Shown here piece after piece: positions 1-64,000 of a stretch of 64,000 nt of DNA. The stretch's first letter is position 1, and the number at the start of each line of letters is the position of its first letter. The stretch comes from Escherichia coli (GTDB lineage: Bacteria > Pseudomonadota > Gammaproteobacteria > Enterobacterales > Enterobacteriaceae). A program made the position numbers and the translations under genes. The notes under the pieces were generated by a model that saw only the letters and a program-made list of their open reading frames with translations, was not told where the DNA came from and ran no database searches. The stretch lies in assembly GCF_003018255.1 (NCBI RefSeq), contig NZ_CP027440.1. One strand, given 5' to 3'.

Positions 1-167
1 GTCTGGCGGGCGGAAAAGGTCGCATTGTTGGGACGTTGATCGGCGCATTAATTCTTGGCTTCCTTAATAATGGATTGAATTTGTTAGGTGTTTCCTCCTA
101 TTACCAGATGATCGTCAAAGCGGTGGTGATTTTGCTGGCGGTGCTGGTAGACAACAAAAAGCAGTAA
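1..167 (+). CDS. rbsC: ribose ABC transporter permease RbsC, 3' end (partial, runs off window edge)
   Basis: In-frame hydrophobic C-terminus ...AVVILLAVLVDNKKQ with stop at 165-167, directly upstream of rbsB in the canonical rbs order. Confidence 0.8.
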   Translation, partial: LAGGKGRIVGTLIGALILGFLNNGLNLLGVSSYYQMIVKAVVILLAVLVDNKKQ

Positions 168-191
168 TAACGACTACAGGACATCTTGAAT

Positions 192-1082
192 ATGAACATG
201 AAAAAACTGGCTACCCTGGTTTCCGCTGTTGCGCTAAGCGCCACCGTCAGTGCGAATGCGATGGCAAAAGACACCATCGCGCTGGTGGTCTCCACGCTTA
301 ACAACCCGTTCTTTGTATCGCTGAAAGATGGCGCGCAGAAAGAGGCGGATAAACTTGGCTATAACCTGGTGGTGCTGGACTCCCAGAACAACCCGGCGAA
401 AGAGCTGGCGAACGTGCAGGACTTAACCGTTCGCGGCACCAAAATTCTGCTGATTAACCCGACCGACTCCGACGCAGTGGGTAATGCTGTGAAGATGGCT
501 AACCAGGCGAACATCCCGGTTATCACTCTTGACCGCCAGGCAACGAAAGGTGAAGTGGTGAGCCACATTGCTTCTGATAACGTACTGGGCGGCAAAATCG
601 CCGGTGATTACATCGCGAAGAAAGCGGGTGAAGGTGCCAAAGTTATCGAGCTGCAAGGCATTGCCGGTACATCCGCAGCCCGTGAACGTGGCGAAGGCTT
701 CCAGCAGGCTGTTGCTGCTCACAAGTTTAATGTTCTTGCCAGCCAGCCAGCAGATTTTGATCGCACTAAAGGTTTGAACGTAATGCAGAACCTGTTGACC
801 GCACATCCGGATGTTCAGGCTGTATTCGCGCAGAATGATGAAATGGCGCTGGGCGCGCTGCGCGCACTGCAAACTGCCGGTAAATCGGATGTGATGGTCG
901 TCGGATTTGACGGTACACCGGATGGCGAAAAAGCGGTGAATGATGGCAAACTAGCAGCGACTATCGCTCAGCTACCCGATCAGATTGGCGCGAAAGGCGT
1001 CGAAACCGCAGATAAAGTACTGAAAGGCGAGAAAGTTCAGGCTAAGTATCCGGTTGATCTGAAACTGGTTGTTAAGCAGTAG
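192..1082 (+). CDS. rbsB: ribose ABC transporter periplasmic binding protein
   Basis: ORF 186..1082; translation [33 protein letters not shown]... has signal peptide and matches RbsB (296 aa from the ATG at 192). Confidence 0.95.
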
Positions 1083-1207
1083 TTTTAATCAGGTTGTATG
1101 ACCTGATGGTGACATAAATACGGCATCGACAGATGAACGTGTAATATAAAGAAAAGCAGGGCACGCGCCACCCTAACACGGTGGCGCATTTTATGGACAT
1201 CCCGAAT

Positions 1208-2137
1208 ATGCAAAACGCAGGCAGCCTCGTTGTTCTTGGCAGCATTAATGCTGACCACATTCTTAATCTTCAATCTTTTCCTACCCCAGGCGAAACCGTA
1301 ACCGGTAACCACTATCAGGTTGCATTTGGCGGCAAAGGCGCGAATCAGGCTGTGGCTGCTGGGCGTAGCGGTGCGAATATCGCGTTTATTGCCTGTACTG
1401 GCGATGACAGCATTGGCGAGAGCGTTCGCCAGCAGCTCGCCACTGATAACATCGATATTTCTCCGGTCAGCGTGATCAAAGGCGAATCAACAGGTGTGGC
1501 GCTGATTTTTGTTAATGGCGAAGGTGAGAATGTCATTGGTATTCATGCCGGCGCTAATGCTGCCCTTTCCCCGGCGCTGGTGGAAGCGCAACGTGAGCGT
1601 ATTGCCAACGCGTCAGCATTATTAATGCAGCTGGAATCACCACTCGAAAGTGTGATGGCAGCGGCGAAAATCGCCCATCAAAATAAGACTATCGTTGCGC
1701 TTAACCCGGCTCCGGCTCGCGAACTTCCTGACGAACTGCTGGCGCTGGTGGACATTATTACGCCAAACGAAACGGAAGCAGAAAAGCTCACCGGTATTCG
1801 TGTTGAAAATGATGAAGATGCAGCGAAGGCGGCGCAGGTACTGCATGAAAAAGGTATCCGTACTGTACTGATTACTTTAGGAAGTCGTGGTGTATGGGCT
1901 AGCGTGAATGGTGAAGGTCAGCGCGTTCCTGGATTCCGGGTGCAGGCTGTCGATACCATTGCTGCCGGAGATACCTTTAACGGCGCGTTAATCACGGCGT
2001 TGCTGGAAGAAAAACCATTGCCAGAGGCGATTCGGTTTGCCCATGCTGCCGCTGCGATTGCCGTAACACGTAAAGGCGCACAACCTTCCGTACCGTGGCG
2101 TGAAGAGATCGACGCATTTTTAGACAGGCAGAGGTGA
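1208..2137 (+). CDS. rbsK: ribokinase
   Basis: ORF 1181..2137; MQNAGSLVVLGSINADH... PfkB-family sugar kinase, 309 aa from the internal ATG. Confidence 0.93.
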   Translation: MQNAGSLVVLGSINADHILNLQSFPTPGETVTGNHYQVAFGGKGANQAVAAGRSGANIAFIACTGDDSIGESVRQQLATDNIDISPVSVIKGESTGVALIFVNGEGENVIGIHAGANAALSPALVEAQRERIANASALLMQLESPLESVMAAAKIAHQNKTIVALNPAPARELPDELLALVDIITPNETEAEKLTGIRVENDEDAAKAAQVLHEKGIRTVLITLGSRGVWASVNGEGQRVPGFRVQAVDTIAAGDTFNGALITALLEEKPLPEAIRFAHAAAAIAVTRKGAQPSVPWREEIDAFLDRQR

Positions 2138-2140
2138 CGC

Positions 2141-3133
2141 TTGGCTACAATGAAAGATGTTGCCCGCCTGGCGGGCGTTTCTACCTCAACAGTTTCTCAC
2201 GTTATCAATAAAGATCGCTTCGTCAGTGAAGCGATTACCGCCAAAGTTGAAGCGGCGATTAAAGAACTCAATTACGCGCCATCAGCCCTGGCGCGTAGCC
2301 TCAAACTCAATCAAACACATACCATTGGCATGTTGATCACTGCCAGTACCAATCCTTTCTATTCAGAACTGGTGCGTGGCGTTGAACGCAGCTGCTTCGA
2401 ACGCGGTTATAGTCTCGTCCTTTGCAATACCGAAGGCGATGAACAGCGGATGAATCGCAATCTGGAAACGCTGATGCAAAAACGCGTTGATGGCTTGCTG
2501 TTACTGTGCACCGAAACGCATCAACCTTCGCGTGAAATCATGCAACGTTATCCGACAGTGCCTACTGTGATGATGGACTGGGCTCCGTTCGATGGCGACA
2601 GCGATCTTATTCAGGATAACTCGTTGCTGGGCGGAGACTTAGCAACGCAATATCTGATCGATAAAGGTCATACCCGTATCGCCTGTATTACCGGTCCGCT
2701 GGATAAAACTCCGGCGCGCCTGCGGTTGGAAGGTTATCGGGCGGCGATGAAACGTGCGGGTCTCAACATTCCTGATGGCTATGAAGTCACTGGTGATTTT
2801 GAATTTAACGGCGGGTTTGACGCCATGCGCCAACTGTTATCACATCCGCTGCGTCCTCAGGCCGTCTTTACCGGAAATGACGCTATGGCTGTTGGCGTTT
2901 ACCAGGCGCTGTATCAGGCAGAGTTACAGGTTCCGCAGGATATCGCGGTGATTGGCTATGACGATATCGAACTGGCAAGCTTTATGACGCCACCATTAAC
3001 CACTATCCACCAACCGAAAGATGAACTGGGGGAACTGGCGATTGATGTACTCATCCATCGGATAACCCAGCCGACCCTTCAGCAACAACGATTACAACTT
3101 ACTCCGATTCTGATGGAACGCGGTTCGGCTTAG
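2141..3133 (+). CDS. rbsR: LacI-family ribose operon repressor
   Basis: 330-aa ORF with N-terminal HTH ([23 protein letters not shown]), start as given by the ORF track (non-ATG start in my hand reading); follows rbsK. Confidence 0.93.
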
Positions 3134-4526
3134 ATTTACGCTGTCTTTTGATCAAATTATTACCATCAGTTGTTTTCAGAAGCATGAACATTGCTGCTGA
3201 AGCAACAGTAATAATGCCCATCGTGATAAACGTATAGTGGAATTGTTCGACTGTCGTTGTGCCTTCCATCCCTTCATAAACGCGAAGGACGGCCGCACTT
3301 ACAGCAACGCCTAAACTGATAGACAGTTGCTGCGTGACCGCCAGAACACTGTTACCGCTGCTGGCGTTGTCATCGGTCAGATCGGCAAGTGTGATGGTAT
3401 TCATCGCGGTAAATTGCGTCGACATAGCCATCCCTAATATAAACAACGGCAAGATCAGCATCCATATCGCCATTGCCGGTGATTGCAAAGAGAACTGAGC
3501 GATCATTAGCCCAATAATCACCGTGATCCCAACTAACGTATGGCGATAGCCCAGACGACGTAAGACTTGGGTAACCATCGATTTTGCAATAATGGAACCT
3601 AACGCTGTCGGTGCCATCATACAGCCGGCAATAAACGCCTGATAACCAAATCCTACCTGTAACATCAATGGCATAAGGAACGGTACACAACCGGTCCCCA
3701 GACGGGTTGCAATATTGCCTACGATACCGATCGAGAAAGTGCGGGTTTTAAATAAATCTAATGAAATTAATGGGTTTGGCGTGCGTCGTGCATGGAGAAT
3801 ATAGAGAAGCAGTAACCCGATGCTGGTGACAATTACCGTCAAGGCAATCCAACTGGCGACAATCTTTTCCCCGAATAGCTCTATTCCGCTTGAGAAGAGA
3901 ACAAGGCTAAGGCCAAACAGCAAAAAGCCAGTGATATCGAATCTGCGTCGTGCGGTGGTGAAATTGGGCATATGTTTGCGCGCGTAAAGAAGGCCCGCAA
4001 TACCTATGGGGATATTGATTAAAAATATCCAGTGCCAGGTTGCCCAGGTGACCAGCACGCCGCCAAGAACAGGGCCTAAAATTGGCCCCACCAGACCCGG
4101 CATGGCGACAAAATTCAATACAGGAAGAAGCTCATTACGAGGATAAGCGCGCAGTAAGGCCAGCCGAGCAACAGGCATCATCATTGCGCCGCCTATCCCC
4201 TGAATAACCCGGAAGACAACCAGCTGTGGTAGCGAGTTAGAAAGTGCGCAGGCCAGAGAACCCAACGTGAACAGACTCACGGCAAGAGTAAATATGCGAC
4301 GCGTACCGAAGCGATCGGCTAGCCATCCGCTTACCGGAATAAGCATCGCCACCGTCAGCGTATAACTGATGATGGCTGATTGCATCGCGAGAGGAGAACG
4401 ATTAAGGCTATGAGCGATTGCGGGTAAGGCGGTATTCAGAATAGTGGCATCAAGTGCCTGCATGAAGAAGGCCATCGCCGCGATCCACGGCAAACCCGCC
4501 ATACTGCGCTTCTTTTTATCGCTCAT
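3099..4526 (-). CDS. hsrA: MFS-family multidrug/efflux transporter HsrA (YieO)
   Basis: 475-aa polytopic membrane ORF, convergent with and slightly overlapping the rbsR 3' end. Confidence 0.88.
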
Positions 4527-4548
4527 TCAATGTCCTGTTATCGGGGTG

Positions 4549-5241
4549 TCACTTATCAGGTGAGCGTAGCAGCGCCTGACAAGCTTTAAATGCCGCGTCG
4601 CCATCGCTTTGGATAATCGCGTCAACAATCGCCTGGTGCAGATCCAGCTTTATCACTGTGTCGCTGGTAATTGACGTGAAGTAAGTGTGATAAACCGAAT
4701 GGAAGAGCGAGGCGAATGAGGTCAAAAACGGATTGGCGCTCATTTCATAGATATGCTCATGCCAGGCCATATCGACCTCAATCCAGCGTTCACGGCGAAA
4801 GTTCTCTTTTAATGCCACCATTTCGGTCATTAACGTATTGAGATGCGCCTTCTGTTCCGCGGTGCCAACCATTGCTGCCAGTAGGCAAGCTTGCGGCTCC
4901 AGACAGATACGCATAACCAGAAAGTGATCGATGACCTGATGAAAGTTCTCTTCTGTCATCCACCAGGTAAGCAATTCCTGATCAAGAAAATTCCAGTTTG
5001 ATTGTGGCATGACCCGGGTACCAATTCGCGGTCGCGGTAAAACCATCCCTTTTGCCGTTAACGTTTTGACCGCTTCGCGTACCGCTGTACGACTCACTCC
5101 AAATTGCTCGCCCAGCTCAATCTCACCAGGCAAAATGGTGCCGGGTTCATATTCACCTTTTAAGATGCGTTGCGCCAGCTTCTCAGCCAGAACATACGAA
5201 AGGTTTTTCTGTGCAGCTAACTGTTGTGCGCTTAAAGGCAT
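4549..5241 (-). CDS. yieP: GntR/FadR-family transcriptional regulator YieP
   Basis: 230-aa ORF with N-terminal winged-helix region (GEIELGEQFGVSRTAVREAVKTL). Confidence 0.88.
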   Translation of the reverse strand: MPLSAQQLAAQKNLSYVLAEKLAQRILKGEYEPGTILPGEIELGEQFGVSRTAVREAVKTLTAKGMVLPRPRIGTRVMPQSNWNFLDQELLTWWMTEENFHQVIDHFLVMRICLEPQACLLAAMVGTAEQKAHLNTLMTEMVALKENFRRERWIEVDMAWHEHIYEMSANPFLTSFASLFHSVYHTYFTSITSDTVIKLDLHQAIVDAIIQSDGDAAFKACQALLRSPDK

Positions 5242-5393
5242 TACTAATCTTCCTTTTTCTTTTTATTCCTCCTTAGTATGCCACCAGGAAGTGTGATTAC
5301 GGTTGCAAAAACGGCAAATTGCTTGTTTTATGGCACATTAACGGGGTTTTTGCTGAAAAAATGCGCGGTCAGAAAATTATTTTAAATTTCCTC

Positions 5394-5421
5394 TTGTCAG
5401 GCCGGAATAACTCCCTATAAT
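5394..5421 (+). promoter_or_regulatory. rRNA operon P1 promoter (-35 TTGTCA, 16-bp spacer, -10 TATAAT) preceded by an AT-rich UP element
   Basis: ttgtcaggccggaataactccctataat read directly; AT-rich tract agaaaattattttaaatttcc immediately upstream. Confidence 0.85.
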
Positions 5422-5512
5422 GCGCCACCACTGACACGGAACAACGGCAAACACGCCGCCGGGTTAGCGGGGTTCTCCTGAGAATTCCGGCAGAGAAAGC
5501 AAAAACAAATGC

Positions 5513-5540
5513 TTGACTCTGTAGCGGGAAAGCGTATTAT
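5513..5540 (+). promoter_or_regulatory. rRNA operon P2 promoter (-35 TTGACT, -10 TATTAT); boxA-like antitermination element follows at about 5580-5600
   Basis: ttgactctgtagcgggaaagcgtattat read directly; tgctctttaacaatttatca downstream. Confidence 0.8.
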
Positions 5541-5722
5541 GCACACCCCGCGCCGCTGAGAAAAAAGCGAAGCGGCACTGCTCTTTAACAATTTATCAGA
5601 CAATCTGTGTGGGCACTCGAAGATACGGATTCTTAACGTCGCAAGACGAAAAATGAATACCAAGTCTCAAGAGTGAACACGTAATTCATTACGAAGTTTA
5701 ATTCTTTGAGCATCAAACTTTT

Positions 5723-7264
<1,542 letters not shown>

Positions 7265-7349
7265 CCTTAAAGAAGCGTACTTTGCAGTGCTCACACAGAT
7301 TGTCTGATAGAAAGTGAAAAGCAAGGCGTCTTGCGAAGCAGACTGATAC

Positions 7350-7425
7350 GTCCCCTTCGTCTAGAGGCCCAGGACACCGCCCTTTCACGGCGGTAACAGG
7401 GGTTCGAATCCCCTAGGGGACGCCA
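7350..7425 (+). tRNA. gltU: tRNA-Glu in the 16S-23S spacer
   Basis: GTCCCCTTCGTCTAGAGGCCCAGGACACCGCCCTTTCACGGCGGTAACAGGGGTTCGAATCCCCTAGGGGACGCCA. Confidence 0.95.
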
Positions 7426-7609
7426 CTTGCTGGTTTGTGAGTGAAAGTCACCTGCCTTAATATCTCAAAACTCATCTTCGGGTGATGTTTGAGATATTTG
7501 CTCTTTAAAAATCTGGATCAAGCTGAAAATTGAAACACTGAACAACGAAAGTTGTTCGTGAGTCTCTCAAATTTTCGCAACTCTGAAGTGAAACATCTTC
7601 GGGTTGTGA

Positions 7610-10515
<2,906 letters not shown>

Positions 10516-10612
10516 ACAACGCCGAAGATGTTTTGGCGGATGAGAGAAGATTTTCAGCCTGATACAGATTAAATCGACATGTCATAACGAGACGTGTTGA
10601 TAAAACAGAATT

Positions 10613-10732
10613 TGCCTGGCGGCCTTAGCGCGGTGGTCCCACCTGACCCCATGCCGAACTCAGAAGTGAAACGCCGTAGCGCCGATGGTAGTGTGGGGTC
10701 TCCCCATGCGAGAGTAGGGAACTGCCAGGCAT
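10613..10732 (+). rRNA. rrfC: 5S ribosomal RNA
   Basis: TGCCTGGCGGCC...GGGAACTGCCAGGCAT, 120 nt. Confidence 0.95.
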
Positions 10733-10784
10733 CAAATTAAGCAGTAAGCCGGTCATAAAACCGGTGGTTGTAAAAGAATTCGGT

Positions 10785-10861
10785 GGAGCGGTAGTTCAGT
10801 CGGTTAGAATACCTGCCTGTCACGCAGGGGGTCGCGGGTTCGAGTCCCGTCCGTTCCGCCA
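10785..10861 (+). tRNA. aspT: tRNA-Asp
   Basis: GGAGCGGTAGTTCAGTCGGTTAGAATACCTGCCTGTCACGCAGGGGGTCGCGGGTTCGAGTCCCGTCCGTTCCGCCA. Confidence 0.95.
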
Positions 10862-10869
10862 CCCTAATT

Positions 10870-10945
10870 AGGGGCGTAGTTCAATTGGTAGAGCACCGGT
10901 CTCCAAAACCGGGTGTTGGGAGTTCGAGTCTCTCCGCCCCTGCCA
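10870..10945 (+). tRNA. trpT: tRNA-Trp
   Basis: AGGGGCGTAGTTCAATTGGTAGAGCACCGGTCTCCAAAACCGGGTGTTGGGAGTTCGAGTCTCTCCGCCCCTGCCA. Confidence 0.95.
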
Positions 10946-10980
10946 GAAATCATCCTTAGCGAAAGCTAAGGATTTTTTTT
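10946..10980 (+). terminator. rRNA operon rho-independent terminator
   Basis: Hairpin catccttagcgaaagctaaggat followed by a T run. Confidence 0.8.
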
Positions 10981-11039
10981 ATCTGAAATAACCTCTCCGA
11001 AGTAAATCCTTCTACCGGCATCCTTGCCAGCCATTCAGA

Positions 11040-11879
11040 TTAATACACTTCATCCAGCACGTTAATTTTCAATAGATCGCGAATCAACGCATTTTTATCG
11101 CTATTTTGCAGCCATATGGCATAAAGCGGCCGTGAAAGTGTTGTGCTATCGACAACGGTATGCAGGCCGCCCTTTTTACGCGCCCAACTGACGGGTAGCC
11201 AGGTGCAACCATTAAGCGTCGCAATCTGTTGCTGTGCCAGTTCAGCAGAACTGGTTGTCAGAATGGGAACTTCGTCAGCACCGATCAAACCTGCCTCATG
11301 CTGTTGAAAATCTGGCCCCCATTCCAGTCGCAGATAGTTAAGATCTCCCTTTAGTTTAGAAGGGGCACTGGTATAAAGCGCTAAAGTGAAATACCCGAGC
11401 AACTGACTGCTAAATTCGTCCATTTTGGGCGCTTCAGTAGTAATAAGAAGATCAAGCTGGCGTTCATGCAGCTGTTTTACCAGAGACTGCCGTTGGGCAA
11501 TTCGCGCTTCGAACTGTAAGCCTGTATGGACATCCTGATTTTGATACAAGCGTCCCAGCCACTGATTAAGCATACATTCCCACAACGAGGCGCTGGCACC
11601 GATAGAAAACTCGTTATGTCGTGAGGTATGCGCCACCTCCTTACGGGCGGCCTGCCAGGTGCTCATGAGCGTTTCTGCATAAGGCAGTAGTTTTTCACCA
11701 GCAGCGGTTAAACGGATATTGTTTCTGTGGCGGGTGAAAAGGTTCACACCCAGTTGATTTTCCAGTTGTCTGATTCGAAAGCTCACGGCTGATTGGGTCA
11801 GATAGAGCGATTCAGCTGCTCGACCAAAGTGACGCGTTCGGCTAACTTCCAGGAAAGTTTTTAACAATTCCGTATCCAC
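11040..11879 (-). CDS. hdfR: LysR-type transcriptional regulator HdfR
   Basis: 279-aa ORF, N-terminal LysR HTH ([40 protein letters not shown]). Confidence 0.9.
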
Positions 11880-11997
11880 AGTGCTCTCCGCAAAATTATT
11901 TGTCGTTATGATTTAAATGTTTTGTTTTACACTCTGTCAAGCGTAACTAATACTCCGCGCCATAACTAGCTCGGTCAAAGAATTAGGAGCGTGCAGG

Positions 11998-12336
11998 ATG
12001 GCGGAAAGCTTTACGACGACTAATCGATATTTCGACAATAAACATTATCCACGTGGATTCTCTCGTCATGGTGACTTCACCATCAAAGAGGCACAACTGC
12101 TTGAGCGTCATGGTTATGCCTTCAATGAGTTGGATCTTGGCAAACGCGAGCCGGTTACCGAGGAAGAGAAACTCTTCGTAGCAGTATGCCGTGGCGAACG
12201 TGAGCCAGTGACAGAAGCAGAACGCGTGTGGTCCAAGTATATGACGCGTATCAAGCGTCCAAAACGTTTTCACACCCTTTCCGGCGGTAAACCGCAGGTT
12301 GAAGGTGCTGAAGACTACACCGATTCTGACGATTAA
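11998..12336 (+). CDS. maoP: MaoP (YifE), macrodomain Ori protein
   Basis: 112-aa acidic ORF divergent from hdfR; matches YifE by memory. Confidence 0.85.
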
Positions 12337-12337
12337 T

Positions 12338-12364
12338 AAAAAGGGCGAAATGCCCTTTTTTTTA
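12338..12364. terminator. bidirectional rho-independent terminator between convergent maoP and comM
   Basis: aaaaagggcgaaatgcccttttttt hairpin flanked by A and T runs. Confidence 0.75.
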
Positions 12365-13882
12365 TGTCAGTAGTTTTTGCAGATGGATGAGCAAACGGTC
12401 AATCGCACGATAGCTAACTGCCTCCTGCAAATGCTGACGTGTGATAATGTCAGACTGATCAATATCAGCAATGGTTCGTGCAACTTTCAATAACCGCTGC
12501 CAGGCACGAATCGATAACCCCAGATGGATCAGCGTTTCTTCCAGCCACTGCGCATCTTCGCTCTCAAGCTTGCAGAATTGGCGTATTTCCGGATTATCCA
12601 GCCAGGCGTTCAGTTTATTCTGCCGCTTAAATTGGCGCTCTCTGGCGGCCATTACACGTTGTTTAACGGTGGTGCTGTTTTCTCCCTGCACTACCGTTTT
12701 ACTCAAAATGCCGGGGGGCGGTAATGGGATCTCTAGTGAGAGATCGAAGCGGTCGAGAAAGGGCCCCGAGAGCCGGTTGAGATAACGTAATGTCTGTTCT
12801 GGTGTGCAGCGGTTATGGTTTCCCTGATAATGTCCGGTAGGGCTGGGATTCATCGCCGCAACAAGTTGGAAACGGGCTGGATAGGTTATTTTTGCTCGTG
12901 TGCGTGAAAGATGGATCTGCCCGGATTCAATCGGCTCTCGCAAGGCATCCAGTGTACGCCGTTCAAATTCAGGTAGCTCATCAAGAAAAAGCACGCCGTT
13001 ATGCGCCAGCGAAATTTCACCTGGCCCTGGAATTGCACCACCGCCCACCATCGCAGTTAACGACGCACTGTGATGAGGTGAGCGGAATGGGCGCTGCCGC
13101 CATTGTTTTTGTACTGATTCAGCATTTACCAGACTTAATATCGCAGCGCTCTCCAGTGCCTCTTCATTGCTTAAATCTGGCAACAGGCCATTAATACGGC
13201 TGGCGAGCATTGTTTTACCTGTTCCCGGCGGCCCAATCAGTAAAAGGTTGTGCCCGCCAGCGGCGGTAATTTCCAGTCCTCGCTTTCCTTGCTCCTGACC
13301 GACAACATCACTGAGATCATGTTGTAGCGCCCGGGATACTGCATCAGTTGGTTTCGGGCGTTCGAGAGCGTGCTTACCCTCCAGAAACGCACAGACAGCC
13401 TGCAGATGATCGGCTATCAGGCATCCTTCACCGTTAATTAGCCCCACTTCATCCTCGTTATCTTTCGCGACGATAATTTTTCTGCCCGACTTAATGGCTT
13501 CAGTTGCACTGGAGATTGCGCCGGGAACGCCACGCAGAGCGCCTGTAAGCGCCAGTTCTCCGACTAATTCATATTCATCTAACTTATTGGCTGTAAGCTG
13601 TTCTGAGGCCGCCAGTAACGCAATAGCGATAGGCAAATCATATCGTCCCCCTTCTTTTGGCAGATCGGCTGGAGCAAGGTTGATGGTGATTTTTTTCGCC
13701 GGATATTCATATCCGCTATTGATAATGGCGCTGCGCACGCGATCGCGAGCTTCTTTTACCGTTGTTTCTGGTAAGCCCACCATCGTTAAGCCTGGTAGAC
13801 CTTTACTGATATGTACCTCAACAGTGATTGGGGGCGCATTTACTCCCAGGGCTGCGCGGGTATGAACAATTGACAGTGACAT
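12362..13882 (-). CDS. comM: Mg-chelatase-like AAA+ ATPase ComM (YifB)
   Basis: ORF 12362..13912; Walker A GPPGTGKT; 506 aa from internal start MSLSIVHTRAALGV. Confidence 0.9.
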   Translation of the reverse strand: MSLSIVHTRAALGVNAPPITVEVHISKGLPGLTMVGLPETTVKEARDRVRSAIINSGYEYPAKKITINLAPADLPKEGGRYDLPIAIALLAASEQLTANKLDEYELVGELALTGALRGVPGAISSATEAIKSGRKIIVAKDNEDEVGLINGEGCLIADHLQAVCAFLEGKHALERPKPTDAVSRALQHDLSDVVGQEQGKRGLEITAAGGHNLLLIGPPGTGKTMLASRINGLLPDLSNEEALESAAILSLVNAESVQKQWRQRPFRSPHHSASLTAMVGGGAIPGPGEISLAHNGVLFLDELPEFERRTLDALREPIESGQIHLSRTRAKITYPARFQLVAAMNPSPTGHYQGNHNRCTPEQTLRYLNRLSGPFLDRFDLSLEIPLPPPGILSKTVVQGENSTTVKQRVMAARERQFKRQNKLNAWLDNPEIRQFCKLESEDAQWLEETLIHLGLSIRAWQRLLKVARTIADIDQSDIITRQHLQEAVSYRAIDRLLIHLQKLLT

Positions 13883-14234
13883 AAGCCCTCCTTGAGTCAC
13901 CATTATGTGCATAAGATATCGCTGCTGTAGCCCGCTAATTCGTGAATTTTAGTGGCTGATTCCTGTTTATTTGTGCAAGTGAAGTTGAGTTGTTCTGGCG
14001 GTGGAATGATGCTCGCAAAAATGCAGCGGGCAAAGGATGAACTACGAGGAAGGGAACAACATTCATACTGAAATTGAATTTTTTTCACTCACTATTTTCT
14101 TTTTAAAAAACAACAATTTCTCTTGAAATTATTAAAGACATCATAAAAATCGGCCAAAAAATATCTTGTGCTATTCGCAAAATCTATGGTAACTCTTTAG
14201 GCATTCCTTCGAACAAGATGCAAGAAAAGACAAA

Positions 14235-14333
14235 ATGACAGCCCTTCTACGAGTGATTAGCCTGGTCGTGATTAGCGTGGTGGTGATTATTATCCCACCG
14301 TGCGGGGCTGCACTTGGACGAGGAAAGGCTTAG
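14235..14333 (+). CDS. ilvL: ilv operon leader peptide
   Basis: 32-codon ORF MTALLRVISLVVISVVVIIIPPCGAALGRGKA rich in Leu/Val/Ile regulatory codons, upstream of the attenuator. Confidence 0.92.
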   Translation: MTALLRVISLVVISVVVIIIPPCGAALGRGKA

Positions 14334-14354
14334 AGATCAAGCCTTAACGAACTA

Positions 14355-14389
14355 AGACCCCCGCACCGAAAGGTCCGGGGGTTTTTTTT
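14355..14389 (+). terminator. ilv attenuator terminator
   Basis: GC-rich hairpin agacccccgcaccgaaaggtccggggg followed by an 8-T run. Confidence 0.9.
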
Positions 14390-14419
14390 GACCTTAAAAA
14401 CATAACTGAGGAGCAGACA

Positions 14420-14470
14420 ATGAATAACAGCACAAAATTCTGTTTCTCAAGATTCAGGACGGGGAACTAA
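14420..14470 (+). CDS. ilvX: small protein IlvX (16 aa)
   Basis: [22 protein letters not shown] between the attenuator and ilvG; identity from memory of the K-12 annotation. Confidence 0.6.
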
Positions 14471-14472
14471 CT

Positions 14473-27401: not shown

Positions 27402-28667
27402 TTAACCTGAACGACGACGATTACGCGGAGCACCAGTACGACGCGGACCATTGCCTGTACGCGGGCGCGTGAGGCGCAGCGGTTTTGGCAGATCGGTCAT
27501 CAATGCGTCCGGATTGTATTTGCTTACCGGAATTGAGTGACCAATATAGGTCTCAATAGCAGGCAAATTCAATGCATACTCTTCACATGCCAGGCTGATG
27601 GAATGACCACTTGCGCCAGCGCGACCTGTACGACCAATACGGTGAACGTAATCTTCACAGTCATCGGGTAAATCGTAGTTAAAGACGTGCGTCACAGCCG
27701 GGATATGCAGGCCACGCGCGGCAACATCGGTGGCAACCAGAATATCCAAATCACCACGGGTAAATTCATCAAGAATACGCAGACGTTTTTTCTGCGCGAC
27801 ATCGCCTGTCAACAAACCGACACGATGACCATCTGCCGCCAGGTGGCCCCAGATCTCTTCACAACGGTGTTTGGTGTTGGCGAAAATAATCGCTCTGTCT
27901 GGCCACTCTTCTTCGATCAGCGTTTGCAGCAAACGCATTTTTTCTTCGTTAGAAGGGTAGAAAAGCTCTTCTTTAATACGGTGGCCCGTTTTCTGTTCCG
28001 GTTCCACTTCAATATATTCGGCATTGTTCATCTGCTCGAACGCCAGTTCACGTACCCGGTACGAAAGCGTGGCGGAGAACAGCATGTTGAGGCGCTGGTT
28101 TGCAGGCGGCATACGGCGGAACAGCCAGCGGATATCTTTAATAAAGCCCAGATCGTACATACGATCGGCTTCGTCCAGTACCACTACCTGAATGGCACCG
28201 AGGTTAATGTGGTTCTGCTTGGCGTAGTCAATTAAACGCCCCGTGGTGCCAATCAGAATGTCAACGCCGCTTTCCAGCACTTTCAGCTGTTTGTCGTAGC
28301 CATCACCACCGTAAGCCAGACCCAGCTTCAGGCCGGTAGCTTGCGCAAGTGGCTCCGCGTCGGCGTGGATCTGCACGGCAAGTTCACGCGTCGGTGCCAT
28401 AATTAAGGCACGCGGTTGATTCACCTTGCGATCGGCAATCGCGGGATGAGAGAGAAGATAATGAAACGTTGACGTAAGAAACGCCATCGTTTTCCCGGTA
28501 CCGGTTTGCGCCTGCCCGGCTACGTCACGACCCGCCAGCGTCAGCGGAAGGGCCAGTGCCTGAATGGGCGTACAGTTATGAAACCCTTTTTTTTCAAGGG
28601 CTTCTACAACCTTCGGATGCAGGGCGAAGTCGGAAAACTTCTGTTCTGTTAAATGTGTTTTGCTCAT
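27402..28667 (-). CDS. rhlB: DEAD-box RNA helicase RhlB
   Basis: 421-aa ORF with Q-motif, Walker A AQTGTGKT and DEAD box VLDEADRM; Arg-rich C-terminus. Confidence 0.95.
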
Positions 28668-28797
28668 AGTGTGGTAGAATATCAGCTTACTATTGCTTTA
28701 CGAAAGCGTATCCGGTGAAATAAAGTCAACCTTTAGTTGGTTAATGTTACACCAACAACGAAACCAACACGCCAGGCTTATTCCTGTGGAGTTATAT

Positions 28798-29127
28798 ATG
28801 AGCGATAAAATTATTCACCTGACTGACGACAGTTTTGACACGGATGTACTCAAAGCGGACGGGGCGATCCTCGTCGATTTCTGGGCAGAGTGGTGCGGTC
28901 CGTGCAAAATGATCGCCCCGATTCTGGATGAAATCGCTGACGAATATCAGGGCAAACTGACCGTTGCAAAACTGAACATCGATCAAAACCCTGGCACTGC
29001 GCCGAAATATGGCATCCGTGGTATCCCGACTTTGCTGCTGTTCAAAAACGGTGAAGTGGCGGCAACCAAAGTGGGCGCACTGTCTAAAGGTCAGTTGAAA
29101 GAGTTCCTCGACGCTAACCTGGCGTAA
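28798..29127 (+). CDS. trxA: thioredoxin 1
   Basis: ORF 28693..29127; 109 aa from [18 protein letters not shown] with WCGPCK active site. Confidence 0.96.
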
Positions 29128-29267
29128 GGGAATTTCATGTTCGGGTGCCCCGTCGCTAAAAACTGGACGCCCGGCGTGAGTCATGCTAACTTAGTGTTGA
29201 CTTCGTATTAAACATACCTTATTAAGTTTGAATCTTGTAATTTCCAACGCTTCCCGTTTTATCTTAA

Positions 29268-29369
29268 ATGCGAAGTGAACAGATTTCTGGCTCGTCACTC
29301 AATCCGTCTTGTCGTTTCAGTTCTGCGTACTCTCCTGTGACCAGGCAGCGAAAAGACATGAGTCGATGA
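29268..29369 (+). CDS. rhoL: rho operon leader peptide
   Basis: 33-codon ORF MRSEQISGSSLNPSCRFSSAYSPVTRQRKDMSR upstream of rho. Confidence 0.75.
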   Translation: MRSEQISGSSLNPSCRFSSAYSPVTRQRKDMSR

Positions 29370-29453
29370 CCGTAAACAGGCATGGATGATCCTGCCATAC
29401 CATTCACAACATTAAGTTCGAGATTTACCCCAAGTTTAAGAACTCACACCACT

Positions 29454-30713
29454 ATGAATCTTACCGAATTAAAGAATACGCCGGTTTCTGAGCTGATCAC
29501 TCTCGGCGAAAATATGGGGCTGGAAAACCTGGCTCGTATGCGTAAGCAGGACATTATTTTTGCCATCCTGAAGCAGCACGCAAAGAGTGGCGAAGATATC
29601 TTTGGTGATGGTGTACTGGAGATATTGCAGGATGGATTTGGTTTCCTCCGTTCCGCAGACAGCTCCTACCTCGCCGGTCCTGATGACATCTACGTTTCCC
29701 CTAGCCAAATCCGCCGTTTCAACCTCCGCACTGGTGATACCATCTCTGGTAAGATTCGCCCGCCGAAAGAAGGTGAACGCTATTTTGCGCTGCTGAAAGT
29801 TAACGAAGTTAACTTCGACAAACCTGAAAACGCCCGCAACAAAATCCTCTTTGAGAACTTAACCCCGCTGCACGCAAACTCTCGTCTGCGTATGGAACGT
29901 GGTAACGGTTCTACTGAAGATTTAACCGCTCGCGTACTGGATCTGGCATCACCTATCGGTCGTGGTCAGCGTGGTCTGATTGTGGCACCGCCGAAAGCCG
30001 GTAAAACCATGCTGCTGCAGAACATTGCTCAGAGCATTGCTTACAACCACCCGGATTGTGTGCTGATGGTTCTGCTGATCGACGAACGTCCGGAAGAAGT
30101 AACCGAGATGCAGCGTCTGGTAAAAGGTGAAGTTGTTGCTTCTACCTTTGACGAACCAGCATCTCGCCACGTTCAGGTCGCGGAAATGGTGATCGAGAAG
30201 GCGAAACGCCTTGTTGAGCACAAGAAAGACGTTATCATCCTGCTCGACTCCATCACTCGTCTGGCGCGCGCTTACAACACCGTTGTTCCGGCGTCAGGTA
30301 AAGTGCTGACCGGTGGTGTGGATGCCAACGCCCTGCATCGTCCGAAACGCTTCTTCGGTGCGGCGCGTAACGTGGAAGAGGGCGGCAGCCTGACCATCAT
30401 CGCTACCGCGCTTATCGATACCGGTTCCAAGATGGACGAAGTTATCTACGAAGAGTTTAAAGGTACAGGCAACATGGAACTGCACCTCTCTCGTAAGATC
30501 GCTGAAAAACGCGTCTTCCCGGCAATCGACTACAACCGTTCCGGTACCCGTAAAGAAGAGCTGCTCACTACTCAGGAAGAACTGCAGAAAATGTGGATCC
30601 TGCGCAAAATCATTCACCCGATGGGCGAAATCGATGCAATGGAATTCCTCATTAATAAACTGGCAATGACCAAGACCAATGACGATTTCTTCGAAATGAT
30701 GAAACGCTCATAA
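29454..30713 (+). CDS. rho: transcription termination factor Rho
   Basis: ORF 29382..30713; 419 aa from [22 protein letters not shown]; P-loop [10 protein letters not shown]. Confidence 0.97.
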
Positions 30714-30725
30714 ATTTGTCTTATG

Positions 30726-30762
30726 CCAAAAACGCCACGTGTTTACGTGGCGTTTTGCTTTT
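30726..30762 (+). terminator. rho-independent terminator after rho
   Basis: Hairpin aaacgccacgtgtttacgtggcgttt followed by a T-rich tract. Confidence 0.8.
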
Positions 30763-30952
30763 ATATCTGTAATCTTAATGCCGCGCTGGCAATGTTAGGA
30801 AAATTCCTGGATTTTGCTGGTGTGTTATGCAATTTGCATATCAAATGGTTAATTTTTGCACAGGACTGGTGGGTTCGGAACGGACTTTCCCTTCTGAATA
30901 AAGGTCTTCGTGGTTATACTTCTGCTAATAATTTTCTCTGAGAGCATGCATT

Positions 30953-32056
30953 GTGAATTTACTGACAGTGAGTACTGATCTCATCAGTATTTTTTTATTC
31001 ACGACACTGTTTCTGTTTTTTGCCCGTAAGGTGGCAAAAAAAGTCGGTTTAGTGGATAAACCTAACTTCCGCAAACGTCACCAGGGATTGATACCTCTCG
31101 TTGGGGGGATTTCGGTTTACGCAGGGATTTGCTTCACGTTCGGAATTGTCGATTACTATATTCCGCATGCATCTCTCTATCTCGCTTGTGCTGGTGTGCT
31201 TGTTTTCATTGGCGCGCTGGATGACCGTTTTGATATCAGCGTAAAAATCCGTGCCACCATACAGGCCGCTGTTGGCATTGTTATGATGGTGTTCGGCAAA
31301 CTTTATCTCAGTAGCCTGGGTTATATCTTTGGCTCCTGGGAGATGGTGCTCGGACCGTTTGGTTACTTCCTGACGCTATTTGCCGTCTGGGCGGCCATTA
31401 ATGCGTTCAACATGGTTGATGGCATTGATGGCTTGCTGGGTGGGTTGTCCTGCGTCTCGTTTGCAGCAATCGGTATGATTTTGTGGTTCGACGGGCAAAC
31501 CAGTCTCGCAATCTGGTGCTTTGCGATGATCGCCGCCATCCTGCCATACATCATGCTTAACCTTGGTATCCTGGGTCGCCGCTACAAAGTCTTTATGGGG
31601 GATGCGGGCAGTACGCTGATTGGTTTTACCGTTATCTGGATCCTGCTCGAAACGACCCAGGGCAAAACTCATCCCATCAGCCCGGTTACCGCTTTGTGGA
31701 TAATCGCCATTCCGCTAATGGATATGGTGGCGATTATGTACCGTCGCCTGCGTAAAGGCATGAGCCCATTCTCTCCAGACCGTCAGCATATTCACCATTT
31801 GATCATGCGTGCCGGGTTTACTTCCCGCCAGGCGTTTGTGCTGATTACCCTTGCCGCAGCACTGCTCGCTTCCATTGGCGTGCTGGCAGAATATTCTCAT
31901 TTTGTCCCGGAGTGGGTCATGCTGGTGCTCTTTTTGCTAGCATTCTTCCTCTATGGATATTGCATCAAGCGTGCCTGGAAAGTTGCTCGCTTTATTAAGC
32001 GCGTAAAACGCAGACTGCGTAGAAATCGTGGTGGCAGCCCCAATTTAACCAAATAA
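30953..32056 (+). CDS. wecA: UDP-GlcNAc:undecaprenyl-phosphate GlcNAc-1-phosphate transferase
   Basis: 367-aa polytopic membrane ORF; first gene of the ECA cluster; start per ORF track (non-ATG). Confidence 0.93.
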   Translation: MNLLTVSTDLISIFLFTTLFLFFARKVAKKVGLVDKPNFRKRHQGLIPLVGGISVYAGICFTFGIVDYYIPHASLYLACAGVLVFIGALDDRFDISVKIRATIQAAVGIVMMVFGKLYLSSLGYIFGSWEMVLGPFGYFLTLFAVWAAINAFNMVDGIDGLLGGLSCVSFAAIGMILWFDGQTSLAIWCFAMIAAILPYIMLNLGILGRRYKVFMGDAGSTLIGFTVIWILLETTQGKTHPISPVTALWIIAIPLMDMVAIMYRRLRKGMSPFSPDRQHIHHLIMRAGFTSRQAFVLITLAAALLASIGVLAEYSHFVPEWVMLVLFLLAFFLYGYCIKRAWKVARFIKRVKRRLRRNRGGSPNLTK

Positions 32057-32067
32057 ATGAGGATGTG

Positions 32068-33114
32068 ATGACACAACCAATGCCTGGGAAACCGGCCGAA
32101 GACGCTGAAAATGAACTGGATATTCGTGGGTTGTTTCGTACCTTGTGGGCTGGGAAGCTGTGGATTATTGGCATGGGGCTGGCGTTTGCGTTAATCGCGC
32201 TGGCGTATACTTTTTTTGCTCGCCAGGAGTGGAGCTCGACAGCGATTACCGATCGTCCAACGGTGAATATGCTGGGGGGATATTACTCACAGCAGCAATT
32301 TTTGCGTAACCTGGATGTCCGTTCAAACATGGCTTCTGCCGACCAACCATCGGTCATGGACGAAGCTTATAAAGAGTTTGTTATGCAACTGGCCTCGTGG
32401 GATACCCGCAGAGAGTTCTGGCTGCAAACCGACTATTACAAACAGCGGATGGTGGGCAACAGCAAAGCCGATGCGGCGTTGCTGGATGAAATGATCAACA
32501 ACATCGTGTTTATTCCCGGTGACTTCACCCGCGCGGTCAATGACAGCGTGAAGCTGATTGCCGAAACTGCGCCTGACGCTAATAACCTGTTACGTCAGTA
32601 TGTTGCTTTTGCCAGCCAGCGTGCAGCCAGCCATCTGAATGATGAGCTGAAAGGCGCATGGGCGGCACGCACCATCCAGATGAAAGCTCAGGTGAAGCGT
32701 CAGGAAGAGGTGGCGAAAGCCATCTACGATCGCCGGATGAACAGTATTGAACAGGCGCTGAAAATTGCTGAGCAGCATAATATTTCGCGCAGTGCGACAG
32801 ATGTGCCTGCCGAGGAATTACCTGATTCAGAAATGTTCCTGCTTGGGCGTCCAATGCTCCAGGCTCGACTGGAAAATTTACAGGCCGTCGGTCCGGCCTT
32901 TGATCTCGACTATGATCAGAATCGGGCCATGTTAAACACCCTGAATGTTGGTCCAACCCTGGATCCGCGTTTTCAGACCTATCGCTATTTTCGTACGCCG
33001 GAAGAACCGGTAAAACGCGATAGCCCACGTCGTGCCTTCCTGATGATTATGTGGGGCATTGTCGGGGGACTGATCGGGGCTGGTGTCGCATTAACCCGCC
33101 GTTGCTCGAAATAG
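32068..33114 (+). CDS. wzzE: ECA polysaccharide chain-length modulator
   Basis: 348 aa from [27 protein letters not shown]; N- and C-terminal TM segments. Confidence 0.92.
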
Positions 33115-33169
33115 CAACACTGCTGCGGTGAGCGCAAAGGCGCTCGCCGCTTATTCGAAGAGAATCGAT

Positions 33170-34300
33170 GTGAAAGTACTGACTGTATTTGGTACGCGCC
33201 CGGAAGCCATCAAGATGGCGCCGTTGGTGCATGCGTTGGCAAAAGATCCTTTTTTTGAGGCTAAAGTTTGCGTCACTGCGCAGCATCGGGAGATGCTCGA
33301 TCAGGTGCTGAAACTCTTTTCCATTGTACCTGACTACGATCTCAACATAATGCAGCCAGGACAGGGCCTTACAGAGATAACCTGTCGGATTCTGGAAGGG
33401 CTAAAACCTATTCTTGCCGAGTTCAAACCAGACGTCGTGCTGGTTCACGGCGATACTACGACGACGCTGGCAACCAGCCTGGCGGCGTTTTATCAGCGTA
33501 TTCCTGTTGGTCACGTTGAGGCTGGTCTGCGCACGGGCGATCTCTATTCGCCGTGGCCGGAAGAGGCTAACCGTACATTGACCGGGCATCTGGCGATGTA
33601 TCACTTCTCTCCAACCGAAACTTCCCGGCAAAACTTGCTGCGTGAAAACGTTGCGGATAGCCGAATCTTCATTACTGGTAATACAGTCATTGATGCACTG
33701 TTATGGGTGCGTGACCAGGTGATGAGCAGCGACACGCTGCGTTCAGAACTGGCGGCAAATTACCCGTTTATCGACCCCAATAAAAAAATGATTCTGGTGA
33801 CCGGTCACAGGCGTGAGAGCTTCGGTCGTGGCTTTGAAGAAATCTGCCATGCGCTGGCAGACATCGCCACCACGCACCAGGACATCCAGATTGTCTATCC
33901 GGTGCATCTCAACCCGAACGTCAGAGAGCCGGTCAATCGCATTCTGGGGCACGTGAAAAATGTCATTCTGATCGATCCCCAGGAGTATTTACCGTTTGTC
34001 TGGCTGATGAACCACGCCTGGCTGATTTTGACCGACTCAGGCGGCATTCAGGAAGAAGCGCCTTCGCTGGGGAAACCGGTGCTGGTAATGCGCGATACCA
34101 CTGAGCGTCCGGAAGCGGTGACGGCGGGTACGGTGCGTCTGGTAGGCACGGATAAGCAGCGAATTGTCGAGGAAGTGACGCGTCTTTTAAAAGACGAAAA
34201 CGAATATCAAGCTATGAGCCGCGCCCATAACCCGTATGGTGATGGTCAGGCATGCTCTCGCATTCTGGAAGCGTTAAAAAATAATCGGATATCACTATGA
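33170..34300 (+). CDS. wecB: UDP-N-acetylglucosamine 2-epimerase
   Basis: ORF 33128..34300; 376 aa from an in-frame GTG ([20 protein letters not shown]). Confidence 0.92.
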
Positions 34301-35559
34301 GTTTTGCGACCATTTCTGTTATCGGACTGGGTTACATCGGGCTGCCTACAGCAGCTGCGTTTGCCTCTCGGCAAAAACAGGTGATTGGTGTCGATATCAA
34401 CCAACACGCAGTTGATACCATCAATCGTGGCGAAATCCATATCGTCGAACCTGATTTGGCGAGCGTAGTAAAAACTGCCGTAGAAGGCGGTTTTTTACGA
34501 GCGAGCACGACGCCAGTTGAAGCGGATGCCTGGCTGATTGCTGTACCCACGCCGTTTAAAGGCGATCATGAGCCAGATATGACCTACGTTGAATCGGCTG
34601 CTCGCTCCATTGCGCCAGTGCTGAAAAAAGGCGCGCTGGTGATCCTTGAATCCACCTCGCCGGTGGGGTCAACCGAGAAGATGGCAGAATGGTTAGCAGA
34701 GATGCGTCCAGATCTCACTTTCCCACAGCAGGTGGGTGAGTTGGCGGACGTCAACATTGCTTACTGCCCGGAACGCGTGTTACCGGGCCAGGTTATGGTC
34801 GAGCTGATTAAAAACGATCGCGTGATTGGTGGTATGACGCCGGTTTGTTCGGCCCGCGCCAGCGAACTGTACAAAATTTTCCTCGAAGGTGAGTGTGTCG
34901 TCACTAACTCGCGGACGGCGGAAATGTGTAAGCTCACCGAAAACAGCTTCCGCGATGTGAATATCGCTTTTGCTAACGAACTGTCGCTGATTTGTGCCGA
35001 TCAGGGAATTAACGTCTGGGAACTGATTCGCCTGGCGAATCGTCACCCTCGCGTTAATATTCTTCAGCCTGGTCCTGGCGTGGGCGGTCACTGCATTGCT
35101 GTTGATCCGTGGTTTATCGTGGCACAGAACCCGCAGCAGGCGCGGCTTATCCGTACCGCGCGCGAAGTGAACGATCACAAACCGTTCTGGGTTATCGATC
35201 AGGTGAAAGCGGCGGTTGCCGACTGCCTTGCTGCTACCGATAAACGCGCCAGTGAACTGAAAATCGCCTGCTTTGGTCTGGCGTTTAAACCGAATATTGA
35301 TGACCTGCGCGAAAGCCCGGCGATGGAAATCGCTGAACTGATCGCCCAGTGGCATAGCGGCGAAACTCTGGTTGTTGAGCCTAACATCCACCAGTTGCCG
35401 AAAAAACTGACCGGGCTTTGTACTCTGGCGCAGCTTGACGAGGCGCTGGCAACGGCAGACGTGCTGGTGATGCTGGTCGATCATAGTCAGTTCAAAGTTA
35501 TCAATGGCGACAATGTCCATCAGCAGTATGTCGTCGATGCCAAAGGAGTCTGGCGCTGA
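34297..35559 (+). CDS. wecC: UDP-N-acetyl-D-mannosamine dehydrogenase
   Basis: 420-aa ORF with N-terminal Rossmann GxGxxG ([18 protein letters not shown]). Confidence 0.93.
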
Positions 35560-36626
35560 TGAGAAAAATTCTGATAACAGGTGGTGCCGGGTTTATTGGC
35601 TCGGCGCTGGTGCGTTATATCATCAACGAAACGAGCGACGCGGTGGTAGTGGTCGATAAGCTGACCTACGCCGGAAATCTGATGTCGCTGGCACCGGTCG
35701 CGCAAAGCGAGCGCTTTGCCTTTGAGAAAGTTGATATCTGCGATCGGGCAGAACTGGCGCGCGTATTCACTGAGCATCAGCCAGACTGTGTCATGCATCT
35801 GGCAGCCGAAAGCCATGTTGACCGTTCTATTGACGGCCCGGCAGCGTTTGTTGAAACCAACATTGTCGGGACTTATACATTGCTTGAAGCGGCGCGGGCT
35901 TACTGGAATGCGCTGACGGAAGATAAAAAATCAGCGTTCCGTTTTCATCATATCTCTACCGACGAAGTATATGGTGACCTGCACTCGACGGATGATTTCT
36001 TCACCGAAACCACGCCGTATGCGCCGAGCAGCCCTTATTCCGCGTCAAAAGCCAGCAGCGACCATCTGGTGCGCGCCTGGCTGCGGACCTATGGTCTGCC
36101 GACGCTTATCACCAACTGCTCGAATAACTACGGCCCTTACCACTTTCCGGAAAAACTGATCCCGCTGATGATCCTCAACGCGCTGGCGGGTAAACCGCTG
36201 CCGGTATATGGCAACGGGCAGCAAATCCGTGACTGGCTGTATGTTGATGATCACGCCCGCGCGCTGTATTGCGTGGCGACCACAGGGAAAGTCGGTGAAA
36301 CCTATAATATTGGTGGTCACAACGAGCGTAAGAATCTCGATGTTGTGGAAACCATTTGCGAGCTGCTGGAAGAACTGGCTCCGAATAAGCCGCACGGCGT
36401 GGCGCACTATCGTGACCTGATCACCTTTGTCGCTGACCGTCCGGGGCATGATCTGCGTTATGCCATTGATGCTTCGAAAATTGCCCGTGAACTTGGCTGG
36501 CTGCCGCAGGAAACCTTTGAAAGTGGAATGCGTAAAACGGTGCAGTGGTATCTGGCTAATGAAAGCTGGTGTAAGCAGGTGCAGGACGGCAGCTATCAGG
36601 GCGAGCGTTTAGGTCTGAAAGGCTAA
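35559..36626 (+). CDS. rffG: dTDP-glucose 4,6-dehydratase
   Basis: 355-aa ORF, SDR fold [22 protein letters not shown]. Confidence 0.93.
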
Positions 36627-36644
36627 TTTTCAGCGGAGGTAAAC

Positions 36645-37526
36645 ATGAAAGGTATTATCCTGGCGGGCGGTTCCGGCACCCGATTGCATCCGATTACGCG
36701 CGGCGTATCGAAGCAACTGTTGCCGATTTACGATAAGCCAATGATTTACTATCCGCTGTCGGTGCTGATGCTGGCCGGTATCCGCGAAATTCTCATCATC
36801 ACTACGCCGGAAGATAAAGGTTATTTCCAGCGCCTGCTGGGCGATGGTAGTGAGTTCGGTATCCAGCTGGAATATGCCGAGCAGCCCAGTCCGGACGGTC
36901 TGGCGCAGGCCTTTATCATCGGTGAAACCTTCCTCAACGGTGAACCTTCTTGTCTGGTGCTGGGCGATAACATCTTCTTCGGACAGGGCTTCAGTCCGAA
37001 GCTGCGTCATGTTGCGGCGCGCACGCAAGGCGCGACGGTATTTGGCTATCAGGTGATGGATCCGGAACGCTTTGGCGTCGTGGAGTTTGACGACAATTTC
37101 CGCGCTATCTCGCTGGAAGAAAAGCCAAAACAGCCGAAGTCAAACTGGGCGGTGACCGGGCTTTATTTCTACGACAGTAAAGTCGTGGAGTACGCAAAGC
37201 AGGTGAAGCCGTCGGAGCGTGGTGAACTGGAGATTACCTCCATCAACCAGATGTACCTCGAGGCGGGCAACCTGACCGTTGAACTGCTCGGGCGCGGATT
37301 TGCCTGGCTGGACACTGGCACTCACGACAGCCTGATTGAAGCCAGCACCTTTGTACAGACGGTGGAAAAACGCCAGGGCTTTAAGATTGCCTGCCTGGAA
37401 GAGATCGCCTGGCGTAACGGCTGGCTTGATGACGAAGGCGTGAAGCGCGCCGCCAGCTCGCTGGCGAAAACTGGCTACGGCCAATATCTGCTGGAGTTAC
37501 TTCGTGCCCGTCCGCGCCAGTATTGA
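36645..37526 (+). CDS. rffH: glucose-1-phosphate thymidylyltransferase
   Basis: 293-aa [42 protein letters not shown]. Confidence 0.93.
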
Positions 37527-38178
37527 GCCACTAACCTGGGAAAACGCCTTCTTTGGTGTTAACAGCGCCATTGTGCGCATTAGTCCTGAAGCACCGCTCC
37601 TGACGCCAGACGCCTTAGCGCCGTGGTCACGGGTGCAGGCCAAAATTGCGGCATCAAATACGGATGAACTGGATGCCTTGCAACAGCTGGGATTCTCCCT
37701 GGTAGAAGGTGAAGTTGATTTGGCGCTACCCGTAAACAATGTCAGTGATAGTGGTGCTGTAGTGGCACAAGAGACCGATATTCCCGCATTACGTCAGTTA
37801 GCCAGCGCCGCATTTGCGCAAAGCCGTTTTCGTGCGCCGTGGTATGCGCCTGACGCCAGCGGTCGCTTTTATGCACAGTGGATTGAAAATGCCGTGCGCG
37901 GCACCTTTGATCATCAATGCCTCATTTTACGTTCGGCGTCCGGCGATATTCGTGGCTATGTCTCTTTACGGGAACTCAATGCGACAGATGCGCGAATTGG
38001 CCTGCTGGCTGGACGCGGTGCAGGTGCTGAGCTGATGCAAACAGCGCTAAACTGGGCGTATGCTCGCGGTAAAACAACTTTGCGGGTGGCGACCCAAATG
38101 GGCAACACCGCCGCGCTAAAACGATACATACAAAGTGGTGCGAATGTAGAAAGCACCGCGTACTGGTTATACAGGTGA
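37504..38178 (+). CDS. wecD: dTDP-fucosamine acetyltransferase
   Basis: 224-aa ORF overlapping the rffH 3' end; position in ECA cluster; GNAT-like C-terminal half. Confidence 0.85.
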
Positions 38179-38182
38179 TCAC

Positions 38183-39313
38183 ATGATTCCATTTAACGCA
38201 CCGCCGGTGGTGGGAACCGAACTCGACTATATGCAGTCGGCAATGGGTAGTGGCAAACTGTGTGGCGATGGCGGTTTTACCCGTCGCTGCCAGCAGTGGC
38301 TGGAGCAACGTTTTGGCAGCGCCAAAGTGTTACTGACGCCATCCTGCACCGCTTCGCTGGAGATGGCGGCGCTGCTGCTCGATATCCAGCCTGGCGATGA
38401 AGTGATCATGCCGAGCTACACCTTTGTCTCCACCGCCAATGCCTTTGTGCTGCGTGGCGCAAAAATCGTTTTTGTGGATGTTCGCCCGGACACCATGAAC
38501 ATCGACGAAACGCTGATTGAAGCGGCGATCACCGACAAAACGCGCGTTATCGTGCCGGTCCATTACGCGGGTGTGGCCTGCGAAATGGACACCATTATGG
38601 CGTTGGCGAAAAAGCATAATCTGTTTGTGGTGGAAGATGCTGCTCAGGGCGTGATGTCCACTTACAAAGGGCGTGCACTGGGAACCATTGGTCATATTGG
38701 CTGCTTTAGCTTCCATGAAACCAAAAACTACACGGCGGGCGGTGAAGGCGGCGCGACGCTGATTAACGATAAAGCGTTGATCGAACGAGCCGAGATCATC
38801 CGTGAAAAAGGCACAAACCGCAGCCAGTTCTTCCGTGGTCAGGTCGATAAATATACCTGGCGCGATATTGGCTCCAGCTATTTGATGTCCGATCTGCAAG
38901 CTGCGTACCTGTGGGCGCAACTGGAAGCAGCGGATCGTATCAATCAGCAACGTCTGGCGCTGTGGCAAAACTACTACGATGCGTTAGCACCTCTGGCGAA
39001 AGCCGGGCGTATCGAGCTGCCGTCGATTCCCGATGGCTGCGTGCAGAACGCGCATATGTTCTACATTAAACTGCGGGATATTGATGACCGGAGCGCGTTG
39101 ATTAACTTTCTGAAAGAAGCGGAAATCATGGCGGTGTTCCATTACATTCCGCTGCACGGTTGCCCTGCGGGGGAACGCTTTGGTGAGTTCCACGGTGAAG
39201 ATCGCTACACCACCAAAGAGAGCGAGCGCCTGCTGCGCCTGCCGCTGTTCTACAACCTGTCGCCCGTCAATCAGCGTACGGTAATTGCGACTTTGTTGAA
39301 CTACTTCTCCTGA
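38183..39313 (+). CDS. wecE: dTDP-4-amino-4,6-dideoxygalactose transaminase
   Basis: 376-aa ORF of DegT/DnrJ-type aminotransferase character. Confidence 0.92.
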   Translation: MIPFNAPPVVGTELDYMQSAMGSGKLCGDGGFTRRCQQWLEQRFGSAKVLLTPSCTASLEMAALLLDIQPGDEVIMPSYTFVSTANAFVLRGAKIVFVDVRPDTMNIDETLIEAAITDKTRVIVPVHYAGVACEMDTIMALAKKHNLFVVEDAAQGVMSTYKGRALGTIGHIGCFSFHETKNYTAGGEGGATLINDKALIERAEIIREKGTNRSQFFRGQVDKYTWRDIGSSYLMSDLQAAYLWAQLEAADRINQQRLALWQNYYDALAPLAKAGRIELPSIPDGCVQNAHMFYIKLRDIDDRSALINFLKEAEIMAVFHYIPLHGCPAGERFGEFHGEDRYTTKESERLLRLPLFYNLSPVNQRTVIATLLNYFS

Positions 39314-39314
39314 T

Positions 39315-40565
39315 ATGTCGTTGGCAAAAGCGTCCTTGTGGACGGCGGCCAGTACACTGGTCAAGATTGGTGCCGGGTTACTGGTCGGTAAGTTGCTGGC
39401 GGTGTCATTTGGTCCGGCGGGGCTTGGGCTGGCGGCAAATTTCCGCCAGTTGATTACCGTGCTCGGCGTGCTTGCCGGGGCGGGCATCTTTAATGGCGTA
39501 ACCAAATACGTTGCTCAGTACCATGATAATCCGCAGCAGCTGCGCCGCGTGGTCGGCACTTCATCAGCGATGGTACTTGGTTTCTCTACGCTGATGGCGC
39601 TGGTTTTTGTGCTGGCAGCTGCGCCAATCAGCCAGGGATTGTTTGGTAATACCGACTATCAGGGGCTGGTGCGTTTAGTGGCGCTGGTGCAAATGGGGAT
39701 CGCCTGGGGCAACCTGTTACTGGCGCTGATGAAAGGCTTTCGCGATGCCGCAGGTAATGCGTTATCCCTGATTGTCGGCAGCTTGATTGGCGTTCTCGCG
39801 TACTACGTCAGTTACCGTTTGGGCGGTTATGAAGGGGCGTTGCTGGGGCTGGCGTTGATTCCCGCGCTGGTGGTGATTCCTGCCGTCATCATGCTAATTA
39901 AGCGTGGTGCAATCCCGTTAAGCTATCTGAAACCCAGCTGGGATAACGGCCTGGCAGGGCAGTTGAGCAAATTTACGCTCATGGCGTTGATTACGTCGGT
40001 GACCTTGCCTGTTGCTTACATCATGATGCGTAAACTGCTGGCGGCGCAGTATAGCTGGGATGAGGTGGGGATCTGGCAAGGGGTGAGCAGTATTTCCGAT
40101 GCCTACCTGCAATTTATTACGGCATCGTTCAGCGTATATTTGCTGCCCACGTTGTCGCGGCTAACGGAAAAGCGCGATATCACCCGGGAAGTGGTTAAAT
40201 CGCTGAAATTCGTCTTACCGGCAGTGGCGGCGGCGAGTTTTACCGTCTGGTTGCTGCGTGATTTTGCTATCTGGCTGCTGTTGTCGAATAAATTTACCGC
40301 TATGCGCGATCTCTTTGCCTGGCAGTTAGTGGGTGATGTGTTAAAAGTGGGCGCTTATGTCTTTGGTTATCTGGTGATCGCCAAAGCGTCACTGCGGTTT
40401 TATATTCTGGCGGAAGTCAGCCAGTTCACTTTATTGATGGTATTTGCCCACTGGCTAATCCCTGCGCATGGTGCACTGGGCGCGGCGCAGGCCTATATGG
40501 CAACCTATATCGTCTATTTTTCTCTTTGTTGTGGCGTGTTTTTACTCTGGCGTAGGCGGGCATGA
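39315..40565 (+). CDS. wzxE: ECA lipid III flippase
   Basis: 416-aa polytopic membrane ORF. Confidence 0.9.
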
Positions 40566-41641
40566 CTGTACTGATTCACGTACTGGGATCGGATATCCCT
40601 CACCATAACCGAACCGTTTTGCGGTTTTTCAATGACGCGCTGGCCGCGACGAGCGAGCACGCGCGCGAGTTTATGGTTGTTGGCAAGGACGACGGCTTAA
40701 GTGATAGCTGTCTGGCGCTTTCTGTGCAATTTTTCCCTGGGAAAAAATCGCTGGCGGAAGCGGTCATCGCGAAAGCAAAAGCTAACCGTCAGCAGCGTTT
40801 TTTCTTCCACGGTCAGTTCAATCCCACACTGTGGCTGGCTCTGCTGAGTGGTGGCATTAAGCCCAGCCAGTTTTACTGGCATATCTGGGGGGCAGACCTG
40901 TACGAACTTTCCAGTGGCTTGAGATATAAGCTTTTTTACCCACTACGTCGCCTGGCGCAAAAGCGAGTCGGCTGTGTATTTGCCACCCGCGGTGATTTGA
41001 GCTTTTTTGCCAAAACGCACCCAAAGGTGCGGGGCGAACTGCTGTACTTCCCGACGCGGATGGACTCTTCTCTTAATACGATGGTGAACGATCGGCAACG
41101 TGAAGTAAAAATGACCATTCTGGTGGGGAACTCCGGTGACCGCAGCAATGAGCATATTGCTGCCTTGCGCGCCGTTCATCAGCAATTTGGCGATACGGTA
41201 AAAGTGGTGGTGCCGATGGGATATCCGCCTAATAACGAAGCGTACATCGAGGAAGTTCGTCAGGCGGGACTGGAGTTATTCAGCGAAGAAAATCTGCAAG
41301 TTCTGAGCGAAAAACTGGAATTTGACGCCTATCTGACGCTACTTCGTCAGTGCGATCTCGGTTACTTTATTTTTGCCCGCCAGCAGGGCATTGGTACGCT
41401 TTGCTTACTGATTCAGGCGGGCATTCCTTGTGTGCTTAACCGGGAAAATCCGTTCTGGCAGGATATGACGGAACAGCATTTGCCAGTACTGTTTACTACC
41501 GATGATCTCAACGAGGATATTGTGCGTGAAGCGCAGCGCCAGTTGGCGTCGGTGGATAAAAACACCATTGCCTTCTTTAGCCCTAACTATCTACAAGGCT
41601 GGCAGCGGGCGTTGGCGATTGCCGCCGGGGAGGTCGCATGA
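40562..41641 (+). CDS. wecF: TDP-Fuc4NAc:lipid II Fuc4NAc transferase
   Basis: 359-aa ORF overlapping neighbours (ATGA junctions). Confidence 0.9.
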
Positions 41642-42990
41642 GTCTGCTGCAATTCAGTGGCCTGTTTGTTGTCTGGCTGCTCTGCACGTTGTTTATTGCC
41701 ACGCTGACCTGGTTTGAGTTTCGCCGTGTGCGCTTTAACTTCAATGTCTTCTTTTCATTGCTGTTTTTGCTCACCTTTTTCTTCGGCTTTCCGCTGACCA
41801 GCGTGCTGGTATTTCGCTTTGATGTTGGTGTCGCGCCGCCAGAAATCTTGTTGCAGGCGTTGCTTTCTGCAGGCTGCTTCTACGCGGTTTACTATGTCAC
41901 CTACAAAACCCGTCTACGCAAACGCGTTGCTGATGCACCGCGCCGTCCGCTGTTTACCATGAACCGCGTGGAGACCAATCTCACGTGGGTGATCCTGATG
42001 GGCATCGCTCTGGTGAGCGTCGGCATCTTCTTCATGCACAACGGCTTTTTGCTGTTCCGGCTTAATTCTTACAGTCAGATCTTTTCCAGCGAAGTCTCCG
42101 GCGTGGCATTAAAACGCTTCTTTTACTTTTTCATCCCGGCGATGCTGGTGGTTTATTTTCTGCGCCAGGATAGCAAAGCGTGGCTGTTTTTCCTCGTCAG
42201 CACGGTTGCCTTTGGCTTGTTGACTTACATGATTGTCGGCGGCACTCGCGCCAATATCATCATCGCATTCGCTATCTTCCTGTTTATTGGCATTATTCGC
42301 GGCTGGATTTCGTTGTGGATGCTGGCGGCGGCGGGCGTGCTGGGGATTGTGGGCATGTTCTGGCTGGCGCTAAAACGTTATGGAATGAATGTGAGCGGCG
42401 ATGAAGCGTTCTATACGTTTCTCTATCTCACCCGCGATACCTTTTCGCCGTGGGAGAATCTGGCGTTGCTGTTGCAGAACTACGACAACATCGACTTCCA
42501 GGGCCTGGCTCCCATTGTCCGCGATTTCTATGTCTTTATCCCTTCCTGGCTGTGGCCGGGTCGCCCGAGTATGGTACTGAACTCCGCCAACTACTTTACC
42601 TGGGAAGTGCTGAATAACCACTCCGGGCTGGCGATCTCGCCTACGCTTATAGGCTCACTGGTGGTGATGGGCGGCGCGTTGTTCATCCCGCTCGGGGCGA
42701 TTGTGGTTGGTCTGATCATCAAATGGTTCGACTGGCTGTATGAGCTGGGCAACCGCGAGACTAATCGCTATAAGGCTGCGATATTGCACAGTTTCTGCTT
42801 CGGGGCGATCTTCAATATGATCGTGCTGGCACGTGAAGGGCTGGATTCGTTTGTCTCACGCGTAGTCTTTTTTATCGTGGTCTTCGGCGCATGTCTGATG
42901 ATCGCAAAACTGTTGTACTGGCTTTTTGAAAGCGCCGGACTCATTCATAAACGTACAAAATCATCGCTCCGGACGCAGGTTGAAGGATAA
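41638..42990 (+). CDS. wzyE: ECA polymerase
   Basis: 450-aa polytopic membrane ORF. Confidence 0.9.
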
Positions 42991-42992
42991 CA

Positions 42993-43733
42993 ATGAATAA
43001 CAACACCACGGCACCGACCTATACGCTGCGTGGCTTACAGTTGATTGGTTGGCGTGATATGCAGCACGCCCTCGATTATCTGTTTGCTGACGGGCAGCTT
43101 AAGCAGGGAACGCTGGTTGCCATTAATGCCGAAAAAATGCTGACCATTGAAGATAATGCTGAGGTCAGGGAGCTAATTAACGCTGCCGAATTTAAATATG
43201 CGGATGGCATCAGCGTTGTACGTTCAGTACGTAAAAAGTACCCGCAGGCGCAGGTTTCCCGCGTTGCCGGTGCCGATCTCTGGGAAGAGCTGATGGCGCG
43301 CGCAGGCAAAGAAGGGACGCCGGTATTTCTTGTGGGCGGTAAACCTGAAGTGCTGGCGCAAACTGAAGCTAAACTGCGCAACCAGTGGAATGTGAATATC
43401 GTTGGCAGTCAGGATGGTTATTTTAAACCCGAGCAGCGTCAGGCGCTGTTTGAACGCATTCATGCCAGCGGAGCGCAAATCGTCACCGTTGCGATGGGAT
43501 CGCCAAAGCAGGAGATCTTCATGCGCGACTGCCGTCTGGTGCATCCGGATGCGCTGTATATGGGCGTTGGCGGGACTTACGATGTTTTCACCGGTCACGT
43601 AAAACGTGCACCGAAAATCTGGCAAACGCTGGGGCTGGAGTGGCTCTACCGCCTGCTTTCGCAGCCGAGCCGCATTAAGCGTCAGCTTCGTTTGCTGCGT
43701 TATTTACGCTGGCATTACACCGGCAACCTCTGA
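42993..43733 (+). CDS. wecG: UDP-N-acetyl-D-mannosaminuronic acid transferase
   Basis: 246-aa ORF, last gene of the ECA cluster. Confidence 0.9.
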
Positions 43734-43751
43734 TTTTCCTCTCTCTGTAAA

Positions 43752-43790
43752 GCGACGAAGTGGTCACTTCGTCGCCTTCCTGCTTTTTTA
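43752..43790 (+). terminator. rho-independent terminator after the ECA operon
   Basis: Perfect hairpin gcgacgaagtggtcacttcgtcgc followed by a T-rich tract. Confidence 0.8.
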
Positions 43791-43923
43791 TTACACAAAG
43801 CATTCAAATTTTTAATGCTTTATTTGCCATTTCTCCTGAATTACGAAAACATTCGCAACACTCGATGTACCCATAACGATAACCGGTAACACCGGAAAGC
43901 ATGCAAACACAACACGAGGATTT

Positions 43924-45309
43924 ATGGCAGATAACAAACCAGAGCTACAGCGTGGGCTGGAAGCTCGACATATCGAACTCATCGCCCTGGGGGGCACCAT
44001 TGGCGTCGGCCTGTTTATGGGGGCCGCCAGTACCCTGAAATGGGCCGGGCCATCCGTATTGTTGGCCTATATCATCGCCGGGCTGTTCGTCTTTTTCATC
44101 ATGCGTTCAATGGGCGAAATGTTATTCCTCGAACCGGTTACCGGTTCGTTCGCCGTTTATGCGCATCGCTATATGAGCCCGTTCTTTGGCTATCTCACCG
44201 CCTGGTCTTACTGGTTTATGTGGATGGCGGTGGGGATCTCAGAAATCACCGCCATTGGCGTTTATGTCCAGTTCTGGTTCCCGGAGATGGCGCAGTGGAT
44301 ACCCGCATTGATCGCGGTGGCGCTGGTGGCGCTGGCGAATCTGGCGGCGGTGCGGTTGTACGGCGAAATCGAATTCTGGTTCGCGATGATCAAAGTCACT
44401 ACGATTATCGTGATGATTGTCATTGGCCTGGGCGTGATTTTCTTTGGTTTTGGCAATGGCGGGCAGTCGATTGGTTTTAGCAATCTCACAGAGCATGGCG
44501 GTTTCTTTGCGGGTGGCTGGAAAGGGTTCCTGACCGCATTGTGTATTGTGGTGGCGTCCTACCAGGGCGTGGAGCTGATTGGCATTACTGCCGGTGAAGC
44601 GAAGAATCCGCAGGTGACGCTGCGCAGTGCCGTAGGCAAAGTGTTGTGGCGTATCCTGATTTTCTACGTAGGCGCGATTTTCGTTATCGTCACCATCTTC
44701 CCGTGGAATGAAATAGGCAGTAACGGCAGCCCGTTCGTACTGACTTTCGCCAAAATCGGCATTACCGCAGCGGCGGGCATTATCAACTTTGTGGTGCTGA
44801 CGGCTGCGCTCTCTGGCTGTAACAGCGGCATGTACAGTTGCGGACGTATGCTCTACGCATTGGCGAAAAACCGTCAGTTACCGACGGCGATGGCGAAAGT
44901 TTCCCGTCACGGCGTACCGGTTGCGGGTGTGGCAGTATCTATTGCTATCCTGTTAATTGGCTCATGCCTGAACTACATCATTCCCAATCCGCAGCGTGTG
45001 TTTGTCTACGTCTACAGTGCCAGCGTGCTTCCGGGGATGGTGCCATGGTTTGTGATATTGATTAGCCAGCTGCGTTTTCGTCGTGCGCATAAAGCGGCAA
45101 TTGCCAGCCATCCGTTCCGCTCAATCCTGTTCCCGTGGGCCAACTACGTAACAATGGCATTCCTGATTTGCGTTTTGATCGGCATGTACTTTAATGAAGA
45201 TACGCGTATGTCGCTGTTTGTCGGCATCATCTTTATGCTGACGGTGACGGCGATTTATAAAGTTTTTGGGCTTAATCGCCACGGTAAAGCGCATAAACTG
45301 GAGAAATAA
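43924..45309 (+). CDS. yifK: APC-family amino acid permease YifK
   Basis: 461-aa 12-TM ORF. Confidence 0.9.
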
Positions 45310-45411
45310 GCAGCAAAGCGCACAAACCGTAACCAAACGCGCAATTTATTTAAAAAGGGACTAGACAGAGGGGTGGGAAGTCCGTATTATCCACCCCCGC
45401 AACGGCGCTAA

Positions 45412-45488
<77 letters not shown>

Positions 45489-45545
45489 TTTAGTCCCGGC
45501 GCTTGAGCTGCGGTGGTAGTAATACCGCGTAACAAGATTTGTAGT

Positions 45546-45622
45546 GGTGGCTATAGCTCAGTTGGTAGAGCCCTGGATTGTGATTCCAGTTGTCGTGGGT
45601 TCGAATCCCATTAGCCACCCCA
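45546..45622 (+). tRNA. hisR: tRNA-His (GUG) with extra 5' G
   Basis: GGTGGCTATAGCTCAGTTGGTAGAGCCCTGGATTGTGATTCCAGTTGTCGTGGGTTCGAATCCCATTAGCCACCCCA. Confidence 0.93.
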
Positions 45623-45642
45623 TTATTAGAAGTTGTGACAAT

Positions 45643-45729
45643 GCGAAGGTGGCGGAATTGGTAGACGCGCTAGCTTCAGGTGTTAGTGTCCTTACGGACG
45701 TGGGGGTTCAAGTCCCCCCCCTCGCACCA
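45643..45729 (+). tRNA. leuT: tRNA-Leu (CAG)
   Basis: GCGAAGGTGGCGGAATTGGTAGACGCGCTAGCTTCAGGTGTTAGTGTCCTTACGGACGTGGGGGTTCAAGTCCCCCCCCTCGCACCA. Confidence 0.93.
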
Positions 45730-45771
45730 CGACTTTAAAGAATTGAACTAAAAATTCAAAAAGCAGTATTT

Positions 45772-45848
45772 CGGCGAGTAGCGCAGCTTGGTAGCGCAAC
45801 TGGTTTGGGACCAGTGGGTCGGAGGTTCGAATCCTCTCTCGCCGACCA
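45772..45848 (+). tRNA. proM: tRNA-Pro (GGG)
   Basis: CGGCGAGTAGCGCAGCTTGGTAGCGCAACTGGTTTGGGACCAGTGGGTCGGAGGTTCGAATCCTCTCTCGCCGACCA. Confidence 0.93.
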
Positions 45849-45853
45849 ATTTT

Positions 45854-45877
45854 GAACCCCGCTTCGGCGGGGTTTTT
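45854..45877 (+). terminator. terminator after the tRNA cluster
   Basis: aaccccgcttcggcggggtttttt. Confidence 0.85.
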
Positions 45878-45994
45878 TGTTTTCTGTGCATTTCGTCACT
45901 TTCCCTTCGCAATAAACGCCCGTAATAACGCATTGCGCCACGGTATGATTTCGCCCTTAACTTATTGAAGGATGACTTCAGGCAAGGAGCGACC

Positions 45995-47230
45995 ATGCTG
46001 CAACAGGTTCCAACGCGTGCTTTTCATGTGATGGCGAAACCGAGCGGTTCCGATTGTAATCTGAACTGTGACTACTGTTTTTATCTCGAAAAACAATCCC
46101 TTTACCGCGAAAAGCCAGTCACGCATATGGACGATGACACGCTGGAAGCGTATGTCCGTCACTATATCGCTGCCAGCGAAACCCAAAACGAAGTGGCTTT
46201 TACCTGGCAGGGCGGCGAACCAACGTTACTCGGGCTGGATTTTTACCGCCGTGCCGTGGCGCTACAGGCGAAATATGGTGCTGGCAGGAAGATAAGTAAC
46301 AGCTTCCAGACTAACGGCGTGCTGCTTGATGACGAATGGTGTGCATTTCTGGCAGAAAATCATTTTCTTGTAGGGTTATCGCTGGATGGTCCGGCTGAGA
46401 TCCACAATCAATATCGCGTGACCAAAGGTGGCAGACCAACGCATAAGCTGGTGATGCGTGCTCTGACGCTCCTGCAAAAACATCATGTCGACTATAACGT
46501 GCTGGTCTGCGTCAATCGCACCAGTGCGTTACAACCTTTGCAAGTCTATGATTTTCTGTGTGATGCAGGTGTTGAGTTCATCCAGTTTATTCCGGTGGTC
46601 GAGCGCCTGGCTGATGAAACGGCTGCTCATGCTGGACTTAAGCTACATGCTCCCGGCGATATTCAGGGCGAACTGACGGAATGGTCGGTGTGCCCGCAAG
46701 AGTTCGGTGAGTTTCTGGTGGCGATTTTCGACCACTGGATTAAGCGCGACGTCGGCAAGGTTTTCGTAATGAATATCGAATGGGCGTTCGCCAATTTTGT
46801 CGGCGCACCGGGCGCGGTTTGCCATCATCAGCCAACCTGTGGGCGCTCGGTGATTGTTGAACACAACGGCGATGTTTACGCCTGCGATCACTATGTTTAT
46901 CCGCAGTATCGACTAGGGAATATGCTTCAGCAGACGATTGCAGAAATGATTGATTCCCCGCAACAGCAGGCATTTGGTGAAGATAAATTCAAGCAGTTAC
47001 CGGCACAGTGTCGCAGTTGCAACGTGTTAAAAGCGTGCTGGGGAGGCTGCCCGAAACACCGCTTTATGCTCGATGCCAGCGGCAAACCCGGGCTGAATTA
47101 TTTGTGTGCCGGGTATCAGCGTTATTTCCGCCATCTACCGCCATATCTTAAAGCAATGGCTGATTTGCTGGCGCACGGTCGTCCGGCCAGCGACATTATG
47201 CAGGCGCATTTGATGGTGGTGAATAAGTAG
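45995..47230 (+). CDS. aslB: anaerobic sulfatase-maturating enzyme (radical SAM)
   Basis: ORF 45965..47230; 411 aa from MLQQVPTRAFHVMAKP; radical-SAM CNLNCDYC motif plus C-terminal Cys clusters. Confidence 0.92.
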   Translation: MLQQVPTRAFHVMAKPSGSDCNLNCDYCFYLEKQSLYREKPVTHMDDDTLEAYVRHYIAASETQNEVAFTWQGGEPTLLGLDFYRRAVALQAKYGAGRKISNSFQTNGVLLDDEWCAFLAENHFLVGLSLDGPAEIHNQYRVTKGGRPTHKLVMRALTLLQKHHVDYNVLVCVNRTSALQPLQVYDFLCDAGVEFIQFIPVVERLADETAAHAGLKLHAPGDIQGELTEWSVCPQEFGEFLVAIFDHWIKRDVGKVFVMNIEWAFANFVGAPGAVCHHQPTCGRSVIVEHNGDVYACDHYVYPQYRLGNMLQQTIAEMIDSPQQQAFGEDKFKQLPAQCRSCNVLKACWGGCPKHRFMLDASGKPGLNYLCAGYQRYFRHLPPYLKAMADLLAHGRPASDIMQAHLMVVNK

Positions 47231-47232
47231 AA

Positions 47233-47387
47233 ATCGGCGGCCGCCTGCGGTTGATTGCCGGATGCGGCGTGAACGCCTTATCCGGCCTACAATCATTGCA
47301 AATTCAATAAATTGCAGCGTTCTGTAGGCTGGATAAGATGCGTCAGCATCGCATCCGGCAAAGGCAGATCTCAGCGATAGCGCCGGC
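47233..47387. repeat. REP/BIME palindromic elements between aslB and aslA
   Basis: gccggatgcggcgtgaacgccttatccggcctac and inverted copy gtaggctggataagatgcgtcagcatcgcatccggca. Confidence 0.85.
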
Positions 47388-49043
47388 TTAGTCAGATTTA
47401 ATCTGCGCGCGTGGTGGATATTTTTTCAGGATCTCCATATACGCGTGCATTTCGGTCTGTAGCGGTACACCCATCGGAATATGGCGCACGCCGATAGAGT
47501 CGCTTTCCTGCGGATCGGTGTACAGGTTAAACACCGACGATCCCGCCGTTTGCATTACTGTGCCGGTGAATCCACCCTGATATCCGCTCTGGGTATAAGC
47601 GTAAGGTTGCTGAATCAGGACGTGATACTTGAACTCATCCATACGCACAGCAGAAAGTTTACCGTTGAGGAAGTAGTGCTCGGCCTTACGGTTAGACTGA
47701 CCATTTGTTCCCAGGAAGAAAGATGTCTGGTCCACACCATCGATAAAGGTGGTTTTCGGTACTAAATTCGCTACTTTCGCCCCAGGATGCCCCGCCAGAT
47801 CCAGCGCCGTAGGGAAGAGATCCGCCAGATCGACAATGCCGTCAGATTTACGCGGTTGGATCATGCCTTTCCAGTAAACGAAGGTTGGCACACGAACGCC
47901 GCCTTCCCATGTAGAACCTTTCGCACCGCGGAACGGCGTGCGACCGTGCGGCGGAACTTCGGCTTCCGGACCGTTATCAGAGGTGAACACAATCAGCGTG
48001 TTATCAAGCTGACCGTTTTTCTCCAGTGCTTTATACAGATTGGCGAAGATATCGTTCATCTCCACCATGCAGTCGCCGTAAGAGGTGCGCGCCGGAGAGC
48101 TACCCGCATATTTGGCGTTCGGGTAGTTATCGAAGTGACAGCCGCGAGTGCCGTAATAGAGGAAGAAAGGCTTATCACTCTTCGCCATCTTGTCGAGGAA
48201 CTTAACGCCATATTCCATCCAGCGTTGATCCAGGTCTTCCATATATTTCGGCGTAATGTCGGCAATGGCTTCCTGTTCACCGCCGCGCACGGCATGAACG
48301 TCATCTTTGCTAAACGGCAGTTTTTGGATGTATTCAGAACGAGCCGGGCTCAGGGCGACTTCCGGGTTGACATGAACATCACGCCATTCGGTATACATAT
48401 CGGACACCGAGTTAAAGCCGCGGAAATCATCAAAGCCAACGTTCTGCGGCTGCGACTCTTTGTTTTCCCCCATATGCCATTTCCCGATGGCCTGGGTGAC
48501 GTAGCCCTGATCATGCAGCAACTGCGGCAGCGTGGTTAACCCTTGCAGACCGCCCGGTTGCCCGTACATTGGCGGCATCAGAATGCCGTGGTGGATGGAG
48601 TATTGTCCGGTAAGAATCGTGGCGCGGGTTGGGGAAGAACTCGGTTGAGAATACGCCGAAGTTAAAATCAGCCCCTGGCTGGCAACGGCGTCGATATCTG
48701 GTGTAGGGTTACCCACCGCCACGCCGCCGCCGTTAAAGCCAACATCCATCCAGCCCACATCATCCAGCAAGAAAACAACCACGTTCGGTTTCTTACCGGT
48801 TTTTTTCTCAAGTTCTGCCAGCTTCTGCTGGGTTTCTTTGTCTTGTGCAGGATGCTGCATCACCGGCATCATGTTGTCGGCAATAGTGGTCGCCGGTTTA
48901 ACCAGATACTGGTTTGGGTGATCGTATCCGGCAAAGCCTTTGCGTGCGGTGGCGGTTGACGGGGTATCTGCTGCGCTGGCTATGAGAGGAAGAGCTGCGG
49001 CGACAGCAACAACAAGAAGTTTGGGTGAAAACGAAAATTCCAT
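47388..49043 (-). CDS. aslA: arylsulfatase-like protein AslA
   Basis: 551-aa ORF with signal peptide and sulfatase (C/S)xPxR-type signature ([11 protein letters not shown]). Confidence 0.92.
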
Positions 49044-49467
49044 GCAAAATGCTCCGGTTTCATGTCGTCAAAATGATGACGTAATTAAGCATTGATAATT
49101 GAGATCCCTCTCCCTGACAGGATGATTGCATAAATAATAGTGATAAAAATAAATTATTTATTTATCCAGAAAATGAATTGAAAAATCAGGAGAGCATTTT
49201 CAATCCTACCTCTGGCGCAGGTGATATGTAAGGCGGTGATGTTATATCGCTTTGATTATTGATGCTGTTTTTAGTTTTAACGGCAATTAATATATATGTT
49301 ATTAATTGAATGACTTTTATTATTCATTATATATATGTGTAGAATTGTGCGCAGGAGAAATATTCACTCAGGAAGTTATTACTCAGGAAGCAAAGAGGAT
49401 TACAGAATTATCTCATAACAAGTGTTAAGGGATGTTATTTCCCGGTTCTCTGTGGCATAATAAACGA

Positions 49468-49674
49468 GTAGATGCTCATTCCATCTCTTATGTTCGCCTT
49501 AGTGCCTCATAAACTCCGGAATGACGCAGAGCCGTTTACGGTGCTTATCGTCCACTGACAGATGTCGCTTATGCCTCATCAGACACCATGGACACAACGT
49601 TGAGTGAAGCACCCACTTGTTGTCATACAGACCTGTTTTAACGCCTGCTCCGTAATAAGAGCAGGCGTTTTTTT
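49468..49674 (+). ncRNA. glmZ: sRNA GlmZ
   Basis: Recognised from memory of the K-12 sequence: GTAGATGCTCATTCCATCTCTTATGTTCGCC...; ends in terminator cgcctgctccgtaataagagcaggcgttttttt. Confidence 0.85.
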
Positions 49675-49721
49675 ATGTATCAGAAAGGTCCCGGAGGAGC
49701 TTGCCTCCGGGTGAGAAAGAG

Positions 49722-50918
49722 CTACTGTGGCGGGTTGTTCTGCAACGTTAACATCAAACCGTCGCGACGCATCGCTGCGGCTTCTTCCGGCTTGTGCAGT
49801 CTGTCCAGCGCGTCGGCAAGCCATGCGTAATCGTAGGCGTCCGGACGTTGTTTCAGCGCTGCGCGGAAGGCGAGCGATGCTTCCTGCCATTCTCCGTGTT
49901 TCATCAGCGACTGACCCAGTGTGCTCCACAACAGCGGGCGATCGCCCACGTTTTTGATCTGTTGGCGCAGCACTTTTTCCAGCTGTTCCGGGTTATTGGT
50001 TTTCAGACGCGGGATCGGCAGCAGCAGGCGATCGTCATACTGGCGTTTCAGGCCATCGATGATAATTTGCTGGGCAGTATCATGATCGTCACACTCAATA
50101 AGATGTTCCGCCATTGCCACCTGCAAGGCCACCTGATGACGCGTTTTCCGGCTTTGGTTTTTCCACCAGTTACGCAAACCTTCACTACCGTTATCGGCAC
50201 GCGCCTGATCCATCAGGCCAATCCATGCCTGTTGTTCCAGCATTGCACGATGTTCTTCATCACCAACATGGGCTTTCGCCATTGATGGGATGATATCCAG
50301 CAGCGAACTCCATGCACCAGTGCGGATATACGCCTGTTCCGCCAGACGTAATACTTCCGGATGGCGTGGCGTAACTTCCAGCAGCTTATCCACGCCGTGA
50401 CGTGCTGCATGGTTTTCATTACGGGCCAGTTGCAGACGTACACGGGTGATTTCTACCGGAATGGTGTCATTGCCGGCCAGCTCCGCTGCGCGTTCCAGAT
50501 GTTGGTTGGCGCGTGCTTCATCACCACGTTGTTGCGCGGCTTCGGCTGCCAGTAGATAGTTCACCACCGGTTGTTCAGCGTGATCGGCATTTTTCGCCAT
50601 CAGCTTTTCAACTTGCTGATAATCGCCTTCCGCCAGTTTCAGCAGCGCCTGTTCGGTCTGCTTACGTGCACGGCGACGCTTACGTCCGACAAACCACCCA
50701 CGGGTGTGCGCGCCTGTGCGGAAGATTCGCCGCAGTAGCCACTCAATGGCAAACAGCACTACCATCGCCAGAATCAAAATAATCGCGAGGCCCGTGACGC
50801 TAGTTTCAATATTGTAGTTGTCGGTCTGGATCAGCACGTAACCCTGATGGCCGGCAATCATCGGGCCAACCACGATCCCCGCAATCAGCAACACAAAGAG
50901 CAATAACACTTTTAGCAT
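49722..50918 (-). CDS. hemY: HemY (TPR-containing inner membrane protein)
   Basis: 398-aa ORF, two N-terminal TM helices, downstream of hemX. Confidence 0.92.
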   Translation of the reverse strand: MLKVLLLFVLLIAGIVVGPMIAGHQGYVLIQTDNYNIETSVTGLAIILILAMVVLFAIEWLLRRIFRTGAHTRGWFVGRKRRRARKQTEQALLKLAEGDYQQVEKLMAKNADHAEQPVVNYLLAAEAAQQRGDEARANQHLERAAELAGNDTIPVEITRVRLQLARNENHAARHGVDKLLEVTPRHPEVLRLAEQAYIRTGAWSSLLDIIPSMAKAHVGDEEHRAMLEQQAWIGLMDQARADNGSEGLRNWWKNQSRKTRHQVALQVAMAEHLIECDDHDTAQQIIIDGLKRQYDDRLLLPIPRLKTNNPEQLEKVLRQQIKNVGDRPLLWSTLGQSLMKHGEWQEASLAFRAALKQRPDAYDYAWLADALDRLHKPEEAAAMRRDGLMLTLQNNPPQ

Positions 50919-50920
50919 GG

Positions 50921-52114
50921 TTATTCTCCTTGCGGCGCGGCTGCCGGAGCATCAGCTTGCGGTGTAGGTGCAGGTGCAGGTGCAGGTTTAGCTTCCGTTG
51001 TCCCTGCTGCCGGTTGTGCCAGCAGGTTACGCACGCGGGTCTGCATCAATTTTTCCAGCATCGCCTGGCTTTGCAGGGTTTCCGGAAGATCCATCGAGAT
51101 ATTTTGCTGGCTTAACTGGTCCACCTCGTCGAGGAACGCTTTGGTGGTGGCATCATCAGTATCGTAGTAAGCACGTACCCAGGTGGAGACGTTCTCCAGC
51201 GCCTGGCGATAAGTCTCTTCCTGGTGACGCGGTACAGCTTGTGCTGCGACCAGCAGGCGAGAGCGAATATTTTCGCGCAGATAGATATCCTGATTTGGCG
51301 CTAACAGCGGTACGGCGGTGTCATCACGACGGCGAATCGTAATGAAGTTGTCCATAAAGTTCTGCCAGCTTTTTTGCAGATTGATACGCCATTCGCTGAT
51401 GGAACTGGAAAGCTCTTCACCGTCGGAATCCATCGGCGAACCATCGCTGTCATTATCAGCCAGACGCAGATTATCTACCTGATTTGAAAGCTGATTAAGC
51501 TTAAGGATGATACCGTCATAATCCACCTGCGATACCGCAGAAAGGCTGGCGATATCATCGGTAATTGCCCGACGAACGGTAATCAGACTCGGGTCATTCA
51601 TATCCGCCAGGCTGGCATCTGCACTTTTCAGCAACGCTGCAGCGGTCGTGACGTCTTGATCGCTCCACAGCTTCCGTCCTGCGAGTTTCACCAGAAAATC
51701 GGCCTGAGCCAGCAGCCAGGTTTTAGCATCGCTGCCGGAAATGGTGGCGACCTTTTGTTGGACTTCATCCAACTGTTTTGCCAGCGTTTCTTGCTGACGA
51801 TTCGCCTGCTCAAGCTGTACAGCTTGTTGCTTGATAATGCCTTCCAGCTCGGCTTTTTGGCTCTCCTGGGCTTTTTGCAATGCCGTCAGTTGGTTAGCCA
51901 GGGCATCGCTGGTGGCGGTCTGATTGACGGCCTGTTGTTTACCCCAGCCATACAAACCGACGCCCGCCGCCAGAGCAATAGCGATAGCCACCGCGCTGAG
52001 AATCAATGCGGTATTGTTCTTACTCTTTTTTTCTGTTGCGACAGGTTGTGACGTGGTGTCCACGGCCTCCCTGGTCTCTTCAACCACGGCGGAGGTTTTT
52101 TCTTGTTCCGTCAT
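50921..52114 (-). CDS. hemX: HemX
   Basis: 397-aa [48 protein letters not shown]... with Pro/Ala-rich C-terminus. Confidence 0.9.
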
Positions 52115-52135
52115 TATGGCTTCCTGTTATGAGAG

Positions 52136-52876
52136 TTATTGTAATGCCCGTAAAAGCGCATCGTTGTCAGCGTTATCGGCGACCTTAATGTCTTGCCAGC
52201 CCAGTTCCCGGGCGAGTTTCGCCAAACGCTCACTGACGACCAATAGTCGACAGCGTAGTAACCAGTGCTCACGATACCATTGTGGGATCAGCGACCAGAG
52301 TTGCTGCAACATTTCACCGCTGGTAACAACGACCGTCGTCACCTCGCGGGATTGCCAGCGCATCGCTTCTTCTGCACCATCGTAATGGATTGCGCATCGT
52401 TGATAACATTCACAAAAAGTGACCTCAGCACCGCGCGCCGTCAGGGAATCCCCAATTAGCTCACGACCGCCATTGCCACGTAATATCAGCGCACGTTTGC
52501 CCGCAATATTTTGTAATTCAGGTAATTGTAGCAAGACTTCGCTGATTTCCCGATCCTGCGGGTAGAGAATCTTCTGTCCGCTTACGGTATGTAGTGCCAG
52601 TGCGGTGGTGCGTCCAATGGCGAAATAATCAGGTAGTCGGGGCCATTTACGATCTTGCTGATGCAGCTGTGATTGGGCAAAAGCAACCGCGTGTTGCGAG
52701 AGGGCAAACAACAGATCGCTCTCTCCCAGCGCTGCCAGTTGATCAGCAAGTTGCGGTAATTGTCGACCCGGAGAAAACTCAATCAGCGGAAAATGCCAGG
52801 CCACCTGCCCCAGTGTGCGCAGACGGCTCACTAACTCTTCTCCTGCGGGAGACGGGCGGGTGACTAGGATACTCAT
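52136..52876 (-). CDS. hemD: uroporphyrinogen-III synthase
   Basis: 246-aa [37 protein letters not shown]. Confidence 0.93.
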
Positions 52877-53814
52877 GCCGGGGCGTCTCCGTTATAGACT
52901 TCAGCGAGGATCTCGCGCGCGCCGTTATTCAGTAGCTCTTCTGCCAGCGAAATCCCCATTTGTTCGGCATCTTGCGGCGCACCGCGGCGTTCACCGCGAA
53001 TAATCAGCGAACCGTCCGGCGCGCCGACCAACGCACGCAGCCAGATTTCGCCATCAATAAGCTCGGCGTAGCTACCAATTGGTACCTGACATCCGCCTTC
53101 GAGACGGGTATTCATGGCGCGTTCTGCGGTAACGCGCAGTGCAGTTTCGTGGTGATTCAGCGCGGCAAGCAGCTCGCGAGTGCGTGTATCATCAAGGCGG
53201 CATTCAATGCCCACCGCACCTTGTCCTACCGCCGGAAGAGAAATCTCGGGTGGCAACGCGGCGCGAATGCGTGACTCCAGACCTAAACGTTTTAGTCCGG
53301 CTACGGCAAGAATGATGGCATCGTATTCGCCGTTATCCAGTTTGCTCAGGCGAGTGCCGACGTTGCCGCGCAGGGAGCGGATAATCAGATCCGGGCGGCG
53401 TTCAGCCAGTTGGCACTGGCGACGTAAACTGGACGTCCCGACGATACTGCCTGCCGGTAACGCATCCAGACTGTCATAGTTATTGGACACAAAGGCATCG
53501 CGAGGATCTTCACGCTCACAAATAGTGACCAGTCCCAGACCTTGCGGGAATTCAACCGGCACATCTTTCATTGAATGTACGGCGATATCGGCGCGATTTT
53601 CGAGGAGCGCGACTTCCAGCTCTTTTACAAATAAGCCTTTTCCGCCTACTTTCGCCAGCGGCGTATCAAGAATCACATCGCCGCGCGTCACCATCGGTAC
53701 CAGTTCAACGACCAGGCCCGGATGGCTCGCCATCAACTTGTCTTTGACATAGTGTGCCTGCCAGAGTGCAAGTGGGCTTTGGCGTGTGGCAATTCTTAAA
53801 ACATTGTCTAACAT
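52873..53814 (-). CDS. hemC: porphobilinogen deaminase (hydroxymethylbilane synthase)
   Basis: ORF 52873..53835; 313 aa from [23 protein letters not shown]. Confidence 0.93.
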
Positions 53815-54200
53815 GCTTGTTACCGTCATTATCATCCGTGGTCCATCCTAACATCCTTGCCAGAGCGATGTCAGTGTTGTGGTGAAACGTAGACGCCTGC
53901 GCAAACCGTAAAATGAGGTCTGGCAGTGGATCCTGACAGGCGTTTCACGCCGTCGTAATAAGGAATTTACAGAGAATAAACGGTGCTACACTTGTATGTA
54001 GCGCATCTTTCTTTACGGTCAATCAGCAAGGTGTTAAATTGATCACGTTTTAGACCATTTTTTCGTCGTGAAACTAAAAAAACCAGGCGCGAAAAGTGGT
54101 AACGGTTACCTTTGACATACGAAATATCCCGAATGCCGCGTGTTACCGTTGATGTTGGCGGAATCACAGTCATGACGGGTAGCAAATCAGGCGATACGTC

Positions 54201-56747
54201 TTGTACCTCTATATTGAGACTCTGAAACAGAGACTGGATGCCATAAATCAATTGCGTGTGGATCGCGCGCTTGCTGCTATGGGGCCTGCATTCCAACAGG
54301 TCTACAGTCTACTGCCGACATTGTTGCACTATCACCATCCGCTAATGCCGGGTTACCTTGATGGTAACGTTCCCAAAGGCATTTGCCTTTACACGCCTGA
54401 TGAAACTCAACGCCACTACCTGAACGAGCTTGAACTGTATCGTGGAATGTCAGTACAGGATCCGCCGAAAGGTGAGCTTCCAATTACTGGTGTATACACC
54501 ATGGGCAGCACCTCGTCCGTAGGGCAAAGTTGTTCCTCTGACCTGGATATCTGGGTCTGTCATCAATCCTGGCTCGATAGCGAAGAGCGCCAGTTACTAC
54601 AACGTAAATGCAGCCTGCTGGAAAGCTGGGCCGCCTCGCTGGGCGTGGAAGTTAGCTTCTTCCTGATTGATGAAAATCGCTTCCGTCATAATGAAAGCGG
54701 CAGCCTGGGGGGCGAAGATTGTGGCTCCACCCAGCATATACTGCTGCTTGACGAATTTTACCGTACCGCCGTGCGTCTCGCTGGTAAGCGTATTCTGTGG
54801 AATATGGTGCCGTGCGACGAAGAAGAGCATTACGACGACTATGTGATGACGCTTTACGCGCAGGGCGTGCTGACGCCAAATGAATGGCTGGATCTCGGTG
54901 GCTTAAGCTCGCTTTCTGCTGAAGAGTACTTTGGTGCCAGCCTTTGGCAGCTCTACAAGAGTATCGATTCCCCATACAAAGCGGTGCTGAAAACACTGCT
55001 GCTGGAAGCCTATTCCTGGGAATACCCGAACCCACGTCTGCTGGCGAAAGATATCAAACAGCGTTTGCACGACGGCGAGATTGTGTCGTTTGGCCTCGAT
55101 CCTTACTGCATGATGCTGGAGCGTGTTACTGAATACCTGACGGCGATTGAAGATTTCACTCGTCTGGATTTAGTACGCCGCTGCTTCTATTTAAAAGTGT
55201 GCGAAAAACTCAGCCGTGAACGCGCCTGCGTAGGCTGGCGTCGTGAAGTGCTAACCCAGTTAGTGAAAGAGTGGGAATGGGACGATGCTCGTCTGGCAAT
55301 GCTCGATAACCGCGCTAACTGGAAGATTGATCAGGTACGTGAGGCGCACAACGAGTTGCTCGACGCGATGATGCAGAGCTACCGTAATCTGATTCGCTTT
55401 GCGCGCCGCAATAACCTTAGCGTCTCCGCCAGCCCACAGGATATTGGCGTACTGACGCGTAAACTGTATGCCGCGTTTGAAGCGTTACCGGGTAAAGTGA
55501 CGCTGGTAAACCCGCAGATTTCGCCCGATCTCTCGGAACCGAATCTGACCTTTATTTATGTGCCGCCGGGCCGGGCTAACCGTTCAGGTTGGTATCTGTA
55601 TAACCGCGCGCCAAATATTGAGTCGATCATCAGCCATCAGCCGCTGGAATATAACCGTTACCTGAATAAACTGGTGGCGTGGGCATGGTTTAACGGCCTG
55701 CTGACCTCGCGTACCCGCTTGTATATTAAAGGCAACGGCATTGTCGATTTGCCTAAGTTGCAGGAGATGGTCGCCGATGTGTCACACCATTTCCCGCTGC
55801 GCCTGCCTGCACCGACGCCAAAAGCGCTCTACAGCCCGTGTGAAATTCGCCATCTGGCGATTATCGTTAACCTGGAATATGACCCGACAGCTGCGTTCCG
55901 CAATCAGGTGGTGCATTTTGATTTCCGTAAGCTGGACGTCTTCAGCTTTGGCGAGAATCAAAATTGCCTGGTAGGTAGCGTGGACCTGCTGTACCGCAAC
56001 TCGTGGAACGAAGTGCGTACGCTGCACTTCAACGGCGAGCAGTCGATGATCGAAGCCCTGAAAACCATTCTCGGTAAAATGCATCAGGACGCCGCACCGC
56101 CAGATAGCGTGGAAGTCTTCTGCTACAGCCAGCATCTGCGCGGATTAATCCGTACTCGCGTGCAGCAACTGGTTTCTGAGTGCATTGAACTGCGTCTTTC
56201 CAGCACCCGCCAGGAAACCGGGCGCTTCAAGGCGCTGCGCGTTTCTGGTCAAACCTGGGGCTTATTCTTCGAACGCCTGAATGTATCGGTACAGAAACTA
56301 GAAAATGCCATCGAGTTTTATGGCGCTATTTCGCATAACAAACTGCACGGCCTGTCAGTGCAGGTTGAAACCAATCACGTCAAATTACCGGCGGTGGTGG
56401 ACGGCTTTGCCAGCGAAGGGATCATCCAGTTCTTCTTCGAAGAAACGCAAGACGAGAATGGCTTTAATATCTACATTCTCGACGAAAGCAACCGGGTTGA
56501 GGTGTATCACCACTGCGAAGGCAGCAAAGAGGAGCTGGTGCGTGACGTCAGTCGCTTCTACTCGTCATCGCACGACCGTTTTACCTACGGCTCAAGCTTC
56601 ATCAACTTCAACCTGCCGCAGTTCTATCAGATTGTGAAGGTTGATGGTCGTGAACAGGTGATTCCGTTCCGCACCAAATCGATTGGCAACATGCCGCCTG
56701 CCAATCAGGATCACGACACGCCGCTATTACAGCAGTATTTTTCGTGA
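54201..56747 (+). CDS. cyaA: adenylate cyclase (class I)
   Basis: 848-aa [38 protein letters not shown]; start per ORF track (non-ATG, as I recall for cyaA). Confidence 0.95.
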
Positions 56748-56786
56748 TGAGCGTGCCGGAAAGCGAGGCTTATCCGGCATGCAATC

Positions 56787-57107
56787 TTAGCGGAAACTGA
56801 CTGTTTCACCCGCTTGCTGCGTTGCCGCCTGTTCCAGCAAATCCCAGAAGGTTTCGCCGCTACGATCGCAAATCCACTCATCGCCTTTCAGATCAAAATG
56901 GTAGCCGCCCTGTTTGGTTGCCAGCCATACCTGGTGCAGCGGTTCCTGGCGGTTGATAATGATTTTGCTCCCGTTTTCAAAGGTAATGGTCAGTACACCG
57001 CCGTTGATTTCGCAGTCGATATCGCTATCGCCATCCCAGTCGTCCAGACGCTCTTCAATGGTCAGCCACAGTTGATCAGCCAGGCGATGAAATTCACTGT
57101 CGTTCAT
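56787..57107 (-). CDS. cyaY: frataxin homolog CyaY
   Basis: 106-aa acidic [66 protein letters not shown]. Confidence 0.95.
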
Positions 57108-57154
57108 TGTTGTATCCTGTTTTTAAGTGATGGCGGCAGTATAGCGGCATGGGG

Positions 57155-59182
57155 TCAGAGCTTCAAAGTTTGCTCAATGTCTGGTGTTTTGTGGCACTCT
57201 TCCTCCGTCGTCAAGATGATGATGTCATCATTGGATGAAAACATGTTCTGATCCAGATTACGTGTCCTGGCCGGACAGGGCGATGCGGTTCGATAAAGTT
57301 GGCTACCGATCCAGGTATAAACATAGCGATTGTCATAAGCGAAACGTTCGGTGGTTTTCAATGGTCCATCAATAGCAAAAATTTGAATATCATCGCGTAA
57401 ACGGGAAGAGCGCATAAAGTAACCATGGCCTTTCCCGGCGTTAATCCGTTGTTTCAGGAAAGGTGCAGAAGAGTCGAGCGTTATTATTTCCAGGGTGTCT
57501 TCACCAAAAGGAGACAATTTCGCAATGTACAGATGATTTTTGTACTGCGCGACACGATCGGTGATGGGATGAAATGCTTTCGGGTCAATATCGGGGAGTT
57601 TCTCCCATTGACTCCATTGCTGGTCTGTAGAGCGAAGCTTACGCCAGCTAACATCGGTTTCGCCGACGAGAAAAGAGCCTTCGCCATCAGAATATTGAGC
57701 AATGTTAACGGATGAGTTATAGGGGATTCCCGTTGGAATAAACGCACCATCCTCAAGAAGTCTGCCGTCAAGCTCACCACTACGGTAGTTTGCCCAATAG
57801 CCATATCCTGAATCTTTGGTTTTCCATTTCACCCGCACGGCTTTGGTATTGGGAGTTGGGTAGCGCCAAAGCTGTGAGCCATCGAATGCGTAAACATAAC
57901 GATCGTCGTGTGCATACCATTTCTTGTAATGGGGGCTATCGCTAAGGTGAGCCTCATGCTCGTCAGGAACACGATAATCCATCAGGATAAGCGGCCCGGA
58001 AGAATCGAATACCTGGAGGCCATCTTCTTCTTCACCATCAGCTGGTAATTTGGTCAATAAATAGCCGTGAGTTCTTCCCGCGTTAAAGCGTTTATCTATC
58101 ACCAAACCAGGATTATCCAGTGTGACGATATTTAGCCTATTTTCGCCAAATCCCGTTTTTTTGATGGTGTACAGCTTGTCCTGATACTGAGCAACGGTAT
58201 TACTAAGAGGATGAAATTGTTCTGGATCGAGGCCGGGTAGGACTTCTTGCTGGCATTCTGGCCCTTTGCGCCATGAAACAGAGTGTTCCTGCAAAGTGAA
58301 CGCCGCGCAGCTATTTGCCCTATCTTTGTCCAGATTTCCCTGATTCAGCACCTTCCGGTGCAGGCCGCTTTTATCTCGCCAGGTTAATAACGAACCGGGC
58401 ATCCAGCGTACGACAGTAAATGTCTCTGGGTCGGCTTTAAGCTGTTCGCCATTGATTATGATTTTGGTCCGTGTACGGGCTAACGTATCCCAGGGGCCAA
58501 ATGGTACGGCAACGCAGGGGTTAAACGTGGTGGAAAACTTTCCTCGCTGATCCCAGGACTTCTGCGCCAGCACACGGAAACTCTCGGGGTCAGCGAGGCG
58601 ATGTCCATCGACATATAAGAAATTAGCGTCACGTAATATCAGCCCCAGAAAGTCAGGTTTCCAGGGGGAACGGAATTTCACCTGATGCAGCGTTTTAATA
58701 TCTAGACTATTTTCTCCGCCATTGTCATCGGTGCGCGTGCCTTCAAAATAGAGACTGTGTTTATCTGCGGCAAAATCACCCCATGCCTTGAACGAGGCGA
58801 CATCGACGGGAGGTTTGTCTGGCGGGTTTTGCACAACTTCACCCGCGTAGAGGATATAGCGACCATCGCTATGCCAGGAGTAATGAGGATACCAGGCCTG
58901 TGCGCCTTCATAGAGGTAGTCGGTTGTCAGATCAGTCAGAGGAGGTACTTTATCCCATTTGTCTAGTGTTGTCGGGTCTATTAATAAATTGGGTAAACGG
59001 CGCAAACTTTTGTAATTCACGTCAGGAAGAGAAAGATTTGTTTCTTTATAAGGGCGCAGGTATACCACGCCTTTTCCCTGTTTCTGGTAAATATTATGTT
59101 CAGGCGCGGAAAGCCGACATCCCCATGCCGACGATAAAAACAACGAACAAGACAACAAACAAACCACATTGCGAAAGTGCAT
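57155..59182 (-). CDS. secreted protein of about 675 aa built from DKNYY-like repeats (accessory; function unknown)
   Basis: ORF 57155..59212 (685 aa from an upstream GTG); likely ATG at 59182 preceded by AGGA; N-terminus MHFRNVVCLLSCSLFLSSAWGC is signal-peptide-like; recurring motifs of the type DxxxLYxxG...ADPxxF (DKHSLYFEG, DANFLYVDGHRLADPESF, GEQLKADPETF, DDRYVYAFDGSQL, DNRYVYTWIGSQL); Trp/Tyr-rich; family assignment unverified. Confidence 0.7.
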   Translation of the reverse strand: MHFRNVVCLLSCSLFLSSAWGCRLSAPEHNIYQKQGKGVVYLRPYKETNLSLPDVNYKSLRRLPNLLIDPTTLDKWDKVPPLTDLTTDYLYEGAQAWYPHYSWHSDGRYILYAGEVVQNPPDKPPVDVASFKAWGDFAADKHSLYFEGTRTDDNGGENSLDIKTLHQVKFRSPWKPDFLGLILRDANFLYVDGHRLADPESFRVLAQKSWDQRGKFSTTFNPCVAVPFGPWDTLARTRTKIIINGEQLKADPETFTVVRWMPGSLLTWRDKSGLHRKVLNQGNLDKDRANSCAAFTLQEHSVSWRKGPECQQEVLPGLDPEQFHPLSNTVAQYQDKLYTIKKTGFGENRLNIVTLDNPGLVIDKRFNAGRTHGYLLTKLPADGEEEDGLQVFDSSGPLILMDYRVPDEHEAHLSDSPHYKKWYAHDDRYVYAFDGSQLWRYPTPNTKAVRVKWKTKDSGYGYWANYRSGELDGRLLEDGAFIPTGIPYNSSVNIAQYSDGEGSFLVGETDVSWRKLRSTDQQWSQWEKLPDIDPKAFHPITDRVAQYKNHLYIAKLSPFGEDTLEIITLDSSAPFLKQRINAGKGHGYFMRSSRLRDDIQIFAIDGPLKTTERFAYDNRYVYTWIGSQLYRTASPCPARTRNLDQNMFSSNDDIIILTTEEECHKTPDIEQTLKL

Positions 59183-59300
59183 AAAGCCATCCTGGCGCGA
59201 GGTGTTGATCACGAAACTGCTAGCAGAACATAAATCCTCACAAGTAAGCGTAACTCTCGCAGCAAATCGTCACTTTTCAGAATCCATAAAGGTCATCGCT
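59121..59300 (-). repeat. copy A of a duplicated promoter/leader module (5' region of the DKNYY-repeat gene)
   Basis: About 85-90% identical by eye to 60208-60377; includes RBS, ATG and first 13 codons (MHFRNVVCLLSCS). Confidence 0.8.
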
Positions 59301-59553
59301 ATTTTCTGATAGTTGCTGGAATAAACGTGATATTTTCATTCACGATATAAACACAATCCCGGAACTGCCCCATAGTACGGCTAATAGCATAAAAATATTC
59401 CGGATTGACCCCTGGAAGGGAGGCAATGTGGGATTCCGCCCCCCGTTGCCTTCTTTATTGTCTTTCACGAGTTGTACCCAGGTTCCACCACGGGTATCTA
59501 ACATTCGCCACATTATTACGCTTTCTGCCGAACGTGATTTTTATAGAAATCTA

Positions 59554-60108
59554 TCAATTCATTTTCCCTGTACCATAAAGTTTATCCTTCACATCCTGCC
59601 GAACGCGGGTCTTGTACCCCCCGTTGTGAAGATCTTCATACGGAGAAAAAGAATCTTTACTCCACCCCAGCAACACTTTATCGCCAGGCATAAAATGCAC
59701 GTGCAGGTAATTTTCTCCCCATTCTCTTTTTGGGAGAGGTAACGTCATATTGCGTTTCTCCAGACGCATTCCAGCATTATACTGTGTACGAGTAGTACTT
59801 AATGTCCATATAACCTCTGCCGTATCCCCACTGACATCACCGCAACAGGTGATTGAACCGCCACCATTCGCAAAAGCATTCGCGCCCGCCACGCCGTTAA
59901 CACTGAATCCCAGTATCGGACGGTCAATTTCACTGTGGATTTCCAGTATCACTCCACCTCTTGGTCCTCCCCATACTGCCTGTCCTATATTCCACAACAC
60001 GACCAGTACTGGAACGACAATTAACGTCCGCCATACCCAGCGCCCCCAGCGGGCATAACCGCGCGTAAGCTTTTGGTCAAATTTTTCCAGTTGGGTAAAT
60101 AGCCCCAT
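59554..60108 (-). CDS. small membrane-anchored protein, DUF3304-like (tentative; accessory)
   Basis: 184-aa ORF; basic N-terminus then one TM helix (TLIVVPVLVVLWNIGQAVWG); Gly-rich segment with CC pair (GVAGANAFANGGGSITCCGDVSGD); RBS gagaagaggga upstream; DUF3304 assignment is from memory and unverified. Confidence 0.6.
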   Translation of the reverse strand: MGLFTQLEKFDQKLTRGYARWGRWVWRTLIVVPVLVVLWNIGQAVWGGPRGGVILEIHSEIDRPILGFSVNGVAGANAFANGGGSITCCGDVSGDTAEVIWTLSTTRTQYNAGMRLEKRNMTLPLPKREWGENYLHVHFMPGDKVLLGWSKDSFSPYEDLHNGGYKTRVRQDVKDKLYGTGKMN

Positions 60109-60150
60109 CGATTTTATTCCCTCTTCTCACCTGGTTGGCAAAGTTGCACG

Positions 60151-60261
60151 TCACTGGCGACTAAGGTCAGACAACGAAATTTCGTGGTACGCCACTCTCT
60201 TAAAAGTCCCATGCAGGCGATAAGAACAAGACAACAAACAAACCACATTGCGATAGTGCAT
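60151..60261 (-). pseudogene. 36-codon chimeric fragment: 5' end of a paralog of the DKNYY-repeat gene, truncated
   Basis: MHYRNVVCLLSCSYRLHGTFKRVAYHEISLSDLSRQ; first 13 residues match the 57155..59182 protein (one F/Y difference), then diverges and stops 42 nt before the DUF3304-like start. Confidence 0.6.
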
Positions 60262-60377
60262 AAAGCCATCCTGGCGCGAGGTGCCGATCACGAAACTACC
60301 AGCAAAACATAAATCGCCACGTGTAAGCGTTATACTCGCAGCATTTCCTCACTTTTCAGACTTCATAAAGAGTCGCT
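60208..60377 (-). repeat. copy B of the duplicated promoter/leader module
   Basis: Direct repeat of 59121-59300 with a 7-9 bp indel and scattered substitutions; lies back-to-back with the yifL upstream region. Confidence 0.8.
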
Positions 60378-60449
60378 AAACGCTTGCTTTTACGCCTTCT
60401 CCTGCGATGATAGAAAGCAGAAAGCGATGAACTTTACAGGCAATCCATA

Positions 60450-60653
60450 ATGAAAAACGTGTTTAAGGCACTCACTGTATTACTTACTCTCTTCAGCCTG
60501 ACGGGCTGCGGTCTGAAAGGTCCGCTCTATTTCCCGCCTGCAGATAAAAACGCACCGCCGCCGACCAAACCGGTAGAGATGCAAACGCAATCCACGGTGC
60601 CGGATAAAAACGACCGCGCCACTGGCGATGGTCCATCCCAGGTGAATTACTAA
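60450..60653 (+). CDS. yifL: small lipoprotein YifL
   Basis: 67-aa ORF MKNVFKALTVLLTLFSLTGCGLKGPLYFPP with lipobox LTGC. Confidence 0.9.
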   Translation: MKNVFKALTVLLTLFSLTGCGLKGPLYFPPADKNAPPPTKPVEMQTQSTVPDKNDRATGDGPSQVNY

Positions 60654-60689
60654 AAGTCAGTTTCTGTACCCGCGTGATTGGAGTAAATG

Positions 60690-61514
60690 ATGCAGTTCTC
60701 GAAAATGCATGGCCTTGGCAACGATTTTATGGTCGTCGACGCGGTAACGCAGAATGTCTTTTTTTCACCGGAGCTGATTCGTCGCCTGGCGGATCGGCAC
60801 CTGGGGGTAGGGTTTGACCAGCTGCTGGTGGTTGAGCCGCCGTATGATCCTGAACTGGATTTTCACTATCGCATTTTCAATGCTGATGGCAGTGAAGTGG
60901 CGCAGTGCGGCAACGGTGCGCGCTGCTTTGCCCGTTTTGTGCGCCTGAAAGGGCTGACTAATAAGCGCGATATCCGCGTCAGCACCGCCAACGGGCGGAT
61001 GGTTCTGACCGTCACCGATGATGATCTGGTCCGCGTAAATATGGGCGAACCCAACTTCGAACCTTCCGCCGTGCCGTTTCGCGCTAACAAAGCGGAAAAG
61101 ACCTATATTATGCGCGCCGCCGAGCAGACAATCTTATGCGGCGTGGTGTCGATGGGAAATCCGCATTGCGTGATTCAGGTCGATGATGTCGATACCGCGG
61201 CGGTAGAAACGCTTGGTCCTGTTCTGGAAAGCCACGAACGTTTCCCGGAGCGCGCCAATATCGGTTTTATGCAAGTGGTTAAGCGCGAGCATATTCGTTT
61301 ACGCGTTTATGAGCGTGGGGCAGGAGAAACCCAGGCCTGCGGCAGCGGCGCGTGTGCGGCGGTTGCAGTAGGGATTCAGCAAGGTTTGCTGGCCGAAGAA
61401 GTACGCGTGGAACTCCCCGGCGGTCGTCTTGATATCGCCTGGAAAGGTCCGGGTCACCCGTTATATATGACTGGCCCGGCGGTACATGTCTACGACGGAT
61501 TTATTCATCTATGA
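60690..61514 (+). CDS. dapF: diaminopimelate epimerase
   Basis: 274 aa from [25 protein letters not shown] with catalytic Cys motifs (GNGARC, CGSGACA). Confidence 0.95.
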
Positions 61515-62218
61515 AGCAACCAGGGGAAGAACTGCAGGAAACACTCACGGAGCTTGATGACCGGGCGGTTGTCGATTATCTGATTAAAAATCCTGAGTTT
61601 TTTATCCGCAATGCGCGCGCAGTAGAAGCGATACGTGTGCCGCATCCGGTACGCGGCACCGTTTCGTTGGTCGAGTGGCACATGGCCCGCGCACGTAATC
61701 ACATTCATGTTCTGGAAGAGAACATGGCGTTGTTGATGGAGCAGGCTATCGCCAACGAAGGCCTGTTTTATCGCTTACTCTACTTGCAGCGTAGTCTCAC
61801 CGCCGCCAGCAGTCTCGACGATATGCTGATGCGCTTTCACCGCTGGGCGCGCGATCTCGGCCTGGCGGGTGCGAGCCTGCGCCTGTTCCCGGATTGCTGG
61901 CGTTTAGGTGCGCCGTCGAACCACACTCATCTGGCATTAAGCCGTCAGTCTTTCGAACCGCTGCGTATTCAGCGTTTGGGGCAGGAACAGCACTATCTTG
62001 GGCCGCTTAACGGACCGGAGCTGCTGGTGGTGCTACCGGAAGCGAAAGCGGTGGGATCGGTGGCGATGTCGATGCTGGGAAGCGATGCTGATTTGGGTGT
62101 CGTGCTGTTTACCAGTCGCGATGCCAGTCACTATCAACAAGGGCAGGGAACGCAGTTACTTCATGAAATTGCGCTGATGTTGCCGGAGCTTCTGGAGCGT
62201 TGGATTGAACGCGTATGA
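61511..62218 (+). CDS. yigA: DUF484-family protein YigA
   Basis: 235-aa ORF between dapF and xerC, overlapping both ends. Confidence 0.88.
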
Positions 62219-63111
62219 CCGATTTACACACCGATGTAGAACGCTACCTACGTTATCTGAGCGTGGAGCGTCAGCTTAGCCCGATAACCCTACTTAACTA
62301 TCAGCGTCAGCTTGAGGCGATCATCAATTTTGCCAGTGAAAACGGCCTGCAAAGCTGGCAGCAATGTGATGTGACGATGGTGCGCAATTTCGCTGTACGC
62401 AGCCGCCGTAAAGGGCTGGGAGCTGCAAGTCTGGCGTTACGGCTTTCTGCGCTACGTAGCTTTTTTGACTGGCTGGTCAGCCAGAACGAACTCAAAGCCA
62501 ACCCGGCGAAAGGTGTTTCGGCACCGAAAGCGCCGCGTCATCTGCCGAAAAACATCGACGTCGATGATATGAATCGGCTGCTGGATATTGATATCAACGA
62601 TCCCCTCGCCGTGCGCGATCGGGCAATGCTGGAAGTGATGTACGGCGCGGGTCTGCGTCTTTCCGAACTGGTGGGGCTCGATATCAAACACCTCGACCTG
62701 GAGTCCGGCGAAGTGTGGGTGATGGGAAAAGGCAGCAAAGAGCGCCGCCTGCCGATTGGTCGCAACGCTGTGGCGTGGATTGAGCACTGGCTTGATTTGC
62801 GCGACCTGTTTGGTAGCGAAGACGACGCGCTTTTTCTGTCGAAACTGGGCAAGCGTATCTCCGCGCGTAATGTGCAGAAACGCTTTGCCGAATGGGGCAT
62901 CAAACAAGGGCTGAATAATCACGTTCACCCGCATAAATTACGTCACTCGTTCGCTACGCATATGCTGGAGTCGAGCGGCGATCTTCGTGGTGTGCAGGAG
63001 CTGCTGGGTCATGCCAACCTCTCCACCACGCAAATCTATACTCATCTTGATTTTCAACACCTTGCCTCGGTGTACGATGCGGCGCATCCACGCGCCAAAC
63101 GGGGGAAATAA
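62215..63111 (+). CDS. xerC: tyrosine site-specific recombinase XerC
   Basis: 298-aa ORF with catalytic region [13 protein letters not shown]...[15 protein letters not shown]. Confidence 0.95.
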
Positions 63112-63827
63112 TGCGTTTTTACCGGCCTTTGGGGCGCATCTCGGCGCTCACCTTTGACCTGGATGATACCCTTTACGATAACCGTCCGGTGATTTTGCGC
63201 ACCGAGCGAGAGGCGCTTACCTTTGTGCAAAATTATCATCCGGCGCTGCGCAGCTTCCAGAATGAAGATCTGCAACGCCTGCGCCAGGCGGTACGGGAAG
63301 CGGAACCCGAGATTTATCACGACGTGACGCGCTGGCGTTTTCGTTCGATTGAACAAGCCATGCTCGACGCCGGGCTGAGTGCCGAAGAAGCCAGTGCAGG
63401 CGCACACGCAGCAATGATCAACTTTGCCAAATGGCGCAGCCGAATCGATGTCCCGCAGCAAACCCACGACACCTTAAAACAGCTGGCGAAGAAATGGCCG
63501 CTGGTGGCGATCACCAACGGTAACGCCCAGCCGGAGCTGTTTGGTTTAGGGGATTATTTTGAGTTTGTGTTGCGCGCTGGCCCGCACGGGCGCTCAAAAC
63601 CGTTCAGCGATATGTACTTCCTGGCGGCGGAAAAACTCAACGTGCCGATCGGCGAGATCTTACATGTTGGGGACGATCTCACCACTGACGTGGGTGGGGC
63701 AATTCGCAGCGGAATGCAGGCCTGTTGGATCAGACCGGAAAATGGCGATCTGATGCAAACCTGGGACAGCCGTTTACTGCCGCATCTGGAAATTTCCCGG
63801 TTGGCATCTCTGACCTCGCTGATATAA
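63111..63827 (+). CDS. yigB: HAD-superfamily phosphatase YigB
   Basis: 238-aa ORF with HAD motif [10 protein letters not shown]. Confidence 0.9.
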
Positions 63828-63834
63828 TCAGCAA

Positions 63835-63854
63835 ATCTGTATATATACCCAGCT
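63835..63854 (+). promoter_or_regulatory. LexA (SOS) box upstream of uvrD
   Basis: atCTGTatatatacCCAGct fits the CTGT-N8-ACAG type operator. Confidence 0.75.
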
Positions 63855-63910
63855 TTTTGGCGGAGGGCGTTGCGCTTCTCCGCCCAACCTATTTTTACGC
63901 GGCGGTGCCA

Positions 63911-64000
63911 ATGGACGTTTCTTACCTGCTCGACAGCCTTAATGACAAACAGCGCGAAGCGGTGGCCGCGCCACGCAGCAACCTTCTGGTGCTGGCGGGC
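63911..64000 (+). CDS. uvrD: DNA helicase II UvrD, 5' end (partial, runs off window edge)
   Basis: MDVSYLLDSLNDKQREAVAAPRSNLLVLAG... approaching the Walker A motif. Confidence 0.9.
   Translation, partial: MDVSYLLDSLNDKQREAVAAPRSNLLVLAG

What the first reader, a model, noticed from the sequence alone, without database searches (positions are those of the whole stretch)
49080..49460. Strongly AT-rich tract with short direct repeats upstream of aslA and glmZ
A stretch of about 380 bp is conspicuously AT-rich by eye, with runs such as aataaattatttatttatcc and ttaatatatatgttattaattg and the near-tandem repeat actcaggaag(ttatt)actcaggaag. It lies between the divergent aslA and glmZ starts. Curved, AT-rich DNA like this often binds nucleoid proteins (H-NS, Fis, IHF) and may set glmZ or aslA expression. 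It is probably native regulatory DNA rather than foreign.
Basis: seen in the sequence. Interest (0 to 1): 0.2.

Follow-up and report, generated by a model that had tools for sequence, protein, structure and literature searches.

The report
AT-rich aslA–glmZ spacer of E. coli
This AT-rich stretch is the ordinary, already-studied spacer between the E. coli sulfatase gene aslA and the small RNA gene glmZ: it most likely carries the aslA promoter and leader, is reported to bind the silencer H-NS, and is not needed for glmZ expression.

Summary
Window 49080-49460 has 32% G+C against 52% for the window and is the most AT-rich 381-nt stretch in the 64 kb. It lies in the 424-bp spacer between aslA (minus strand, ATG at 49043) and glmZ (plus strand, +1 at 49468). 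The spacer is present in 5425 of 5426 complete E. coli genomes.

Published work covers most of the interpretation. E. coli glmZ has one constitutive sigma70 promoter, found here at 49432-49461. DNA upstream of -40 is dispensable, and GlrR does not bind the -424..+32 fragment. Genomic SELEX lists the spacer as binding both RNA polymerase and H-NS.

New here:
- The tract belongs to a ~3.5-kb aslB-aslA cassette whose right edge is about -70 of glmZ.
- All 11 aslA loci, in 4 genera, share one promoter-like motif on the aslA strand (yTTACA-N18-TAnnAT; window 49232-49203). It predicts a ~150-nt AT-rich leader.
- That leader has a 5'-terminal long-range helix kept in architecture across genera (post-hoc combined p ~0.001).

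The 10-nt repeat is an E. coli-only 15-bp duplication. One unit is lost in 176 of 5426 genomes. There is no phased A-tract signal.

Verdict: ordinary regulatory DNA, already known, low interest.

The parts
47388..49043 (-). aslA coding sequence (arylsulfatase, 551 aa); context gene whose 5' region is the tract
   Evidence: ORF list; RefSeq annotation of matching E. coli loci
49044..49467 (.). aslA-glmZ intergenic spacer, 424 bp, G+C 0.328
   Evidence: The length equals the -424..+1 fragment used by Goepel et al.
49046..49064 (-). aslA ribosome-binding region (GGAG at 49052-49055); invariant block across six Escherichia genomes
49064..49080 (-). Small palindrome or hairpin GTCATCA-TTT-TGACGAC just upstream of the aslA Shine-Dalgarno sequence
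   Evidence: 91% of cells paired, one compensatory pair, not significant (92 of 500 shuffles reach the observed score). Hairpins of other sequence sit at the same place in Pseudocitrobacter and Superficieibacter (read by eye)
49108..49117 (-). 3' arm (UCAGGGAGAG) of the predicted long-range helix of the aslA leader
   Evidence: In the MFE or centroid folds of the four other Escherichia leaders; the window allele was not folded in that call. Conserved block
49147..49161 (.). Invariant AT-only block AAATAAATTATTTAT inside the leader loop; candidate H-NS contact region (inferred)
   Evidence: Conserved block, 15 of 15 invariant against a neutral rate of 0.30
49186..49195 (-). 5' arm (GCUCUCCUGA) of the predicted long-range helix; begins about 8 nt after the candidate -10
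49203..49232 (-). Candidate aslA sigma70 promoter: -35 CTTACA (49232-49227), 18-nt spacer, -10 TAGGAT (49208-49203); predicted start near 49197
   Evidence: Exactly one yTTACA-N18-TAnnAT in each of 11 aslA loci from 4 genera, 101-159 nt upstream of the ATG. Only the hexamer columns are invariant. Expected 0.0048 per shuffled spacer. No transcription-start data were found
49233..49326 (.). AT-rich region upstream of the candidate aslA promoter. Includes the block TTGATTATTGATGCTGTTTTT (49252-49272), nearly invariant in Escherichia (2 variable positions) and similar in Pseudocitrobacter
49327..49395 (.). Variable linker, the least conserved part of the spacer within Escherichia (10-50% invariant per bin)
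49366..49390 (+). 15-bp unit ACTCAGGAAGTTATT in 1.67 copies (10-mers at 49366-75 and 49381-90; -102 and -87 of glmZ)
   Evidence: Exact in K-12. Absent as a repeat in E. albertii, E. whittamii, E69 and E1V33. One unit is deleted in strain IR53017 and in 176 of 5426 complete genomes. No 3-copy allele
49398..49431 (+). Right edge of the aslB-aslA cassette, about -70 of glmZ, followed by the ACAGAAT..TCT block shared with taxa that lack aslA
   Evidence: Superficieibacter pair: homology resumes at -70; multi-genus alignment
49432..49461 (+). Published glmZ sigma70 promoter ATGTTA-N15-tggCATAAT (extended -10)
   Evidence: Exact match to the motif given by Goepel et al., who verified it by mutation in K-12
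49468..49674 (+). glmZ small RNA with intrinsic terminator (stem 49640-49669)
   Evidence: Rfam RF00083, 218.4 bits, full length; terminator scan

Best explanation
The tract is the 5' regulatory region of aslA and lies back to back with the short, self-sufficient glmZ promoter. Read from the aslA side it has five parts. (1) 49044-~49197 is a ~150-nt AT-rich aslA leader. (2) 49203-49232 is a sigma70-type aslA promoter. (3) 49233-~49326 is AT-rich upstream DNA. (4) 49327-49395 is a freely evolving linker that holds the 15-bp duplication. (5) From about 49398 onward is the glmZ promoter region. The AT-rich DNA binds H-NS; this is shown in vitro by others. H-NS probably keeps aslA weakly expressed until it is counteracted; this step is inferred. 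glmZ transcription does not depend on the tract; this was shown by others in K-12. The whole tract travels with the aslB-aslA cassette rather than with glmZ.
For: Identity and position. Composition. H-NS and RNA polymerase holoenzyme binding to this spacer in genomic SELEX: PMC3946193. glmZ independence: PMC3045617 reports that DNA upstream of -40 is dispensable, that GlrR does not bind -424..+32, and that rpoN and glrR deletions have no effect. The published promoter is present unchanged at 49432-49461. No GlrR motif (TGTCN10GACA) at up to 2 mismatches, against 2.3 expected. Purifying selection: the spacer is 60% invariant against 30% at aslA fourfold sites, with discrete conserved blocks. 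Candidate aslA promoter: one yTTACA-N18-TAnnAT per locus in 11 loci of 4 genera, hexamers invariant and spacer diverged, chance expectation 0.0048. Leader helix starting 7-9 nt after the -10 in 8 of 9 MFE folds and in the ninth centroid, with a different sequence in each genus; duplex energies against shuffles give a combined p of 0.0013. Linkage to aslA: every aslA-bearing locus has an AT-rich spacer (100-nt bins of 0.15-0.30 G+C), and aslA-lacking loci do not. In the Superficieibacter pair the 3483-nt cassette ends at -70 of glmZ.
Against: No transcription-start, ChIP or hns-mutant data for aslA could be retrieved, so the promoter, the leader and the silencing are all inferred. Shimada et al. 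predicted a different best-match aslA promoter, TTAACA-18-TGTAAT, on the minus strand at 49428-49399. The simple promoter scan did not flag my candidate, which matches 8 of 12 consensus positions with an 18-nt spacer. The H-NS nucleation motif TCGATAAATT is not enriched: 1 hit at up to 2 mismatches against 1.5 expected. The leader-helix statistic was designed after seeing the pattern, and single-lineage p values are 0.02-0.28. The glmZ deletion series was done on plasmids under laboratory conditions, so a chromosomal or condition-specific influence is not excluded.
Confidence: 0.7

Rival explanations
1. The tract is an upstream regulatory region of glmZ, an enhancer or nucleoid-protein platform that sets glmZ transcription, as in the GlrR/sigma54/IHF-controlled glmY and glmZ promoters of other Enterobacteriaceae.
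For: It lies directly upstream of glmZ. In Citrobacter sp., Kosakonia, Enterobacter and Phytobacter the equivalent positions (-150 and -213) carry TGTCN10GACA GlrR sites and a TGGCAC -24 element.
Against: Published 5' deletions show that everything upstream of -40 is dispensable. GlrR does not bind the full spacer, and glrR and rpoN deletions have no effect. There are no GlrR hits at up to 2 mismatches, no exact IHF site and no intact sigma54 -24/-12. Homology with aslA-lacking taxa stops at about -70. Natural alleles with an IS1 at 49324/5 or with one repeat unit deleted exist.
Confidence: 0.07
2. The tract is functionless spacer DNA whose AT-richness reflects mutation bias in unconstrained non-coding sequence.
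For: The linker 49327-49395 evolves at or above the neutral proxy (10-50% invariant). Within E. coli the tract is only 90-95% identical to the window in 3628 of 5422 genomes. Insertions and deletions are tolerated. The spacer is used as an insertion site for engineered cassettes (PMC13069688).
Against: Overall the spacer is twice as conserved as aslA fourfold sites across the genus, and it contains 15-26-nt invariant blocks (P of at least 14 of 15 invariant under the neutral rate is about 6e-7 per window). Promoter hexamers are conserved across four genera. The spacer binds RNA polymerase and H-NS in vitro.
Confidence: 0.1
3. The tract is the AT-rich edge of horizontally acquired DNA (an aslB-aslA islet next to the proM tRNA gene), and H-NS binds it as a xenogeneic silencer.
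For: The aslB-aslA cassette sits between the argX-hisR-leuT-proM tRNA operon terminator and -70 of glmZ in Escherichia, Kluyvera, Pseudocitrobacter and Superficieibacter electus. It is absent from Citrobacter, Kosakonia, Raoultella, Yokenella and Superficieibacter sp. 1612, with clean junctions. The locus is unusually diverged between this strain and K-12, at 84-97% per 200 nt.
Against: aslA and aslB have ordinary composition: G+C 0.53 and 0.515, GC3 0.59 and 0.55, like hemY. No integrase or mobility genes lie in the cassette. It is fixed in E. coli (5425 of 5426 genomes) and in all five Escherichia species sampled. AslA identity across genera (82-92%) is similar to or a little lower than that of flanking YifK and HemY, which fits old vertical descent with losses.
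Confidence: 0.1
4. The tract hides an unannotated small gene (a small protein or a small RNA).
For: ORFs of 40 aa (49306-49428, TTG start) and 27 aa (49335-49418) exist on the plus strand. RNA polymerase binds the spacer in SELEX.
Against: No Rfam family matches 49044-49467 at E up to 1 on either strand. The ORFs lie in the least conserved segment, which has 1-3-nt indels between Escherichia species. One ORF loses 5 codons in 176 genomes.
Confidence: 0.03

Closest known systems
H-NS-bound AT-rich divergent promoter spacers of E. coli (the 'type-A spacers with HNS mark' of Shimada et al. 2014)
   Same: Strong AT-richness and many TpA steps, between divergent genes. This very spacer is listed as binding both RpoD holoenzyme and H-NS in genomic SELEX.
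   Different: No in vivo H-NS occupancy or derepression data for aslA were found. The high-affinity nucleation motif is not enriched and there is no phased A-tract curvature.
GlrR (QseF)/sigma54/IHF-dependent glmY and glmZ promoters of Enterobacteriaceae (Goepel et al. 2011)
   Same: Same sRNA gene and same position upstream. Relatives without aslA carry GlrR sites at -150 and -213 and a sigma54 -24 element.
   Different: E. coli has none of these motifs. Its glmZ promoter is the published sigma70-only type ATGTTA-N15-tggCATAAT. The DNA upstream of about -70 is unrelated and belongs to the aslA cassette.
5'-terminal stem-loops that stabilise E. coli mRNAs (for example the ompA 5' UTR; from my own knowledge: Emory, Bouvet and Belasco 1992)
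   Same: The predicted aslA leader begins with a helix within a few nucleotides of the predicted 5' end, in all four genera.
   Different: Here the helix is long-range and closes a 50-75-nt AT-rich loop. The transcription start is only predicted, and no stability data exist.
Short tandem duplications in non-coding DNA that vary in copy number by slippage
   Same: A 15-bp unit in 1.67 copies. An exact one-unit deletion allele occurs in 3.2% of complete E. coli genomes.
   Different: Only two states were seen (no 3-copy allele). Other Escherichia species have the same length with diverged sequence, so the repeat was not created by a recent insertion.

Membership tests
H-NS-bound silenced promoter region | A+T content well above the genome average over at least 100-200 bp | tested here: met
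   G+C 0.32-0.33 against 0.52; the lowest in the 64-kb window
H-NS-bound silenced promoter region | Demonstrated H-NS binding | not testable with these tools
   Published genomic SELEX marks the aslA<>glmZ spacer 'HNS' (PMC3946193). No ChIP table with aslA could be retrieved
H-NS-bound silenced promoter region | Derepression of the adjacent gene in an hns mutant | not testable with these tools
   No data found in the searchable literature
H-NS-bound silenced promoter region | High-affinity nucleation motif TCGATAAATT | tested here: not met
   1 hit at up to 2 mismatches against 1.5 expected. The degenerate form gives 7 against 4.0 (12% of shuffles reach this)
Intrinsically curved DNA (phased A-tracts) | AA/TT periodicity of 10-11 bp | tested here: not met
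   Power in the 10-11.25-bp band is reached by 88% of shuffles
GlrR/sigma54-dependent glmZ promoter | GlrR binding sites TGTCN10GACA upstream | tested here: not met
   0 hits at up to 2 mismatches against 2.3 expected. Published EMSA is negative for -424..+32
GlrR/sigma54-dependent glmZ promoter | Sigma54 -24/-12 element (TGGCAC-N5-TTGCW) at the start site | tested here: not met
   None at the glmZ start. The best match in the spacer (49115-49130) lacks the GG of the -24 element
GlrR/sigma54-dependent glmZ promoter | IHF sites WATCAANNNNTTR between enhancer and promoter | tested here: not met
   0 exact hits. 4 hits at 1 mismatch against 1.55 expected, none between -150 and -40
Sigma70-only glmZ promoter (Escherichia type) | ATGTTA-N15-tggCATAAT ending 6 nt before +1 | tested here: met
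   Exact match at 49432-49461; motif as published
Conserved direct-repeat transcription-factor site | Both repeat copies conserved in related species | tested here: not met
   Repeat absent in four other Escherichia species. One copy is missing in 176 of 5426 E. coli genomes
tRNA-linked genomic islet | Presence or absence between related taxa at identical junctions next to a tRNA gene | tested here: met
tRNA-linked genomic islet | Atypical composition and mobility genes | tested here: not met
   aslA and aslB G+C 0.53 and 0.515, like their neighbours. aslB and aslA are the only real genes of 150 aa or more between proM and glmZ; the one other ORF that long (47787-48539, +) lies inside aslA on the opposite strand
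Known RNA family in the spacer | Match to an Rfam covariance model | tested here: not met
   No hit in 49044-49467 at E up to 1 on either strand

The most novel reading that the evidence does not exclude
About 150 nt of the AT-rich tract is transcribed as a structured aslA leader from a previously unmapped promoter (49232-49203). In this reading a 5'-terminal long-range helix, maintained by different sequences in Escherichia, Kluyvera, Pseudocitrobacter and Superficieibacter, encloses an AT-rich loop. That loop would be a post-transcriptional control element of sulfatase expression, acting on mRNA stability or on access to the ribosome-binding site. Its DNA form would be the H-NS target.
Probability: 0.3. 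Interest if true: 0.3.

Novelty: already known. Interest (0 to 1): 0.15.

Why it matters
It matters little beyond housekeeping. The analysis confirms that a conspicuous composition dip is the well-studied aslA-glmZ spacer. It also corrects the idea that this DNA tunes glmZ. Two small leads may be useful to specialists. The first is a phylogenetically supported candidate promoter and structured leader for aslA, a gene implicated in E. coli K1 invasion whose regulation is essentially undescribed. The second is that the DNA upstream of about -70 of the sigma70-only glmZ promoter belongs to an aslB-aslA cassette. That explains why Goepel et al. could not align the Escherichia glmZ upstream region with that of most other Enterobacteriaceae.

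Tried and rejected
- Motif scans for GlrR, sigma54, IHF, Fis and the H-NS nucleation motif: none was enriched over dinucleotide shuffles.
- Consensus promoter and terminator scan: 2 promoter-like sites against 2.1 expected. It missed the published glmZ promoter, so it is uninformative here.
- Curvature via AA/TT periodicity: negative.
- Small ORFs: not conserved.
- Rfam at a permissive threshold: only glmZ in the spacer region.
- A third copy of ACTCAGGAAG at 30570 lies inside the rho coding sequence and is chance.
- The leader palindrome at 49064-49080: covariation is not significant.
- A 9-nt complementarity between 49192-49200 and the ribosome-binding region 49046-49054: at chance level by my own estimate (about 1 such pair expected in the spacer) and mismatched in K-12.
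- A G+C-rich dyad inside the candidate promoter spacer: its register is inconsistent between species (read by eye), so it was dropped.
- H-NS ChIP and transcription-start data: supplements were not held or the papers were not available. Literature searches for aslA with H-NS, ChIP or SELEX returned only the Shimada paper.
- The idea that the aslBA insertion caused the loss of GlrR control was softened. Raoultella and Enterobacter sp. JUb54 lack both aslBA and GlrR sites.

Full report
**1. What is at the coordinates**

The window around the finding is the E. coli chromosome segment yifK, argX-hisR-leuT-proM, aslB, aslA, glmZ, hemYXDC.
- aslA is on the minus strand, with its ATG at 49043.
- glmZ is a full-length match to Rfam RF00083 at 49468-49674 (218 bits).
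- The finding therefore lies inside the 424-bp aslA-glmZ spacer, 49044-49467.
- An 801-nt query around it matches 5425 of 5426 complete E. coli genomes, once per genome as a rule.

**2. Check of the observation**

- G+C is 0.320 for 49080-49460 and 0.328 for the spacer. The window as a whole is 0.522.
- The lowest 381-nt window of the entire 64 kb starts at 49058. No other non-coding spacer in the window is below 0.40.
- The repeat is two exact 10-mers 15 nt apart. It is mildly unusual: 1.3% of shuffles reach it for near-tandem spacing and 14% for any spacing.
- A third copy of the 10-mer in the window lies inside the rho coding sequence and is chance.
- The word 'curved' does not hold up. AA/TT dinucleotides show no helical periodicity. 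The tract is rich in TpA steps.

**3. What is already published**

Goepel et al. 2011 (PMC3045617) studied exactly this spacer in K-12.
- E. coli glmZ has a single, constitutive sigma70 promoter, ATGTTA-N15-tggCATAAT.
- 5' deletions show that DNA upstream of -40 is dispensable.
- GlrR does not bind the -424..+32 fragment, and glrR and rpoN deletions have no effect.
- That promoter is present unchanged at 49432-49461.

Shimada et al. 2014 (PMC3946193) list the aslA<>glmZ spacer among divergent spacers that bind RpoD holoenzyme in genomic SELEX. They mark it as containing an H-NS binding site.

Another laboratory uses the spacer as a chromosomal site for inserting engineered cassettes.

My motif scans agree: no GlrR site even at 2 mismatches, no exact IHF site and no intact sigma54 element.

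**4. The tract belongs to aslA, not to glmZ**

A scan of species-representative genomes with a glmZ pattern gave 44 loci. They fall into two arrangements.

Without aslBA, glmZ follows the proM tRNA terminator directly.
- Upstream G+C is mostly ordinary (about 0.4-0.57 per 100-nt bin).
- Many taxa keep GlrR sites at -150 and -213 and a TGGCAC -24 element.

With aslB-aslA between proM and glmZ:
- The taxa are six Escherichia genomes of five species, three Kluyvera, Pseudocitrobacter and Superficieibacter electus.
- Every locus has an AT-rich spacer (100-nt bins of 0.15-0.30) and none has GlrR motifs.

Sequence similarity between the two arrangements stops about 70 nt upstream of glmZ. The cleanest case is within one genus.
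- S. electus carries a 3483-nt segment: aslB, aslA and the AT-rich tract.
- Superficieibacter sp. 1612 has 97 unrelated nucleotides in its place.
- The left junction is just after the proM terminator. The right junction is at -70 of glmZ.

Loss of GlrR control is not tied only to this cassette. Raoultella and Enterobacter sp. JUb54 lack both.

The cassette genes have ordinary composition, and the arrangement is fixed in Escherichia. 'Native' is therefore right at genus level, although the cassette is an indel at family level.

**5. Anatomy from conservation**

Across six Escherichia genomes the spacer is 60% invariant, against 30% at aslA fourfold-degenerate sites. The invariant blocks are:
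- 49046-49064, the ribosome-binding region;
- 49078-49103;
- 49147-49161;
- 49198-49212;
- 49425-49442, the glmZ -35 region.

The least conserved part is 49327-49395, which contains the repeat.

Across all 11 aslA loci the only conserved upstream elements besides the ribosome-binding site are two hexamers on the aslA strand, yTTACA and TAnnAT.
- They are 18 nt apart and lie 101-159 nt upstream of the ATG.
- The 18 nt between them are fully diverged.
- The chance expectation is 0.0048 per spacer.
- In the window this is CTTACA (49232-49227) and TAGGAT (49208-49203).

I take this as the aslA promoter. It predicts a start near 49197 and a ~150-nt leader. This is inference: no start-site data were retrievable. 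Shimada's best-match prediction is a different site, 49428-49399.

**6. A possible structured leader**

Nine predicted leaders were folded; the window allele was not among them in that call.
- In eight, the minimum-free-energy structure contains a helix that starts 7-9 nt after the -10 and pairs with a segment 35-90 nt downstream.
- In the ninth, the helix appears in the centroid structure.
- The helix has a different sequence in each lineage:

| Lineage | 5' arm | 3' arm |
|---|---|---|
| Escherichia | GCUCUCCUGA | UCAGGGAGAG |
| Superficieibacter | CGAGCG | CGCUCG |
| Kluyvera (two species) | GCUGYUCA | UGAGCAGC |
| K. georgiana | CAGGUGAAU | AUUCACCUG |
| Pseudocitrobacter | GCGCAUGA | UUAUGCGC |

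- Duplex energies against shuffled downstream sequence give p values of 0.10, 0.028, 0.019, 0.037 and 0.28. The Fisher combination is 0.0013.
- The test was designed after seeing the pattern and rests on a predicted start, so it is a lead and not a result.
- The window arms are 49186-49195 and 49108-49117.
- A small palindrome next to the Shine-Dalgarno sequence (49064-49080) shows one compensatory change but no significant covariation.
- No Rfam family matches the spacer.

**7. The direct repeat**

- It is identical in K-12 but is not a repeat in E. albertii, E. whittamii, E69 or E1V33, which have the same length there.
- Strain IR53017 lacks exactly one 15-bp unit.
- That single-copy allele is in 176 of 5426 complete genomes. 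No three-copy allele was found.
- It behaves as a short duplication in a weakly constrained linker, not as a conserved pair of binding sites.

**8. Natural disruptions**

- IS1 sits at the aslA start in strain NT1F10 and inside the tract at 49324/5 in strain FLI21.
- aslA is reduced to a 138-nt remnant in strains 00-3076 and M15, with the spacer retained.
- The tract is 90-95% identical to the window in two thirds of E. coli genomes.
- The whole aslBA locus is unusually diverged from K-12.

**9. Verdict**

It is the known aslA-glmZ spacer. Its likely role is the aslA promoter, leader and H-NS target, with no role in glmZ transcription. Novelty is low. The promoter and leader model for aslA and the cassette boundary at -70 are modest new leads.

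Noticed in passing
window 46300-48900 (aslB-aslA): The aslB-aslA locus is unusually diverged between this strain and K-12: 84.5-97% identity per 200 nt against mostly 96-100% in hemYXD. In about 1700 genomes a 381-nt aslA query is matched over less than 80% of its length by megablast.
   Followed up: partly
window 47199-47387: Several overlapping sub-threshold Rfam matches to naRNA4/CssrE and ES036/CssrF (REP-like repeats) lie in the convergent aslB-aslA spacer (G+C 0.55).
   Followed up: no
L034 (NZ_VLXZ01000176.1, 279 nt): A 279-nt contig at 1.5x coverage in an Alkalicoccobacillus porphyridii assembly carries the E. coli glmZ promoter, both repeat copies and the glmZ 5' end. It is almost certainly E. 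coli contamination.
   Followed up: partly
L047 (NT1F10) and L053 (FLI21); window 49031-49041 and 49324/5: There are independent IS1 insertions. One sits at the aslA start codon with a duplicated target. The other sits inside the AT-rich tract 143 nt upstream of glmZ, with the aslA side displaced.
   Followed up: partly
L050 (strain 00-3076) and L051 (strain M15): aslA is annotated as a 138-nt pseudogene remnant while the aslA-glmZ spacer is intact. These strains also carry A-to-G at -1 of glmZ and length changes in the T-run at about 49268.
   Followed up: no
L003, L007, L010, L013, L020, L030, L043 (Citrobacter freundii-group loci): These loci keep a sigma54-like TGGCA-N..-TGCA element overlapping the glmZ -10. 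They have no TGTCN10GACA sites, and the proM terminator lies only about 150 nt upstream. This looks like a possible orphan sigma54 promoter without its enhancer.
   Followed up: no
window 49192-49200 and 49046-49054: In this strain a 9-nt exact complementarity links the predicted 5' end of the aslA leader (AAAAUGCUC) to the ribosome-binding region (GAGCAUUUU). K-12 and three other Escherichia species have a mismatch. By my own estimate about one such pair is expected by chance in the spacer.
   Followed up: partly
window 49220-49250 and 49340-49360: Clustered substitutions separate two E. coli haplotypes (GGCGGTGATGTT against GGCAGGTTTATT; GAATTGTGCGCAGGAG against GGATCAAGCTCAGGTT). The K-12 form of the first cluster matches other Escherichia species. 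The window's form is therefore derived and may reflect a multi-base event or recombination.
   Followed up: no
window 5242-11039: This is a 5.8-kb stretch without a long ORF at ordinary G+C (0.52). It is probably a ribosomal RNA operon, but that was not checked.
   Followed up: no
window 13786-14081 and 30580-30716: These are the two other G+C troughs of the window (minima 0.367 and 0.378). The second is the 3' end of rho and its downstream spacer.
   Followed up: no

Follow-up and report, generated by a model that had tools for sequence, protein, structure and literature searches.

A probable composite cyaY promoter at the junction with a variable DKNYY-type cassette in Escherichia coli

In E. 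coli, cyaY appears to be transcribed from a sigma-70-type promoter of its own, a composite that would lie across the junction with an inserted accessory cassette, and any read-through from that cassette would be an additive by-product of its landing at this site, with no link to iron-sulfur physiology; to this overall reading we assign a probability of about 60%. In the arrangement proposed, sequence ancestral to the Enterobacteriaceae would provide the -10 element, a GC-rich discriminator, a predicted transcription start at about 57131 and an AGGA ribosome-binding site, and the -35 position would be filled by the hexamer TTGAAG, contributed by the final codons of an inserted DKNYY-type gene.

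The window, by which we mean the whole stretch of 64,000 nucleotides of E. coli DNA that was analysed, carries according to its ORF list the gene order hemX-hemD-hemC, cyaA (+), cyaY (-), a 685-aa ORF (-), a DUF3304 ORF (-), lptM (+), dapF, yigA and xerC, and is 100% identical to strain DETEC-S792 across 4 kb. The cyaY gene (56787..57107, minus strand) encodes a frataxin homologue of 106 aa (Pfam PF01491 Frataxin_Cyay, E=2.8e-34), annotated as 'iron donor protein CyaY' in the RefSeq record of that 100%-identical strain. Its upstream neighbour on the same strand, the 685-aa ORF (57155..59212; PGAP 'hypothetical protein' WP_000611183.1), specifies a chimeric, DKNYY-related and probably exported protein; it ends in a TGA codon at 57157-57155, and the cyaY ATG starts at 57107. 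The 47 bp between stop and start (57108..57154, minus strand), which read CCCCATGCCGCTATACTGCCGCCATCACTTAAAAACAGGATACAACA, hold the -10 element, the discriminator, the predicted start and the ribosome-binding site. At the far end of the cassette lies lptM (yifL; 60450..60653, plus strand; Pfam LptM_cons, E=2.6e-8), the ancestral divergent neighbour of cyaY. A previous sequence-only reading had placed the TGA 47 bp 5' of the cyaY start, with both genes on the minus strand, and had pointed to a plausible -10 and ribosome-binding site in the gap. The spacing agrees with the sequence and the ORF list, and both signals are in place, as TATACT at 57143-57138 and as a Shine-Dalgarno core, AGGA, at 57118-57115 (minus strand), 7 nt 5' of the ATG, where cross-species comparison finds GGA or GGG retained in other genera.

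The evidence for a resident promoter comes mainly from 80 Enterobacteriaceae loci, collected in a scan with CyaY and drawn from one genome per species. Irrespective of whether a gene lies upstream, TATACT occurs 27-31 nt (once 38 nt) 5' of the cyaY ATG in 79 of these 80 loci, and an alignment of 51 insert-free species shows all six of its columns to be at least 98% conserved within variable flanks. The hexamer (57138..57143, minus strand), also picked out by a consensus scan, matches the -10 consensus TATAAT at 5 of 6 positions, including A at position 2 and T at position 6, and is followed by the GC-rich discriminator GCCGCC. Taken together, this is strong comparative evidence that TATACT serves as the -10 of cyaY, a gene with a promoter of its own regardless of what lies upstream. 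From the position of the -10 we infer a transcription start at an A situated 7 nt 3' of it (57131, minus strand, corresponding to about 3994083 in K-12), which would give a leader of 24 nt. No entry for cyaY, b3807 or the coordinates was present in the searched supplements of the SMRT-Cappable-seq, Nanopore RNA, Cappable-seq preprint, Conway 2014, Kim 2012, Cho 2014 and Salmonella dRNA-seq studies. No junction-spanning transcript could be retrieved from the published start-site and operon-map supplements searched, and full-text searching, including cyaY together with dapF, found no publication on the cyaY promoter or its upstream junction. The discriminator (57132-57137), between the -10 and the predicted start, is itself largely conserved across genera. 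GC-rich discriminators are typical of promoters repressed by ppGpp/DksA, and by analogy cyaY might be growth-rate or stringently controlled.

At a spacing of 17 bp from the -10 stands the -35-like hexamer TTGAAG (57161..57166, minus strand), which constitutes codons Leu683-Lys684 (TTG AAG) of the 685-aa ORF and matches the consensus TTGACA weakly, at 4 of 6 positions. The consensus scan scores the pair at 9/12, a match that is not above chance by itself (2 found vs 6.0 expected in shuffles) and that draws its weight from cross-species conservation; the Salmonella site falls under the scan threshold. TTGAAG or TTGATG is found 17 bp from the -10 in 10 of the 11 loci that bear a cassette or a remnant, and the insert-free loci mostly have CTGCAA at this position (3/6 matches). 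Citrobacter FP75 keeps GCAAACTTTGAAGC in a different reading frame, with the TGA inside it as the stop codon, and Phytobacter keeps CTTTGATG outside any ORF, so that the -35 motif appears to be maintained independently of a coding role. On the other hand, TTGAAG exceeds the ancestral CTGCAA by a single match, and recent shared ancestry or a recombination breakpoint, rather than selection, could account for its conservation.

Comparison across the family also defines the limits of the insertion. In most of the 80 loci, tblastn shows lptM and cyaY as divergent neighbours separated by about 138 bp that contain no gene, and the spacer measures 130-146 bp in 51 loci; insert-free examples occur in Citrobacter, Salmonella, Klebsiella, Raoultella, Kluyvera, Kosakonia and Enterobacter. 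The gap is occupied by DKNYY-type genes in few species (Escherichia, Pseudocitrobacter vendiensis, Citrobacter sp. FP75, Phytobacter diazotrophicus and Atlantibacter hermannii), and remnants of the cassette are present in Kosakonia sp. S29 and several Escherichia. Followed upstream from cyaY, insert-free and insert-bearing genomes remain homologous to a point a few bases 5' of the -10, the former reading ...CTGCAACG..TTTGTTTCGCG-TTATACT and the latter GCAAACTTTGAAGC(C/T)CTGACCCCATGCCGC-TATACT. On the lptM side homology runs from the lptM ATG through ...AAAAGCAAGCGTTTAGC, with GTTTAGC at its end, and then ceases, which sets the cassette boundary at about 60374/60375; the lptM-proximal part of the ancestral divergent intergenic region (60375..60449, plus strand), recognized by homology with insert-free genera, is the most conserved block of the 138-bp spacer. 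By these alignments, the inserted DNA ends inside the predicted cyaY promoter, between -35 and -10. The cassette array would have entered the poorly conserved stretch of about 30 bp between the back-to-back lptM and cyaY promoters, and the ancestral -35 region CTGCAA would have been lost and replaced upon its entry, along with these ~30 bp of least conserved spacer. An insertion that landed where conservation between the two back-to-back promoters is lowest would explain the arrangement well enough.

Within E. coli the junction is nearly universal, being present in 5425 of 5426 complete genomes (match from 57040 to ~57173), and megablast matches end at 57173-57175 in nearly all of them. The same-strand junction described in the sequence-only reading stands, and it is not specific to the island of this strain. 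At 57173, the upstream edge of GCAAACTTTGAAG and of the -35 block, identity of the window allele to other alleles steps from ~50% to 98.5%, and from GCAAAC to the cyaY ATG 66/67 positions are identical, as against about 50% just upstream. The cassette-derived 3' terminal block GCAAACTTTGAAGCTCTGACCCCATGCCGC (57144..57173, minus strand), delimited by right-anchored cross-species comparison, is near-invariant in E. coli and missing from insert-free genera; among four haplotypes (window, K-12, N68 and GF8), gap and -35 block are identical except for one C/T position just 3' of TTGAAG. The window architecture, an intact 685-aa gene plus a DUF3304 gene, is found in 141/5426 genomes, and a K-12-type spacer of 462 bp in 3837 (71% of E. 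coli); the remainder carry two or three paralogues, some together with a DUF3304 gene. The distance from the end of the last cassette gene to cyaY is exactly 47 bp in every haplotype examined, Nissle 1917 with its two intact paralogues included. In Escherichia, then, the junction would have become fixed and the cassette body would have stayed hypervariable, with 1-3 paralogues with or without the DUF3304 gene, or the 462-bp remnant of K-12; the constant 47-bp distance follows from the fixation of the junction block.

The K-12 interval cyaY-'yzcX'-lptM (b3807-b3808-b4558) is the same locus as that of the window, with the same junction and an identical 47-bp gap, but it contains only a decayed remnant of 462 bp in place of the intact 685-aa chimeric gene and the DUF3304 gene. 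Alignment of K-12 to the window is continuous over 56100-57226, that is, 72 bp into the ORF 3' end, and resumes over 60225-60900. What K-12 therefore shares with the window on the cyaY side is the final ~72 bp of the ORF with its TGA, the gap of 47 bp and the TTGAAG/TATACT pair; the K-12 remnant consists of the cassette 5' module described below fused to those ~72 bp. The PGAP annotation of the remnant is a 'DKNYY family protein' pseudogene, frameshifted and on the same strand as cyaY, whereas the K-12 record itself places yzcX on the opposite strand, overlapping cyaY. Projected onto the window, yzcX (b3808) would occupy 56814-57251 (plus strand), antisense to cyaY, and this ORF is probably spurious. 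The listing of 'cyaY-yzcX' as an overlapping pair, or excludon, by the automated ExcludonFinder survey (PMC12288877), the only item that a full-text search for yzcX returned, follows from this opposite-strand annotation and is an artefact of it.

These distributions bear directly on the view that the two genes form a true operon, in which cyaY of cassette-bearing strains would depend mainly on the promoter or promoters of the upstream gene and would be co-regulated with it. Location on one strand, 47 bp apart and with no terminator between, is what an operon would display, and the last cassette gene keeps that exact distance in all haplotypes seen. Yet the fixed junction block accounts for the constancy of the 47 bp; the -10 is kept by 79/80 species, most of them lacking an upstream gene, so that a conserved gene pairing is missing; K-12 and 71% of E. 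coli at large retain cyaY behind a decayed remnant only; and the accessory protein looks exported and has no iron-sulfur-related domain. We consider dependence of this kind very improbable, and favour a cyaY promoter that operates at the junction itself.

Whether transcription could also enter cyaY from upstream turns first on termination. That no terminator hairpin separates the genes, as had been claimed, is borne out by four approaches. On the minus strand around the junction, a consensus scan detected nothing resembling a terminator, a negative that is not proof by itself, since this simple scan also missed the real cyaY terminator, which lacks a U-tract. A relaxed hairpin scan, which did recover the cyaY terminator hairpin (56751..56782, minus strand, -17.2 kcal/mol) as a positive control, detected no hairpin of -8 kcal/mol or lower between 57250 and 57085. 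The 171-nt junction RNA (57260..57090, minus strand) is less structured than random (z=+0.88 vs shuffles), and no Rfam match was obtained in the gap or the island at E up to 1, by which a known RNA element there was ruled out. The minus-strand terminator prediction that the sequence-only reading had proposed as a check thus yields no intrinsic terminator at the junction. In the K-12 Term-seq data (Adams et al., PMC7815308 supplement), the primary minus-strand 3' end at 3993701, equivalent to window position 56749, falls after cyaY and is the sole minus-strand 3' end listed nearby. A mapped terminator between 57155 and 57108, which had been named as contrary evidence, is likewise absent from these tables: neither the Term-seq nor the bicyclomycin data list a minus-strand 3' end in the interval homologous to the gap, an observation that concerns the pseudogene remnant of K-12 and not an intact upstream gene (PMC7815308).

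Any polymerase that transcribes the 685-aa gene would accordingly run on through cyaY as far as the hairpin at 56782-56751, which would form the 3' end of any transcript entering cyaY. The 47 untranslated nt before the cyaY start are fewer than Rho normally needs to load. Because the gap combines the lack of a terminator with too short a ribosome-free stretch for Rho, read-through from the 685-aa gene into cyaY is plausible and may be taken as the default expectation; it would supplement the expression driven by the cyaY promoter without determining it. A search for transcriptome data from Nissle 1917, which has intact genes at the junction, found none. As a separate observation on the far end of cyaY, the stop codons of the convergent genes cyaA (+) and cyaY (-) are only 39 bp apart, and a single hairpin, at 56751-56782 and devoid of a U-tract, is common to both; K-12 bicyclomycin data list, at 3993834 (window about 56882), a plus-strand 3' end that is Rho-dependent, within cyaY and antisense to it, and on account of this 3' end cyaA transcripts appear to read antisense into cyaY.

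The genes may instead be independent in practice, the cassette being silent or weak (for example silenced as foreign DNA) or its transcripts being ended by Rho or degraded, with a monocistronic, promoter-derived cyaY mRNA as the outcome. No sigma-70-like promoter reached the scan threshold 5' of either cassette gene, and with no site of that quality the upstream transcription may be negligible. The G+C content falls from about 52% in the flanks to 43-46% in the cassette 5' regions, the RNA of the minus strand between 57188 and 57085 has a rut-like excess of C over G (C/G ratio 1.8-2.0), and decay of the cassette in 71% of E. coli has had no visible effect on cyaY. Against independence weigh the terminator-free gap, the 47 ribosome-free nt that an intact, translated ORF would leave, below the stretch Rho normally needs, and the K-12 Term-seq and bicyclomycin tables, which place no minus-strand 3' end in the junction; overall we regard it as unlikely, with some real chance of being correct. 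Should upstream polymerases arrive, they could also do harm, by occluding the cyaY promoter (transcriptional interference) and making initiation lower or noisier. Promoter occlusion by upstream transcription is an established mechanism, and here the putative -35 lies inside the upstream ORF, in a promoter unprotected by any terminator, but transcripts that read through would carry the complete cyaY leader and ribosome-binding site, and net output would probably not be reduced; we give this outcome very little credence. The reading that we retain is a composite promoter from which cyaY would be transcribed with no need of transcription from upstream, and to which any read-through would add.

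The product of the upstream gene offers little reason to connect it with its neighbour. The ORF is a fusion of two tandem paralogues that are separate (~500 aa and ~437 aa) in GF8, 7_14_47A, N68 and Nissle 1917: residues 1-494 share 78% identity with GF8 gene 1, and residues 509-685 share 49% with the C-terminus of GF8 gene 2. It also bears an internal duplication, residues ~305-470 resembling residues ~514-650. It had been labelled a 'DKNYY-repeat gene'. No direct Pfam or NCBIfam match was obtained, with Pfam, including the DKNYY model, searched to E=10, and the label holds indirectly, by way of two BLASTP segments (E=4e-65 at 34% identity and E=3e-50 at 49% identity) shared with GF8 gene 2, which scores 30.2 bits on Pfam DKNYY (PF13644) with a cut-off of 25; GF8 gene 1, at 20.2 bits, is below it. 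Resemblance to that family accordingly consists in a paralogue at the same locus that passes the cut-off and in D-x-R/K-Y-V-Y-like motifs of the 685-aa protein, which, unlike GF8 gene 2, does not itself match the model. To our knowledge the DKNYY family has no known function, and full-text searching for DKNYY gave nothing relevant. The hypervariability of the array at this locus suggests diversifying selection or frequent unequal recombination.

The N-terminus of the 685-aa protein is hydrophobic and signal-peptide-like, ending in ...SAWGC, from which the protein is probably exported. An AF2 model of mediocre quality (mean pLDDT 64.7, pTM 0.44) has an N-terminal helix followed mostly by beta-strand; a Foldseek search of the PDB with this model returned generic beta-propeller proteins at TM <=0.13, which were non-specific and were set aside, and no relatives were found among defence systems (PADLOC) or solved structures (PDB). 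CyaY is cytoplasmic. The proposal that read-through might tie the accessory gene to iron-sulfur cluster physiology finds no support here: the 685-aa protein has no family, defence-system or PDB match, it looks exported, with a mostly beta-strand model and no iron-sulfur-related domain, and the pairing is missing in most genera and decayed in 71% of E. coli genomes.

The remainder of the cassette bears marks of internal rearrangement. A direct repeat of 147 nt, D1, pairs 59145-59291 with 60224-60370 (copies B and A, respectively) at 88% identity. Copy B (59145..59291, minus strand) comprises the leader, start codon and signal-peptide codons of the 685-aa gene, and the repeat thus duplicates the 5' module of the DKNYY gene, with a GTG/ATG start. 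The lptM-proximal copy heads a truncated ORF, a 46-codon copy of the gene start read from the sequence (VIGTSRQDGFMHYRNVVCLLSCS...; 60151..60291, minus strand), which overlaps D1 copy A and is located ahead of the DUF3304 gene. The DUF3304 module would seem to have arrived by insertion into a second copy of the 5' end of the DKNYY gene, or by recombination behind it. As a promoter for the cassette genes the repeated module was rejected, no convincing sigma-70 match being apparent by eye or in the scan. The DUF3304 gene (59554..60108, minus strand; 184 aa; PGAP DUF3304) scores 21.6 bits on Pfam PF11745 (E=3e-4), with a cut-off of 22. Its product also has a weak NCBIfam match to the Tli1a immunity family (E=8.5e-4, far under cut-off), and a related DUF3304 gene elsewhere in E. 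coli (hit H30) adjoins a DUF4123 gene, DUF4123 being a family of type VI secretion (T6SS) effector chaperones. By these similarities the cassette might hold orphan immunity-type genes. It is neither an IS nor a mobile island: its ORFs of at least 50 aa number only two, and it contains no recombinase, inverted repeats, tRNA or boundary repeats, the only long repeat, D1, being internal. Cassette exchange mediated by Xer/dif was considered, with xerC 2 kb away, and rejected, as no dif-like site was found with up to 3 mismatches.

The same gap has been entered in other genera. In P. vendiensis (L016, 1896-3953) a DKNYY gene encodes a protein 91% identical to that of the window and has the same junction, with LptM just 70% identical, and its congener P. 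faecalis (L012) has an insert-free 138-bp spacer; the pattern in P. vendiensis points to a recent inter-genus transfer of the cassette, presumably by recombination in the conserved flanks. In Superficieibacter (L027 and L078, about 3328-3922) an unrelated gene of 197 aa lies in the same lptM/cyaY gap in the same orientation, with a short hairpin and then the conserved TATACT downstream. The divergent-promoter gap seems to be a general landing site for accessory genes. A more specific proposal, which we advance tentatively and consider less likely than not, is that the ~30-bp cassette 3' end (GCAAACTTTGAAGC(C/T)CTGACCCCATGCCGC) is a portable promoter half, kept independently of reading frame as the -35 of an essential-pathway gene, cyaY. 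If so, a hypervariable array of exported-protein genes could be exchanged at the lptM/cyaY gap without disabling cyaY, among strains and among genera (Escherichia, Pseudocitrobacter, Citrobacter, Phytobacter and Kosakonia), and, in the ~29% of E. coli with intact genes, read-through would also tie the dosage of cyaY to the expression of the cassette.

On the reading that we favour, the cyaY promoter of E. coli, K-12 included, would be a composite, its predicted -35 half residing at the 3' end of a gene or pseudogene remnant absent from most related genera, a circumstance hidden in K-12 by the opposite-strand annotation of yzcX. If confirmed, the locus would be a clean illustration from nature of how accessory DNA can take the place of one half of a housekeeping promoter and afterwards reach fixation, and constructs or deletions upstream of cyaY would have to retain at least 66 bp 5' of the ATG.

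The arrangement has counterparts among known systems. Insertion sequences with an outward-facing -35, such as IS1, IS2 and ISAba1, create hybrid promoters, and here, likewise, a -35-like hexamer at the end of the inserted DNA stands at the correct spacing, 17 bp, from the -10 already resident at the downstream gene. It differs from these in having no transposase, terminal inverted repeats or target duplication, in that the candidate -35 belongs to the coding 3' end of an ordinary gene, and in that cyaY already had a working promoter, so that the event would have been a replacement rather than an activation. Read-through operons with an internal promoter are common in E. coli, and the locus resembles them in its same-strand genes, its short terminator-free gap and a downstream promoter in or near the upstream ORF; the upstream partner here is instead a strain-variable cassette, missing in most related genera. 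The arrangement is of an ordinary kind, with an evolutionary twist.

What the first reader, a model, noticed from the sequence alone, without database searches (positions are those of the whole stretch)
60151..60261. Chimeric 36-codon upstream ORF ahead of the DUF3304-like gene
The fragment MHYRNVVCLLSCSYRLHGTFKRVAYHEISLSDLSRQ starts exactly like the DKNYY-repeat protein, then leaves that reading frame's homology and terminates 42 nt upstream of the DUF3304-like start codon. It may be a non-functional remnant, a translated upstream ORF that couples to or regulates the downstream gene, or a tiny membrane peptide in its own right, since the first 13 residues are hydrophobic. I vaguely recall a small annotated ORF (yzcX) in this gap in K-12 and cannot tell whether it corresponds to this fragment.
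Basis: partly seen in the sequence, partly recalled or inferred. Interest (0 to 1): 0.45.

Follow-up and report, generated by a model that had tools for sequence, protein, structure and literature searches.

The report
Gene-fusion scar before orphan immunity gene
The 36-codon ORF is real but looks like an evolutionary scar: the start of an old lipoprotein gene welded to the last ten codons of a type VI secretion adaptor gene, left when a stray anti-toxin (immunity) gene was inserted here; it is an ordinary pseudogene remnant, not a new small protein.

Summary
The ORF exists as described: minus strand, 60261→60151, TGA 42 nt before the DUF3304 ATG.

- **Start.** Its start codon, Shine-Dalgarno sequence and upstream flank are the 5' end of the ancestral DKNYY-like lipoprotein gene. 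That gene still starts at this same ATG, 185-188 nt from lptM, in E. albertii, Salmonella and some E. coli.
- **Break.** Homology stops one codon before the lipobox cysteine.
- **Tail.** It is joined to two scraps of a T6SS DUF4123 (Tla1-like) adaptor gene. The last ten codons (EISLSDLSRQ) and the stop codon are that gene's own end, and the 42-nt spacer is the native DUF4123–DUF3304 spacer.
- **Downstream.** An intact DUF3304 (Tli1-like) gene follows (dN/dS 0.03-0.33), then a tle1 5' stub.

So an orphan immunity cassette sits inside the first DKNYY gene, in 1073 of 5426 complete E. coli genomes.

The 36-codon frame depends on a 7-nt deletion found in about 128 genomes. Five sampled undeleted loci stop at codon 22; K-12 stops at codon 17. 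I found no leader structure, terminator or Rfam match, and the peptide has no transmembrane-length segment.

yzcX is a different ORF, 161 aa on the opposite strand.

Verdict: inert scar, possibly donating a promoter.

The parts
60151..60261 (-). The 36-codon chimeric ORF itself (ATG 60261-60259, TGA 60153-60151).
60262..60378 (-). Retained 5' flank of the ancestral DKNYY-like lipoprotein gene (upstream part of repeat copy 1), with SD AGGA at 60269-60272. A promoter presumably lies here but was not mapped. Further upstream is the divergent lptM control region.
   Evidence: 98% identical to the K-12 gap. Aligned with E. albertii and Salmonella intergenic regions. 88% repeat with 59183-59291. SD pairing -6.5 kcal/mol.
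60207..60261 (-). DKNYY-derived coding stub: signal-peptide codons 1-13 in frame, a 7-nt deletion between 60224 and 60223, then out-of-frame DKNYY sequence up to the codon before the lipobox Cys.
   Evidence: Intact orthologues read MHYRNVVCLLSCSLFLSSAWGC.
60180..60206 (-). Scrap of a T6SS DUF4123 (Tla1-like adaptor) gene, nt 577-603 (LLREWRTMK region), read out of frame in the ORF.
   Evidence: 25/27 identity to L004 DUF4123.
60151..60183 (-). 3' end of the DUF4123 gene: last 10 codons EISLSDLSRQ plus its TGA, in frame with the ORF. Joined to the previous scrap by a 190-nt internal deletion at a GAAA microhomology (60180-60183).
   Evidence: L004 DUF4123 ends ...KRNEISLSDLSRQ*.
60109..60150 (-). 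Native DUF4123-DUF3304 intergenic spacer (43 nt in T6SS loci, 42 here) carrying the DUF3304 SD (GAGGG).
   Evidence: 71/74 identity across the tail plus spacer. SD pairing -6.3 kcal/mol.
59554..60108 (-). Intact orphan DUF3304 gene (Tli1-like candidate immunity protein, 184 aa).
   Evidence: Pfam DUF3304 E = 5.8e-4. 92% nt identity to the DUF3304 gene of a vgrG-DUF4123-DUF3304-DUF2235 module. Intact in 8/8 loci, dN/dS 0.03-0.33.
59390..59553 (-). DUF3304-tle1 spacer plus a degraded 5' stub of a tle1 (DUF2235 phospholipase effector) gene. The ORF 59513-59340 begins MWRMLDTRGG...GN.GR...F.G..RNI.
   Evidence: About 84% nt identity over 59550-59436 to DUF2235 genes. Position confirmed in L012. 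N-terminal peptide match.
59128..59320 (-). Second copy of the DKNYY 5' cassette (about -105 to codon 21), here attached to the full-length gene.
57155..59182 (-). Full-length DKNYY-like lipoprotein gene (675 aa from the ATG; PGAP aa from GTG 59212).
60450..60653 (+). lptM (yifL), the divergent neighbour. Its ATG lies 188 nt from the fragment's ATG.
   Evidence: Spacing of 185-188 nt in other genera, 188 nt in E. coli GN04979.

Best explanation
The ORF is a by-product of gene decay, not a gene.

**Ancestral state.** A DKNYY-like lipoprotein gene was transcribed divergently from lptM and started at this very ATG.

**The event.** In one E. coli lineage an ~800-bp piece of a T6SS auxiliary module (vgrG - DUF4123/tla1 - DUF3304/tli1 - tle1) became fixed inside that gene, one codon before the lipobox cysteine. 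The DKNYY 5' cassette was duplicated in the process.

**What survived.** Only the immunity-type DUF3304 gene stayed intact. The adaptor gene was reduced to two scraps and the effector gene to a 5' stub.

**How the 36-codon frame arose.** In most carriers sampled, the old start codon now opens a 22-codon ORF, a signal peptide without its Cys. In the window's allele a 7-nt deletion shifts the frame. The sampled undeleted allele L007 has a TTGTTC-N-TTGTTC tandem at that site. Ribosomes starting at the old ATG would therefore read into the frame of the DUF4123 tail and stop at its native TGA.

**Shown and inferred.** Shown here: the ancestry of every segment, the breakpoints, the population distribution, and the lack of conservation of the frame. 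Inferred: the stub keeps a working promoter and SD, so it is probably transcribed and perhaps translated; its only likely contribution is to supply transcription to the orphan DUF3304 gene and the DKNYY gene behind it; and the peptide itself has no function.
For: **Position and ancestry of the start.**
- The same ATG is the annotated start of intact DKNYY-like genes, and all of them encode ...AWGC: 188 nt from lptM in E. albertii and in E. coli GN04979, 185 nt in Salmonella.
- K-12 keeps the same 225 nt at 98% identity and then continues as a collapsed pseudogene, which PGAP labels 'DKNYY family protein; frameshifted; internal stop'.

**Ancestry of the tail.**
- The last 10 codons, the stop and the 42-nt spacer match the DUF4123 3' end and its spacer at 71/74. 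A further 27 nt match DUF4123 nt 577-603.
- The three genes lie in that order in T6SS loci L004, L005 and L012.
- A tle1 stub lies downstream of DUF3304.

**The frame is not conserved.**
- It is 36 codons only in the window and L006, 22 codons in five sampled undeleted loci, and 17 in K-12.
- About 128 genomes carry the deletion allele, against 1073 with the junction.

**The neighbouring gene is under selection.**
- DUF3304 is intact in 8 of 8 loci with dN/dS 0.03-0.33.

**No sign of a regulatory device or a membrane peptide.**
- Leader folds score z = +0.8. No terminator was found and no Rfam family matched.
- The peptide has no transmembrane-length hydrophobic run.
- PGAP annotates nothing here in 8 carrier genomes.

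**Literature.**
- DUF3304 is the Tli1 immunity domain (PMC13133936).
- Orphan immunity genes are known in E. coli (PMC6730261).
Against: - No expression data could be found for this region. Neither transcription from the stub nor its lack of function is demonstrated.
- No sigma-70 consensus promoter was detected by the simple scan. The promoter-donation step is therefore inference only.
- The stub keeps a strong SD and an ATG, so it may well be translated, and a role for that translation cannot be excluded.
- The ORF's stop coincides with the native DUF4123 stop. That could matter for DUF3304 translation.
Confidence: 0.85

Rival explanations
1. Translated upstream ORF that tunes DUF3304 expression. 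Ribosomes starting at the old DKNYY ATG terminate at the native DUF4123 stop 42 nt upstream and reinitiate, or open the mRNA, at the DUF3304 SD. On this reading the 7-nt deletion allele would be an adaptive repair of the native termination geometry.
For: - Intact SD and ATG.
- In the deletion allele the stop is exactly the DUF4123 stop, with the native spacer.
- No terminator lies between the ORF and DUF3304.
Against: - The undeleted allele, which stops 91-92 nt upstream in the five such loci sampled, is far commoner: about 128 of 1073 carriers have the deletion.
- No leader structure needs to be melted: z = +0.8 in both alleles.
- DUF3304 has its own SD at -6.3 kcal/mol.
- 42 nt is long for termination-reinitiation coupling.
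- The deletion lies where an undeleted allele has a slippage-prone 7-nt tandem repeat, so no selection is needed to explain it.
Confidence: 0.08
2. A small membrane or secreted peptide with a function of its own.
For: - The N-terminus derives from a lipoprotein signal peptide.
- Some automatic annotations call it a hypothetical protein (CE10_4455, H299).
Against: - The window peptide has only 9 consecutive uncharged residues and a best 19-residue hydropathy of 0.71.
- The sequence after residue 13 is out-of-frame DKNYY DNA, out-of-frame DUF4123 DNA and a 10-residue adaptor tail.
- Length and C-terminus differ between strains.
- PGAP does not annotate it.
Confidence: 0.03
3. It is the window's version of the K-12 gene yzcX.
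For: yzcX is annotated in the same cyaY-lptM gap in K-12.
Against: - The exact YZCX_ECOLI sequence is the 161-aa plus-strand ORF at L001 499-984.
- That ORF is antisense to cyaY and to the DKNYY remnant.
- It is listed as divergent from cyaY.
- Strand, length and sequence all differ from the fragment.
Confidence: 0.01

Closest known systems
K-12 DKNYY-family pseudogene in the cyaY-lptM gap (PGAP: 'DKNYY family protein; frameshifted; internal stop; incomplete').
   Same: Orthologous 5' stub: the same ATG 188 nt from lptM, 98% identical over 225 nt, and the same first 11 codons.
   Different: In K-12 the stub continues into more DKNYY 5' sequence, fused by a large deletion to the gene's 3' end. 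In the window it is cut at codon 21 and fused to T6SS-derived DNA followed by an intact DUF3304 gene.
Orphan T6SS immunity genes: immunity genes kept after loss of the cognate effector (Kirchberger 2017 and Ma 2017 as reviewed in PMC6730261; Tli1/DUF3304 immunity to Tle1, PMC13133936).
   Same: An intact DUF3304 gene flanked by decayed adaptor (DUF4123) and effector (tle1) stubs and under purifying selection.
   Different: - It sits in a core-genome intergenic site inside another gene's 5' end, not within a T6SS cluster.
- Immunity activity is untested.
- It scores far below the NCBIfam Tli1a cut-off.
Bacterial leader peptides and translationally coupled upstream ORFs (for example tnaC, pheL, mgtL; from general knowledge).
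   Same: A short ORF with a good SD upstream of a gene on the same strand.
   Different: - No conserved peptide.
- No attenuator or terminator structure.
- No overlap or close spacing with the downstream start.
- The frame differs between strains.
yzcX (YZCX_ECOLI).
   Same: Lies in the same intergenic neighbourhood in K-12.
   Different: Opposite strand, 161 aa, overlaps the cyaY 5' half, unrelated sequence.

Membership tests
5' remnant (pseudogene stub) of a DKNYY-like lipoprotein gene | Nucleotide homology to the 5' end of intact family genes, including the upstream flank. | tested here: met
   147-nt repeat at 88%. Alignments.
5' remnant (pseudogene stub) of a DKNYY-like lipoprotein gene | Orthologous position: same start codon relative to lptM as intact genes in relatives. 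| tested here: met
   188 nt in the window, E. albertii and E. coli GN04979; 185 nt in Salmonella.
5' remnant (pseudogene stub) of a DKNYY-like lipoprotein gene | Reading frame disrupted or truncated relative to the intact gene. | tested here: met
   7-nt deletion, and a breakpoint one codon before the lipobox Cys.
5' remnant (pseudogene stub) of a DKNYY-like lipoprotein gene | The parent protein belongs to Pfam DKNYY (PF13644). | tested here: inconclusive
   - The 685-aa paralogue in the window has no Pfam or NCBIfam hit.
- It is 35-41% identical to a 436-aa paralogue that hits PF13644 at 1.4e-5.
- Orthologues carry precomputed PF13644 hits and the name 'DKNYY family protein'.
Remnant of a T6SS DUF4123 (Tla1-like) adaptor gene | Homology to the gene's 3' end, stop codon and downstream spacer. 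| tested here: met
   71/74 nt. The C-terminal EISLSDLSRQ* is identical. Spacer is 42 nt against 43.
Remnant of a T6SS DUF4123 (Tla1-like) adaptor gene | Synteny DUF4123 - DUF3304 - tle1, as in intact modules. | tested here: met
   L004, L005 and L012 show the order. The window has the stubs in that order.
Tli1-type (DUF3304) T6SS immunity gene, for the downstream gene | DUF3304 domain. | tested here: met
   PF11745 E = 5.8e-4, 20.7 bits, a weak hit. PGAP name 'DUF3304 domain-containing protein'.
Tli1-type (DUF3304) T6SS immunity gene, for the downstream gene | Reaches the NCBIfam Tli1a_fam curated cut-off. | tested here: not met
   19.4 bits against a cut-off of 110. It is therefore Tli1-like by context, not a member of that P. 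aeruginosa-centred model.
Tli1-type (DUF3304) T6SS immunity gene, for the downstream gene | Neutralises a Tle1 phospholipase. | not testable with these tools
   Needs a competition or co-expression assay.
Regulatory leader peptide / coupled upstream ORF | ORF length and sequence conserved among strains that carry the downstream gene. | tested here: not met
   36 codons in 2 sampled loci, 22 codons in 5. About 128 of 1073 genomes carry the 36-codon allele.
Regulatory leader peptide / coupled upstream ORF | Leader RNA structure, attenuator, or start-stop overlap. | tested here: not met
   z = +0.8. No terminator. No Rfam hit. The gap is 42 nt.
Regulatory leader peptide / coupled upstream ORF | Ribosome occupancy, and an effect of a start-codon mutation. 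| not testable with these tools
   Supplement look-ups in TSS and Ribo-seq papers returned nothing for this region.
Small membrane protein | A hydrophobic segment long enough to span the membrane. | tested here: not met
   Longest uncharged run is 9 residues. Best 19-residue Kyte-Doolittle mean is 0.71.
yzcX | Same strand and sequence as YZCX_ECOLI. | tested here: not met
   yzcX is a plus-strand 161-aa ORF.

The most novel reading that the evidence does not exclude
The stub is a working expression adaptor rather than inert DNA. The ancestral DKNYY promoter, SD and start codon drive transcription and leader translation for a captured orphan Tle1-immunity gene. In the 7-nt deletion allele, ribosomes are delivered to the native adaptor-gene stop codon 42 nt upstream of DUF3304, which would recreate the operon's original termination geometry and raise immunity-protein output.

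A broader version: the repeated cassette of promoter plus signal peptide makes the cyaY-lptM gap a recombination site that collects periplasm-directed defence genes.
Probability: 0.08. Interest if true: 0.35.

Novelty: new member of a known kind. Interest (0 to 1): 0.15.

Why it matters
For the finding itself it matters little: this is a pseudogene scar and should not be annotated as a small protein or equated with yzcX.

The useful by-products:
- **A resolved history of a variable core-genome site.** The cyaY-lptM gap holds one intact DKNYY-like gene in Salmonella, E. albertii and some E. coli. It holds a collapsed remnant in K-12-like strains. About 20% of complete E. coli genomes carry a T6SS-derived orphan DUF3304 cassette.
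- **A candidate orphan Tle1-immunity gene under purifying selection.** It could be tested for protection against Tle1-armed competitors.
- **A caution for small-ORF hunters.** An intact SD plus ATG can survive on a dead gene and can create strain-specific ORFs by frameshift.

Tried and rejected
- **Known RNA family.** Looked in 56700-60700 with Rfam at E ≤ 1: none.
- **Structured leader.** Folded both alleles: no better than shuffles.
- **Promoters and terminators.** Consensus sigma-70 and intrinsic-terminator scan of 59000-60500: none. Inspecting the conserved cassette by eye gave no -10/-35 pair conserved between copies and genera, so the promoter is not located.
- **Expression data.** Looked for K-12 TSS and ribosome-profiling evidence in the supplements of PMC4782308, 10.1101/511675, 10.1101/2021.07.02.450978 and PMC10746267. 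There were no entries for cyaY, yzcX, yifL or the coordinates, or no files were held. This is uninformative, not negative evidence.
- **Cluster artefact.** The protein-cluster look-up grouped the fragment with a 477-aa Bacteroidetes SusD-like protein. Inspection shows no relationship, so it was rejected as a clustering artefact.
- **Other species.** A scan of one genome per species for the DKNYY|DUF4123 junction found only one contig. It is binned as Collinsella but is E. coli DNA. There is therefore no evidence for the junction outside E. coli, within the limits of an exact pattern.
- **Literature.** A search for DKNYY returned nothing on this locus.

Full report
**Setting.** The window is E. 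coli chromosome: cyaA, cyaY (minus strand), then lptM(yifL)-dapF-yigA-xerC-yigB on the plus strand. Between cyaY (56787-57107) and lptM (60450-60653), all on the minus strand, lie:
- a 685-aa gene at 57155-59212;
- a 184-aa DUF3304 gene at 59554-60108;
- the fragment in question.

**Observation.** The ORF is there.
- ATG is at 60261 and TGA at 60153-60151, giving 36 codons with exactly the peptide quoted. There are 42 nt to the DUF3304 ATG at 60108.
- An in-frame GTG at 60291 would give 46 codons. The ATG is the real ancestral start: it is the annotated start in E. albertii, Salmonella and E. coli GN04979. It has an AGGA SD at 7-nt spacing with -6.5 kcal/mol anti-SD pairing, against -2.8 for the GTG. 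The GTG frame is not conserved in Salmonella.
- An ORF of this size is not remarkable in itself: there are 100 ORFs of at least 25 aa in 8 kb. What is beyond chance is the homology. A 147-nt direct repeat at 88% identity links 60224-60370 to 59145-59291, the 5' end of the 685-aa gene. It runs from about 105 nt upstream of the ATG to about codon 21, with a 7-nt gap in the fragment copy.

**Anatomy, from 5' to 3' on the minus strand.**
1. **60378-60262: the old 5' flank.**
2. **60261-60207: DKNYY-gene codons.** Codons 1-13 are in frame. A 7-nt deletion lies between 60224 and 60223. Out-of-frame DKNYY sequence then runs up to GCATGGG, one codon before the lipobox Cys of ...SSAWGC.
3. **60206-60180: a DUF4123 scrap.** These 27 nt match nt 577-603 of a T6SS DUF4123 gene at 25/27, the LLREWRTMK region, read here in another frame.
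4. **60183-60110: the DUF4123 3' end and spacer.** These 74 nt match nt 790-863 of the same gene region at 71/74. That covers the last 10 codons, the TGA and the spacer to DUF3304. The two DUF4123 pieces are joined at a 4-nt GAAA microhomology, which implies a 190-nt deletion and a change of frame.

The ORF's C-terminal EISLSDLSRQ* is therefore, residue for residue, the C-terminus of the adaptor protein (...KRNEISLSDLSRQ* in L004). Its stop codon is that gene's stop codon. The '42 nt' is the native 43-nt DUF4123-DUF3304 spacer minus one base.

**What follows the ORF.**
- The DUF3304 gene is 92% identical at the DNA level to the copy in the vgrG-DUF4123-DUF3304-DUF2235 module of strain MS14386.
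- Immediately after it, 59550-59436 matches the DUF3304-tle1 spacer and the first codons of DUF2235/tle1 genes at about 84%.
- The 57-aa ORF at 59513-59340 starts MWRMLDTRGGTWVQLVKDNKEGNGGRNPTLPPFQGSIRNI. The Tle1 N-terminus reads MWGMLDTGGGIRAQLAEDNKVGNCGREWHVGFFFDGVGRNI.
- So about 800 bp (60206 to about 59390) is a decayed T6SS effector module in which only the DUF3304 gene is intact.
- DUF3304 is the domain of Tli1 immunity proteins against Tle1 phospholipases (PMC13133936). Orphan immunity genes are a known phenomenon, including in E. coli (PMC6730261).
- The orphan gene is intact in 8 of 8 sampled loci, with dN/dS 0.03-0.33.
- Family assignment is by context plus a weak Pfam hit (E = 5.8e-4). 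It does not reach the NCBIfam Tli1a cut-off.

**Ancestral and alternative states of the locus.**
- In E. albertii, Salmonella enterica and some E. coli (GN04979), a single intact DKNYY-like lipoprotein gene starts at the same ATG, 185-188 nt from lptM, and runs to cyaY.
- In K-12 the 462-nt gap is that gene collapsed by a large internal deletion. Its first 225 nt are 98% identical to window 60225-60449. PGAP labels it a frameshifted DKNYY-family pseudogene.
- The T6SS-derived junction is present in 1073 of 5426 complete E. coli genomes, always with the same breakpoints in the 8 loci examined.
- Those loci carry one to three DKNYY-like paralogues behind the cassette. The 5' cassette is present two or three times per locus.
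- Copy 1 has the full chromosomal upstream flank and is cut at codon 21. Copy 2 is cut at -105 and has the full gene behind it. This is the layout expected from a single-crossover (Campbell-type) or unequal exchange within the cassette. That is inference, not demonstration.

**Is the 36-codon frame conserved?** No.
- From the same ATG, the window and L006 give 36 codons. L003, L007, L008, L010 and L011 give 22 codons (MHYRNVVCLLSCSLFLSSAWGF*), stopping 91-92 nt before DUF3304. K-12 gives 17.
- The difference is the 7-nt deletion. In L007 it would fall in a 7-nt tandem repeat, cTTGTTCaTTGTTCt, which is a slippage-prone context.
- A junction-spanning query puts the deletion allele in about 128 genomes. 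That figure is derived: 553 genomes cover the query in full, and 425 of them are gapped at 84.6%. It agrees with 2 of 12 full-length rows and with 128 records at ≥99% identity.
- The tail of the ORF is translated out-of-frame DKNYY DNA, out-of-frame DUF4123 DNA and ten adaptor residues.

**Tests of the functional readings.**
- *Leader or regulatory element.* RNA folds of the leader in both alleles are no more stable than shuffles, z = +0.8. There is no terminator-like site on either strand in 59000-60500 and no Rfam match. DUF3304 has its own SD at -6.3 kcal/mol.
- *Membrane peptide.* The deletion removes half of the signal-peptide h-region. The longest uncharged run is 9 residues and the best 19-residue hydropathy is 0.71.
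- *Annotation.* PGAP annotates nothing here in eight carrier genomes. Older pipelines called it a hypothetical protein in CE10 and H299.

**yzcX.** The exact YZCX_ECOLI sequence is the 161-aa plus-strand ORF at L001 499-984. It is antisense to the 5' half of cyaY and to the K-12 DKNYY remnant. A transcriptome paper lists cyaY-yzcX as a divergent pair. It is not the fragment.

**Mechanism.**
- *Shown:* the fragment is the retained 5' end of a dead gene fused to scraps of another dead gene.
- *Inferred:* the stub keeps the ancestral upstream flank, SD and ATG, and nothing resembling a terminator lies downstream. It is therefore probably still transcribed and perhaps translated. It probably supplies transcription to the same-strand orphan DUF3304 gene, which in its native context sits inside an operon and has no promoter of its own that I could identify.
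- I could not locate the promoter or find expression data.
- The residual possibility is that translation ending at the native DUF4123 stop helps DUF3304 expression in the deletion allele. I cannot exclude it but nothing supports it. I rate it about 0.08.

**Verdict.** 'Non-functional remnant' is the supported reading. The second parent of the chimera and the origin of the stop codon and spacer are now identified. The yzcX link is refuted. This is an ordinary pseudogene scar at the edge of an orphan T6SS immunity cassette. It is a new instance of known kinds of things and of low interest in itself.

Noticed in passing
window 59554-60108 (-) with flanks 60206-59390: An orphan DUF3304 (Tli1-like) gene, with decayed DUF4123 and tle1 stubs on either side, sits in the core-genome cyaY-lptM gap. 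It is present in 1073 of 5426 complete E. coli genomes and under purifying selection (dN/dS 0.03-0.33). This makes it a candidate orphan Tle1-immunity gene.
   Followed up: partly
L001 499-984 (+); window 56814-57251 (+): The K-12 gene yzcX (161 aa) is an ORF antisense to the cyaY 5' half and to the DKNYY pseudogene. Its window counterpart is a differently truncated 145-aa TTG ORF. It looks like a spurious antisense ORF rather than a real gene.
   Followed up: partly
window 57108-60449; L001, L003, L014-L018: The cyaY-lptM gap is hypervariable.
- 462 nt in K-12 (collapsed pseudogene).
- 3.3 kb in the window.
- 6.2 kb with three DKNYY-like paralogues in strain 300444.
- Two DKNYY-like genes without the T6SS block in GN04979 and strain 8178.
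- One intact gene in E. albertii.
- One intact gene plus a small DUF3021-like ORF in Salmonella.
   Followed up: partly
window 59128-59320 and 60207-60378; L003 three copies: The DKNYY 5' cassette (about -105 to codon 21) is repeated 2-3 times per locus at about 88% identity. The way the copies are truncated fits a single-crossover or unequal-exchange origin of the insertion. The cassette may act as a recombination substrate.
   Followed up: partly
window 57155-59212 (-): The 685-aa 'DKNYY' protein has no Pfam or NCBIfam match of its own. The label depends on a 436-aa paralogue (PF13644, E = 1.4e-5) and on orthologue annotations. Its function is unknown, and no literature on this E. coli locus was found.
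   Followed up: partly
L013 (JAIJJM010000270.1, 4058 bp): A contig binned in a 'Collinsella sp.' metagenome-assembled genome is E. coli cyaY-lptM locus DNA (91% to the window over 2 kb, including the junction). It is evidently mis-binned.
   Followed up: yes
window 59300-59390 (-): About 90 nt between the end of the tle1 stub and the second DKNYY cassette have no identified origin.
   Followed up: no
cluster 2 (P0018, P0019): The 90%-identity protein clustering groups the 36/46-aa fragment with an unrelated 477-aa SusD-like protein. This is a clustering artefact for very short sequences.
   Followed up: yes
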